Assembly: GCF_006345805.1 (NCBI RefSeq)
Contig: NC_043008.1
Coordinates: 35,154,001 to 35,218,000 of the forward strand
Length of the DNA stretch: 64,000 nt
Direction of reading: 5' to 3'
From: Octopus sinensis
Taxonomy: Eukaryota
Shown here: piece after piece, positions 1 through 64,000 of the stretch
How positions within the stretch are numbered: position 1 is the first letter of the stretch
Layout of the letters: every line of letters starts with the position of its first letter
Notes under the pieces: generated by a model
Database searches by the model: none
Told to the model about the DNA's origin: nothing
The model's input: the letters and a program-made list of their open reading frames with translations, nothing else
Made by a program: the position numbers and the translations under genes

Positions 1-479
1 ACATCTGTATTTCGTTTTGAATTATTGACGCAATGATCCTCAAAAACAATATGTATATATATATAGGAGAGGAAAATTATAATAAGGCAGAATGCTAAAT
101 TGAAGTAAATTTTAATAAAAATGGGTGTATGAAAAATTAAAAAAGAAAAAATAATAAATCAAAACGGCTTTCATTGCAAGGCAAATTTTCAAGATTTGGA
201 AGGGGAATTTATTTTTTAAATTGAGGAAGGGGAAAAGGAAATTTAAAAAGTTTTTCAAAAAAAATAATAATACATATATACTAAAATTTAATAAATAAGT
301 ATACCAATACATTGTAGAGTCTTTATGCTTTTAGAGTTCAATAATAGTCCTTGGAAAAACTTATTTGGAGGATTAGGATGAATGTGTTTAAATGTAGTGT
401 ATATTTTGAAAGAGTGGGGTGATTGTGTGTCAACACAACCCTGCCATTTACTGACTTATATATATATATATATAAAGTT

Positions 480-679
480 AATCCAAACAAGAAAGCACAA
501 AAAATCACAACAACGCGAGGATGTGGAACAAATATAGTATTATTGGATGCTCAGGAAAGAAGAAGGGTCTAACGTTTCGAGCGGAGCTCTTCGTCGGAAA
601 CATAGGAGAAGGAAAGATCCAGAGAAGGGAAGACAGAGGAAAAAAAATCGCCAACGGTACACACGCGGTCACATTTTGA

Positions 680-680
<1 letters not shown>
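480..680 (-). mobile_element. Penelope-like (PLE) pLTR-type fragment carrying a minimal hammerhead motif
   Basis: Contains the minus-strand motif CCGACGA-A-GAGC-TCC-GCTC-GAAACGTT and is flanked by (TA)n/(TACA)n. Shares AACGTTTCGAGC and the upstream GCTC(A/G)GGAA with 21920-22110. Confidence 0.55.
567..601 (-). ncRNA. Minimal type I hammerhead ribozyme motif (U4C core variant)
   Basis: Minus strand reads GTTT|CCGACGA|A|GAGC-TCC-GCTC|GAA|ACGT|T|AGAC. Stem I is GTTT/AGAC, stem II GAGC/GCTC, helix III the palindrome ACGT. Confidence 0.55.
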
Positions 681-838
<158 letters not shown>

Positions 839-1579
839 CATACGACGGGCTTTCAGTTACAAAATCCAAGTAATTTTGTATTTGTCTTGAGAATGATGGC
901 AAATTTACGTTCGGGCAGAACACTTCGTTCTATGTGTATGAGTGTATAAGTACACACACACGCGCGCGCGTACACACACACACATGTAAGGAGAATAAGC
1001 GGGAGAAAGAGAGTGATATGGGATGAGAAATAACTGTATTAACGATGGTGGAGAGGATAAAATGTAGAAGCTTCAAACTGGCTTGGACTTAAATGGTATA
1101 AATATCGTATATGGTATTGGAGACGAAAACTATTGTAGTGAAAATAAAAAGGATAAATACAGAGAGACAAAGAGAGAAAGAGAGAGCGAGAGAGAGAGAA
1201 AGAGAGATAAAGAGAAAGAGGAAGAGAGAGAAAGAGAAAGAGAAAGAGGGAGAGTCGATGTTAGAGAGAGAGAGGTAGGAGGAATAGGAGATGGAGAATT
1301 AGAAAGGAAGGACAAATGACAGGTGACTGGATATTTGAAAGAGTTTGTCATGTTAATCCATTAGAAAATTATCTGCATTTGCAGATATACTACAACTAAG
1401 AGATAAGTAAAGATACATCGATTAACAACGTTAATCTCAATAGCAGTTCTTCAGTTATTGAAAACGTGACGTAGTTCCAACGATGAGATTAACCTATTAA
1501 GATTAGCCTTATTTAGAAGCATGTTCCACGAAGAATATTTGCTAAGTACCATGGTGCTAAACGTATATATATATACGGG

Positions 1580-2390
1580 CAACAGCAACACCAGGACTAC
1601 GGCCGGGGATGACTATTGCAAAAACTACAATGATATCGCAGGACCCACGATCTGTAATAACAACACCGATGACAGCTCCAATAATGGCAGCAGCAACAAC
1701 AACTCCAAGCCTGGAGCCAACAGAACACTACCATCGGAGATACATCGGTTCGGTCAACACTGCCTTTTAGCGACGCCTGTACAACCACAGGTCCTCTTTT
1801 AGGGTTCTGGAAATACGTTATGTCACGTCTCTGGCCATCCACATGTAACGCCTTAAAGATGAAAGAACTCCGTTCAAAATTAAATGGCGGATCATAGAAC
1901 ATCCGGAGTCCTATATAAACGGGAACCGACGATGCAAGCTTTGCATAACAGAGCGGGAAAGGACCCTTAAAAACTCGCTGGACGCCGGGGATTTCACTTA
2001 AACTCAAGACACGAGATCTATATTCCCATTCCCTATTTCAAACGCTACCTGCTGCAGGAGTGGGAGTCCCCGATCGTCGATTAGGGCAGTAAAAATATTC
2101 GTAGACTGGAACAAGCCTAAGGGCTGAAATTCCGTTTGCCCTTTAGATCCATAAGATTTGCTCACCGGACTGGTCTGCGGGATATAAGTCATCCAGTTTA
2201 AAGTTCAGAAATTAACTGACTATAACGGTTTTCTACTTCCAGTGTCAAGAGAGGTTATATGCCTGCGACCATTGGAGTCTGACGAGTCTTCTATAAAGCT
2301 AAGTGCTTTATGGATGCAAAACCATTGGTCACTCTATGTCCGGACATATATTTAACTTCATGTAGACACACATACACACACGCACACACA
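1580..2390 (+). mobile_element. Penelope-like element 3' remnant: GIY-YIG endonuclease pseudogene plus 3' region with hammerhead
   Basis: The frame at 1738 reads RYIGSVNTAF*RRLYNHRSSFRVLEIRYVTSLAIHM*RLKDERTPFKIKWRIIEHPESYINGNRRCKLCITE, then after a frameshift LNSRHEIY. YIG is at 1741-1749. Second copy at about 38400-39380. Confidence 0.85.
2274..2335 (+). ncRNA. Type I hammerhead ribozyme motif, decayed (G12A)
   Basis: GGAGT|CTGACGA|long stem II (..ATAAAGC-TAAGT-GCTTTAT..)|AAA(A)CCA-T-TGGT|C|ACTCT. Stem I is GGAGT/ACTCT. The paralog at 39321 retains GAAAC. Confidence 0.65.
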
Positions 2391-2634
2391 CACATACACA
2401 CACGCATGTATACACACACGTTCCAGCAGCTGTAGTCCATTGACCTGAATGGAGTAAATATCCCAGTAAACCAATGATGCGACACAATGAAATGCCGAAC
2501 TTGACTGACAAGATTTGAACTCGGTCATTAATCAGCGAAATGAATTATACCTTAGCGCCTTGCTATCTTTGCCGTCTTGAAAGACCGAATGATGATATCA
2601 CAATAAATCAGATGAAGATAATTGTAATAATCCA

Positions 2635-2790
2635 TCCATTTATAGGCACAAGGCCTGAAATTTTGGGAAAGAAGGATACTCAATTACTGTGACTCCAGTA
2701 CTCAGCTGGTACTTATTTCATGGACCCCAAAATATTAAAGGCAAAGTCGACCACGGTGGAATTTAAATTCAGAACGTCACCTTAAATTTT
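2635..2790 (-). mobile_element. tRNA-derived SINE family A (variant tail), partial
   Basis: Reverse complement of the core GGCAAAGTCGAC..GGAATTT.A..TCAGAACGT and tail TATAGGCACAAGGCCTGAAATTT. Confidence 0.7.
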
Positions 2791-2878
2791 AATTCAGATC
2801 GCCACCTTAAAGATAATAGTAATCATAAGGGTTACAAATTTTGGACAGAAGATTAGGGTTAGTTGCATGATTATATAA

Positions 2879-4084
2879 ACCGGGTGCGAAGGGTATTTGA
2901 GGACAGTTTTGGAATAATATAAAACGACTTTATATCAGCATAAATAAATATGTATTTGAATAAAAAATTGTGCAATTAGTCTTGATAATGATTTTTTAAG
3001 TAACTTATTCTATGAAACTGCCTTCAGCTTCCATACGGGACCGAAACCGCCTGCATACTGACGCTATATGGTCCATATTCATTTCGGACAATGGCAGTCT
3101 TCAGTGAAGCTATGGTATTATGAGGATGACGATTAGTCTCCCTTTCAACAGCGCTTCATACATAGTAGTCCATGGGTTCAAATCTGGCGAGTTTGGAGGC
3201 CACATATTGGGTGTTACATAATCGTAAAGATTGTCTGGCAACCGTTCTTGGGTGACTAAGGCTTTATGAGAAGGTGCCGAGTCTTGTTGAAACACGAATG
3301 GCCTTTCATTACATACTTCATCAATCCAGGACTTGATAACAATTTCCAGTACCTCAATGTATTCAGCAGCATTAAATCTAAGAACCTGTGGAAAAAAGTG
3401 GGGAGGCATCACAAGACTTTCGCTACTCACCAATCTAAAAGCCATCACAGTTGCTAGAGATTTCGTGTACTTCAGAAGGATCTGCACATAACCCCCTGTC
3501 ATTTCTTCTGTTAGACTTTTGATCCTGCTCAAAGTTGTTTTCGTCAAAGAAAAACCAGAGCATGCCTTATTCATGAGGGTGTTTTCACTTTGTTAAGAAA
3601 TTGTTTTGAACGGTGACACGATTTTCCTGTGTCTTTGCAGACACAAATTGGACATGTATCGAATGTCACTATATACCAGTTCTGAGAGTCCACTCTGACA
3701 CCTGAAGTTCTTTAGCAATGAACATCATTGATCTTCTGGGGTTTTCCTCGATAATGTTTTGAACATGTATAAATTCCGGTGTCCTTTTTGTGTCTGAGCG
3801 TTCTGAATGTTTGTTTTTCTTTTTGATATAGGTGAAATATTACCATGACATGCGTCCAATTCCAAGCGAATTTTGTGTACAAATGATCTTACAACAGTTA
3901 CAAAGTTGCTAATCTCTAAATCACTGTGGTTTGCACGTATAGCAACTATGACAGCATGTTTTTCATTTCTTGAGTTAGCATGATATCTTGAAAGGGTTAT
4001 CTGAAAAAAAAAAAGATACATTAAATGATTTGAAGGTGTAATGAACTAAAAGTGAAATGTCCTCAAACACCCCTCGCACACTGT
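2879..4084 (-). mobile_element. Tc1/mariner-superfamily DNA transposon, maT (DD37D)-type, complete length but degenerate
   Basis: ORF 3110-3574(-) has FQQDSAPSH...WPPNSPDLNP; restoring a 1-nt deletion gives PLDYY, 37 residues after the second D. TIRs 2879-2905 and 4058-4084 match 23/27. N-terminal remnant in ORF 3725-4021. Confidence 0.85.
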
Positions 4085-4204
4085 TTTCTAAAAGCATTAA
4101 AATCAGTCTCTCGTATAATTGAGAGAATTAATAGAACTCGCTGATTAGTTGTGTTCGTGCAACATCGTACAAGAAGCAAATGAATTGTGTAAATGTGAAA
4201 TTAT

Positions 4205-4206
4205 AA

Positions 4207-4264
<58 letters not shown>

Positions 4265-4265
4265 A

Positions 4266-4296
<31 letters not shown>

Positions 4297-4301
4297 ATAT
4301 G

Positions 4302-4332
<31 letters not shown>

Positions 4333-4425
4333 TATATATATATGCATACATACATACGTACGTACATACATACGTACATACATACATACATATATATACA
4401 TACATACATATATACATATACATAA
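4205..4425. repeat. Compound (TA)n/(TG)n/(TACA)n microsatellite
   Basis: Direct reading. Confidence 0.95.
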
Positions 4426-5429
4426 CTCTTAATGTTTCATCCAAACCGTTGCAGGACAACAAGCGAAGGGGAGCTTCCTGCGATTCTGCTTTCTGGGAAT
4501 GCCACAGCATGGGCAGAAGTTATGACGTAAATATAGGAGTTTTCTTTTGGAAAGTTAAAAAATATATATAACAAATAACCAAGAAATCCGTATAAGTGTA
4601 GAGTCATGTCTTACCTTTTTTTTCTCTTTTTTGTAGTTACTGAAAAAATAAATTCTATGGAGCATAAGGTCATGGAGTTTCCCCCAGATAGAAATCACAG
4701 AACTGCAAAAATATTATATATATAAATATATATATATAACCTACATTTCAGGTTTTTACAGACACACAAGTGTATCTCTATAACCTTAGTACTTTCATGC
4801 ACAGATACATGACACACAGACACACACACACATGTACGCACACGCTCGTACACCGAGAACGAGAGGGTAAGACAGAGAGGGTGTGTGTGTTTGTGTGAGA
4901 GAGAAAGAGTGACATATCTATATTAATAAATATTTTGTTCTTCACATATACTTAGTAGAAAGCTTTCTATTAACGTCAGGCACCTGACAATATCCTGTCT
5001 TTATTAAAGCATAATTTCCGTATGTGCATCTAATTTTGCATGTTGTTGTTGCTTTTTTTTTGCATATATTTCCAACCTTATTTTTGATGCACTCAACTAA
5101 TTTAGCATAGATTATTTACCATTTAATGGTGCTGAAGACGATATATGCAGAAACAGAACATATAAAAGTGGTAAACAAAACAAGAAAACTATGTTCGTTA
5201 TAAGAATTGCTTACATTTCTAGTAAAACTATTCGACGTCTCTTTGATGTTGTTAATATTAAAAGACAGAGACGATGTCTTCTATTTTGTAATGGTTAGTA
5301 TGCTTAACCGTTATAAAGAAATCGATACAAGGAGATACATAACGCAACACTGTGTCTTCTTTATATTATGTTTCGCTCGTAATGAAGACATTTTGTTTGC
5401 CTTGTCTTTGTCGCATCTCTGGTGTACCG

Positions 5430-5444
5430 GTAGTAGTAGTAGTG

Positions 5445-5493
<49 letters not shown>

Positions 5494-5535
5494 AGTTGGT
5501 GGTGGACGCGATGATGGTGTAGATGGTGGAGGTGC
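5430..5535. repeat. (AGT)n trinucleotide repeat grading into GGT/GAT
   Basis: Direct reading. Confidence 0.9.
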
Positions 5536-5802
5536 AGTTGCCGTGTTTGTTATCTGAGAATGTGAAGAGGGGGTGTTGTTGGCATATAAAGGGGGGCAAA
5601 AAAGAAACCATTCCTAAATTGGTTTGCTTTTAGGTAGTGTAGCGACAAATATAGTATGAGGGGTTGGTGGTGCGCGTGCGCGTGTGTATGTGTGTGTGTG
5701 AGTTGGAATGCTCTGTTCGATCAAATGTTTGTTGCGACTACATAATAATGCATCAACATAATACCTTATATAAAGACCTGCATAGATATATATGGGCACA
5801 CA

Positions 5803-5843
<41 letters not shown>

Positions 5844-5899
5844 ACACGCATATACACAGATGTGCGCACTCGGATATATACATATATCCGAGTTTTTGG

Positions 5900-5933
<34 letters not shown>

Positions 5934-5999
5934 GGCTACATATAGCCATCTGTGCATAATACTTAATGTAGATACATCGCGAGAAAGGTAAATTAAATA

Positions 6000-6091
6000 C
6001 GGTAGTCACCCGGAGATAATATCTTCTGATATATTTTTGTGTTTTTAAACACGGTACACCTATAAGAGATATTATCTTCGGACGACTACTG
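6000..6091. mobile_element. 92-bp MITE-like inverted repeat with Tc1/mariner-like termini
   Basis: Arms 6000-6027 and 6065-6091 match 23/28. Terminus C(A/G)GTAGTC; TA on the left flank, CA on the right. Confidence 0.55.
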
Positions 6092-6538
6092 CAGTTAATT
6101 GGTCGTTTTGCGACGCACCGGTATTAGACATGGCACGCAGATGGGTATTGGGTATTCTAATTGAATACCGAGTCTGTTGCATATAACAGATATATACGCA
6201 CACATAAACACCTACATAAATACATACATACATACATACATACATACATACATACATACATACATACATACATACATACATACATTACACACACACACAC
6301 ATGTGTTGTTGACGTCGAGAGAACTTATAAATTTGCGAGAGAACGTGAATTTGGGGGAATAGTTGATCTCGAAGCACATAACTATTGAAACAGTGGCATG
6401 CTCCAAAATAGGATTATGAATATTTCTCTAGTTACATCGTACGAGGAAAAGGGGAGACAGAAGAACAGAAACAGAGGGGGTATTTACATAAGAAGTAGAG
6501 ACGAGAGCATACGAAAGGCTTTGTTGCAGGCAATGAGT

Positions 6539-6772
6539 GGAGGCGCGTGGCTTAGTGGTTAGGCTGTTGTACTCGTGAATAGAAAGTTGTGGTCTTGATT
6601 CCTGGTCTGCGTGGTGCATTGTCTTCTTGACAAAAACACGTAATTGCTCCAGTCCACTCAGCTGGCAAAAATAAATAGTCCTGCAACGGATCGGAGTCAC
6701 GTCCCAGAAGTTGGGGTAAGATATACTCCTCAGAATCCAGAAACCCATCCTTATGAACCTATGGCTTGAGAA
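6539..6772 (+). mobile_element. tRNA-derived SINE (GGAGGCGCGTGGCTTAGTGGTTAG head)
   Basis: A-box head GTGGCTTAGTGG, CTCCAGTCCACTCAGCTGGCAAAAAT body, ATGGCTTGAGAAG tail. Confidence 0.7.
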
Positions 6773-7069
6773 GTATTTGTGATCTTTTTTGATACACACA
6801 TACGCACACCCATACACATACATGCATACATAAACATATATAATTAAATGTATTTGTGTGTTTTTATATATATATATTTATATATATACACACACATAAA
6901 ACATATATTTAAATGTATGTTTGTGCGTGTGTGTATATATATATATATACATACATACAACATAGGTAACACACATACACATACACACACACAAACACAC
7001 GCATACACACTCGCACACACACACACACACATATATTGCTACCAAAACCCCAGGACAACATCTTCGCTA

Positions 7070-7089
7070 TAATAATAATAATAATAATA

Positions 7090-7130
<41 letters not shown>

Positions 7131-7147
7131 TAATAATAATAATAATA
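7070..7147. repeat. (TAA)n microsatellite at the 5' junction of the Dong-like element
   Basis: Direct reading. Confidence 0.95.
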
Positions 7148-9200
7148 GGGTGCAAAGATAAATTACTCATAAATGAAATGATTGCAGAGAATTGCTGGAA
7201 CAAAAATAGGAACCTGAGTATGGCATGGATAGACTACAGCAAAGCGTTTGATAGTGTTACGCATAATTGACTACTCAAGGTCCTTGAGATATATAAGATC
7301 TCTCCTGACATCTCCAAATTCTTACAAGGTAGCATGGTCAAGTGCAATTCACATCTCCTAAACCATAGTAATGAGATGAGTCAAGTTAGCGACATCAACA
7401 CCAGACGAGGCACCTTTCAAAGTGACTCATTTCGTGACTCTGATTCCAGTATCAAACGAACTGAATAACACCAGGAATGGGTACAAAATTTATAACACTG
7501 TTTTATATGGACGATCTAAAGCTATTTGCTAGAAATAATCAAGAGATATTAGGGCTTTTAACAACTGTTAAATAAATTAGAAATGACATCGGGCTGGACT
7601 TTGGCCTCGATAAGTGTGTTAAAGCAACTTTTGAAAGAGGCAACCCAGACAAACAGCTTCTATTAAATTAGATACCGAGGCTACCATCAAGGAACTTGAC
7701 CCACAAGAAAGTTGTAAATACCTGGGGATAAACGAAGGAGATAGTATACAACATGCTACTAGGAAGGAAAAAATAAGAAAAGAGTACTATAAGAGAATAA
7801 GACTCATACTGAATATTAAACTCAATTCGAAAAATCGCATCGAAGCCATTTATACTCACACAGTTTTAACATCATTAACTGAAATCTTACGGAATTCCAA
7901 CGCCTGAATAGGAAGTCAAGAAAATGACTAACATCTAAGAACGTGCACCACCCAAAGCATACGTTGATCGTCTGTACCTACATAGAAGTAACGGGGAAAG
8001 AGAAATGATGCGGGTATAACTGTGCTATAAGACCGGCACAATAGCAATGAGCAGGTACTTAGTTAGTACAGAGGGTTGGATGCTGCGGTTTGTGTGCAAA
8101 CACGAAAGCAGCAAAATGTCATGTTCTATTGCCAGAGAAGCTTGCAAATTCACAAGGGAACGTGGCCGTAACCCTGAATTAGAGGAAGAACCTGAAACCA
8201 CTGCACCAAACAAGCAAAACATCAAGCAGACCGCAAAACAGAACCGGCAGAAACAAACTGAGGAGCGATGGATCCAAAAGCCTTTGCATGGACAGTATAT
8301 ATTTCGAAGTCGAAATACTGACGTAGACCAAGCAACAGCCAATCAGCGGCTGAGAAGTTCAGGACTGAAAGCAGAGACTGAAGGTTATATATTGGCGACA
8401 CAAAATCAAAGCTTTCTTATCAGAAACTACCAGGCTATCGTTCTTGAAAACGGTTCTGACCCTAAATGCAGATTATACGACACATTTGACGAATCAATAA
8501 AGCATCTTGTTTCGAGATGTCCTGTGCTGACAACAAACAAATACAAAAATCGCCTTGATAGAGTAGGACAGTATTTACATTGGAAAATATGTAAACACTA
8601 CAAAATCGACACTCCAGCTTACTGGTATGAACATTATCCTGAGCCAGTCGTTGAATGTAAAAATGTCGCTATCTTCTGGGATTTTCCAGTCAACATCGAC
8701 CAAATGATCCAGGTTAATAGACCAGACATAGTCATTAAAGACAGAAAAGAAAATACTTGTAGACTAATAGATGTAAGTGTTCCCACTGATAAAAATACAT
8801 CTGTGAAGGAACTTGATAAATTAAGTAAATACAAGATCTGAAAATTGAAATACAAAAGATGTGGCATCCTAAAGCAAGAACTGTTCCTGTTATTGTAGGT
8901 GCCCTAGGTACGATAAAAAAGGGATGTTAGAAACATCTAGAAACATCCCAGGAGAACCATGTCTCAGAGAAATCCAAAAGATTGTGCTGATAAGTACTGC
9001 CCACATCCTTAGAAAAACCCTATCAATTTAATTGTCTGTGTTGTATTATATGAAGATATTTCGCTACTGCCCCTGACACTTCTCCACTCCAATCTTTCAG
9101 TCATTCTGTAACATTTCTTATCCTTTACTCGCCCAAGGACGCTCTGTGTGTCTCGAAATGTGATTGTAACAAACATGTAGATTAAAACTAATTAACAACA
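7148..9200 (+). mobile_element. 5'-truncated R4/Dong-clade non-LTR retrotransposon (RT + zinc knuckle + restriction-like endonuclease), pseudogenised
   Basis: GCKDKLLINEMI..AWIDYSKAFDSV from 7148; YMDD at 7504-7515; FGLDKC; YLGI. ORF 8047-8841 has GLKAETEGYILATQNQ, CRL(Y)..H..SRC, R(L)DRVGQYLHW, RPDIVIKD, IDVSVP, KLSKY. C-terminus STAHILRKTLSI* ends at 9031. Confidence 0.92.
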
Positions 9201-9236
9201 ACAATAACAACAGCAGCAGTAGCAACAACAACAACA

Positions 9237-9437
9237 ATTCTTTCTACTATAGGCACAAAGCCCAAACTTTAGGGGAGGGGATAGTTGATTACATCGAATC
9301 CAGTATACACCTTCTACTTATTTTATCGACCCCGGAAGGATGAGAAGCAAAGTCGATTTCGGCAGAATTTGAACCCGGAACGCGATGACGGACGAAAACT
9401 GCTAAACATTTTGCCCGGCGTGCTAACGATTCCGCCT
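9237..9437 (-). mobile_element. SINE family A (variant tail)
   Basis: Reverse complement of AAGGCGG..CGTTAGCACGCCGGGCAAAATG..TCATCCTTCCGGGGTCGATAAAATAAGTA. Confidence 0.85.
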
Positions 9438-9463
9438 TAATAATAATAATAATAATAATAATG

Positions 9464-9498
<35 letters not shown>

Positions 9499-9513
9499 AA
9501 TATAATAATAATA

Positions 9514-9549
<36 letters not shown>

Positions 9550-9719
9550 TAATAATAATAATAATGATGATGATGATGATGTTGATAATAATAATAATAT
9601 AATAATAATATAATAATATAATAATAATATAATAATAATAATAATATTAATAATAATAATAATAATAATAATAATTATATTATTATTATATTATTATTAT
9701 TATTATATTATTATTATTA

Positions 9720-9753
<34 letters not shown>

Positions 9754-9760
9754 GTTATTA
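9438..9760. repeat. (TAA)n switching to (TTA)n (inverted trinucleotide tract)
   Basis: Polarity switch near 9675. Confidence 0.9.
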
Positions 9761-10100
9761 GTGTGCACATCTGATCATGAGCAGAAGTAGTGGGGGCGCA
9801 TCACGGCCGTGTGTTGAAAGGAATTCTTGGAGGTTTGGATAATTCACCTTGGGAAACATGGGTGGTTCGTTCAACATCCTTAAACAACCCTTATTCAGGG
9901 TCCTTTTGAGTGGGATGGGCTACTTGACCAGAAGAAAATTCTAACTGGGCCCCACATGCAAGATTATGAGATCACCATGTTGCGCACATGTTGTGATGCA
10001 TGTGCCTGGTGTACCCTTATCAGACGGGTAATCATGATGGGTATACTGGGCTTCGTATATTTTACCCCAGTGTCACTTTGATGGCATGCACTGCTCTCTC
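9761..10100. repeat. Unclassified non-simple segment embedded in TAA/TTA microsatellite, probable interspersed repeat
   Basis: Mixed-composition 340-bp island bounded by (TTA)n and (TAA)n. No ORF or SINE head recognised; only one copy in the window. Confidence 0.35.
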
Positions 10101-10166
<66 letters not shown>

Positions 10167-10310
10167 TAGGCACTGCACACATCCTACGCAGAACACTTTC
10201 CATACAATAACCATCAGAGCATCACAACAAATCACAGCACATACCCAAGGCACACAGAGCTGCGCTCGGTAGTGAAGTGAAAGCACGCTATAAAAATAAA
10301 ACTACTGAAT
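10167..10310 (+). mobile_element. Extremely 5'-truncated R4/Dong-type 3' end
   Basis: 10169-10210 encodes GTAHILRRTLSIQ*, matching STAHILRKTLSI* at about 8995-9031. Different 3' UTR; (TAA)n on both sides. Confidence 0.8.
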
Positions 10311-11364
10311 AATAATAATAATAATAATAATAACACCAACAACAATAATGAAAATAACTGGGAATCGAAAGCAGCTCACTAACTCATTTCACTAGCAACC
10401 TACTCCGAGTTGCTTGCGGCGCAGTCTACGACGACTGATGTATAATCTAATTGGAGAAAATTTATTCTTCAAAACTTGTTAATTTATTCACTGGATGTTA
10501 TAGGAAAATACAACTCTTACAATTCACAGGATGCGAATGATTGAACATCAAACGTTTCTGGGAATTTCTTTTGACAATAGGTGGCTTGATGCCATATTAT
10601 AGCGCTAATGATAAATCATATTTCGCATGGATGTAAATGAATAAGTTATTCAGAAAAATAGTTCTTCTCATTGACTGCTGAATTAGAAAGTATATAATCT
10701 TCGTGCTATGAATAATATGTCTTTCAGAGCTGTATGATAAAATTTTGGGCAAGTATTTTGATTTTTGGCGGTCTTATTTATTAATAAAAAAGAAAATCCA
10801 CTTTAATATCGATCTTGATTTAATTAAATGAATTATGCCACACATTTCTACTTTTTTTATATTTCAATTTTATGAATAGGATGAAATGAAGAAGAAATGG
10901 TCGTCAGAGAGACTGGTTCATCTTCTTTTATTCTCGCGTGAGTGGATTCAATTAAATCATAGTAAGTCACTCAATTACTTGTCAGTTTCCAGTGAATTCT
11001 CCCTTCGACTATCGACATGTTGATTTATCCTCCTTTGTTATTCGATCTTGACAGAGCCACCTGAGGCAGGAAACATTCTACCGCTTCGTCCTTTAATGTT
11101 ATTTGCAAATACCATCTTCAGAATTTCTGTATTGTGTACGTTGTACTGTCTTTAACAATTAACTTGATTCAGAACAAAATTTTAAATATAGCTTGAATAC
11201 GAATTACGTTTATGAAATTATATGTCTCTCCTGTTAGACAGAAGTTCAATACTTGAATATATTAAATCAAAAATAAATGGATTAATATAGAATTCTGAGT
11301 CTAAATCTGTAGATTTCTATCATTAGACGGATATAAATTTATTCTTAGCTATATTAACAGAAGC

Positions 11365-11530
11365 ACAGGCGTGGCTGTGTGGTAAGAAGTTTGCTTTCCA
11401 ACCGTATGGTCTTGGTTTCAGACCCACTGCGCTGCACTTTAGAATAGTGCTTTCTACTATATCCCCGAGAGTCGACTAAAGCTTTGTGAGCAGATTTGGT
11501 AGACAAGTTTCTTTCGGTTTCCATCTACCA
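11365..11530 (+). mobile_element. SINE family B 5' part
   Basis: GGCGTGGCTGTGTGGTAAGAAG.TTGCTT head; GATTTGGTAGAC.. Confidence 0.75.
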
Positions 11531-11659
11531 AAAATAAGACTACCCAGAATAACACTATCAAACATTGAACTTTTCAGTTCACTTCCAAAGCCTGTAATGG
11601 TGACATCACGAATAAAGCTGCACATATTCCTATAGCCTGGATCAACTTATAATACAATT

Positions 11660-11835
11660 GAACCAACATGATTACATCGGGCCCAGTGCTCAACTCGTAC
11701 TTATTCTATCAACCCTGAAAGGATGAAAGGCAAAGCTGACCTTGGTGGAATTTGAATTCAGAACGTAAAGATGGACGAAATACCGCTGAGTATTTTTACC
11801 GGTGTGCTAACGCTTCTGCCAGCTCGCCGCCTTAT
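11660..11835 (-). mobile_element. SINE family A
   Basis: Reverse complement of AAGGCGGCGAGCTGGCAGAAGCGTTAGCAC..GCCTTTCATCCTTTCAGGGTTGATAG. Confidence 0.85.
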
Positions 11836-12356
11836 TATGGAGATACCGACGAGCACCATAGGTTAAGGAAATAATCATCTGCTGGGTCGGTAACGTGATT
11901 CAGTTTCGAATCTGTGCTGAGATAAGTTCCTACGCAGCCAATGACTGCAGGGAATCACAAATCTCTTAAGTTTCTATAGTATTCTACACCCAAACTGCAC
12001 TGTCGATATTAAGTAGTTAAACAGAGATCAATATCATTAAGTAAAAGGTATATATGAATGCCTGTATCTGTATCTGTATGTTTGTAAGACCTGGGTATGT
12101 TTTAAAATGCGGTCTAGCTATAACTTAACTAGCATGTGGACTCCAGCGAGTTAAAGAATCACTTGTTCTTGTTAGAACTTCTTTCAAGAAGAGGGACTCG
12201 TATAAAACCCCAATGTGCAGTCGAATTCTTGCCGTCTCAACCTTTATCTGGTACTAGTGGTATCACTGTTAGCATGGAAAAGTGGGTTCAGTGCTGTGCA
12301 ATACTCTTATCCTCTTAAACAAATTTACGCACAGGAACTTCTTGGACTCTAGGAAC

Positions 12357-12414
<58 letters not shown>

Positions 12415-12418
12415 TATA

Positions 12419-12472
<54 letters not shown>

Positions 12473-12489
12473 TATATATATATTAATAA

Positions 12490-13075
12490 TATATACTTGA
12501 TACTTTGATAGGTTTCGGCCATTATTGGCCCAGGCCATGTCTAACTTAATAGCACCACCTGGTGAAGTCCTTCAAGTCAGAATTTGGGCACTATGGCCCA
12601 CTCAAGTAGAGAGTTATTGTTTACAGAGATATATCCGGGTGTAGGGGGTTTATCCGGGATTTCTTGAAGGAATCTGTCCAAAGACTTCTTGAACCCTATA
12701 GGGTCTGTTTCTGTTTTAATGTGTTTTGGTGTAATGTTAAAGAGAGCGGGGCCAATTGAGGTGAAATAATTGTGCCGTATTGTTGTTATGAGATGAGAGT
12801 GCGATTTTTGTTTTAGGCGGATGGCACGGGGCCCAGGCCTTGGATGTACCTTAAAGGTGATGCCAACATCATTTGGGCAATGCTGATGGAATATTTTCCA
12901 CATCATGCAGACGAGTAGCGCTCACGGCGACGTTGGAGAGAATAAAGTTTTAGCTTTTCTAGTCGACCCCAATAGTCGAGGCCTGTCATGCCATCTATCT
13001 TTTTTGTGATTGCCCTTTGAGGTGCTTCAACTTTTATGATACTTTGTTTTGTGTGGGGAGACGACAGTGGACAAC
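12490..13075 (-). mobile_element. CR1-clade LINE 3' end (truncated)
   Basis: Minus strand reads ..VEAPQRAITKKIDGMTGLDYWGRLEKLKLYSLQRRRERY.., then ORF 12577-12906 MMWKIFH..FTSIGPALFN..FKKSLDRFLQEIPDKP..NSL. Ends in short ATCAA(A)GT repeats. Confidence 0.85.
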
Positions 13076-13254
13076 AGTATATTATTATTAATATTAGGAA
13101 ATCGATATCAGAAAACTCCTCAGAATGATATACACGTGCGAAAATTAATTGTTGTATTAAAAATATAAAATAAATAAATATAAATATGTATAAAAATATA
13201 TGTAAATATGTATAAGTATAAATATATAATGTATATGACAGTTTAAAAGTTTAA

Positions 13255-13445
<191 letters not shown>

Positions 13446-14614
13446 CATGTACAGTACAATTTAAACATCAGTTTGCCAGACAAATAAGCAGTATTTATAG
13501 CTCCATGCAGCTCCGTGTATTGTAAATTTATCCTGTGTTATGGAATCCAGATTTGAGCATTACTGAGATAATGAGTAGAAAGCAAATCACAACAGGACCA
13601 CTGAGTTTCACCAAAGACGCAACGGCTCAAGAAGGAATGTTTTAGAAGAAATCCATGTTTTTTTTTTAACCAGATCCAGCACAGTTAGCTAAATGGGCAT
13701 TTGCTAATTTCTAGCACTTATCAGTGGTTACAACAGCGAACATTACAACCTTGTGATACTTCCTTCCTGCTAGACAAACTCAAATACAGACAGTTGTTAT
13801 GGTTACAGATGAAAACAAAATGGCGGCGACCGGCCATAAACCAACACGTCGACAGGTTGCTTGTGCAGTATTATATTGATACGGTCATCAATACGTGTAA
13901 TAAATACATTAGGTTCAGTTCTGTCAATATAAATCTTTTACCTTTTTTCCTTTCAACTTTAAACAATTTGCTCTGTGACAAACTGACTCATACATGAATC
14001 ATTACCATTTCCTGTTAATTTGATAATTTTCATCAACAAACTACATAATAGTAATCATATAACATTTACACTAAAAGTAGTTAACATTTTCAGACTAAAA
14101 AACAATAAATAATCAATAATTACATGACAAGATCAAAATATAAGAAATCCATACTGCCTCCCGCCTCTTAATAACCAAACTTTCATCGATATTTTCATGT
14201 ATGAAATATCTACATAAACTACAGCTATAACCATCAATGGTTTAATGTAGTGGAAAATACGAGATATTATGATCATTAGAAGTGGTTTAACTTATTTTAT
14301 AGACTCTTTCTATCAATCGTATAATACATTATGTACTTATAGTAACATCTCTTTCAATGTTGTATCATTTTCAAGTTGCATTACTCCAGTATGGTGTTGA
14401 TATTCAGTGTTGATAGAAATTTAAAAGGCCAGTATATGTCAAAATAATTAAAGAAAAAGCAGAAAAAAACGAGGCATTACATAGAGAGGAACATAAATTC
14501 CTATATTCTATTAATCTAGAGTTACCTAAGGATAGACAGACAGACACACAGTGCATAATGCAGGCTAATAGATATAATCAAACATAATATATTCTTGTAT
14601 ATTCTCTTACTGAC

Positions 14615-15007
14615 TTCAGTCATTTGTCTGCTATCATTCAAGCCTTTCAGTCATTTGTCTGTAGTCATTCAAAGGTTTCAGTCATTTGTCTGTTGTCATT
14701 CAAGTTTTTCAGCCATTTGTCTGCATTCATTCAAGCTTTTCAGTCATTTATCTACAGTCATTCAAGGGTTTCAGTCATTCGTCTGCTGTCATTCAAGGGT
14801 TTCAGTCATTCGTCTGCTGTCATTCAAGGGTTTCAGTCATTTGTCTACAATCATTCAAAGGCACAGTCATTTGTTTTCAGTCATTTGTCTATGGTCATTC
14901 AAGGGTTTTAGTCATTTTGTCTGCAGTCATTCAAGGCTTTCAGTCATTTGTTTGCGATCGTTCAAGCCTTTCAGCCAATTTGCCTTCGGTCATTCAAGAG
15001 TTTAGTC
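14615..15007. repeat. 31-bp minisatellite, about 13 units (TTCAGTCATTTGTCTGCTGTCATTCAAGGGT)
   Basis: Tandem units read directly; variation concentrated in two 3-4 nt patches per unit. Confidence 0.92.
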
Positions 15008-15362
15008 GCCCATGTCGACGCCACGATTTATTTGAATGTTTTAGCTTATTGCCTGCTATTTTAGCTTATTGCCCTTAATTATCGAATTGCTGATTTTTGG
15101 TTTGAAATAAAGGGACGCAACTATAAGCATACTCTTAGATACGGGAATCCGCAACCCATACAATTAAAGTGTAAGAGTGTTTCTCTCTGTCCAGTATGTA
15201 CTTACTATAAAATTCATTTTGACTGAGAATTTAAGGTTTTGTCTGACGATTTTTGCCTTGAATCATCTATTAAGCGAAACATAATGTGATATTTAAATGA
15301 ATTTCATAAGAAACTATGTTTAGTATTGCATCTCACCATCAGTAAGTATATTAATTTTAAAT

Positions 15363-15658
15363 GTGGAGGCACATGGCCTCGTAGTTAGAGCAGCGGACTC
15401 GCGGTCGAGTGATCACAGGTTCGAATCTCAGGTGTGTGTGTTTATGAGCGAAACACCTAAGCTCCACGCGACTCCAGCAAAAGGTAATGGCGAACATCTG
15501 CTGACTCTTTCGCCACAACTTCCTCTCACTTCTTCCTCCTGCATCTAGCAGCTCACCTGCGACGGACCGGCGTCCCATCCAGGTGAGGAACCTATAAGCT
15601 TATGAAACCGGCCTTTATGAGCCAGGAATGGCTTGAGAAGGAACAAACAATAACAACA
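15363..15658 (+). mobile_element. tRNA-derived SINE family C with (AAC)n-type tail
   Basis: A-box TGGCCTCGTAGTTAG, B-box GGTTCGAATCTC; tail ATGGCTTGAGAAGGAACAAACAATAACAAC. Confidence 0.85.
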
Positions 15659-16143
15659 TTCTTATAAATAACAAGAATAAATGAACGCACATACATTAAG
15701 TAGATTAACAAACTTAGCAAATTTAACTATTTCGCTGTGGACTAAAAACTGGTGCATAGTCTCAGTCGATTTTTAATTCTGATTGGGTTTCCATCATCAA
15801 AGATGTCTACATCTTTTGGTTAATCTCAGAGAAATGAGTTTCCAATTTCCAAGGTATTTATATACACAACAAATCCATGAGCTTCAGGGAAGTGGAACGA
15901 CTAATTTGCATACTATCAATATTCAACACTTTATTTTATGTTAACGGTCTGTCAACGAAGAACTCCGTCCAAACAATATCAAGCTATGTATATGTAAAAC
16001 TATGAAGTCGACATACAAACACGGAAAATGTGACAACTTCTCTATTGATGGTAAAATACGAGAAACGGCCTTAAATAGACCTTGGAACCTAACTGGGTTC
16101 TCATGTAGGTTATATTAATGTTGTAGAAACAGAGGGCAGTGAA

Positions 16144-16372
16144 AGGCGGCGAGCTGGCAGAAACGTTAGCACGCCGGGCGAAATGCTTAGTATTTCGTCT
16201 GCCGCTACGTTGTGAGTTCAAATTCAGCCGAGATCGACTTTGCCTTTCATCCTTTCGGGGTCGATTAAATAAGTACCAGTTACGCACTGGGGTCGATATA
16301 ATCGACTTAATCTCATTGTCCGTCCTTATTTGTTCCCTCTATATTTATCCCCTTGTGGACAATAAAGAAATA
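16144..16372 (+). mobile_element. SINE family A, full length with 19-bp TSD
   Basis: TSD AGAAACAGAGGG(C/T)AGTGAA at 16125-16143 and 16373-16391 (18/19). Confidence 0.92.
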
Positions 16373-16489
16373 AGAAACAGAGGGTAGTGAATATATAAGG
16401 CAGAACTTAGAGACAAATATGAAGACCCACACAAAATACAGGGCAAATTCAAATCTTAATATGAATCTATAATGAATGTGAACATGAAG

Positions 16490-16770
16490 GAACGTGACCA
16501 GGTGGTTAAATTGTTGCACTCACGATCACAAGGTCGTGATTTCGATTCCCAGACCGGCGTTGTGCTCATGAGTAAAACACTTCAATTCCCGTTGTCCCAA
16601 CCATAAATGGTTAACCCTGCAATGGAATGGGGTTGTGTTCAAGGAAAGTGCTGGCCTGCATGCCTAGCCATCAGGGTGGTATCATTGAAAAGTTAAAACA
16701 ATGCGAGGAAGCGTATTGTGTCCAGCGGTGTATAACAACAACTGATAGTCAGGTCGAAACAGTGATTCTA
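16490..16770 (+). mobile_element. tRNA-derived SINE family D, degenerate
   Basis: Head GTGGTTA..TTTCGATTCCCAGAC; tail AAAACAATGCGA..GCG.ATTGTG shared with 17971-18243. Confidence 0.65.
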
Positions 16771-17970
16771 TATAAATTTTATACTTCATATCTAAAGGGT
16801 TTACGTAGTACTGTGCAATCATCAGCGAGGAAAAGAAGTTGGATTATATTACAGTTGTATTAATATGTTCGTGTTTAGATTATCTCTCTTCATCCAAACG
16901 CCTTTGGATGCAGTTCTAATGTTTTTTGCATAATTTACTGTGCTGCGTAGAAAACTTCTTGGTAATGATATATTTTCGATAAATATATGAAATATAAATC
17001 TCAAACTGCAATACTCATCTGGTTTCATGTATCAACAGCTGATCTTATACACGTTTAAGTATTTATCGTGAGTGGAAGCTTGATACAGTCAGTCGAGACT
17101 CAAGAGATTTAACGTTATATCAGAGTTATTTATTATTGCTGTTGTGATATATAAATTTATAGAACTTCATAAAATTGATTTATTATGTTAAAGATTTCTA
17201 TTATGTCTTCTTTTGCGTACCATAATTAAGACTATGGAAGCAAAACACTTATGCCTTTCATATCCTATCATATTTTAGAACAATATTTTAGATAAATCTT
17301 AATATACGTATACATACAACTCTTAATATAAGTATATTTATAACTCTCAATATACATACTTATGCATAAAAACATAAAAGCAGGAGATATGATAGCCGAA
17401 TAAATATTTATTTAACCAGGCATCTTCCATACGGGTACAGCCGTTTCACAATCTTCTTCATGTAGCATTAATTTCAATATGCAAGGAATTATGTTTGCAG
17501 TAATACGAATGTGCACTAGAACATCATGGATACACAAACAGTTCAACTATTGATGTGACCATAACGTTTCAGTGATCTGGTGGCTAGCTTTCTTTATTAG
17601 CTTTGATTTGTGAATATAGGATTGATTATGGGTATACATATCAATACTAGCGCACGTATAGTTTCTTGCATATTGAAATTAATACTATGTGGAGAAAGTT
17701 TGAAGTAACTGGTTAAATAAATATATATTCATCTCCTATACCACTTGACATTTTGGTTTTATATATTCTTCACAAAACAATTTGATAGCTCGGATTTTCT
17801 GAATTTTCAGCTTTACATTGACACTTTACGTTACACAACTTTGTTACTAATTACCATGTAGACTGATAGCTGGGTCCCTAAGAGGAGCTGACTGTGCCCT
17901 GTGACAGCTGCATAATATTCATATATACATACATACATACATACATACATATATGTATGTGCGTGTTAGG

Positions 17971-18243
17971 GCAGTGGTTAGGGCAGCGAACTAGCGGTCG
18001 TAGGATCGCGGTTTCGATTCCCAGACTGACGTTGTGAGTGTTTATTGAGCGAAAACACATAAAGCTCCACGACGCTCCGGCAGGGGACGGTGGAGATCCC
18101 TGCTGTACTTTTACACCACAACTTTCTCTCACTCTTTCTTCTGTTGGCCTGCTGCTCATTTGAAGGCTAAAACAATGCGAAGCGGATTGTGATCAGCTAT
18201 GTGTGGCAACGTCTGATAGCCTGTTCAGTCACGGTGATCACGG
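17971..18243 (+). mobile_element. tRNA-derived SINE family D
   Basis: CAGTGGTTAGGGCAGCG..GGTTTCGATTCCCAGAC; body shares AAGCTCCACG and CCACAACTT with family C. Confidence 0.8.
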
Positions 18244-18255
18244 CAAAATATAGGT

Positions 18256-18445
18256 GCAGGCATGGGTCTATGGTAAGAAACTTGCTTCTCAACCACATGG
18301 TTCGGGGTTCAGTTCCAATGCGTGGCACCTTGGGCAAGCCTCGTCCGACCAAAGCCTTCTGAGTGGATTTGATAGATGGTGCTCCAGTTTAAGGCGGTAC
18401 TCCAGCATGGCTACAGTCTAATGACAGAAATAAGTAAAAGATAAA
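18256..18445 (+). mobile_element. SINE family B, internally deleted
   Basis: Family B head joined directly to the GCGGTACTCCAGCATGGC tail. Confidence 0.8.
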
Positions 18446-18447
18446 AT

Positions 18448-18450
18448 ATG

Positions 18451-18539
<89 letters not shown>

Positions 18540-18775
18540 TGTGTGTGTGTGTGTGTTTTTTTTATATATATACATATATATTTATATGTATATATATATA
18601 TTTATATATGTATATATATATATATGTGTGTGTGTTTTATATATATATATATACACATGCATACATATATATATACATATATATTTATATGTATATATAT
18701 ATATATATATATAATATATATATATATATATTATATATATATATATATATACATGCATATACATACACACACATG
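18448..18775. repeat. Compound (TA)n/(TG)n microsatellite
   Basis: Direct reading. Confidence 0.95.
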
Positions 18776-19374
18776 CATGCTTACATATAAGTATACAACA
18801 TTATTGTAACCATCAATTTTCATGTCTCTGTATGTATCTATATAGCTACAGACGGATGTAATTGCATTTGTTTGCGCGTGTGTATGTGAGCGTGCGTGTG
18901 TGCCTATATGCGTATGTGTACACACGAGTGTGTGTGTGTGTGTGTTTATATTTCTATATATGATTATTTGACTCATTAGATTTAGTTTTTGTTGCCAACA
19001 AGAAACTGTCAGTTAATAGAGAAACTATTTCATCAGAATTTTAAATTTGATCATGGAAATTTTGCTTTTCTTTTTAATGATTTTATTTAGAATTTTTAAG
19101 AAAATAATTGTATTTTTATTTCTTCGATGTTGTGATCATGTTTTTTGTTTCTTGGTTTTTCGTCTTTTTTGCTGTCATTGTTGTTATCGATGTTATTCTT
19201 GTTCCTGCTCCAGAGCAAAATATAAATTCGCAGTTTAATGTCTGGGTTAAGGGAGAAAATTGTTGCCTAATGACTGGATTCAGACGAAAATAACTGTTTT
19301 GGTGTAGCTTCTGAAGTAATATCAAGACGTATGGCTCTTTGGAAACTAAAATTACATATACATAGACACACGCA

Positions 19375-19498
19375 TAAATACATACATATATACGTACGTA
19401 CATACATACCTGCATCAATACATACATACATACATGCATACATACATACATACATACATACATACATACATACATACATACATACATACATACATACA

Positions 19499-19532
<34 letters not shown>

Positions 19533-19540
19533 CGTACATG
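19375..19540. repeat. (TACA)n microsatellite
   Basis: Direct reading. Confidence 0.95.
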
Positions 19541-20069
19541 CATACTCACACACATACGCGCGCACCAACTCACTCATATATATACTCACATAAATACACA
19601 TATGCACGTTTCTACACGCAGGCATACACAATCATAAGCACAGACACCAATACACATATGTGTGCAATCGTATATGTACGGATGTATATAAATATAAACA
19701 ATCTGCCTGTAACACTATACGAATAACTAATCTTAATTTTGTTTTTCCTTTACACTCTTTAATAACACATCAATCATGTATATCTCCGCAATAAAGTCAT
19801 AATTATGAACAGTAGTTGTTATAAGATAATGTCGTGTCTGAAATTGTTGTTGTTGTTGATGTTATTGCTGCTAAATATGTTCCAGCTGATGTTATTACTC
19901 TTGCTACAACAATATTTGCTACTGTTCTTCCGTTGCGTCAATCAGCTCCGCTCGACTACCCCTATGTCCCTGCTCATATGTCTTGTACGCAATGGCACAT
20001 ATACTCACTCTTCCGTGAAGCCCAATTTCTTGAGCTGCTTTTGTCTGCACCACAGAATCTCAATCTGAC

Positions 20070-20230
20070 ACCAAGCGGAAATTTGGCAGAATCGTCAGAG
20101 CATAAGAATAAAATTTTTTGCGGTCATTTGTTTTAGTTAACTGCGTACTGAGTTCAAAATCTACCGAGGTCAACTTTGCCTGCCATCCTTTAGAAGTTGT
20201 TAATATATTCGTCCCGTTTTGTATTTTATA
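20070..20230 (+). mobile_element. SINE family A fragment
   Basis: GGCAGAATCGTCAG..GAGTTCAAAAT..GAGGTCAACTTTGCCTGCCATCCTTT. Confidence 0.6.
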
Positions 20231-20759
20231 AAAGCCTAAGGTGATGAATGATTGGCGTGAAACATTATATTCGCGCGCATGCAAGGGTGAAAGTAAAATA
20301 GATCAGCCAAGCTGAATGTGAGACGGCTTTCATCTGGCAAGATGAGGCAATCATTAGATATATATGTTTAGGAACGGATGCGCGAAGTGCACGACAAGAT
20401 TCCTTTTCAGGTACTGGCTCTAATTGGTAGTCACATTAAACTCCCACAGTTTCGTGACCCCTAAGTTCTGAAAGGACAATAACATAATATAAAGAGCAAA
20501 TTAATAATAAGACAAAAAACATGGATGTGATCTTGGTATTACTTTATTACACCTGTTTCATAAGTTACAATAATTGTTACATACGTAACGATAATTTAAT
20601 GATGTCACACTATAAATGCAACTTACAGATGCAACTTATAAGTGCAGCATATATAACGAAAGCCAGACGGTCCCTCGGAGATGAATGCATAATAATGTTA
20701 CCTTATCGTTACTACGCTAGTATTTCCTATCAAAATGTTAATTATTATTAAATGTAACA

Positions 20760-21310
20760 TCAACATAACTATTTCGAAGGACGTAACACACAGAACCGTA
20801 AATTTGGGTTAGTAATTCGTTAACTTGCTGTTCTGAAGTGAAGCCATCCAGGTTTATTTCTCCCGCCTGCTTCACATTAGAGAAACTGCAGATGTTGGTC
20901 CCCGCCCTATTCGTTGTCTTATATATTGTAGTGTTATTATAGCTCTTAATTTTGATTGACTGTAGCAACAGTAATGTAGTTGCAACAATCGGTCTTGTAG
21001 TATAAGTTGTTGTTAACGACATTTTTGTAAAAATGTCAGCTTTATGAATTACTGTTATTGCTTGAGGATAGTTATGAGACGTGTTCAGTTAGGATATGCA
21101 AGAATAGTCTGCTACGTCTTGCCATTGTATGTTGTAAGCAAGCAATGGCTTCGAAAGCAGTGATTTTGTAAACTGTAGCTTTGCAAGCTACAGTCCGCCC
21201 ATTTTTCTCCAAATTGTTAACGTCGTTACAGATAGTGAAGATGCTTCTCAAAGTGCGGTAAACAATAGCTTGTGTTGTATCAGATGCCTGGTAAATCTTG
21301 ACTGCAGTGA
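20760..21310 (-). mobile_element. Possible heavily decayed RTE-clade LINE C-terminal remnant
   Basis: Scattered minus-strand peptides KIYQA and NIQWQD in different frames resemble RTE C-terminal motifs; weak. Confidence 0.3.
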
Positions 21311-21417
21311 CTAAACTCTATAAACACTTCTATGTTATTATGTACCATATTCAATAAATATATATATATATATTCTGTTAAGAACGTATTAGAGTACAGT
21401 ATAATTGTTTTCAATTT

Positions 21418-21527
<110 letters not shown>

Positions 21528-21752
21528 AAGCTAGCTAGCTATATATATATATATAATAATATTGTATACGATTGCTTGCCTTGCCTTAATGTTTGCTGTC
21601 TTCTTTAACAATTATATATCCGCTGCATCAGAAATCTACAATGGGTCCATAAATACCGTCTCGGCTATAATCTAGGAGCCCTTAAAATCCGTTACAGCAC
21701 TTACCTAGCGAACTTAATCGTTAGATCACTTGTGAAGTAAACCCCTATAATT

Positions 21753-21806
<54 letters not shown>

Positions 21807-21830
21807 ATTATAATAATATATATATATCTA

Positions 21831-21874
<44 letters not shown>

Positions 21875-21919
21875 ATATATATATATATATAATATATATA
21901 TATAAGATATATATATTAT

Positions 21920-22104
21920 ATGGGAAATTCACAAAAAAAACAAAAGAAACAGGTGGTGTAGACACAAACAGATGTATTACTATAACGCTCGGGAAGTAAA
22001 AAAAGACATTAACGTTTCGAGCCTACGCTCTTCCACAGAAAGGAACACAGAAAGTAACAAGGAGAGAAAATAAAGAATGTGTATGGCTAGCAATCTATCA
22101 TGGC

Positions 22105-22110
<6 letters not shown>
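21920..22110 (-). mobile_element. PLE pLTR-type fragment with decayed hammerhead (22007-22042)
   Basis: Minus strand CTTT|CTGTGGA|A|GAGC-GTAG-GCTC|GAA|ACGT|T|AATG; (TA)n on both sides. Confidence 0.55.
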
Positions 22111-22143
<33 letters not shown>

Positions 22144-22362
22144 TATAAAAGGCTTAGTAAAATAAATTACTTTGCCACATACTGAACTCATTAGAAATAG
22201 CAGCCAAAAAAGTTTTTTTAGCTATTTCTAATACTTAATGAAAATTTCTCTCAGATAGTGTTTACTCAGAATAACCCACGAAGGTATGGGGGTAAAAAAC
22301 ATTAAAAAATCACAAGTGCAAAGATTATTTGAGAACGTTACGTTTCTAGATCAGCCAAGTTG

Positions 22363-22432
<70 letters not shown>

Positions 22433-22509
22433 GTATATGTTGTATGTATGTATGTATGTATGTATGTATGTATGTATGTATGTATGTATGTTATGTATGT
22501 ATGTATGTA

Positions 22510-22835
22510 GTACTTTATTAAAAAGCAGCAAAAATATCACAAAAAAACTGGTACTCGGAGTTTCACATTCCCGTTCTTCGGATAGTTTTGTTTAGATTTT
22601 CTCTGTTATGGCTGGCCATGGCTTAAACAACAACAACAACAAGGGCTACTCAAATACATGTGAGATACTAACTATCTTCGGATAGTTTTGTTTAGAAATC
22701 TGTCCGACGAACGGGAACGTGAAACTCTGAATAACAGCTTTTGTGATATTTTTGCTGCTATTTAATAAGGCATATTACCTCTGGTATTCGAGAACTATAT
22801 TTTTCACCTTTTTTCGCATTTATGTGCTTACTCTG
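22510..22835. mobile_element. Inverted pair of PLE pLTR-type fragments, each with a hammerhead motif
   Basis: 22510-22585 is the reverse complement of about 22700-22772. HHR motifs at 22548-22585(-) and 22700-22737(+); third copy at 38235-38380(-). Confidence 0.75.
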
Positions 22836-22836
22836 G

Positions 22837-22870
<34 letters not shown>

Positions 22871-23176
22871 TGTATGTATGTATGTATGTATGTATGTATG
22901 TATGCATGCATGCATGCGTGTATGTATATATGATGATGTATGTATGTATGTATGTATGTATGTATGTATATAGGTATATATATATATATATTATATATAT
23001 ATTATATTATATATAATATGATATTAGGGAGTATAACTCCAAACTTACAGGGAAAAATTCAATTTAGTATTAAATATTATGCAATTCAAACATGATAGAC
23101 ATAAACCAAATCATAATAAAAAATAAGGTATATTTTAAAAACATTTCTCTAATTATATATATATATATAATATATG

Positions 23177-23218
<42 letters not shown>

Positions 23219-23254
23219 TATAATATATTATATATATATATATATTTCATTGAT

Positions 23255-23870
23255 GACACTACAGCGAAAGTCTTCCTGATTGAACGTGAGTCATCCAGCT
23301 GCCTTGCCGTTTTGTCCAACCATCTTTTGATACTGTTCATCCATTGCTTTCTTTGCCTACTTCTTGTTCTACTACCCTCTACTTTTCCTTCTATGACAAT
23401 GTCTTCCAGACCTCTGCTTCTTCGAATATGGCCATAAGAGATGAGCTTTTGTTTTCTCCCAATATTCAAGCGTTATCGTCTTTCTCCTACTTGTTGTTGT
23501 AACTCCCATTCATTAGTTTGATATTCCTTGTAAGAAACTTGTAACATTCTCCTGTGCACCCACATTTCATACGCATCGATTATCTTCTCTTCAAATATGT
23601 TCAGAGTTCATGCTTCATAACCATAAATGCCTTCTGGCCAAATTATCGCTCGCGCTAGCCTTGCTTTTAATTTGACGGAGACCCTTTTGTGGCTACATAT
23701 ATTATTAAGCTTTTCGACACACCTTCTTGCCATGGCTCGCCATGTACTGATTTCTTTCTTACGCATGGCTTCATCAAAGATGTGAGCTTCAGAATACTTT
23801 CACATGTTCCAGCCTCTCACGAACCAGTTTGATGTTAACAGTTACGTTTTCGTTCCTACTCCATGACTTT
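23255..23870 (-). mobile_element. RTE-clade LINE 3' remnant
   Basis: Minus strand ..YGHIRRSRGLEDIVIEGKVEGSRTRSRQRKQWMNSIKRW, the RTE C-terminal G.VEG.R.RGR..W pattern; (TA)n on both sides. Confidence 0.85.
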
Positions 23871-23874
23871 TGTT

Positions 23875-23949
<75 letters not shown>

Positions 23950-23950
<1 letters not shown>

Positions 23951-24082
23951 GATAAATATGGTACTTAAGTTGAGGCACCGAATTTAGTACGGTATTATCC
24001 ATACAATTTCAAATTAAGGTGATTAAAATCAAAATAAGCAACAAGGATATCCAGAGGTAATGCAGTACGATCGTTTCATGCA
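23950..24082 (-). mobile_element. pLTR-type fragment with 3' half of a hammerhead
   Basis: Minus strand GAA|ACGA-TCGT|A|CTGC (24077-24062); the 5' half is replaced by (TA)n. Confidence 0.4.
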
Positions 24083-24645
<563 letters not shown>

Positions 24646-25439
24646 GAATGTATGTATGCATATATGTGTAGGTCAAAAAAGCGTTTGTGGTGTTATTTTT
24701 CAGTTTAATATGAATTACAAATTAGAAATAAAGTTATTTCAAATAATAACTATCCAATATCATGTTTTCAAATAATTTCAACGGAGTCTATAACGATTTT
24801 CTCTGTTATGGCTGGCCATGGCTTAAACAACAACAACAACAAGGGCTACTCAAATACATGTGAGATACTCTCTCTCTCTCTCTCTCCCTCTCTCGTCTCT
24901 TTATTTTCTCCATTCTCTCAATGCTTCTCTTAGTCTTTCTCCACTTTTCTCGTCTTCTTCCTGTGAGGGAATGGATTAGTTCGAAAACACTTAGTGCTCT
25001 GTTTTATAGCAATTACTAAGAAGCTTTCACCGATTCAGCTCTCACTAATTAACAACAATAACCAATCAATTGTAATCAATTAACAGCAGTACAGTAACCA
25101 ATCAATGATATAACTATCCCTAAATACACAGACATGACTGGCGTTGTCGTATCAAACGGAATAAAACTGATAAAGTATATCTAAAGGTGTACACATACAC
25201 ACAGACACGCACACACACACACACGCACACACACACACACACACGCTCGCACATGCGCGCGCACACACAAGCACACACACACACAACACACACACACACA
25301 CACAAACACACACGACAAACTGACAAATACAAAAGTGATGTTATGGTGAAACATGTTAATGGAATGTTCCAGTATTTCCTTTGGTGGCCATCACCAGCAC
25401 GGTTTTATCGAATAATGAGATCGACAGGGATATTAAACG

Positions 25440-25770
25440 TTGGAAGCGGTGTTGTTGTTGTTGTTGTTGTTGTTATTGTTGTTGTTGGTGGTGGTGGTAG
25501 TAGGGTTGATGGTGTTTAGGATGATTAAGGCGATGGTGGCGATAGTAGTAACAGTGGTGGTGATGGTGGCAGTGGTGTTAGGAGAGTTAATGTTGTTGAG
25601 AGTGATAGTGATGATGGTGATGCAAATAGATTTGTGTTGGTGGTGATGATGATGATGGCTGTGCTACTGATGGTGATGACGATGGTGAAGATAATGTTGA
25701 TGGTGGAAGAGGTGGTGATGATGGTGATGCTGGTGATAGAGATGAGCAACGAGGATGACAACGGTCTGGC
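25440..25770. repeat. Degenerate (GTT/GGT/GAT)n low-complexity tract
   Basis: Direct reading. Confidence 0.9.
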
Positions 25771-26149
25771 GTTCAAAAAGTTCCGCCTATCCACCATTTT
25801 GAATTGATTTTTTTTTTCTTTTTCATCAAACACAAATGAATGAAAGCTAAAGATGGCCGCTGATAGATTTGATCTCAGAGACTACAGAGCCGAAGCAAAA
25901 ATTGTGAGGTATTCTACTCGATGGCCCAACAACTTTGTCAATTGGCCGTCCGAAGAAACTGTTGTAGAATAGTCAATAAGATATGTTTTAAAATTTACTT
26001 GTTTCAGTCACTGGAATGCGGCCATGCTGGGGCACCACCTCGACGGATTTTAGTCGGAACAAATTGAACGCAGCACTTATTTCATTAGCGTGGTACTTAC
26101 TCGATACTTCTTTTAAGCTAAGCAGAGAGGGGTATAGCAAACGTACACA

Positions 26150-26180
<31 letters not shown>

Positions 26181-26234
26181 CAACACACAGAGTTATCTAT
26201 AAGTGCACATACATAGATACGTACATACATCCGA

Positions 26235-26972
26235 GATAATAGTAACATTGATCATTAAAGCAGTCCATTATAGACTGTCAACAAGATTACTAACTCCCAC
26301 TTTGAAGAATAACGTTTGGAATTCAGGAACAAAAGGGACAGAGATGCAGGAATAGCAGTAAAATGTGACAAGTGATGCAGACTTTGTGGAGTTAACACCG
26401 AAGATATCACCCACATCATAAGCAGTTGACTGAAAATGTCATCACACTATTATCTATCAATGAGACATGATATTGTAGTTTGGACAATATATAACGAGAT
26501 CCGTCGGAAGGATAATCCCGAGGACAAAGAAATAAGAACCCATAGTATGGTGGATGCCATAGCTCCTCATAATTAAAAAGGAGGACTGGTGGAAACGTAT
26601 CCGGTCATCTATTGTTGTGTGGGATCACAAGGATATCAGCTTCTCTGTGGGCATCAATGTGGTTAGAAAAATATAGAAGTAGGATATATATGGACCTCTG
26701 AGTTTGCAAACCCAGTACCCATTATACACTTTCAGCTTCATACCTATTGTTATTAGAGCAACAGAATACATAATAATCCTTCGGAATCAAATTATGGCTG
26801 TGCCTGGATTTTTGGGAAGAGAATGCAACTTATTTATCCATAAACTACATACAAATACGATGCTTGGAGCCATAAAAATCTGCTACTCCGGACGTTTTCC
26901 TTCACAACCATGCTACCAAGCAGGTAGCCTGTAAAAATTAACTCTAGATTTTAAAAAACCCCAGAGAGAACC
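26235..26972 (+). mobile_element. Second RLE-type (R4/Dong-like) non-LTR retrotransposon, 3' half, pseudogenised
   Basis: NIDH*SS..; CRLCGVNTEDITHIISS* (26376-26429); MRHDIV (RHD at 26463-26471); IVVWDHKD; FSFIPIVI. Ends at (TCTA)n. Confidence 0.8.

Positions 26973-27067
<95 letters not shown>
26973..27067. repeat. (TCTA)n microsatellite, 5' flank of the Tx1 element
   Basis: Direct reading. Confidence 0.95.
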
Positions 27068-27286
27068 GGACAGACAGACGCAAGTCAAATGGGCTCCACG
27101 TAAGTTGGTATTTTTATACGTTCAAAAGTGTATATTGACAAATATTTTGTGTTTAAAAGTTGTGCAACAACATCCACTGCAAACCTTTGATAAATATCTA
27201 CACAAAATTTTGCCCCTTGCGGGCAAAATTAAAAAAAAAGATTCTCATAGCCTTCGTGGTTTCATTTAGCCATTTTAATTTCAAAA

Positions 27287-29389
27287 ATGGCCACTGGTCA
27301 CCACGAGGCTGAGGTGCAAGTCAAGCGTGACGCAGAGACAGAAAAACAGGATGCTCTGTTAGCATACGATGAACCTGACAACAACACCACCACCAACATC
27401 GACAACAGCAACAAATACAAAACAAAGGTCGCAAGGCCAAGCACCGTCAACACCATCAGTGAGTCCACCACCAACACCGACAACAACACCATGGCAGAAT
27501 CTGCTACTAAAACTGATATCCCTGCTAAAGACATCGCCACCAATAACAATACCAACATCACCATCACCGCCACCAAAGACCGTGCCATCAATGCTACTAA
27601 TACCACTAACACCACCGCCGTCACCAAGAACGACAATAACAACAACAACAACAACAACAACAACGACGACAACAACAATTCCCTTCAACCACTGCTCACT
27701 CCATCACCAACAAGTGAAAAAATAACGACGACAAGCAAACGAAATGCCGAAATTTGCGCTAATGCAGGACTAAATTACGCAGACAATTTTCCACCCCTTG
27801 CTAGTTGCATAATCAGCAACCACAAACCTACAACCCACACCCCTGCCATCAACACCAACACCACCGGCAGTAACAACAATAACAAAACAACAACAAACTT
27901 CGCCGAGGCGATAAAAGAAAAGGTAACAAAAGTTTCGTTTACTACACAACAGATAAAAGATTGCAGAAACCTTATTACAAATGAAAACGGAAAAATACTC
28001 TTACACATACCTCAACACATACTGAATGAGGAAAAAAAGAAGACAATTGTCTATAAAATAACAAATAAAAAAACTAAAAGTCCAGAAAAGGCAAGCACAG
28101 TGAAAATAGAAAAGTACTTACGCCCCATCTGGGGATACAAGGATTATGTGACTTGGGCGAACAAGTTCGCCCACGTACAGGTGGTTTTTCAGAATGAAGA
28201 GTTGGCGAAGAAATTCTCAACGATAACCCTTCATTCTGATGAACTAACGATGACACCGAGTTACCTCGGCCAGAAGGTGACGAAGGTCATTATCAGTGGT
28301 GTCCCCCAAGTGACTACAACACTGTGGATAACATCCGCCTTAACATCCGAAATGGAGGACTTAAACATCCTAGATATCGGTGTTTCGAAAAACAAGGACT
28401 GGCTGGGAAAGAGAATAGAGTTCCTCTTCCACATAAGTCAAGACGACATCAATAAAATCCCCACCCACGTACATCTTGAGGATGGCCGCAAGTTATACGT
28501 AGTAGTCGATGGCAGAAGGCCGACGATGCTATACATGTGGCAGTGAGGCACACCTCAAAAGGAGTGCAAATCTGCCGCAAAATTACACAACAAACAACAG
28601 CCACAGGAAAAATCACAAAAGCCAGGATTATTGCCCACACCACAATATGGACAGCTAGTCAAGAAGCTGTATGCGGAAATGCAGGAAAAACAACAAAGAA
28701 CAAGCCAACCCAACCAAACAACACCAACACCAGCGCCAAGAACAGAATCATCACCACCAACAACAAATAAACTAATTCCAACACCAAGAATAACAACGAA
28801 GAAGACAAGCACCAAGGATGTAGGAGAGACAATAACCACAACAAACCCCCAAGCAACACCCTCCCCGCGCACCACAACAATATCTACAACCGCACAAACA
28901 CACCCAGACGCTTTACCCTTGCCCCCTGCTGATTCATCAGACTTTTCATCTAACGATGAAAGTTCGACAGAATGGCAAATAGCCACAGGGGGGGTAAAAG
29001 AAAAAGATCAAGAAAAACCAAACAAGAAATCGCAACCAAAGCAGGGAGATACCTGAACCCTGAAAAATCCATACACAACAAAACAAGCACCAACACCACA
29101 AAACAATGCTATCAGCGATAGACACCAAGACTCCAAACTAATGGAGTACATCACAGGATACACAAACATTTGTGAAGATGACTTTAAAAATAGCAATCAT
29201 CCACGCACTACACCACCCAAACACATCAAAATACTACACATCACACAAACACAACACCACAAACTCAAAGCCCTCTTCCCAAATGCTGTAGGGGGTTTCC
29301 AGAAATATCTGTCCCAAAAACTGTATAAAAACCTCCTCGAAGACACATCAAAGAACGAGGAAGCTAAAACTTTCGACACAAGTAAGTAA
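27287..29389 (+). pseudogene. Tx1 ORF1 (Thr/Asn-rich N-terminus, probable RNA-binding core, CCHC gag knuckle), disrupted
   Basis: ORFs 27287-28546, 28631-29056 and 29141-29389 are all in one frame. Knuckle CYTCGSEAHLK(K)EC is recoverable across +1/-1 indels at about 28526/28560. One in-frame TGA at 29054. Confidence 0.8.
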
Positions 29390-29439
29390 CTCTCTGTACT
29401 TTCATTTTTGTGTTTTAAAGCACACACCCCAATAGAATC

Positions 29440-32400
29440 ATGGTCAAGATTGGTTGTGTGAATGCGCGTGGCTTGGGGTCTCCTTGGAAACAAGGATACC
29501 TCCTAAATGACATCAAGTCACATGATTTGGGAATCATAGCCATAAGTGAGACCAGACTCCACGAGCCACGGGCCCTAAAGTCCATGTTTGGCGGACAGTT
29601 TAACATTTATTTCGCTCCCTGTCTGCCGAGAATGGGCGGTAGTGGCACCGCGGTACTTTTTCACAAGAGCCTGGATCTCGAAGTCAAGACGATATTCGTA
29701 GACCCGGAGGGTAGACTGATCGTTCTGGATGTTGACAGCAGCAATGGGTGCGCTTTTCGACTCGTATCAGTCTACGCACCGCCCTTAACAGGTCGGGCGG
29801 ATTTCTTTCGACGTCTAGAAGTATTCTTGGGAACGTCTCGTCCTTTACTCTTAGTGGGGGATTGGAATGCTACCTTGGACACGCATGTAGACTACGTGGG
29901 TAGAGACAGAAACAGAAGGGGATGCAAATGCCTCAGAGACCTGCTCAGACGATTCCAACTGTCTGACAGGTACCGACTCGACCACCCAAATGCACCAACG
30001 TGGACATGGAGCAACCGCAGTGGGTCGTCGAGATCGTATCTAGATAGGATACTGTGTAGGACAGTAGACAAGGATAACTTAGGATGTCCACAATTCCACA
30101 CAGTCAGCTACACGGATCACAAATTGGTGACGTGTACGCTAGACTTAGATAAGGCACATAGACAGGGTCCTGGGTACTGGAAACTGAAAGCATCATTCCC
30201 GTCCAGACAAGTTTTCAGAGACCGGATTAGCACACTAGTAAAGAGGGCTTTGACGGGAGCCATCATCAACAACAAATGGTGGTTTGCCCTCAAGAGAGCA
30301 GTAAAAGCAGAAGCGATAAGGTACAGCAAAGCACTAGCATAGATAGAAATAGAGTAGAGGGTGAGCTAGTTAAGAAGCTAGAAGAGGCAATTAGAAGCGG
30401 CATCGCATCCGACGTTTTGGCGGCGAGGTTGGCCCTCGACCAACACTTCAACGCCAAACACGAAGGATGTGCTGTCAGAGCTAGGATGCGTGCTCTAAGG
30501 AACGAAGGTGTTGGAGCCGCGAGAGAGGCAACAAAGCCACCATTCGGTCACTGGTAGATGAACAGGGGCGCGAATTGCTCGAGCCAAGTAAAATGTGTGA
30601 GGCCTTTCAGCAGCATTTTGCCCGACTGTTCGGGACGAGTGGAGGGCAAGAACGTAGGGTAGACTTCAGTGCCTACCTACATAGCCTGCCACGACTCTCG
30701 ACAAGAAAGGCAGGGTGCTGCGAAGGTGCCATCACGGCGGCGGAAGTGCAGGAAGCGATAGCAGAATGCTCGAGGGACAAATCACCGGGTTTGGATGGTC
30801 TACCCTACGAGTTTTACAATTGTATGCCAGACTTGTTTGGAGACGTCTTGGCAGCGGTATACTGCAACTGGCACAAAACGGGAGCATACCCGGTTTTGTG
30901 AGTCGAGGAGCTGTAACTCTGCTGAAGAAAGATCCAAACAAGGGAAACATTATAGATAACTTTAGACCAATCACGCTGCTCAATGCAGACCTGAAAATTT
31001 TGACAAAGGTGTTAGCCAAGAGGTTGGCGCTTGTCATCGAGAAACTGGTCGACAACGCACAAACGTGCGCCGTGCCGGGCCGGAGCATCCATAACAACCT
31101 CCATCTGATGCGCTACATCATAGACAGGGTAGTTAACGAACCTGGCATGGGTGGGGCCCTGATCAACTTGGATCAATCGAAAGCCTTTGATAGGGTAGAC
31201 CATCGATACTTGGAGGCAGTCCTGAGAGCGGCTGGTTTCGGTCCCGTCTTCCGCGGCTGGATAGCTGCCTTGTACAGAGGCATCCGTTCGGTAATTCGCG
31301 TAAATGGACATCTATCGAGACCTTTCGACATTGCACGTTCGGTCCGTCAGGGATGTCCCCTCTCGGCGCTTCTATACGTATTGACTCTTGAGCCACTACT
31401 GCGGAAGCTGGCGACTCTAAGGGGCATCCCGCGAGAATTGGGAAGCGGGACGAGCGTGTCTGCATACGCGGACGACGTCACCGTCATAGTGTCAAGCCAC
31501 GAGCACATCGAGCGGGTTGGCGAGACACTGAAAGACTACGAAGCAGTGACAGGAGCAAAAATCAACCGGGAAAAGTCAGTGGGCTTGTGGCTCGGCACTT
31601 GGAGAAGCAAGCCCATGCCGTCCACCAGTACCTCCGTCGTGGGACGCTGGACAGACGGCCCGGTTGAGTTGATCGGGGTCTGGTTCGGTCCGGACCTCCA
31701 AATGGAGAAGAACTGGAACGAGATAACGAGTAGGGTGGTCACTCTCGCCCAGCAATGGGCCGAGAGGAAACTGTCCCTAAAAGGTCGGGCGGAGGTGGTG
31801 AACGCGTACATCGCGTCCATCATCTACTACCGCCTGACCGTCGTACCTTGTCCCGACCCTACCATCACCAAACTAGAACGCATCCTCTTCCGCTTCTTGT
31901 GGAAAGGATGCGTCCCGATGGTCAGGCGATCCATTTGCTGTCAACACCCGTTAAAAGGAGGGCTGGGCATGCCGTGGTTGATGATGCGCAGACACGCGCT
32001 GAGACTGCGACATCTCCGGCTCTATGTAGACGACGATGAACAGGTGTGGTCGCCGTTTGTGAGGCACGCATTCCCGCAACTCGTCTCCATGACCGAACTA
32101 CAGTCGTGGATCAAAAAGAGGCCGAGGAAGGGCGAATGGCACCGCGAGTGTCGCGTTGTTCTCAAGCAACTCTGCCGTCCCGGGTCGACCTTGAGTGACT
32201 TCAACACAACCAAAACATTCTATAGGGGATTAGTGGAGGGGAGGTACGACGACGAGCTCGGGGCAAACCTGGGCGTCGACGAGGAATACCTGACCCGCCT
32301 GTTTCAAACGACTTTCGGCCCGGGACCTATGGACAACTTCCAGAGATCCCTGGCCTGGCGGTGCTACCGAGAAGCGCTACCCGTTCGGGATAAGCTCTAT

Positions 32401-32848
32401 AGGCATGGCTCGAGAAACACGGGGCCGACCTGCCCGAGATGCGGGCAGAGCGACTAAACCGCTCTGCACGCAATCGTGCAGTGTCCAGCAATTTCCGACC
32501 TGTGGGCTTATGTCGAACGACTGCTGTCACGTGTGGGACGAGTCGGTTTATCAGCCGAGTCTATCGTTAATATCGTCACGCCTCCTTCCTTCAAACGGGA
32601 AGGAAGAGCTATTTTTATCATACTTGTGGCTATGGCGAAAGAATGTATCTGGTGGACGCGCTGAAAGGATTGAGACAAACACTTTCCTCTCTGGTCAATC
32701 TCTCATCAACTTCTTCAAGTATCACTTGAAGAAAAAAGTGAGAGTAGAGAGGCAAGTTTTGTCTAGTGAATGTTTTAAAAAAAGATGGGTGAATGTAGCA
32801 AGGATGGCACGTATGAATGACGAAGCCACCTTGACTATGATTCTATGA
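29440..32848 (+). pseudogene. Tx1 ORF2: apurinic endonuclease + reverse transcriptase + C-terminal zinc finger, disrupted
   Basis: APE: CVNARG, ISET, VYAP, GDWNA, SYLDR, YTDH, GYWKL. RT: SPGLDG, FRPITLLN, KAFDRV, VRQGCPLS, YADD at 31465-31476. CPRCGQSD*TALHAIVQC with TAA at 32455. Frameshifts near 30340, 30525, 30870 and 32670. Confidence 0.93.
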
Positions 32849-33224
32849 ACCGTAAAAATTAATACAGAGAGCTGCTTATTTGCAAAAAAAAAAAAAAAGA
32901 AATATAACATGTGACTTCATTGACCGAGGTTACCGTGGTCTTTTCCGTAGGCTTTTCTTTCCACGGGTAAACCTCACCTGTCCTCCCTTTTACACTTCAT
33001 ATTGACATTTCTGTGATAACGATCCCTATTATTCATTTTTTTGTTTTTTTTTGTTTTTGCCCCCCCCCCTTTTTTTAACCCCTCCCTTTTTTTGTCCTCT
33101 TTCTTTCCTTTTACGATCCCTTTTGATCGAACACCACCACTCCCTTTTTTTTACCCCCAAAAGAAAAGCTCTACCTTGTAATTTGTTCTATCTGTGTGCA
33201 GCCCTGTGTGGCTAATAAAGAAAC

Positions 33225-33265
33225 ATATCTATCTATCTATCTGCCTATCTATCTATCTATCTATC

Positions 33266-33306
<41 letters not shown>
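33225..33306. repeat. (TATC)n microsatellite, 3' flank of the Tx1 element
   Basis: Direct reading. Confidence 0.95.
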
Positions 33307-34249
33307 CCTTGACGACCTTCGTTCAGTTTCCGTCTACCACATCCTCTCGCAAAGTATTGGTCGAGCAGTGATACAGGAGAAAACATGTGCTGCACAGTAG
33401 GACTGAAACCAAGACTATATGGTCAGGAAGCAAGTTTCTAAACCACACAGCGATGCATGGTAACGAAGTAAAAGGTTGTATGAGTTACGTTAATTTATTG
33501 AATGGAATATCAAATTACTGTTGGCGTATATTTATTGTAAAATATCAAATATCCAATAATAAATGAAATATAAATGATTTACGGATATAACCCGGCCTTA
33601 ATATATTATGATCTTGTCTGCATCTAAATCAAGAACCAACTAGGTCAGACTGGATGTAGAAAAGCTTACCTACATATACATGTATGAATGTCCGAACCTA
33701 TATATGCATGTATGTATGTATGTATGTATGTATGTATGTATGTATGTATGTATGTATGTATGTATGTATGTATGTATGTACGTATGTATGTATGTATGCA
33801 TATATGTATGTATGTATATATGTATGCAATATATAATATATGCTATATTATGTATGTATAATGATTCCACTTAGCTTTAGCGATACTAATAACCAGTTCT
33901 TAGAACTTAATACACTTAGTTTTAATATCTCTAACTCTTTCCCTATATCTGAGCGTGTGTGTGTTTGTGTGTGTATACATAAATGTGTTTGTATGTACGT
34001 GAGTGTGTGTATATGTGTGTGAGAAGGTGGGTGTGATTTTATACTCATACAAATGTCTAGATGAAACCAAATTTATATATTAAGCTCTTTTTGTAATAAA
34101 AGAACATTTCATTCAAATGGCTCTGATGAAGCCATGTAAATTATTGCGCAGGCACACAGCCTTGGGTACACGTTATTTAAAGCAGAAGCAGTTACAAGCT
34201 AGTGAAAGTGATTAGCTACTCTTTTGTCATATATATTATATATATATAT

Positions 34250-34525
34250 GTTTACCCTCCCAGACACAAGTCCGGGCAAGGTTATTTATGGAAGACCAGC
34301 AGTCACCCATGCATACCGGCCTCCCCTCTCCACGCCACCAGTGTTATCCAAGGTAAGGGCAAGGGCCGATACAGCTTGGCACCTGTGACGTTGTAACTCA
34401 TTTCTACAGCTGAGTGAACTGGATCAATGTGAAATAAAGTGTCTTGTTCAAGAACACAACACGCAGCCCGGTACGGGACTCGAACTCACAATCTCACGAT
34501 CGTAAGCTCGACGCTCTAACCACTG
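34250..34525 (-). mobile_element. tRNA-derived SINE family E
   Basis: Reverse-complement head GCGCATGGCTCAGTGGTTAGAGCG..GAGTTCGAGTCC; tail shared with 58075-58230. Confidence 0.8.
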
Positions 34526-34538
34526 AGCCATGCGCTTT

Positions 34539-34595
<57 letters not shown>

Positions 34596-34680
34596 ATGTG
34601 TGTGCATATATATATAGAGAGAGAGATTTATCAAAATGTATGTGCAAACATCTATTTATATGTACATCTATCTATCTATC

Positions 34681-34731
<51 letters not shown>

Positions 34732-35159
34732 GGAGGGAGAGAGAGGTAGGAAGGGATGCATGTTAGGCTATAGCTACAGGCGTGGCTGTTTGTAAATAAG
34801 TTTGCTTCCCGGGTTCTGTCTCTGCACACCTTCGTCCTTCTTCTTTGAATTCTACCTACATTGACTACCTTTACCGAATACTAATAATTCGGTCCTGCCA
34901 TATAACTGTTCCGGGAGAATTCCAGCTTATAACATAACAGCTATCACATTTTTCAACTGATTTTTATCAATCTCTTGAGATCTAAATTCCCGTACAATTC
35001 TACCCCGATACCAGGTGTTAGCCTGTTTATACCTATATTATATTATACACGTCCCCACTCAAAAGAAACCCTGCTGATAGTCAACCATTGTTAGGCAGCC
35101 ATAACATACCTGCTTTTTTAATTGCAGTTCAAGTTGGAATTTAGGCAGCAAATCAGCCG

Positions 35160-35345
35160 GAGTGTATGTACGTGCGTGTGTGTGTATATTTGTTTTTGCT
35201 CCCACCACAGCTTCACAACCGATGGCGATTTGGCTAAAAAGAGCGATAGAATAAGTACCAGGCCTTAAACAAATAAATAGTGGGGTCGATTTCTTCGACT
35301 GAACCACTCGAGGCGGAGCCCCAGCATGGACGCTGTCCAAAGTCT
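35160..35345 (+). mobile_element. SINE family B 3' part, degenerate
   Basis: GATAGAATAAGTACCAGGC..GGGGTCGATTTCTTCGACT..CCAGCATGG. Confidence 0.7.
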
Positions 35346-35784
35346 AAATAAAGTAAATGGTAAAGGTTAAAAACAAAACAAAAAGAGAAATATCAAAGAG
35401 AAAAGAAAATGGCGCCATTGAAGTGTGAAGTGAGATCGTAAAAAGGCGAAAGTAGATATTGTGATATATTTAGTCCCGCCCAGAGGCTACCCTTGCTAAT
35501 GAGGTCGCCTTTGTTAATCTTCTGCTCTATTTCTGAAGAAGTATTAATGGCTAAATGGTCCAATATCTGGAAAAATGATTTACATATTCATTCTTAATAT
35601 GTTCCGGCAGATTTGAACGCAAATATGCTAATCGCTTTTGTGTCCATAACGATGACTATGGGTTCATATCATATTCGACATATTGATGTAAGGGACTCTT
35701 AGACACCGGTGTTTCGACATGCGTTTCGCCAGTCAGATGTACCCGGATCTTTAAGCCGAAACAAACCGATGGCTTATTCTTTTC

Positions 35785-36178
35785 TCTTTTATTCTTTTAC
35801 TTGTTTCAGTCATTTGACTGTGGCCATGCTAGAGCACCGCCTTTAGTCGAGCAAATCGACCCCAGGACTTATTTTTTGTAAGCCTAGTACTTATTCTATC
35901 GGTATCTTTTTGCCGAACCGCTAACGTGCGGGGACGTAAACAGACCAGCATCGGTTGTCAAGCGATGTTGTGGCGGGGTGGTGGTGGAAGGACAAACACA
36001 GACACACAAACACACACACATACATATACACATATACGACGGGCTTCTTTCAGTTTCCGTCTACCAAGTCCACTCACAAGGCTTTGGTCGGCCCGAGGCT
36101 ATAGTAGAAGACAATTGCCCAAAGTTCCACGCAGTGGGACTGAACCCGGAACCATGTGGTTGGTAAGCAAGCTACTTT
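35785..36178 (-). mobile_element. SINE family B, near full length with internal (CA)n
   Basis: Reverse complement of the head, microsatellite middle and AAATGACTGAAACAAGTAAAAGA tail. Confidence 0.9.
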
Positions 36179-37078
36179 ATTTTATCAAATTTGCCATAAA
36201 GGCAGTACATGGAGTAAGGTAGCTTGCGGGCTGGACACGGACATTAATGAGGTGAATGATAATGATACAAGGATGATAAGGATGGGAGAAGACGAAAAGC
36301 GCCCGCCGACTTTTGCTTCTCTAAAACAATGTTCTTTTTTAAAAATACTGAATGAGGTATTAACCCTCCACTCCTGCGGCTTAGTTTATAATTTCAGCAG
36401 AAAAAGTGTTTGCGCTCTAATCTGCCAGAGTGTACTAAGAATAAATATGTAAATAATAGTTTCAGATCTCACAGATTAGAGTACCAATAACAACTTCTTT
36501 TTATCGGTTGCCAGATATCAGCAAAGACAGCAAGCATTTCGTTGGTTGAAATTGTAAGCAAAACCATTAACTTGTTTAGGCACAAAGGTCTGGTGGGGTG
36601 TGTATGCCTGTGCTTCTGACTGAAACATCGAAGTCTCAGAATCCTTTGGACCGATGAACTGAGTATGCTGTGAACACATTGTCGTCTCAAAGAGAAGTTG
36701 TTCTCTTGTGACGTAAACAACGTCCAAAAGTATATTTGTGTTCAAATTTGACGAAACACAAGAAGAATAAATAAACAAATGATCGTTTATTAATGATTAA
36801 TCTCAGCTCTGATTGAACATTTGTTGTATTGATAAGCATTCTCAAGTATTGGTTGTGTGTATCTTAGTAAATTGATATATTTGTAGCACAATTCAGAAAT
36901 TAACAATTATATAAAAGGTTTCTTTTGCCTTATCAGTGCCTGTTTAAAATCCTTTTCACAGATATTGATTCCATTCTTTCAATTACTGATTACAATATAT
37001 TGATTTCGAGCGTTAGAATATTTCGAAATCTGCTTCGTAAAACTTTTACTCGCCTCCAATGTAAATGTCTGTGCGTGC

Positions 37079-37136
<58 letters not shown>

Positions 37137-37312
37137 GTGCGTGTGTGAGTGTATGTGTGTGTGAGTGTGTGTGTGTGTTTGTATACATAAATGTATGCAT
37201 GTATTTGTGTGTATGTCTTTGTTTACATAAATATATATCGATGTCCGACTATGTCCTTCTCTACATACATGCACTCCACCGTACACACATATATATTAAT
37301 ATAAGCACACAC

Positions 37313-37360
<48 letters not shown>

Positions 37361-37660
37361 ATATATATATATATATTATATATAATATATATACAACTTT
37401 ATAAATACAAGGTTAAACATTATTAAATAATTTATACCAGTGGTTAGCATGCGTAATATAGATATGTGTATGTGTGTGTTGTGTGTGTGTATCAGTAATT
37501 CTTTCTAATTTTGGCACAATAGTGGTTTAGTCGCTAACATCGACACCAGTTCTTGGCTGGTACTACCTATTTATCTATTTATCTATCTGCCTGTGCACTT
37601 ATGTATGTATCTCTTCTTCTCTCTCCCTCTCTCGCTCCTCTCTCCCTCCCCTCTCTCTTT

Positions 37661-37716
<56 letters not shown>

Positions 37717-37739
37717 TGAGAGATGTAAAAAAATACAAA

Positions 37740-37900
37740 CTGGGACAAGAACGCAAAAAATTTAGAAGACGATACAAAAAACACGGACAGGACATTCGAA
37801 GCCTTCAATCTTCAGTCCAGAACTGGATCATCCTCGCAATTTCGGCTGATTAATCTTGAGATTGCTCCGATCTGTCCAGCCTCAAAGGAAAATCGAAGCA
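37740..37900. repeat. Short non-simple island between (AG)n and (TA)n, probable interspersed repeat fragment
   Basis: Context only; family not identified. Confidence 0.3.
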
Positions 37901-37901
37901 A

Positions 37902-37933
<32 letters not shown>

Positions 37934-37939
37934 TATATG

Positions 37940-38012
<73 letters not shown>

Positions 38013-38074
38013 ATATATAATATATATATATATATATTATATATATAATTATATATATATATTTATATAATAAT

Positions 38075-38105
<31 letters not shown>

Positions 38106-38171
38106 GTATATATATTATATATATATATGTATATATATATATAATATATATGTTATATATGTATAGATATA

Positions 38172-38213
<42 letters not shown>

Positions 38214-38232
38214 TATATATATATATATATAT
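37900..38232. repeat. (TA)n tract
   Basis: Direct reading. Confidence 0.95.
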
Positions 38233-38234
38233 AC

Positions 38235-38385
38235 TGGAGTAAACACATGAATGTGAAACAAGGTGGAAAAAAGAGTACTCAAATACCAGAGGTAGAGTAA
38301 TATGCTTTATTTAAAAGCAGCAAAAATTTAGCAAAAGCTGTTACTCGAAGTTTCACGTTCCCGTTCGTCGGACAGTTTTGTTAAA
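38235..38385 (-). mobile_element. PLE pLTR-type fragment (family of 22510-22835)
   Basis: Colinear with the reverse complement of 22700-22835. Confidence 0.75.
38338..38375 (-). ncRNA. Minimal type I hammerhead motif (U4C variant), all three helices pairable
   Basis: CTGT|CCGACGA|ACG-GGAA-CGT|GAA|ACTT-C-GAGT|A|ACAG. Confidence 0.65.
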
Positions 38386-38399
38386 ATAGAACCGTAATG

Positions 38400-39380
38400 A
38401 CAATTTGATCAAAACTAAGCATAAACGATACACCTTTAAACACTAGTACTACGGCCAGAAATGACAGCCATGCCGGCACCAGTGGAGCCGCCGGTCCGTC
38501 ACCCGGGAATAACAGCATAACGGCAGCCACAACACCACCGGCAACAGCAACAGCAACACTAACACTGCAAGCAGGAATGACTACTACGCCAGCAACAGCA
38601 ACAGCGGTATCACAGGACCCACACCCTCTAATAGCGGCACCGACGGAGCTCCAACAGCTCCAACAACAGCAACGGCAACAACACCAACATTGGGCCTGGA
38701 GCTAACGGAAGAAACACCAGAGGGGAGAAGACAACCAGAACTCAGAGATACATCGGGTCGACTGGGACTGCCTTGAAGCGGCGCCTGTAAACCATTGTTC
38801 CTTTTTTAGGATTCCGGAAAGATCTTACGTCACGTCCATTGTCAGCCATGTGTGACACATTAAGAATGAAGGAACTCCATACGAAATTAAATGGAAGTTC
38901 ATAGAACAACCGGAGTCTTATATAAACGGGAGCGTACGATGTAAGCTTTGCATAATAGCTGGAAAGGATCTCGCTTGACCCGGTTACACTCTTAAACTCC
39001 AGAAACGCGATCTATAGTCCTCTGTCCGCATTTTAGACGCTACCTGCTGCAGGCTTGGGACCCCCCGTTCGTCGATTAGGGCTGTAATAAATATTTGGGG
39101 ACCGGAACCAACCTAAGGGCGGAGATTACAGTGCGTCGATTAGAACCATAACATTTTGCTGACCGGACTGATATAAGGGCGATAATCCGTCCAGTTTAAG
39201 GCTCAAACAGTATAAAATATCCTTTTGTTTACAAATTAATTAACCATAATGGTTTTCTACCTCCAGTTTGAAGAGAAGCTATATGCCCGCAGCATATAAA
39301 GCTGAGTGCTTTATGGATGTGAAACCAGTGGTCACTTTATGACAAGGTATATAATTAACTTCATGTAAATACACACACAC
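38400..39380 (+). mobile_element. Penelope-like GIY-YIG remnant, second copy
   Basis: RYIGSTGTALKRRL (YIG at 38749-38757); NEGTPYEIKWKFIEQPESYINGSVRCKLCII. 3' region colinear with 2000-2390, including the 3' half of the HHR (GAAACCAGTGGTC, 39321-39333). Confidence 0.85.
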
Positions 39381-40576
39381 GTGTGTGTGTGTGTGTGTGT
39401 ACATATATATAATACATATATGACAAGACAAAAATAAGTTGCAACATGCCTACAAGAATGTTACTTCGTTTCTGTCGTAAAACATACACACATATCCAGA
39501 CTGAGAATTCATATTCATACCAACAATAATTGAAGCTCTAGGCTTTGTTAGTAAATGCTTAAAGGAGAATCTGGATGAACTAGGATTTTCAAAAAGCGAA
39601 ATCGACGGGCTAATTCGTACATTATAAGTGCAATCTGTGAGTGGAATAGTAAAAATATGCAAGACTTTTCTCAAGTTCCGAATGTGAATTTGTCTGTGTT
39701 AACTGCATCCCAAAGATGGAGTCTTGTATCTTTGTTGGAAACCGTTTACCTCATCAGTGAAAGATTTATAATAATTAAAAATAGAAGATACATACATACA
39801 TACATACATACATACATGCATACATACATACATACATACATACATACATACATACATACATACATACATACATAACATACGTACATACAACATGGCGCTG
39901 TCAATATCAGATGTACAGGCGTAGAGAGCATTTAAGAATGCCTTTTTAAATATTTTCTTTTACGATTATGCCGATTCCTCCTGCCGAAATCAGTGACTGG
40001 TGTATCTTTGTTATAGATATGAGAAATATCTTTTACTTACCAACCTGAGATTTTTCTGACAGGATTATAAAATATATCTTATACCACGTTGTATTATGAA
40101 TTTACGATCATGAATAAAACTGATAATAATAACACTGACACCGATACCAGTACAAACGGTACAACATTTTAAAATTATTTAATTACTCATTTCCATTGAC
40201 TTGGTCTTTATATTTAAATCAAGAACTACTTTGCTGTTATGAAAAAAGTCTGTAATTAACCTTGTGGCGGCTTTATGAAACTTCTAAAGCAATACTGGGA
40301 CGTGGTTTACACAAACGTAAACTGTTTTACGGCAAATCAGCTTCGCCAGCAATCGTCTTTTATTTTTATTTGTACATAAACATCGCTATCACAGACAGCA
40401 GTTTTCTTGCAACTCCTGTGATGCTAATCGATTTTCGAAAACAACTGAGAAACGGCCAAAATTTGTCATAAAAGGGATTCAAAACAGAGTAATAAAACCG
40501 CTGTCACCACCACAAATCACTCGTATATCTCTACATGTAATCGATTCAGCAGGGACGACTGCAGAGTGTATATATA

Positions 40577-40613
<37 letters not shown>

Positions 40614-41794
40614 TGAACGATAATCCTTAAAAGGTTTCCAGTTTCCTAAGCTGTCGTTAAGATTAAAAAAGAAACTATTAAACTTAATATTAAACGTTCT
40701 CGATGCTGCTGCTGAAGAGGACATGCCATCATACGGCGATAATTAGTGAACAATTAATACCTTCCTATAATAAGCTGCTATTTCTCTTAAAGATTACCCA
40801 AGAGAAACCTGCAGTGCATGGGCTAACGAAATTACTAAACAGAAACAATCAAGACGGGAAAGAAAACTTGAAGAAAACATCAACAATGTGTGACATGGCG
40901 TAGGATAACTAACCACAATATTAAAATGTAAGGACAAAATAATTGTACACCTTAATAATGACATCTTATGCAAAAACATCAAAACTCTAAGGCAACTCTC
41001 CACGCCAAGATCTTGAGAGACAGTTAATTTCTGTAAAGCATGAACTAAAGACACTCAGCGAAAAACTTCGTTATCGTGAAAAAAATATCCGATCACAAGT
41101 TTGCTTGGTACTGGAAAGTGAAGTGAACAACATCCTACGAGTCAGAGTAAGCTTCTCAGGAAGCATTCTCTTCTTGATTCTTGATGACCTCACACAAAAC
41201 CCCTAAGCACCTGGACAATTTACCTCAAAGAAGACCTGGATGAAAAATGTTCGACATAGAAATAAAACAATATCATGAATGAATATATTTCTAGAAGAGT
41301 TGAATACGACAATATTATCGACGTGAAGTGTAGCCTTTCTTGGACTTGTGACTACTTTATCATATCACACCTGGAAGGTAACGGATTACAATCTAAGAGA
41401 AGGAAATTGATGTAGAATACATAATGGACGCACATTGTTTTGTGACAAGCTAGGTCTAAGGGATAGCTAGGGTTTTCAGAAAAAGAAAACAACAATGAAG
41501 CAGCTAACATGGACATTACAAATACAAGTTGCAAGAGCAAAAGTAAATATATGCAAGAAGTTTCTCGAGTATATATATATATATATACACACACACAAGA
41601 AAAAAGCATGAATGGATTAGTTGTTCAGTACAATTGTTTCATACGAAGAACAGCTTTATTAAAAGCTGCAAATATTGCAGCAAATACAAGTGTCCCGTAT
41701 TCATCAGCCAAAACACATATGAGTTTTCCAAAGATCCTAGGGGGTGAGGCTACACTCATGAAGTATCGAAGAGAGTTCTATGAAAAGCAAAGTT

Positions 41795-41832
<38 letters not shown>

Positions 41833-41848
41833 CTCTCTCTCTCTCTCT

Positions 41849-41882
<34 letters not shown>

Positions 41883-42214
41883 AAAGTAGCAACGACAATG
41901 AAACAATGAAAGTGACTGCTGTTGTTGGTATTGTGTTTGCTGCTATTTTCGTTGTTGTTTTTGATGTTGCTTTTGTTGTTTATCTCCCTTCAAGCAACTC
42001 TCTGATTAACACATTCTGGTTCTGACCATCTTAGCCATTAGTATAACCAGTACTATACTGCTCAGTATATCCTTTCTGTTACCGTTTACATGTTTTCGTC
42101 ATTAGACTGAGACCATGCAGGGCATAGTCAAACAAATTGGGTCCCAGTACTAATGTTTTAAAGCTTGGAAGTTATTCCATACTTGTTTTTTTTTTTTTAC
42201 CGAAGCATTAAGTT

Positions 42215-42394
42215 ATTGGAAAGTGGCTGTGTGGTAAGTAGCTTGCTTACCAGCCACATGGTTCCGGGTTCAGTTTTACTGTGTGGCACCTTAGGCATGT
42301 GTCTTTTACTAGATCCTCGGACCGACCAAAGCCTTGTGAGTGGATTTGGTAGACGGAAACTGAAAGAAGCCTGTCGTATATATGTATATGTATG

Positions 42395-42468
<74 letters not shown>

Positions 42469-42675
42469 TGTGTCTCTGTTTGTCCCCCCAACATCGCTTG
42501 ACAATCGATGCTGGTGTGTGTACGTTCCCGTAACTTAGCGATTCGGCAAGAAGAGACCGATAGAATAAGTGCTAGGCTTACAAAGAAGAAGTCCTGGGGT
42601 CGATGTGCTCGACTAAAAGGTGTTGCTCCAGCATGGCCGCAGTCAAATGACTGAGACAAGTAAAAGAGTAAAGAA
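42215..42675 (+). mobile_element. SINE family B, full length with internal TA/TG microsatellite
   Basis: Head, microsatellite middle and tail all present. Confidence 0.9.
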
Positions 42676-42779
42676 ACCAACACTACATGTCAAGTGTTGA
42701 GGCCGCACGAACATACATACATACATATGTACATACATACATTACAAACATACATAGACATGTATACGCACATGCATAC

Positions 42780-42943
42780 ATACACACACGTGCGAACACA
42801 CACATATGCGACGGATTCTTTTCAGTTTCCGCCCACGAAATCCACTCACGTGGCTTTAATCGGACCGTAGCTATAGTAGGGGACACCTACCCAAGGTGAA
42901 CTACAGTGGAACTGAAGTCGTATCCACGTGAGTGGGAAGCAAG
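42780..42943 (-). mobile_element. SINE family B 5' part, cut by the gap
   Basis: Reverse-complement head. Confidence 0.7.
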
Positions 42944-43043
42944 NNNNNNNNNNNNNNNNNNNNNNNNNNNNNNNNNNNNNNNNNNNNNNNNNNNNNNNNN
43001 NNNNNNNNNNNNNNNNNNNNNNNNNNNNNNNNNNNNNNNNNNN
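42944..43043. other. Assembly gap (100 N)
   Basis: Direct reading. Confidence 1.
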
Positions 43044-43461
43044 TTGGAGCTCCTGCCTACGAATTCTGAGCGAGGAATTGCGAATGAAAAGATTTGCAGC
43101 AAAATTTGTACCTCATGTGCAGAATGAAGATCAAAAGCAGTCACGACTGAATGCGTGTCGTGAACTGAAAGAACAGTTGGAAGTTGATCCGGGCCATTTT
43201 TTGAAGGTCATCACTGGTGACGAAAGCTGGTGCTACGGAATTTGCTGAAGTGGAAGAGGTGAAGAACAAAAATGATGGAGGTGCTAAAAGGCATCACTTC
43301 GCAAGAATTCCAGCACTACTTCCAACAGGGGAAAACGCGTCTGCACCGATGCATTGCTTCAAATGGAGACTACTTTGAAGGCGATAAAAGTGTAAACATG
43401 CAAAACTAAGTGAATAAAAGGATATTGCAGAATATCGGTTTCTTTTGGGTACCTCCTCGTA
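43044..43461 (+). mobile_element. Mariner transposon remnant, internally deleted, 3' TIR present
   Basis: MKRFAAKFVPH..KQSRLNACRELKEQ..VITGDESWCYG (first catalytic D), joined to C-terminal VEEVK..RCIASNGDYFEGD. Ends GGGTACCTCCTCGTA. Confidence 0.85.
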
Positions 43462-43504
43462 CAGACACACACACAACACACACACACACACACACACACA
43501 TGTA

Positions 43505-44040
43505 TGTGTGCGCGTGTTAAATAAAAGGAGACAACAAAACCAAGGCTGTGTGAAATTTATAGGACATTTATAAAGAGAAAGGTAGTCTTACAACTGTTTC
43601 TGGGACATTAGAGATATCCCTTCATCAGAGACGATATGAAAGAGTTAAATAGAGGGAAATAATAGAGTTCAATATAAAAAGTTATTTTGGAAAAGGATGG
43701 ATATAGGAAGTGTAAAGGGAAATTAGAGAATAAAAATAAAAATAAAAGTTAAAATATATATAGGTTGTTACAATTGCAGTTCTATTATTCAAGGAAAGTA
43801 CTGTGTAGAATGGGTTATTACAAGTGGATAGTTTGGAGACATAAATTTCATTTACTGTTCATTCAAAGGGATCTTGTGGTGTGAATGGAATTTTGAGAGT
43901 GTACTGGTAGGGGTAAGTAGATAGAGAGAAGAGAATGGATATGTATGTTAGGAGGAGAATGGTATTAATCAAAAGGAATAGGGGAGGAAAGAAGAAAGAA
44001 GAAAGGAAGAGAAAGAAATGAAAAAGGAGTGCTAGATGGT
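43505..44040 (-). mobile_element. PLE pLTR/3'-type fragment with canonical hammerhead
   Basis: HHR motif at 43585-43632; pyrimidine-rich minus strand; element boundaries approximate. Confidence 0.5.
43585..43632 (-). ncRNA. Type I hammerhead ribozyme motif with canonical core
   Basis: GTCT|CTGATGA|A|GGGATAT-CTCTA-ATGTCCC|A|GAA|ACA-GT-TGT|A|AGAC. Confidence 0.75.
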
Positions 44041-44127
44041 GGTCAAGATATTATGGGAGAGGAGAGCTATCAGGAGAAAAGGAATTGGGGGAGAGATAGA
44101 AGGAAGAGGTAAGAATATAAGGGATAC

Positions 44128-44159
<32 letters not shown>

Positions 44160-44946
44160 CATATATATGTATGTATGTGTATATATATATATATATATTT
44201 ATACACACACACACACATATAATTATATATAGATTTGTATATGTGTATATATATATATATATCAAATTTTCTAATTTGCTACCACATTACACCTGCAGAC
44301 GGGGCCTCAGAAACTCCCTATTTGTTTTTTAACTTTAAATCTAGGTCTGTTCGGAAATGTAATATAGAAATGTCACACAGGTAGGATATATCTATATGAA
44401 GAATAACGCGATTGAAAACAACAAATACTGCTCCAGTAGACAACCACCAGGCAAAACATGACTAACCAAGTTTTTAGTTCGTAAACAGAATGAGACAACA
44501 GCTGCAAGACAAAGCATGATTAAAAATTAGCGTGTATTCCAGCCAACGTAATACGCAAATTGCTTGTGGGCGCTTAGATGCACCATCTTGACATATGGCG
44601 TGGTTTTGGGATATTTTAAGATTCATTCCTTTTCAGATTTTGAGCAGAGAAAGTTACAATGAACGCTGATGCTGAACTCGTACTTATTCTTCATCGAAAC
44701 TGAAACAGTGAGCATCGTTGACAGCAGGGAGATCTGAACTCGGAGAAATGGAATGAATGCTGCAGAATATTCGGTTCGGTTAACAACTCTAACAGTCCCG
44801 ATATTTAACATCGTCAGAATGTGTACATTTGAGAATTGTTGTAGCATGTAGATGATGCGGTTTTAAAAAAATGCTTCACAGGAAATTTGATGAAAGAGTA
44901 TCAGTCGTGACTTTAGTACAATATTCTGCTAATGCATTCTCTCTCG

Positions 44947-44983
<37 letters not shown>

Positions 44984-46949
44984 ATGCACGCACACACATA
45001 CAGATACACACACACACACCGAAAGATAGACACATGCACACACATACATATATATAACATGGTTGAAACGTGAATCAGTATTGTGGCAAATTGCAGTGAA
45101 AATAGCCTTCTTTGCCTGTCAAATCTGTTCTATAACATGATCGAAAAGTTTGTTTCTTTTACAACACTGTTTCGTGTACCAACCACCTATTTTGCCTCGG
45201 CCTGGCAGCTGCTGTATTTTATTAGTGCATTCTTTCTGCTGATTATAAAGATGCGAAACCTTCCAGCCATTTCGCAGTTGTCCTGCTTGGTATTTATCGC
45301 TGATGAGAGCATAAGAAGCTTGGATCGCATAGGGAACGCCGGAAATTGGCTTTATGGTTTTACACCTTTTGCCTAAAGAAAGGGGCTTTATCCCCGGTAA
45401 ACCTCGGTTGAAATGCCTTTTTCTACAGGTCACACATATGTGTATACAGAAATATGTACAAACATTTTATAGAAATGTATATACATACACTCCGTCCAAT
45501 CCCCGTTCAATCTATACATGTATCCATCCGGCCATTCATAAAACTGTAAGAGTATGTAAAACATTCCAAAAGTTTAGTATGAATTAGATACATATACATG
45601 CGTATTGACATGTAAATGCAACTATATATATATATATATCTGTGTGTGCGTGTATGTATGTATGTATGTATGTATGTATGTATGTATGTATGTATGTATG
45701 TATGTGCGTGTGTGTGAATACACACACACACACATATATATATAATGTTCATTACATATTTCTTTATTGTAGTAAATTCAACTTACAGTTGTTTCCGATA
45801 ATCCTTGTAGGTTCAATCAGTGATCGGTTCACTCAATTGGTCCATTGATCGGTAGAGAAGAATTGAATGACCTTAAAGAGTTAATGCTATCCTCATCAGA
45901 GTTATTGTATACTGAAAAAAAAAAAACAAGCAGAATAATCATAAACGAATGATACAAGCAGGGGGGGGGGCGAAAAGGGGTAATAAGTTTAAGTATACTT
46001 ATTGCTCTTTTATGCTGATTTTAAATTCTCATCTGTACCTATCATCATAGGTACATTAGACTATATGTGAACAGATTTATGCAAAAATCCAGAAATACTA
46101 GGTTTTTTTCGAAGAACGTGCAAAACAAACTGACACGGATTCTCCAAATCCAATGTGTTAGTGCCACAGTGAAGATTCGTTAGACGTTCGAAAGAGTTTC
46201 CATCTGAGATTCTATAGATGCCCACATTTGGCTATGTACATCGGGAGCTCAACTAACACAGCAGCTCAACTAGCACACCAGCTCCACTGCATATTTATAA
46301 ACACCAGGAAACTCCTGTTGCTTTGTTAGCGATCAGTTTGAACTCTTTTATGAACTTAAATAAAGCTCAAAGAAAAGCATATATACCCACACAATTGCAT
46401 GCATGAAAAAACAACAACAAGTAATCATAGAGGTTAGCTATTCTGTAGATGTGCATATTTCTTCCAAAATTAGTGAGAAGTATTTATTCACCACTGATTT
46501 GAAGCCTAAATCTTACCTACTTACATTATAAATCCACAATTATTCTGATAACTATTAGTACAAATGGTGATATTAGAATATGTCTCAGTAAAAATTTCGA
46601 AAATTTAGGATTTTCAGACAAAGGCAGTGATTAGAATTTACACATCATCCAAGTAGATTCTGTAAGCGAAACAGAAAATATGTAAAAAATTTTTTCCAAC
46701 ATTCAAAATATAACAACTATCGATTTTATCATCCAAATTTCAGGAATGAAGTTTTTTTCTTGTTTTGTTAGAAACCACTTTCTTTACAGGAAGAATTCAA
46801 ATAATGAAAAATATACAGTGTGAGTGAAATTGTTTTCAAAAGCGTCAAATATTTCAGAAATATTTATCAATTTTAAATTATTCAAAATTATTATTTTTTT
46901 TTAGTCACATGAGTAACTTTAGACGTATATTTTACCACTACGAGCAATA

Positions 46950-46967
46950 TCAGAAAATGTGGTATAC

Positions 46968-47015
<48 letters not shown>

Positions 47016-47147
47016 CACATATATATATACATATACAAACACACATACACACACACACACTCACACACACACATATATATAATGTATATATGTATGAGTA
47101 TATATACATGTATGTATGTATACATATATATATATATATACATACAC

Positions 47148-47185
<38 letters not shown>

Positions 47186-47220
47186 CACACACACACACAC
47201 ACACATATATATATGTATAT
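46950..47220. repeat. Compound (TA)n/(CA)n microsatellite
   Basis: Direct reading. Confidence 0.95.
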
Positions 47221-48018
47221 ACAGCGACTTTTAATTTGTCTTTTATCAGATTTTTTGATGCATAAACAAAAGGATGGAATGAATAATAATTTTCAGGAGA
47301 ATATTAATTATCACTTTAAAGTTAAATAAAACAAAATTCTCATTTGCATAACTCCTCCCATAACTACTCACTCATTTATTTTCCCTCCATATTCAATCTA
47401 TCTCTATAATTCTTCCTCGCTCATTATGTGTGTGTGTGTGTATGTGTGTGAGTTGCGTTCCTTTATTCATTGCCTGCCACCAAACCTAGTATATAAACTT
47501 TTCCTGCACCTATTACCTTAACTCACTCCATCGTTTTCTTTTATTCTCTCTGTTCTCTCCATCTCTCTCCCCTCTCTCTAAACGATTTTAAACGTAAATG
47601 GGGAAACCAACCTGCCAACTAACCAATCGATCAACCATCCATTATCACCAGATTTTTATCCGAAAACGTTAGTTTATGTAATAAGCCTATATTTTTTAAA
47701 TTATATTATGCAGTTCTCCCAAATAAACCGGAGCTGAAACAGTCGCTATTTTTATGTGCTATCAGTAAAAAATGAAGTAAAATGGAATAAATCCACGTTC
47801 AGTTCATAGAGAAATGACGACTTTTGTATGTGTCTTTAGCTGCCTAGAATGCTTTCTTTTGTTGCTTCCAGGTAGTATTTTTCTTCACTGTTCACTTTAT
47901 ATGGTTTCAGATTTAGACATAAGGCTAGCAATCTTAATAATCTAGACATCAGTATTGGATTGCTATTTAATTTCATCGATACCAAATGTCTCCCTTCAGC
48001 AATATGTGGTTATAAGTG

Positions 48019-48230
48019 AAGACGGCGAGCTGGCTAATCGTTAGCCCACCGGGCAAAACGCTTAGCGTAAGTTCGTTTTTACGTTCTTAGCTCAGAATTT
48101 CACCGAGGCCAACTTTGCCTTTCACCCTTTCGTAGAATTGATAAAATAAGTACCAGTTGAATACTAGGGTCGATATAATTGACTTACCATCTTCTCCCGA
48201 AATTGCTTACCTTGAGCTAAAATTAGAAAT
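48019..48230 (+). mobile_element. SINE family A (variant tail)
   Basis: GACGGCGAGCTGGC..GCCTTTCACCCTTTCG..GATAAAATAAGTACCAG. Confidence 0.85.
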
Positions 48231-48967
48231 TAGAAAGAGGGGGATAATTTTGCTTGCAATTATCAATCATTCAGGTTTTAAAGAAGTGGTCTTACAATTC
48301 ACTTAAAAGTAAAGCTACAACACAGCCACATCTCCAGTGATTGTAACGATTCATAAAAAGAAAACCACTGTCTTTACTATGACACTGTTGATACTCCCAG
48401 AATCACCAGGATCAAACAGACTTCTGACGAAAGCTATTCCAACCATGACAAATCCCATTGTATATTTTTCGGTGAATATAGGCATGATTACATTATGCAC
48501 TGTATTGTTTCTTCTTTAAGACAGACAGGGTGCAATTTGAGGGTATATGATTGTTGTTTCGAGCAATCTATGGGATCACCTAGTGGCACCTATGTTGGCT
48601 TGTGTTTAGGTATGTGGCAATGATTTGTATGTGAGCGTGTGTGCGTGTGCGTATGTGTGTGTATGTATGTATGTATGTATGTATGTATGTATGTATGTAT
48701 GCATGTGTGTGTGTGTTGTTTCTATGTGTGTGTGTGTGTGTGTGTATAATGTCTGGAACAGATCCCGAGGCGCATAAGCGCATATTTACATGCTATTATT
48801 TACAGCTTTGTGATTCGAGATCCATTGTTCCAAACATGAATTATTTCACGTTCTCTCGAAAGCTTATAAATTCAAATGACGTTAACACTACATATATAAT
48901 ACATATATATGCATATATATGCAATTATACACACACACACACATATTTATACGTATATATATACACA

Positions 48968-49007
<40 letters not shown>

Positions 49008-49299
49008 TATATATATATATATATACACGCGGGCGCGCGTGTGTGTGTACTGAAATATCTATCACTCAAAGCCTATTACTCAAAAGTAATAACAATGATT
49101 TATCGTAGATTGTCATAAATGAAGCAAGTGGCATCTTGTCACGATATTTTCTTCAGATTAAAATCACCCGAGAAAGAAAAAATGTCAGTTAAATAAATTG
49201 AGAGTTATTAAAGTCAAGAGAAAACAACTGCTTTCCTTGTCTAACAAATACCGCTGTAGTCTGTAATAACAAACAGTCTCTCTTTGTCTGGTTCTTGTT

Positions 49300-49500
49300 G
49301 ATCTTTTATTTTTTTACTTGTCTTAGTTATTAGACTGCAGCCATGCTGGAGCACTGCCTTAATGAAGTTTACGTATTTAAAAAAAAAAATTTATGTCTGG
49401 TACTTATTCATTCTATCGATCTCTTTTGTCAATCCATTACCTATGAGGAGATAAACAAACCAACATCGTTTGTCAAGCAGTGTGGAGGAGGTGGCACCCC
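49300..49500 (-). mobile_element. SINE family B 3' part
   Basis: GACTGCAGCCATGCTGGAGCACTGCCTT..CCAACATCGTTTGTCAAGC. Confidence 0.7.
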
Positions 49501-51159
49501 CCCCCCCCCACACATATAAACACACATTTAGTAAACGGGGAATGTGTTTGCATTCTTATTCGACCTACAAGGAAGCATCAAAACATAATAATTTCTTTTT
49601 TCTGTATTGAATATAAAATCCTTTAATTAATGCCGAGCCATCAGAAGCACATTATGGAAGTTTAGCTGTCCGTTAGTGTATAAACCATATTGATGACTCC
49701 TCTATATGATAGCTGATCTGAGCTTTTGACTGGGAGAAGAAGCGGAGTACGTATTCTCTGAGGAGAGGAGAACAAACCTCGAAGCGGCTTGTCAAGAGAC
49801 TCCCTTCTATTCTTCTAGACATCAACAACATAGAAGGAACGTGTTTGCGTTCTCATTTAATATATTTAAAAGAATATTATTTTATAAGCATAAAATTTCC
49901 CAAATTCGGTAGAAGTAAATAGATTTGGTTGGTTGGTTGGTTGGTTGGTTTTTTTTTTCTGCTGTTCTGTGAGTTAAGACACGATTGCTTCGCAACTGCA
50001 TAGTTTTGTGTTCGATCTCATTCTACTGGACAATAGTTAAATGTTTTATTCCTTAATTACAGACGAAACCAAAGAATTACGATTGAAATGCGGTAGACGA
50101 TAACTGTGTGGAATCCCTGGTGGGGCCCTTCTTGTTCTTTAACCCAACTCACTCTTTAGCATTATCAACTGACCATTGGGAAAATTTGATGGACACCCCT
50201 GTGTTGCAAGTATACGGGCCAGCTCCCTACTTTGAGAATAACTCCCTACTTTTCTTTCTCTCTCTGCTCCCGGAAGCCCTAACGAATTGTGATGGGTGCT
50301 ACGCTTCTTCCTCTGAAGAAGCGTAGCAGCTGTATAAAAGATTATACGAAAAAAAAAATACTCCACCAATCTCGCGATAAAAAGCCGGTTTGGCGAGAAA
50401 ACACGATCAACAATCGGTGGGAAGCGACTTTGACATTTGCTGGCTGTTTTACTTTGTCTGCTTTGATGGAGAAAAAAAGATGTTGTTTCATTTCTTTTGT
50501 AAAGTCTTGTAATCAGCACAAATATCGGAAAATTTCCAAGTAAAGGAAGAGGAAGATGAAAAAATTACTTAAATTATAGCAAAGTCATTAAAACAACGAA
50601 GCAAGCATTAATTACGTCCAATGCCTAAAGGGGAATAATTAAATAAATATCTCCCGAGATATCATGGTCTTCATTAATATATGTATGCGTATGTGTGTAA
50701 GTACAAATGTGTGTGTGTGTGTGAGAGAGAGAGAGAAAGAGGTACAGAAAGAGAGAAAGATTTAAACAAACAAGTAAGATAAAGTTGCACAGAACATAAT
50801 TATGAAAAATAATAAGAGTAAGAATAAGAGTAAAAAAATAATTGCAGTAGTCGGGGAAAAATCTCTAACACCGAATAAAAATGCAGGAAAAAGATCTTTA
50901 GTGATAATAATCGTCATAAATCGAGAAAGATGTTTCAAAATAGCTAGTGAAAAAAAAAATTATATATTAAAGAAAAACTTAATGATGTACTAAGAAACAA
51001 TAGGACGAAATAAATAAAATAAAGGAATAAAAACTGAAAAGAACTTGTGAAAATCAAAAGAAATTCTGAATAAATAGAAACGATATCGCTCTGAATTATA
51101 TGAAGAAAACCGCTAAGAATGCTTCCAGGAAGAGAATTTGATCTTAATATAAAATAGTG

Positions 51160-51330
51160 AATGCCGTCTGTCTTTACGTTCTGAGTTGAGATTCCACCAA
51201 ACTCGACTTTACTTTTCATTCAGTGGTGACTGATAAATAACTACCAGTTGATGACTGGGGAGTTGATGTAATCGACTTAGTGCTCCCTCACCCGAAAATT
51301 GCTGGTCTTGTGCCAAAGTTTGAAATCAAT
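51160..51330 (+). mobile_element. SINE family A fragment
   Basis: TTACGTTCTGAGTTGAGATTCCACC..CGACTTTACTTTTCAT. Confidence 0.65.
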
Positions 51331-51457
51331 ATAAAAAATGTGAATGGAATGTATCATAAGTTCCACCTTGTAGGCCAGATTTCAACACCCAAGTTGTAAT
51401 TTTGCATAGGAGTACATCTATGACACGGGTAAGTTATTTGCTAAGTAACTGTACCTG

Positions 51458-51648
51458 TAGCCATAGCCGTATGGTTAAGAGGCTGGCTTTGCAACAACAT
51501 AGTTTCGGATTCAGTCCCACTACGCGGCACCTTGAGCAAATGTCTTCTACTATAGCCCCAGGCCGACTAATACTTTAAGAGTGATTTTGATAGACAGAAA
51601 TTGCTCGCAAGCTCGGCGCATTATTATATATATATATATTATATATAT

Positions 51649-51681
<33 letters not shown>

Positions 51682-51947
51682 GTGTGGTGTGTATGTGTGT
51701 GATGGGTGTGTGTGTGTGTGGTGTGTGTGTGTTGTGTGTGTGTGTGTATGTGTGTGTGTGTATACACACAGACATTAGCACACACACATGTATGCAGTTC
51801 GACGTAAGAGACTGATAAAAAATGAAAACTTCAGAAAAATATTAATTGGGGCCAATTTTTGTTCGGCTAAAACCATCCAAGGCAGTGCCCCAGAATGGCC
51901 ACAGTCCAATGACTGAAACTAGTAAGAGACAGAAAAATAAGATAAAG
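51458..51947 (+). mobile_element. SINE family B with internal microsatellite
   Basis: Head at 51458-51610, TA/TG middle, tail at 51790-51947. Confidence 0.8.
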
Positions 51948-52334
51948 ATGGGCAATTCCTGATACCAGGGTTTGCTATTAACTGTCTGAAATGGAAAGTG
52001 TGAGATTTATAATAGGTCTAGTCTCCCCTACAGTGGTGAGATTAATACGGTTGATATTCAATTTCAATTTATGCATATTGCATTCTAGATGCATCTATGT
52101 TGATGCATCAAGGAAAATGTGGATGTCGATGGAATTAATCTTGTGATTAATAGTGATTAGTCAATGATGGGTTTACAGATTTTAAGATGGAGAGTGTGAT
52201 AAGGGGTTGTATTTAGAACTTAGGCGGAACTAATATCATAAGGGAGTTCGTATGAAAGCGCCGGTTTTCTCATTGTGGAACATCGTCCATCGATATAATT
52301 AGCCTAAAGGTACACAAGAAGAAACACATACACA

Positions 52335-52538
52335 CATGCACACAAGCATGCACACACACTCATATACATACATACATACATACATACATACATACATACA
52401 TACATACATGCATACTTACATACATACATACATACATAATACATACATGCATACATACATACATGCATACATACATACATACATACATTACATACATACA
52501 TACATACATAATACGTACATACATACATACATGCATAC

Positions 52539-52569
<31 letters not shown>

Positions 52570-52630
52570 CATACATACATACATACTACATACATACATA
52601 CATACATACATACATACATACATACATGTA
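52335..52630. repeat. (TACA)n microsatellite
   Basis: Direct reading. Confidence 0.95.
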
Positions 52631-52929
52631 TCCAAACTTACTTGCCTCAGTAGCGAAGACTGCACAATAAACCAACGCAAATACATTTTTAAATTACAAT
52701 TCGCAAAAAAAATTGCTACTTTCTCGAACTTTCGTTGCAACAGGCCATTCCCAACGAGAGTGAGAAAACATCCGACCGATCTAATGTTTAACTATATAAG
52801 AACATGTCTAGATATACAACTATATGCATGAGAATACATACTTAAAACATACAAATCTACACATACATACATATATAATACATACATATATAATACATAC
52901 ATATATAATACATACATACAATGCCTTTG

Positions 52930-53212
52930 AATGTCGCATCATATCGCTTCGGTAACATCTTTTAACCACCAAGTGTCGAAGTGCATCCCTTGACCAAGTT
53001 TGCCTCCTATGACTTGGAAGGTAGCCCCTTGAGCAACACTCTTTGATAACCTAGAATGCATGCCTAAAGAAGTTGCACGACTCCACCACAACGTATCATC
53101 AGATGAAAGGATGAGCCTATATGAACAGAAGACTCTGTATGGATATGTTAATAGAAAGCTCCTTGAGGATAGTAACATCGATCATCAAAGCAGTTTTATC
53201 ATGAACGAATAA
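52930..53212 (+). mobile_element. Fragment of the RLE-type family seen at 26235-26972 (upstream part)
   Basis: ..YEQKTLYGYVNRKLLEDSNIDHQSS; AGTAACAT(C/T)GATCAT(C/T)AAAGCAGT is shared with 26240-26262. Confidence 0.65.
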
Positions 53213-53214
53213 AG

Positions 53215-53335
53215 TTACGGGTACTTAAACACATCAGCATCGGTTGTCAAGCGATGTTGGGGGACAAACACAAATACACAAATATATACACACACACATA
53301 CATACATACATACATACATACATACATACATACAT

Positions 53336-53410
<75 letters not shown>

Positions 53411-53530
53411 CATATATGCAATGGGCTTCTTTCAGTTTCCGTCTACCAAATCCACTCACAAAGCTTTATTCGGCCCGAGGCTATAGCAGAAGACACTTGC
53501 CCAAGGTGCCACGAAGTGGGACTGAACCTG
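53215..53530 (-). mobile_element. SINE family B
   Basis: Reverse complement of the head and 3' part around a TACA/CA/TA tract. Confidence 0.85.
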
Positions 53531-53655
53531 GCAAGAAATCTTGAAATAAACTGAATAATGACATACATAAGTACATGTATACATAAATACATACATATAT
53601 ACATACATAAATACATAAATCCATCCATCCATCCATCCATCATCATCCATCCATC

Positions 53656-53686
<31 letters not shown>

Positions 53687-54456
53687 CGTGGCTCTCAACA
53701 GAACCATGCACTTAGAATTCTGTTTTTATTATGTTGCCAATACCTGGTCGCCGTGATTTGGAATTGTGATGCCTTTATAACCCGTAAAGACTATAAATAT
53801 TTTTCATTGTGAGTTTTACATGACGAGAAAGATCTAAGCATTGCGTGTATCTTTTGATGCATGCAATGAATTGTCTCAGAGATATTGAACGAAATTAGGT
53901 TGTCGTGTTCCAATTGGAGGATGTTTTCATGATCTTTGTTTTAGAAGTAGTATACGACTGAGGTGACGCATTAAAATTGCATTGTGATACAAGATATATG
54001 CAGAACGTTACATGAAATGAAAGCTGGTATCATCTATGGATGCGTGTGTTCACTCAAATGATACAGTTAGACATTTTCGATGTAGAATGTCAAATATATA
54101 ACTAAATCGTGAGGTTAATTTTAGTTCATGGAATGAGGATCGGAAAAAAACTCCGTGTATAAATGATGCGGTGCAGAAGTAGGACTGGAAATGATGAAAA
54201 AAGAGAGGAATATTTTGTACTTTGGCGACAAAACTCTTCGAGAGGTTTCTTGAAGGGGTCACTAACGAAGGTCAATAGCAACGAAGTTATTTTGTCTGGT
54301 TGAAAGGGGTGTATGTGTGTATATATGTATAATATGTATATATATGTATATATGTACACGTACACACAGACGCACGCACACACACAAAGACACACTGATA
54401 CATATACACACACATATATATATATACTCTTCAGACCAAGGACAAGTATGTGTGTA

Positions 54457-54488
<32 letters not shown>

Positions 54489-54654
54489 TGTGTGTGTGTG
54501 TGGTGACCTGCTAATACTTTCTTCCGTCTCTAACGAACAAACTAAGGAATTATGTAATGTTAATGAGAGCGATTCTGAAGAAATACGGCTGGCTATTAAA
54601 CAAAGTGTTATGTATATCATGTTATGCATGTCTTATATATCGTATTATGAATTC

Positions 54655-55230
54655 AGTAATGGCACTCCGTCGGTTACGACGACGAGGGTTCCAGTTGATT
54701 CGATCAACGGATCTGCCTGCTCGTGAGAATGTGCCTGTGGCTGAGCACTCCACTGACACATGTACCTATTTCTTTACTACCCACAAGGGGCTAAACACAG
54801 AGAGGGCAAACAAGGACAGACAAATGGATTAAGTAGATTATATCGACCCCAGTGCGTAACTGGTACTTATTTAATCGACCCCGAAAGGATGAAAGGCAAA
54901 GTCGACCTCGGCGGAATTTGAACTCAGAACGTAGCGGCAGACGAAATACCGCTAAGCATTTCGCCCGGCGTGCTAACGTTTCTGCCAGCTCGCCGCCTTC
55001 CACAGACACATGTACCCTTAACGTAGTTCTTTGGGAGATTCAGCGTGGCACAGAATCTGACAATGCTGGCCCTTTGAATTATAAGTACTACTCATTTTTG
55101 CCAGCTTAGTAGATTGGACCTACGAGAAATAAAGTGTCTTGCTGACGGACACAAAGCGTCGCCTAGAATTGAACTCACGACCTTAAGATCGTGAGTTGAG
55201 CACCTTAACCACTGAGCCACGCAGCTTCAC
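54655..55230 (-). mobile_element. tRNA-derived SINE interrupted by a nested family A SINE
   Basis: Head at about 55230-55170; the two host halves rejoin across the TSD. Confidence 0.85.
54767..54998 (-). mobile_element. SINE family A, nested, 18-bp TSD
   Basis: TCCAC(T/A)GACACATGTACC at 54749-54766 and 54999-55016. Confidence 0.92.
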
Positions 55231-55254
55231 ATGAATTCATTATAGTCATATTAA

Positions 55255-55460
55255 TACTGATTTCAAATTTTGGCAGAAAGCCAGCAATTTAGAAATTGCA
55301 TCGACCCCAGTACTGAACCGGTATATATTTTATCGACCCCGAAAGGATAAAAGGCAAAGTTTATCTATACAGAATTCGAACACAGAACGCAAAGACGGAC
55401 GAAATGCCGCTAATCATTTCGCCCGGCGCGGTATCTATTCTACCAGCTCACTGCCTTAAT
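55255..55460 (-). mobile_element. SINE family A (variant tail)
   Basis: Reverse-complement core ATCGACCCCGAAAGGAT.AAAGGCAAAG. Confidence 0.8.
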
Positions 55461-55514
55461 AAATATTAATATTAATAGGAACTATAAGGCAGCGAGCCCC
55501 TTTGTTGGCAATAA

Positions 55515-55565
<51 letters not shown>

Positions 55566-55658
55566 TATATATATTATGCTTATTTGTCTGTTCGTGTACG
55601 TGTTGGTTTGTAGGTCTGTGTGCGTGTGCATCCATCAATCGATATACATATGTCTATA

Positions 55659-55705
<47 letters not shown>

Positions 55706-57091
55706 GTACACACGCACACATATGTATGGATGGATGGATGTATAACTATGACCGTGTTTATAGTTGCATTTACGAAATTAATTAGCAGACTATGTTTACC
55801 ATGTTACGCAATGCACTACACGACCCAGGCTAAAATAAACATTCAACAATATTACAGAAAATACAATACAAAAGCAAAAAAAGGTGTGTATGTGCACACA
55901 CCTCCACACACACACAGAAGCAGACGTACACGCACGGACACATACAAACATAAGCACATACACACACATAAATCGGAATGCATATAGACATGTGTAATGG
56001 TAAAAGCAATAATATGGTGGAACTAGCGAAACAGCAGGCAACAATATGTTAAACTGTAAGAATATATTGTAACGTTGACATCTCTAATCGTGATTTATTA
56101 AATACATTAAGTGGCTGCGTGGAAAATTGATTATTTTGACCGAGTTGAGTCTGGGTTTGTTGGATTAAGTTAGTTTGGTTAGCAAGATGTGAAAGTAGCT
56201 GTTGCTGCTGGTTTGAAAAAACAACTTTCTAATTAAGGCGGTGTAAAACGGTGTAAATTTTCCACTGTCTCGCCTGTATCAATCACCGACTAACAGAGCA
56301 AATGTGACTAAAACATTTTGCTCTGCGTGTGTCAAATTATCTTGAAATTAAACAAAGGACTGAATGAGCAACGATGTTTGAATTCTCGAGTAATTGGTTT
56401 ACTAACGTTTTTTTTTCTCTCTCTTACTTCCACCCCATTATTCATTCTCTTTATCTTCCTCTCCGTGTCTCTCTTTATTTCTATCTCTATATCGTTAATT
56501 TATTTCCTGTTTTTCGATTTTTCTGTCTTAGCTCCTTTCTTCCTCCCGTTCGTTTATAATCTCTTCAATATTCATCGTATTTCAGTCATAAGGCACAGAC
56601 ACACACACATAGATACTTGCATATATATATATATATACTGTACACGCACGCATACACACACACACACACACACACCACACACACACACACACACAGAAAC
56701 GCAAACACATACACACACCAAAACACTCAAATTCAGGAGAATATTTTCCTTGATGTTCTTAACAATATAGACGTCATTATTGACATCACTACAGAATAAA
56801 GTATGACATCTAAAGACATCAGCCATGTTTTAAAGGTCAATGAAAAAATTAAACTTCATATCAATCGCATGAAAATCCTCACATTATGACAGTCTTCATA
56901 AAACCATCACATAACAGTATAAAACAAAAAAAAAAGGAGATTAAAATCATTTTTGAAAATGAGTGAAGGACACTCGAAAAGTCTTAATTTCTTCTTTTTT
57001 TTTCCAGATAAGCGAATATAAGAGCAAAATGGCTACGAATTGCAAAATTGCTGAGTCAACGTTTACATTTTTATTCATATAAAGGTGAATG

Positions 57092-57440
57092 GAAGGCGTG
57101 AGCTGGCAGAAACGTTAGCACGCCGGGCGTAATGCGTAGCCGTATTTCGTCTGCCGTTACGTTCTGAGTTCAAATTCAGCCGAGGTCGACTTTCCCTTTC
57201 ATCCTTTCGGGGTCGATTAAATAAGTACCAGTTACACACTGTGGTCGATATAATCGACTTAATCCGTTTGTCTGTCCTTGTCTGTCCTCTTTGTATTTAG
57301 CACCTTGTGGGTAGTAAAGAAATAGGCATTTCGTCTGTTTTTACGGTCTGAGCTCTGATACCGTTGAGGCTGTCTTTACCGTTCATAAAATAAGTAAAAA
57401 CTGAACACAGAGGTCGATATAATCGACTTATCTCCAAGTG
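57092..57440 (+). mobile_element. SINE family A (57092-57325) followed by an older headless copy
   Basis: Full head, core and tail, then a degenerate repeat of the body. Confidence 0.85.
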
Positions 57441-57934
57441 TGAGCTTTGGGTGGCCCGATCCATATACTTTGGTACTAAACCTGGATTCATGTGGTTGGG
57501 AAGCGAACTTCTTACCATACAGCCATGTCTGCGACTATCCGCACACACATATCTAGGAAATTAATTTTGTATACATTTCGGTAAACGAGCAACATTTATT
57601 TCATGTTACATAAAAACGTTATGCAGTTTTAAACACGTGTTCAGACATAATTCGATTCACAATCAAATTAAACAAGACTTAACTATGAAACGAATTAAAA
57701 TGTCTGAAGAAGGGGATGAACTCGACGTTTATTGCACAAAATCACAGGTATGTAATATGTGTACGATATGAAATCAATAGTTGTCGTTCACCAAGAGGTA
57801 CATGACATTAATATAATTTCTTTTTTCACCAATTAAGATTATTGTAATTCTTCTGTGTGAGGATTAACTTTTATACCCATCAGGGACTGATTGAAATTTA
57901 CAACCTCCCTACACTTGGATACCCGGATCTTACA

Positions 57935-58055
<121 letters not shown>

Positions 58056-58074
58056 ATATATGTATATATATATA

Positions 58075-58230
58075 TGAGATGAGCCGCGATGCTACTGGTG
58101 CCAAGCTGTATTGTCCTTCGCCTCTCTCTTGGAGAACCTCTGTGGAGAAGGGATCCTGGTATGCATGGGTGACTGTTGGTCTTCCACAAACAACTTTACC
58201 CCGACTCGTGCCTCGGAGGGGAGCTTTCAA
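58075..58230 (+). mobile_element. 3' part of SINE family E
   Basis: Matches the reverse complement of 34250-34400. Confidence 0.75.
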
Positions 58231-58559
58231 ACTACAATACCATTTATAAATATAATATACTATAATATAATATAATATAATATAATATAATATAATATAC
58301 ATATATATATATATATATGAGAATTCTAGTATCGAATATCAAATAGCTATAGGGACACAGAGTCTAAAATATATTGTTCATGGAAAATCTTCGACTTAAT
58401 TAGAACATGAAAAAATTATCTGAAATATCTGTAACGCGCAAACTGCCCATTCATGTCGACTAAATAATGACCAACGACAAACAGAAGCCTAGCTGCTGGT
58501 ATTTATAAGAGAAAAACGTTGCTGCCTACTCATGAAGACAACATCTTTAACGTCTCACA

Positions 58560-58960
58560 GAACATGCTCAGCCTGACCAATTTACACGCTTCACTTTTGT
58601 TCTAACTTATACCTCGAAAGAAAATATAAAGAACCTTTAACTTGAATTACTTTATCAGTCTCTGGTGACTGTTAGCATTTTAAAAAAAAATCTCATTTTA
58701 GAAATTAATGACAAACTGTGGAACTTATTCAAGGGTGAAAGCAACAGACAAAGAACTTGTAAACAAAATAAAATCATACTTAATGTGGATATTATACTTG
58801 CTCTGCAAGACTTGAAAAATAACGAGAAAATTGTAATTTATAAATGTGATAATAGCAATTTATCTGTTATTATGAACAAAGACGAATGAAATATAAAGAA
58901 GAAAATCAGCGATATGCTATACAACTAGAAATCAAATTCGATTAAATAAATAACACTCTT
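58560..58960 (+). mobile_element. Penelope-like RT N-terminal remnant
   Basis: ORF 58665-58889 ALQDLKNNEKIVIYKCDNSNLSVIMNKDE matches the PLE RT leader pattern AL..LK....I.I..ADKG...V.M. Confidence 0.6.
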
Positions 58961-59214
58961 TACGCTCAAATAGAGTCTGTTCCTTACAAATATACAAAAC
59001 GGAAAGTTTACCAACATACATGTAGTGTTCTGCAAAGATTTACAAACAGAGAATAATACCTTTCACGTAAATCTTGTAGCAGACAGGCTTCCTCGAATTT
59101 GAACATGGAATGTTTAAGTTTGAAAGTCAAAAGAGCCAGCGAATACTATTACTATTTTTGGTAATATTGACAAGAGAAAGTTGCCACTAACAACTGATAT
59201 TAATACATTTGGTA

Positions 59215-59650
59215 AAGTTAGGGCGGCGTGCTAGCAGAATTGGAGGCGGCGAGCTGGCAGAAACGTTAGCACGCCGGGTGAAATGCTTAGCGATATTTCG
59301 TCTGCGTTACGTTGTGAGTTCAAATTCCGCCGAGGTCGACTTTGCCTTTCATCCTTTCGGGGTCGATAAATTAAGTACCAGTTACGCACTGGGGTCGATG
59401 TAATCGACTTAATACCTATGTCTGTCCTTGTTTGTCCCCTCTGTGCTTAGCCCCTTGTGGGTAATAAAGAAATAGGTATGCTAGCAGAATTGTTAGCTCG
59501 CCGGTCAAAATGCCTAACAGCATTTCGTCCGACTTTACGTTATGAGTTCAAATTCGCAGAAGTCGACTTTGCCTTCCATCCTTTCGGGGTGAATGAAATA
59601 AGTACCATTTGAGCACCAAGATTGATGTAATCAACTTACCCACTTTCTCG
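59215..59650 (+). mobile_element. Young family A SINE (59243-59478) nested in the head of an older related SINE
   Basis: 14-bp TSD TGCTAGCAGAATTG at 59229-59242 and 59479-59492. Confidence 0.9.
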
Positions 59651-59729
59651 AAGTTACTGGATAATTTTACCAATATATTCGGAGTTGTTTTATTTTGTTT
59701 GTCCTGTCCTTGAACCCTAATACAACATC

Positions 59730-60457
59730 GGGATCTTTACCTTTTGACCTACAGATTTAAAAAAATAATTTTTTGTAACTAAACACTTTCAAACTTCGGA
59801 CACTGGTAGAGTGTGTCATATAAAACATGTTTTACTCTCAGCATTTTTGAGAAAAACTTATATTTACGAAGTTATTTCACATTAAAGTAGTCTTATTTCG
59901 GTAATTTCAACCAATCAATGACGTTTATTCAGCTGAATAAAATTACTGCCGTTGTTTGTCAACACAACTATCGGCGGTGTATTTTTCATTTGTCACTGTT
60001 ATTTATGACATCGTTCGATCGTTCGTACTGGTTTTAGCTTTAAGGTTTTAGAGTTAGGGTTTTAGGGTTAGGGTTAGGGTGTTAGGGTTATGTTTTAGAT
60101 TGGGCTTAGGGTTAGGGTTTAAGGGTTAGGGTTAGGTTTTAGATTAGGGTTAATGTTTTAGGGTTAAGGTTAGGGTTGTCATAAATAACAGTGACAAACG
60201 AAATATGCACCGCCAGAAGTTCTTACTGGCAAACAACAGCAGTAATTTTATTCAGCTGAATACATGTCATTGATTGGTTGAAATTATTGAAATAGGACTA
60301 CTTTAACGTGAAATAACTTTGTAAATATAAGCTTTTCTCAAAAATACTAAGAGTAAAACATGTTTTATATGACACATTCTACCAGTGTCCGAAGTTTGAA
60401 AGCGTTTAGTTACAAAAAAATATTTTTTATATCTGTAAGTCAAAAGGTAAAGATCCC
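59730..60457. mobile_element. Non-autonomous foldback/MITE: 281-bp inverted arms around a TTAGGG-rich core
   Basis: Arms 59730-60010 and 60177-60457 are reverse complements (GGGATCTTTACCTTTTGAC.. / ..GTCAAAAGGTAAAGATCCC). Confidence 0.9.
60040..60176 (+). repeat. Interstitial telomere-type repeat (11 perfect TTAGGG plus variants)
   Basis: Counted directly. Confidence 0.9.
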
Positions 60458-61624
60458 AACAGCGACTGGACAGGAAATTTTCCAGCCAATCGTCTTTGAC
60501 GCACTTTTTGATAAGTATTGACAGACATAAAGAAAAGTTTAATTTTCGCGTCTAGGACTCTTATGGAATATTCTTGAACAGTTTAGCAAGTTTATAAGAC
60601 ACCCAGAATTCAGCTAATTATAGAGATTGTTCTAATTGTAGCTGAATATGGCCAATGTTAATAAGAGGTCTCTCCACTTTTATCTTTCAGCAATTTCAGT
60701 ATTTCTTAATTTAACAAGTGAAACGAAAATACAACAAATTGGTAATTACAAATAGGAAAATGTTTAATGTTATTAATTAACAATGTTGAAGATAATTATT
60801 TCTTATTAGCTTGTCATGACTTGATTATTTACTATGTTAATCATAACATAACAGCAATCTCTTAACACATACACACATCGTAGAAAGTTACCAAATAACT
60901 AGATAACATCAGAAAGATTTTATTTTTACAAGAGAGATACAGCATGCAATTATCGGATGTTCGTTGAAATGTTTTAGAACATCACATAAGCTTTTTAGGC
61001 GCGAAGAACTTTTCATTTTGTCTGTCAATGCTTAACAAAAACAGACGTTAAATACAATTGGCTGGGAAAATGTCAGTAGACGTTATAGAAGATACAAGCA
61101 TAATCTTTGAAAAGTGCATGCAAAATCCTGTAATAAAACCACCCAAATAGAGCATTAAATGGTTTGCTCAGCTATAAAACTTCAGTTTTGGAGTTTTATA
61201 GCTGAAGAAACTAATTAATATTCTATTTACTGTAACTTAATATACGGTTCGACTATAGATGTCTTCAACTGTTTACATATTAGATATTGATTCGAGTTAG
61301 AATAAACAGAGTCTGCAAAAGATTTGTCGTTCAACTAACCTAATAATATTTTATTCAGTACATATTTATAGAATATTATTTAATAGTAATATGCACTTTT
61401 TTTTATATTTCCACTGAATCGAATGAGCATTATATTAATTTTGGTTTTGTAGACATTAGTAAACACATTTTAAAAGTTGACTTAGTAACAACTGACAAGA
61501 TAAAATTAAAATATATATTTATTATTTACTATTAAAATGCATATTTATTAAGAAACAATTTAAATTAGAATAATTAAAGACTTCTATTGTTTACTGCTGA
61601 AATAACTAAGGAACTTTTTAAGCA

Positions 61625-62302
61625 TATGAGATGCATTCCAGAAGTTTTGAGACTTTTTAGAAGTACTAGCTAGCAATAATCTATCCTAGATTATTGCAAT
61701 TTTTGCATATCATTGCTATACATGTAATAAGCTGACCTCCTGCCAACTTTTGTTATTCCTATTTGAAGGAGATGACTGTAACAGCATTTTGAACGCACCC
61801 CACTAAATATTGCTTGTCACAGCTGACGAGTGACGAGTTTGCAGAATGCAGCCGGGACGTAAAGGCAATGTCGAAGCTCGATATGCAATAAACTTTTGTG
61901 TTAAACTGGAGAAAAATACTACAAAATCTTATGAAATGCTCCAGATTGGTCAGGGGGTTAAGTTGTATGAGCCGAGTAGCAGTTCACAATTCCGTACTGG
62001 TAACCATCTACTTGACAGAGACAGCAAAACTATCTCTTACCCTTTTACAATCCCCCAAGTTGAGGAAGAACCTCAGGAGCAGTCGTTTTGAATACATTGG
62101 AGATGAAGGAAGCTGTGAAAAGGTCCAGAACACTTTTATTTTCAAGGACCTCCATGAGGCCTTCACGAAGTGGCTGGAGCACTAAAACAGGTACTTTGAA
62201 GTCAGAGGATCCTACATTGAAGGAAATTACCTTTGTGCTTCTTTGAAATAAATAAATGCCTCTCCTGAAAAGAGTTTCAAAACTTCTAGAATACACCTTG
62301 TA
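61625..62302 (+). mobile_element. Internally deleted mariner element with both TIRs
   Basis: TIRs 61625-61654 and 62273-62302 match 24/30 and include terminal TA. N-terminal RYAINFCVKLEKNTTKSYEMLQ; C-terminal PKLRKNLRSSRFE..HEAFTKWLEH. Confidence 0.85.
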
Positions 62303-63689
62303 TATTAACAATACCATTTTAGACTCTTTAAGTGATTCTTCTATAAAAACAAACGCATTTAGTCAATTTAATTCTGTAATTCGTTCATTCATAACGGCAT
62401 TTTCCCGTTTTGTCTGAACAAGAAGAAAAAAGGGTTACATCTGCCTTATTATTATGTAAAAAGAACCAATTACTTATGAAAGTAGCTAAGGTAAAAATTT
62501 ACAATGCCACTTCCTAATGAGTGCACTGTCTATTGTATCTGCATTTAGTAGTTTGGGATAAAAACTGTTGAAATACTAAGTTACTATTCAGTTTCTTATT
62601 ATCTTCGTAGACACCGTTTCTATAGTAATTCATATTGTAAAGCCGAAATATAATCTATAAGTTGTAAATGAATCTCTTCAAATAGTCGCTTTCTTCTACG
62701 TTTAATTCATAACACAAGGAACTAGAAAAAATTAAACTTTTATGGAATTAAATGATATTTTTTCTTCCTCTATTTTCATATGTAGTGTAAACATACTAAC
62801 TTGTATTATATTCAATAGTCGTTAATTTTCTAACTTTGTGCTATGTTTTTTTAAAAATTTTCATATTGTTATTTTATTATTATGATTGTTAACAATCAAA
62901 AGATTTATTATTTTCATTTCCGTTTTTAAAGACAGTGTAAATATAAAAACAAGTTATTATCTGATAATTGTACATTTACAAATTGGTTTATTCAACTAGT
63001 TGCTAATTTCCCTTCCTAATCGACGTCAAATCTAGTCTACAAAAAGTTGTTTCCTTTAACTAAACTCTGACTTTCTCATCACGCTTTGATTTATCAAAAA
63101 TATTAGTACTCTATATTCCATCTTCAATGGACTAATTTCCGTTTAAAAATAAATCTATTTGAAGCCCTGCACTTTCCATCTGTCAATCAAATTTGTTACG
63201 TTTTAGTTTCCATATTTGGACCAAATTGCATGTGAATGTAATCTGAAGAATAAATAGATTTCCTGAGATTTTATATCAAAAATGTTATATTTTGAATAAT
63301 AGGTCAGGTGATATATTCTATGTCTGTTAATTACTCTTTATTTTAAATTTCACCTAGGAAACAACGATGTAAATTATGGAGACAGATATATGTGAAACAG
63401 CCCGCATTCTGCAACGCCATATTGCACACACGCACACACACAGGCGCGCGCGTTTGTGTGTGTGGTTAGCCAACTTAGTGGCTTTACTACTGTCCATGTG
63501 CCAGAAAGAAGATAAGTGGTGAGCATGGCATTTTTCTGAGTCACCTTCGCATAACCTGATGTAATTTTTCATTTCGGTTTGGCCATCATGTAGCGCTGCT
63601 GTTACTTCTGCCTCATATACGATGAGGGTTCATCATGCACGTCTGGTCGAGTGGGCAAACTCCAGGGTTTCGACAGTCGAAATCTTCAC

Positions 63690-63880
63690 CATCACCATGT
63701 CGACAACCGCTACCTCACCACCACTAACACTACTTCCACTAGCATCACCACCACCACCACCACCACCACCCCACTACCACCAATCCACTACCACCCCACT
63801 ACCCCACTGCTATACCCCACTACCCCTCACTATCCCCACTGCACTACTACCGCCACCTACACTACCACCACCCATCCTAC
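63690..63880. repeat. Degenerate (CCA/CTA)n low-complexity tract
   Basis: Direct reading. Confidence 0.9.
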
Positions 63881-64000
63881 TACAAACTGGATCTTCAAAT
63901 ATTGCAAGGGCATTATTCTGACAGAATTATTCATCTTGAGCATCATTGTATTAATCTTGAATATTTTATGCATGCTTCCTAAGATGTATCTAATTCTTGT

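What the first reader, a model, noticed from the sequence alone, without database searches (positions are those of the whole stretch)
59730..60457. Foldback element carrying telomere repeats between 281-bp inverted arms
Seen: a 728-bp unit with arms of equal length (281 bp) and GGGATC..GATCCC termini. Flanks are AACATC / AACAGC (possible 6-bp TSD, 5/6). The 166-bp core holds 11 perfect TTAGGG, including GGGTTAGGGTTAGGGTGTTAGGG. Each arm also contains perfect or near-perfect palindromes (TAAAACATGTTTTA; TTATTCAGCTGAATAA). Known: TTAGGG is the molluscan telomere repeat and four G-tracts can fold a G-quadruplex. Inference: a non-autonomous DNA transposon that disperses interstitial telomeric/G4 sequence as the loop of a giant hairpin, potentially recruiting telomere-binding proteins. 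The superfamily is unassigned.
Basis: partly seen in the sequence, partly recalled or inferred. Interest (0 to 1): 0.72.

Follow-up and report, generated by a model that had tools for sequence, protein, structure and literature searches.

The report
Octopus hairpin transposon with telomere-like centre
A 728-base non-coding piece of an octopus-type genome is built like a dead "foldback" jumping gene, with two 281-base mirror-image arms around a decayed telomere-like repeat; it is real, but only one copy could be found, so its claimed role in spreading telomere sequence is untested.

Summary
Window 59730-60457 is a 728-bp unit with two 281-bp inverted arms (90.5% identical), sharp GGGATC/GATCCC ends and AACATC/AACAGC flanks. 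The 166-bp centre carries 11 perfect TTAGGG, all on one strand.

New findings:
- The arm differences are real evolutionary decay (16 transitions, 5 transversions; 7 of 21 substitutions at CpG), so this is not an assembly artefact.
- The 5/6 flank match occurs by chance in about 1-2.5% of trials.
- The centre is not raw telomerase product. It is a 21-bp spacer plus a degenerate array (77% identical to perfect TTAGGG) arranged as three 44-46-bp higher-order units. These units differ from each other more than the arms do.
- The host is an octopod, judged from LINE and SINE relatives.

Most likely this is an old, non-coding, long-TIR (foldback/MITE-like) DNA transposon copy with a telomere-derived minisatellite as passenger.

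The key test failed for lack of data. No second copy was found in the window, in 42 kb of two octopod genomes, in three contig collections or in two protein libraries. Family status, superfamily and whether the core is family-wide remain open. Recruitment of telomere proteins is unsupported. Interest is modest.

The parts
59724..59729 (.). Left copy of the putative 6-bp target-site duplication (AACATC)
   Evidence: Matches 60458-60463 at 5/6. Chance probability is 1.1% at n=6, and 2.5% for any TSD-like match.
59730..60010 (+). Left arm (long terminal inverted repeat, 281 bp, 31% GC)
   Evidence: Inverted repeat with 60177-60457 at 90.5% identity. The first 19 nt are identical in both arms and unique in the window. 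There are no tandem sub-repeats inside the arm.
59821..59834 (.). Perfect 14-nt palindrome TAAAACATGTTTTA in the left arm (partner at 60354-60367 in the right arm)
59924..59941 (.). Perfect 18-nt palindrome TTTATTCAGCTGAATAAA in the left arm (partner, 14 nt perfect, at 60249-60262)
60011..60031 (+). Non-telomeric spacer TCGTTCGATCGTTCGTACTGG, present only on the left side of the array; it contains (ATCGTTCG)x2
60032..60176 (+). Degenerate telomere-like array. All G-rich units lie on the + strand, 11 are perfect TTAGGG, and the tract is 77% identical to perfect (TTAGGG)n.
60043..60088 (+). Higher-order unit 1 (46 bp, starts AGGTTTTAGA)
   Evidence: TRF period 44 x 3.0 copies. Pairwise unit identity is 79-81%. 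In the permutation test, 0 of 1000 shuffles reached the observed value.
60089..60132 (+). Higher-order unit 2 (44 bp)
60133..60176 (+). Higher-order unit 3 (44 bp)
60057..60087 (+). Canonical G-quadruplex motif GGGTTTTAGGGTTAGGGTTAGGGTGTTAGGG
   Evidence: One of only two G3+N1-7 x4 motifs on either strand of the 64 kb.
60102..60131 (+). Second canonical G-quadruplex motif GGGCTTAGGGTTAGGGTTTAAGGGTTAGGG
60177..60457 (-). Right arm (long terminal inverted repeat, 281 bp)
60458..60463 (.). Right copy of the putative 6-bp target-site duplication (AACAGC)

Best explanation
This is one old, inactive copy of a non-autonomous cut-and-paste DNA transposon of the long-TIR type, built like a foldback element or a large MITE, sitting in repeat-rich, gene-poor DNA of an octopod genome.

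Shown:
- There are two 281-bp arms that were once near-identical and have since decayed neutrally.
- The ends are sharp, there is no coding capacity, and the flanks match 5/6.
- The centre is a 21-bp spacer plus a telomere-hexamer-derived minisatellite of three 44-46-bp units.

Inferred:
- A transposase supplied in trans recognised the conserved ~20-nt termini, and possibly the sub-terminal palindromes. It cut with a 6-bp stagger and inserted the element.
- The central array is passenger DNA. It began as a TTAGGG tract, captured or added at the mid-point of an internally deleted or centre-broken progenitor. It then degenerated and grew by unequal exchange or slippage of a 44-bp unit, not by telomerase.
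- Because the array and its units are more diverged than the arms, the core was probably already present in the parent copy. It would then have travelled through at least one transposition.
- No present function is implied. As single strands the element would fold into a 281-bp hairpin with a G-rich, G4-capable loop.
For: Structure and age:
- The inverted arms are each 281 nt, 90.5% identical, and end abruptly at GGGATC/GATCCC.
- It is the best inverted repeat in the window.
- The arms differ by 16 transitions, 5 transversions and 6 gap columns. Seven of the 21 substitutions are CpG transitions. This is genuine germ-line decay, with K2P 0.08.

Transposon-like features:
- The flanking 6-mers match 5/6, p about 0.011 to 0.025.
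- ORFs are at most 53 aa. None has a relative among 5.8 billion proteins or 1.84 billion representatives.
- There is no Rfam or tRNA match.
- The arms hold 4 of the roughly 6 complex 14-nt palindromes in the window.
- The single-strand fold is -238.6 kcal/mol, z = -60.

The core:
- It has 11 perfect TTAGGG, all in one orientation.
- It is only 77% identical to a perfect array. That is 34 differences over about 23 units, roughly 1.5 per hexamer. About 0.24 per hexamer would be expected if it had been perfect when the arms were last identical. 'Old' mammalian ITS show 0.29-0.40 (PMC2246262).
- The three 44-46-bp units are 79-81% alike. Their periodicity beats 1000 of 1000 unit shuffles.

Context:
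- The setting is a TE-dense octopod sequence with SINEs, a LINE, a Tc1-like remnant and a second IR-bounded element 7 bp away.
Against: - No second copy was found anywhere. There is one copy in 64 kb, none in 20 kb of Octopus bimaculoides or 22 kb of Argonauta hians, and none in the metagenome, prokaryote-genome or viral contig collections beyond chance 19-mers.
- The TSD is imperfect, rests on a single copy, and no empty site could be recovered.
- The termini (5'-GGGATC) and a 6-bp TSD do not point to any superfamily I can name with confidence.
- No autonomous partner was seen.
- The 'core older than arms' argument assumes similar mutation rates in arms and minisatellite and no gene conversion between the arms. 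Both assumptions may be wrong.
Confidence: 0.55

Rival explanations
1. It is a transposon copy as above, but the telomere-like core is private to this copy. After insertion the long palindrome broke at its centre, through hairpin or cruciform cleavage. The break was repaired with telomerase-added or captured TTAGGG repeats, which later decayed and expanded in place.
For: - The array sits exactly at the symmetry centre, where long palindromes are prone to break (general knowledge).
- Telomerase-mediated insertion of TTAGGG at internal breaks is documented in mammals (PMC2246262).
- The array is strictly one-directional.
- The asymmetric 21-bp spacer on one side only looks like a repair junction.
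- Only one copy is known, so nothing shows that the core is shared.
Against: - The array is about six times more decayed than the arm divergence predicts.
- Its 44-bp units (19-21% apart) are more diverged than the arms (9.5%).
- The shared GGTTTTAGA variant in all three units shows block duplication of an already degenerate tract.
- Faster mutation of a G-rich minisatellite could still reconcile these points.
Confidence: 0.2
2. It is not a mobile element. It is a local inverted duplication formed once by replication template switching or fold-back repair next to a pre-existing interstitial telomeric tract, which acts as a G4 fork barrier. The right arm is then simply an inverted copy of the 281 bp lying left of the tract.
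For: - It is single-copy in everything searched.
- G-rich telomeric tracts are known replication obstacles (general knowledge).
- Fold-back inverted duplications at breaks are documented, although at much shorter lengths (PMC11724301 abstract).
Against: - The 5/6 direct repeat immediately outside both arm ends is not expected under this model (p about 0.01-0.025).
- The architecture, size, AT-richness, sub-terminal palindromes and the TE-dense neighbourhood are typical of MITE or foldback elements.
- Documented templated inverted insertions are tens of bases long, not 281.
Confidence: 0.17
3. It is an assembly or long-read chimera artefact: a read that folded back on itself created a false palindrome.
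For: Palindromic chimeras are a known long-read artefact (general knowledge).
Against: - The arms differ at 27 of 284 aligned columns. Substitutions dominate, with a 3:1 transition bias, and one third of the substitutions fall at CpG. An artefact would give identical arms apart from random indel errors.
- The centre is structured sequence, not an adapter.
Confidence: 0.02
4. It is a functional hairpin locus, such as an hpRNA, siRNA or miRNA precursor, or an exapted regulatory or telomere-protein-binding site, rather than junk.
For: - The predicted hairpin is very stable.
- MITE-derived small-RNA genes are known in other taxa (PMC3086885 abstract).
- The core holds the only two G4 motifs in the window.
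Against: - There is no Rfam match, even at E<=1.
- The arms show neutral-looking decay, including stem-breaking changes and indels.
- No conservation data are available.
Confidence: 0.03

Closest known systems
Tandem-repeat-containing MITEs of molluscs (DTC84 of Donax trunculus; pearl/CvA of oysters) - PMC3879986
   Same: - Short, non-coding mobile-element architecture in a mollusc.
- A central array of a few tandem repeats sits inside flanking 'cassette' sequences.
- The array length is shaped by unequal exchange.
   Different: - DTC84/pearl have only short inverted repeats in the flanks, a microsatellite at one end of the array, a putative AA target duplication and roughly 160-bp core repeats.
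- They were later linked to Helentrons (PMC7492417).
- Here the flanks are 281-bp near-perfect inverted arms, the putative TSD is 6 bp, and the repeat unit is 44 bp built from telomere hexamers.
Foldback-type DNA transposons (Drosophila FB, Galileo, Tetris; Meloidogyne Tm1) - PMC4079207, PMC3573991, PMC3169594
   Same: - The long terminal inverted repeats make up most of the element (77% here).
- There is no coding capacity.
- The element forms a hairpin when single-stranded.
- Tandem repeats are associated with the element.
   Different: - In FB, Galileo and Tetris the tandem repeats lie inside the TIRs. Here the arms have none and the repeats form the central loop.
- Those elements are kilobases long. 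Their TSDs are 7 bp (Galileo, P superfamily) or 8-10 bp (FB/Tetris, Mutator-like), not 6 bp.
- No sequence similarity was tested or expected.
Short interstitial telomeric sequences inserted at double-strand breaks by telomerase - PMC2246262
   Same: A one-directional TTAGGG tract lies at an internal chromosomal site, flanked by non-telomeric DNA.
   Different: - Those ITS are mostly shorter than 50-100 bp and nearly exact, with 0-0.4 mismatches per hexamer. They have no higher-order period.
- This tract has about 1.5 differences per hexamer and a 44-bp periodicity, and it lies at the centre of a 281-bp inverted repeat.
Tetrahymena Tel-1 transposon-like elements with internal telomeric repeats (Cherry & Blackburn 1985, seen only as a reference in PMC2831315)
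   Same: It is a precedent for non-terminal telomere repeats being physically part of transposon-like elements.
   Different: There the telomeric repeats sit at the ends of the elements, in a ciliate germ line. Here they are the central loop. I did not read the paper itself.

Membership tests
MITE / non-autonomous TIR DNA transposon | Terminal inverted repeats with sharp ends | tested here: met
   The arms are 281 nt and 90.5% identical. Similarity stops exactly at GGGATC/GATCCC.
MITE / non-autonomous TIR DNA transposon | Target-site duplication of fixed length flanking the element | tested here: inconclusive
   AACATC/AACAGC match 5/6, with chance 1.1-2.5%. This is a single copy, and no empty site was recovered.
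MITE / non-autonomous TIR DNA transposon | Small size and no coding capacity | tested here: met
   The element is 728 bp. The longest ORF is 53 aa. There are no protein relatives.
MITE / non-autonomous TIR DNA transposon | Multiple dispersed copies in the genome | not testable with these tools
   The source genome is not searchable. There is one copy in the window and none in 42 kb of octopod loci. Contig collections gave only chance 19-mers.
MITE / non-autonomous TIR DNA transposon | Termini shared with an autonomous, transposase-encoding partner (superfamily assignment) | not testable with these tools
   Nothing else in the window carries the termini. The Tc1-like remnants at 3113-4045 and the ORFs at 61834-62182 are unrelated to the arms.
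Foldback elements (FB/Galileo/Tetris type) | Very long TIRs forming most of the element | tested here: met
   562 of 728 bp (77%) is arm sequence.
Foldback elements (FB/Galileo/Tetris type) | TIRs internally made of tandem sub-repeats | tested here: not met
   TRF finds tandem repeats only at 60010-60177, and none inside either arm.
Foldback elements (FB/Galileo/Tetris type) | TSD of 7 bp (P/Galileo) or 8-10 bp (Mutator/FB, Tetris; PMC4079207) | tested here: not met
   The flanks match 1/7, 2/8, 5/9 and 2/10, against 5/6 at length 6.
Mollusc tandem-repeat MITEs (pearl/DTC84, Helentron-associated) | Central core repeats plus a microsatellite at one array end, short flanking inverted repeats, AA target duplication (PMC3879986) | tested here: not met
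   A central array is present. There is no microsatellite module. The arms are 281-bp inverted repeats. The flanks are AACATC/AACAGC, not AA.
Telomerase-generated short ITS | Near-exact, one-directional (TTAGGG)n without higher-order structure, inserted at a break | tested here: not met
   The array is one-directional. It is only 77% identical to a perfect array, and it has a significant 44-bp period.
Telomere-telomere fusion ITS | Head-to-head (TTAGGG)n(CCCTAA)n | tested here: not met
   There is no CCCTAA anywhere in the element.

The most novel reading that the evidence does not exclude
The element belongs to a multi-copy octopod transposon family whose consensus carries the telomere-derived, G4-capable minisatellite as the loop of a 281-bp hairpin. 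Transposition, rather than telomerase repair or chromosome fusion, would then have seeded many interstitial telomere-like tracts across the genome. Those tracts could act as fragile sites, as binding sites for telomere proteins, or as substrates for chromosome healing.
Probability: 0.3. Interest if true: 0.55.

Novelty: new member of a known kind. Interest (0 to 1): 0.3.

Why it matters
If the core is family-wide, this would be a clear animal example of a DNA transposon dispersing telomere-like, G4-forming arrays. That would give a mechanistic source for interstitial telomeric sequences other than break repair or fusion. It would also supply a ready set of loci for testing the effect of such tracts on replication, recombination and chromosome rearrangement in cephalopods, whose genomes are heavily reorganised.

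If the copy is unique, or the core is private to it, this is an ordinary decayed repeat. It is useful only as a reminder that TTAGGG tracts can evolve into minisatellites at palindrome centres.

Tried and rejected
Searches for other copies:
1. The exact 19-nt terminus was scanned in metagenome, viral and prokaryote-genome contig collections. The three hits extend no further than the 19-mer and are chance matches. Two more arm k-mers in viral contigs gave nothing.
2. I tried fishing for copies through mis-called ORFs. A composite of all six reading frames of both arms against 5.8 billion proteins gave 0 hits. A profile of the longest arm ORF against 1.84 billion representatives gave 0 hits. Exact look-up of 10 window ORFs found none in the collection.
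3. I sampled related genomes through TE proteins of the window. I fetched loci from an unnamed NCBI assembly (L004), a JGI metagenome (L005), O. bimaculoides (L006), an unrelated ENA genome (L007) and Argonauta hians (L008). None holds an arm copy by blastn or nhmmer. These loci did establish the octopod origin.
4. An empty-site reconstruction from SINE paralogues in the window failed. The insertion lies beyond the alignable SINE tail.

Readings rejected:
- The adjacent inverted-repeat element is not interrupted by this one, so it gives no empty site.
- Head-to-head telomere fusion is rejected because there is no CCCTAA.
- An assembly artefact is rejected because of the CpG-biased substitutions.
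- A known RNA gene is rejected by the Rfam and tRNA scans.
- PIF/Harbinger (3-bp TWA TSD) and piggyBac (TTAA) do not fit, because the flanks do not match.

Literature: searches found no description of a foldback element or MITE with a telomeric core in molluscs.

Full report
**What is there.** Window 59730-60457 is a 728-bp unit. Its first and last 281 nt are inverted copies of each other. Blastn gives 90.07% identity over 282 columns. A global alignment gives 90.5% over 284 columns, with 16 transitions, 5 transversions and 6 gap columns. Similarity ends abruptly at GGGATC on the left and GATCCC on the right. The outermost 19 nt are identical in both arms and occur nowhere else in the 64 kb. 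It is the longest and cleanest inverted repeat in the window. As a single strand it would fold into one long hairpin (-238.6 kcal/mol, z = -60 against shuffles).

**Is it real and non-random?** Seven of the 21 substitutions between the arms are CpG-to-TpG/CpA transitions, and transitions outnumber transversions 3:1. That is the signature of germ-line decay of once-identical sequences, not of a fold-back read artefact. The K2P distance between the arms is 0.08, or about 4% per arm if they started identical. The copy is therefore old, plausibly of the order of ten million years. That age is an inference, since no octopus rate was applied. The 5/6 flank match arises by chance in 1.1% of random position pairs at length 6. 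It arises in 2.5% if any TSD-like match of 4-10 nt is accepted. Four of the roughly six complex 14-nt perfect palindromes in the window lie in the arms.

**The centre.** The 166-bp core is not a plain telomere tract. It starts with a 21-bp spacer (60011-60031) containing (ATCGTTCG)x2, present only on the left side. The remaining 145 bp is a degenerate array with every G-rich unit on the + strand. It is 77% identical to a perfect (TTAGGG)n, with 18 mismatches plus 16 gap positions over about 23 units. That is roughly 1.5 differences per hexamer.

TRF reports a period of 44 with three copies. The three units are 60043-60088, 60089-60132 and 60133-60176. Each begins with the same variant, GGTTTTAGA, and they are 79-81% alike. 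Shuffling the order of the hexamer-like units never reproduced this periodicity: observed 0.776 against 0.676 +/- 0.026, with 0 of 1000 shuffles reaching it. Telomerase cannot write a 44-bp period. The array therefore grew by duplication of an already degenerate block, and it is a telomere-derived minisatellite.

The core also holds the only two canonical G-quadruplex motifs on either strand of the whole window.

**Relative age of core and arms.** If the tract had been perfect when the arms were last identical, about 0.24 differences per hexamer would be expected. About 1.5 are observed. Mammalian ITS older than 6-14 My show 0.29-0.40 (PMC2246262). The 44-bp units differ by 19-21%, against 9.5% between the arms. 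Taken at face value, the degenerate, triplicated core predates the divergence of the arms. On a transposon reading it would already have been in the parent copy. Two caveats apply. G-rich minisatellites may mutate faster than unique DNA, and gene conversion between the arms could make them look younger than they are.

**Coding or RNA function.** ORFs in the element are at most 53 aa. A composite of all six frames of both arms found nothing among 5.8 billion proteins. A profile of the longest arm ORF found nothing among 1.84 billion representatives. Rfam found nothing, either at gathering scores for the whole window or at E<=1 for 59200-61200. A tRNA scan was also empty.

**Context and host.**
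- The window is 31-37% GC outside a LINE and is packed with microsatellites.
- It contains a LINE with ORF1, endonuclease and reverse-transcriptase ORFs at 27251-32845. Its best protein relatives come from an unnamed NCBI assembly (72%), the octopod Argonauta hians (66%) and, more distantly, a cuttlefish.
- A ~230-bp SINE is present in ten or more copies. It recurs at 87-90% identity in Octopus bimaculoides chromosome CM046616.1. Only its 3' half recurs, at about 74%, in Argonauta. The source is therefore an octopod close to Octopus.
- Two SINE copies lie in tandem directly to the left of the element (59244 to about 59690).
- A second, unrelated inverted-repeat-bounded element (about 60465-61077, arms about 110 nt, 75% identical) starts 7 nt to its right.
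- No host gene was recognised among the ten ORFs scanned against Pfam. Apart from the two LINE domains, nothing matched.

**Search for other copies: the decisive test, not achieved.** The window has one copy, by exact, mismatch-tolerant, blastn and nhmmer searches. The 19-nt terminus gave only chance 19-mer hits in the metagenome and prokaryote-genome collections and none in viral contigs. Two further arm k-mers gave none. The source genome is not in any searchable DNA collection. Its ORFs are not in the protein collection. The octopod DNA I could fetch, 20 kb of O. bimaculoides and 22 kb of A. hians, has no copy. An empty site could not be reconstructed from SINE paralogues. Copy number, TSD consistency, core conservation and an autonomous partner all remain untested.

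**Interpretation.** The best-supported reading (about 0.55) is an old copy of a non-autonomous long-TIR DNA transposon. It would have inserted with a 6-bp duplication, carrying a telomere-derived minisatellite as passenger, probably inherited from its parent. The rivals are:
- the same transposon, with a core acquired in place by centre-break repair (about 0.2);
- a one-off local inverted duplication next to a pre-existing telomeric tract (about 0.17);
- a functional hairpin locus (about 0.03);
- an assembly artefact (about 0.02).

A head-to-head telomere fusion is excluded by the absence of CCCTAA.

**Comparison with known systems.** The element works like a foldback element or large MITE. 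It fails two defining features of the Drosophila-type foldback families: tandem sub-repeats inside the TIRs, and TSDs of 7 or 8-10 bp (PMC4079207). It resembles the tandem-repeat-containing MITEs of bivalves (DTC84/pearl, PMC3879986; Helentron-associated, PMC7492417) in carrying a short central array. It differs from them in its long arms, its putative TSD and its lack of a microsatellite module. It is not a typical telomerase-made ITS (PMC2246262). I found no paper describing a foldback element or MITE with a telomeric core in molluscs. I could not consult Repbase or Dfam, so 'not catalogued' is unproven.

**Verdict.** The element is most simply a new member of a known kind, a long-TIR non-autonomous DNA element with internal tandem repeats. 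The idea that it disperses telomere sequence and recruits telomere proteins is unproven. A genome-wide copy census would settle it in minutes.

Noticed in passing
window 59244-59478 and 59480 to about 59690: Two tandem copies, from different subfamilies, of a ~230-bp SINE lie directly left of the element. The window holds ten or more copies. The family recurs at 87-90% identity in Octopus bimaculoides (L006), and its 3' half at about 74% in Argonauta hians (L008).
   Followed up: partly
window about 60465-61077: A second, unrelated inverted-repeat-bounded element of about 613 bp (arms about 110 nt, 75% identical, ends ACTGGACA.../...TGTCAGT) starts only 7 nt right of the foldback element. The putative right TSD is therefore sandwiched between two IR elements.
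   Followed up: partly
window 27251-32845 (+): A LINE with three long ORFs: an ORF1-like ORF of 431 aa, an Exo_endo_phos endonuclease and an RVT_1 reverse transcriptase. It is much more GC-rich than its surroundings: the 4-kb bin 28001-32000 is 49% GC, against about 35% elsewhere. The closest proteins are only 66-73% identical, and the only named species among them is the octopod Argonauta hians (66%).
   Followed up: partly
window 3113-4045 (-) and 61834-62182 (+): A Tc1-like transposase remnant lies at 3113-4045. Its relatives carry the DDE_3 domain, and it is 60% identical to O. bimaculoides LOC106873612. Two overlapping ORFs 1.4 kb right of the element look like a transposase HTH region, but neither gave a Pfam hit.
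   Followed up: partly
window 14615-15007: There is a 31-bp minisatellite (TTCAGTCATTTGTCTGCTGTCATTCAAGGGT, about 9-12 copies) with a 93-bp higher-order period.
   Followed up: no
window 59715-59720: A single CCCTAA hexamer lies 10 nt left of the element, in the opposite orientation to the core repeats. With 9 CCCTAA in the window, this is probably chance.
   Followed up: no
window 61165-61200: There is a small perfect hairpin, AGCTATAAAACT-(10 nt)-AGTTTTATAGCT, in the DNA right of the second IR element.
   Followed up: no
L005 (JGI metagenome 3300037598, contig Ga0314843_0099506): A metagenome contig encodes a LINE reverse transcriptase 73% identical to the window's. That sample therefore contains cephalopod-like host DNA.
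   Followed up: no
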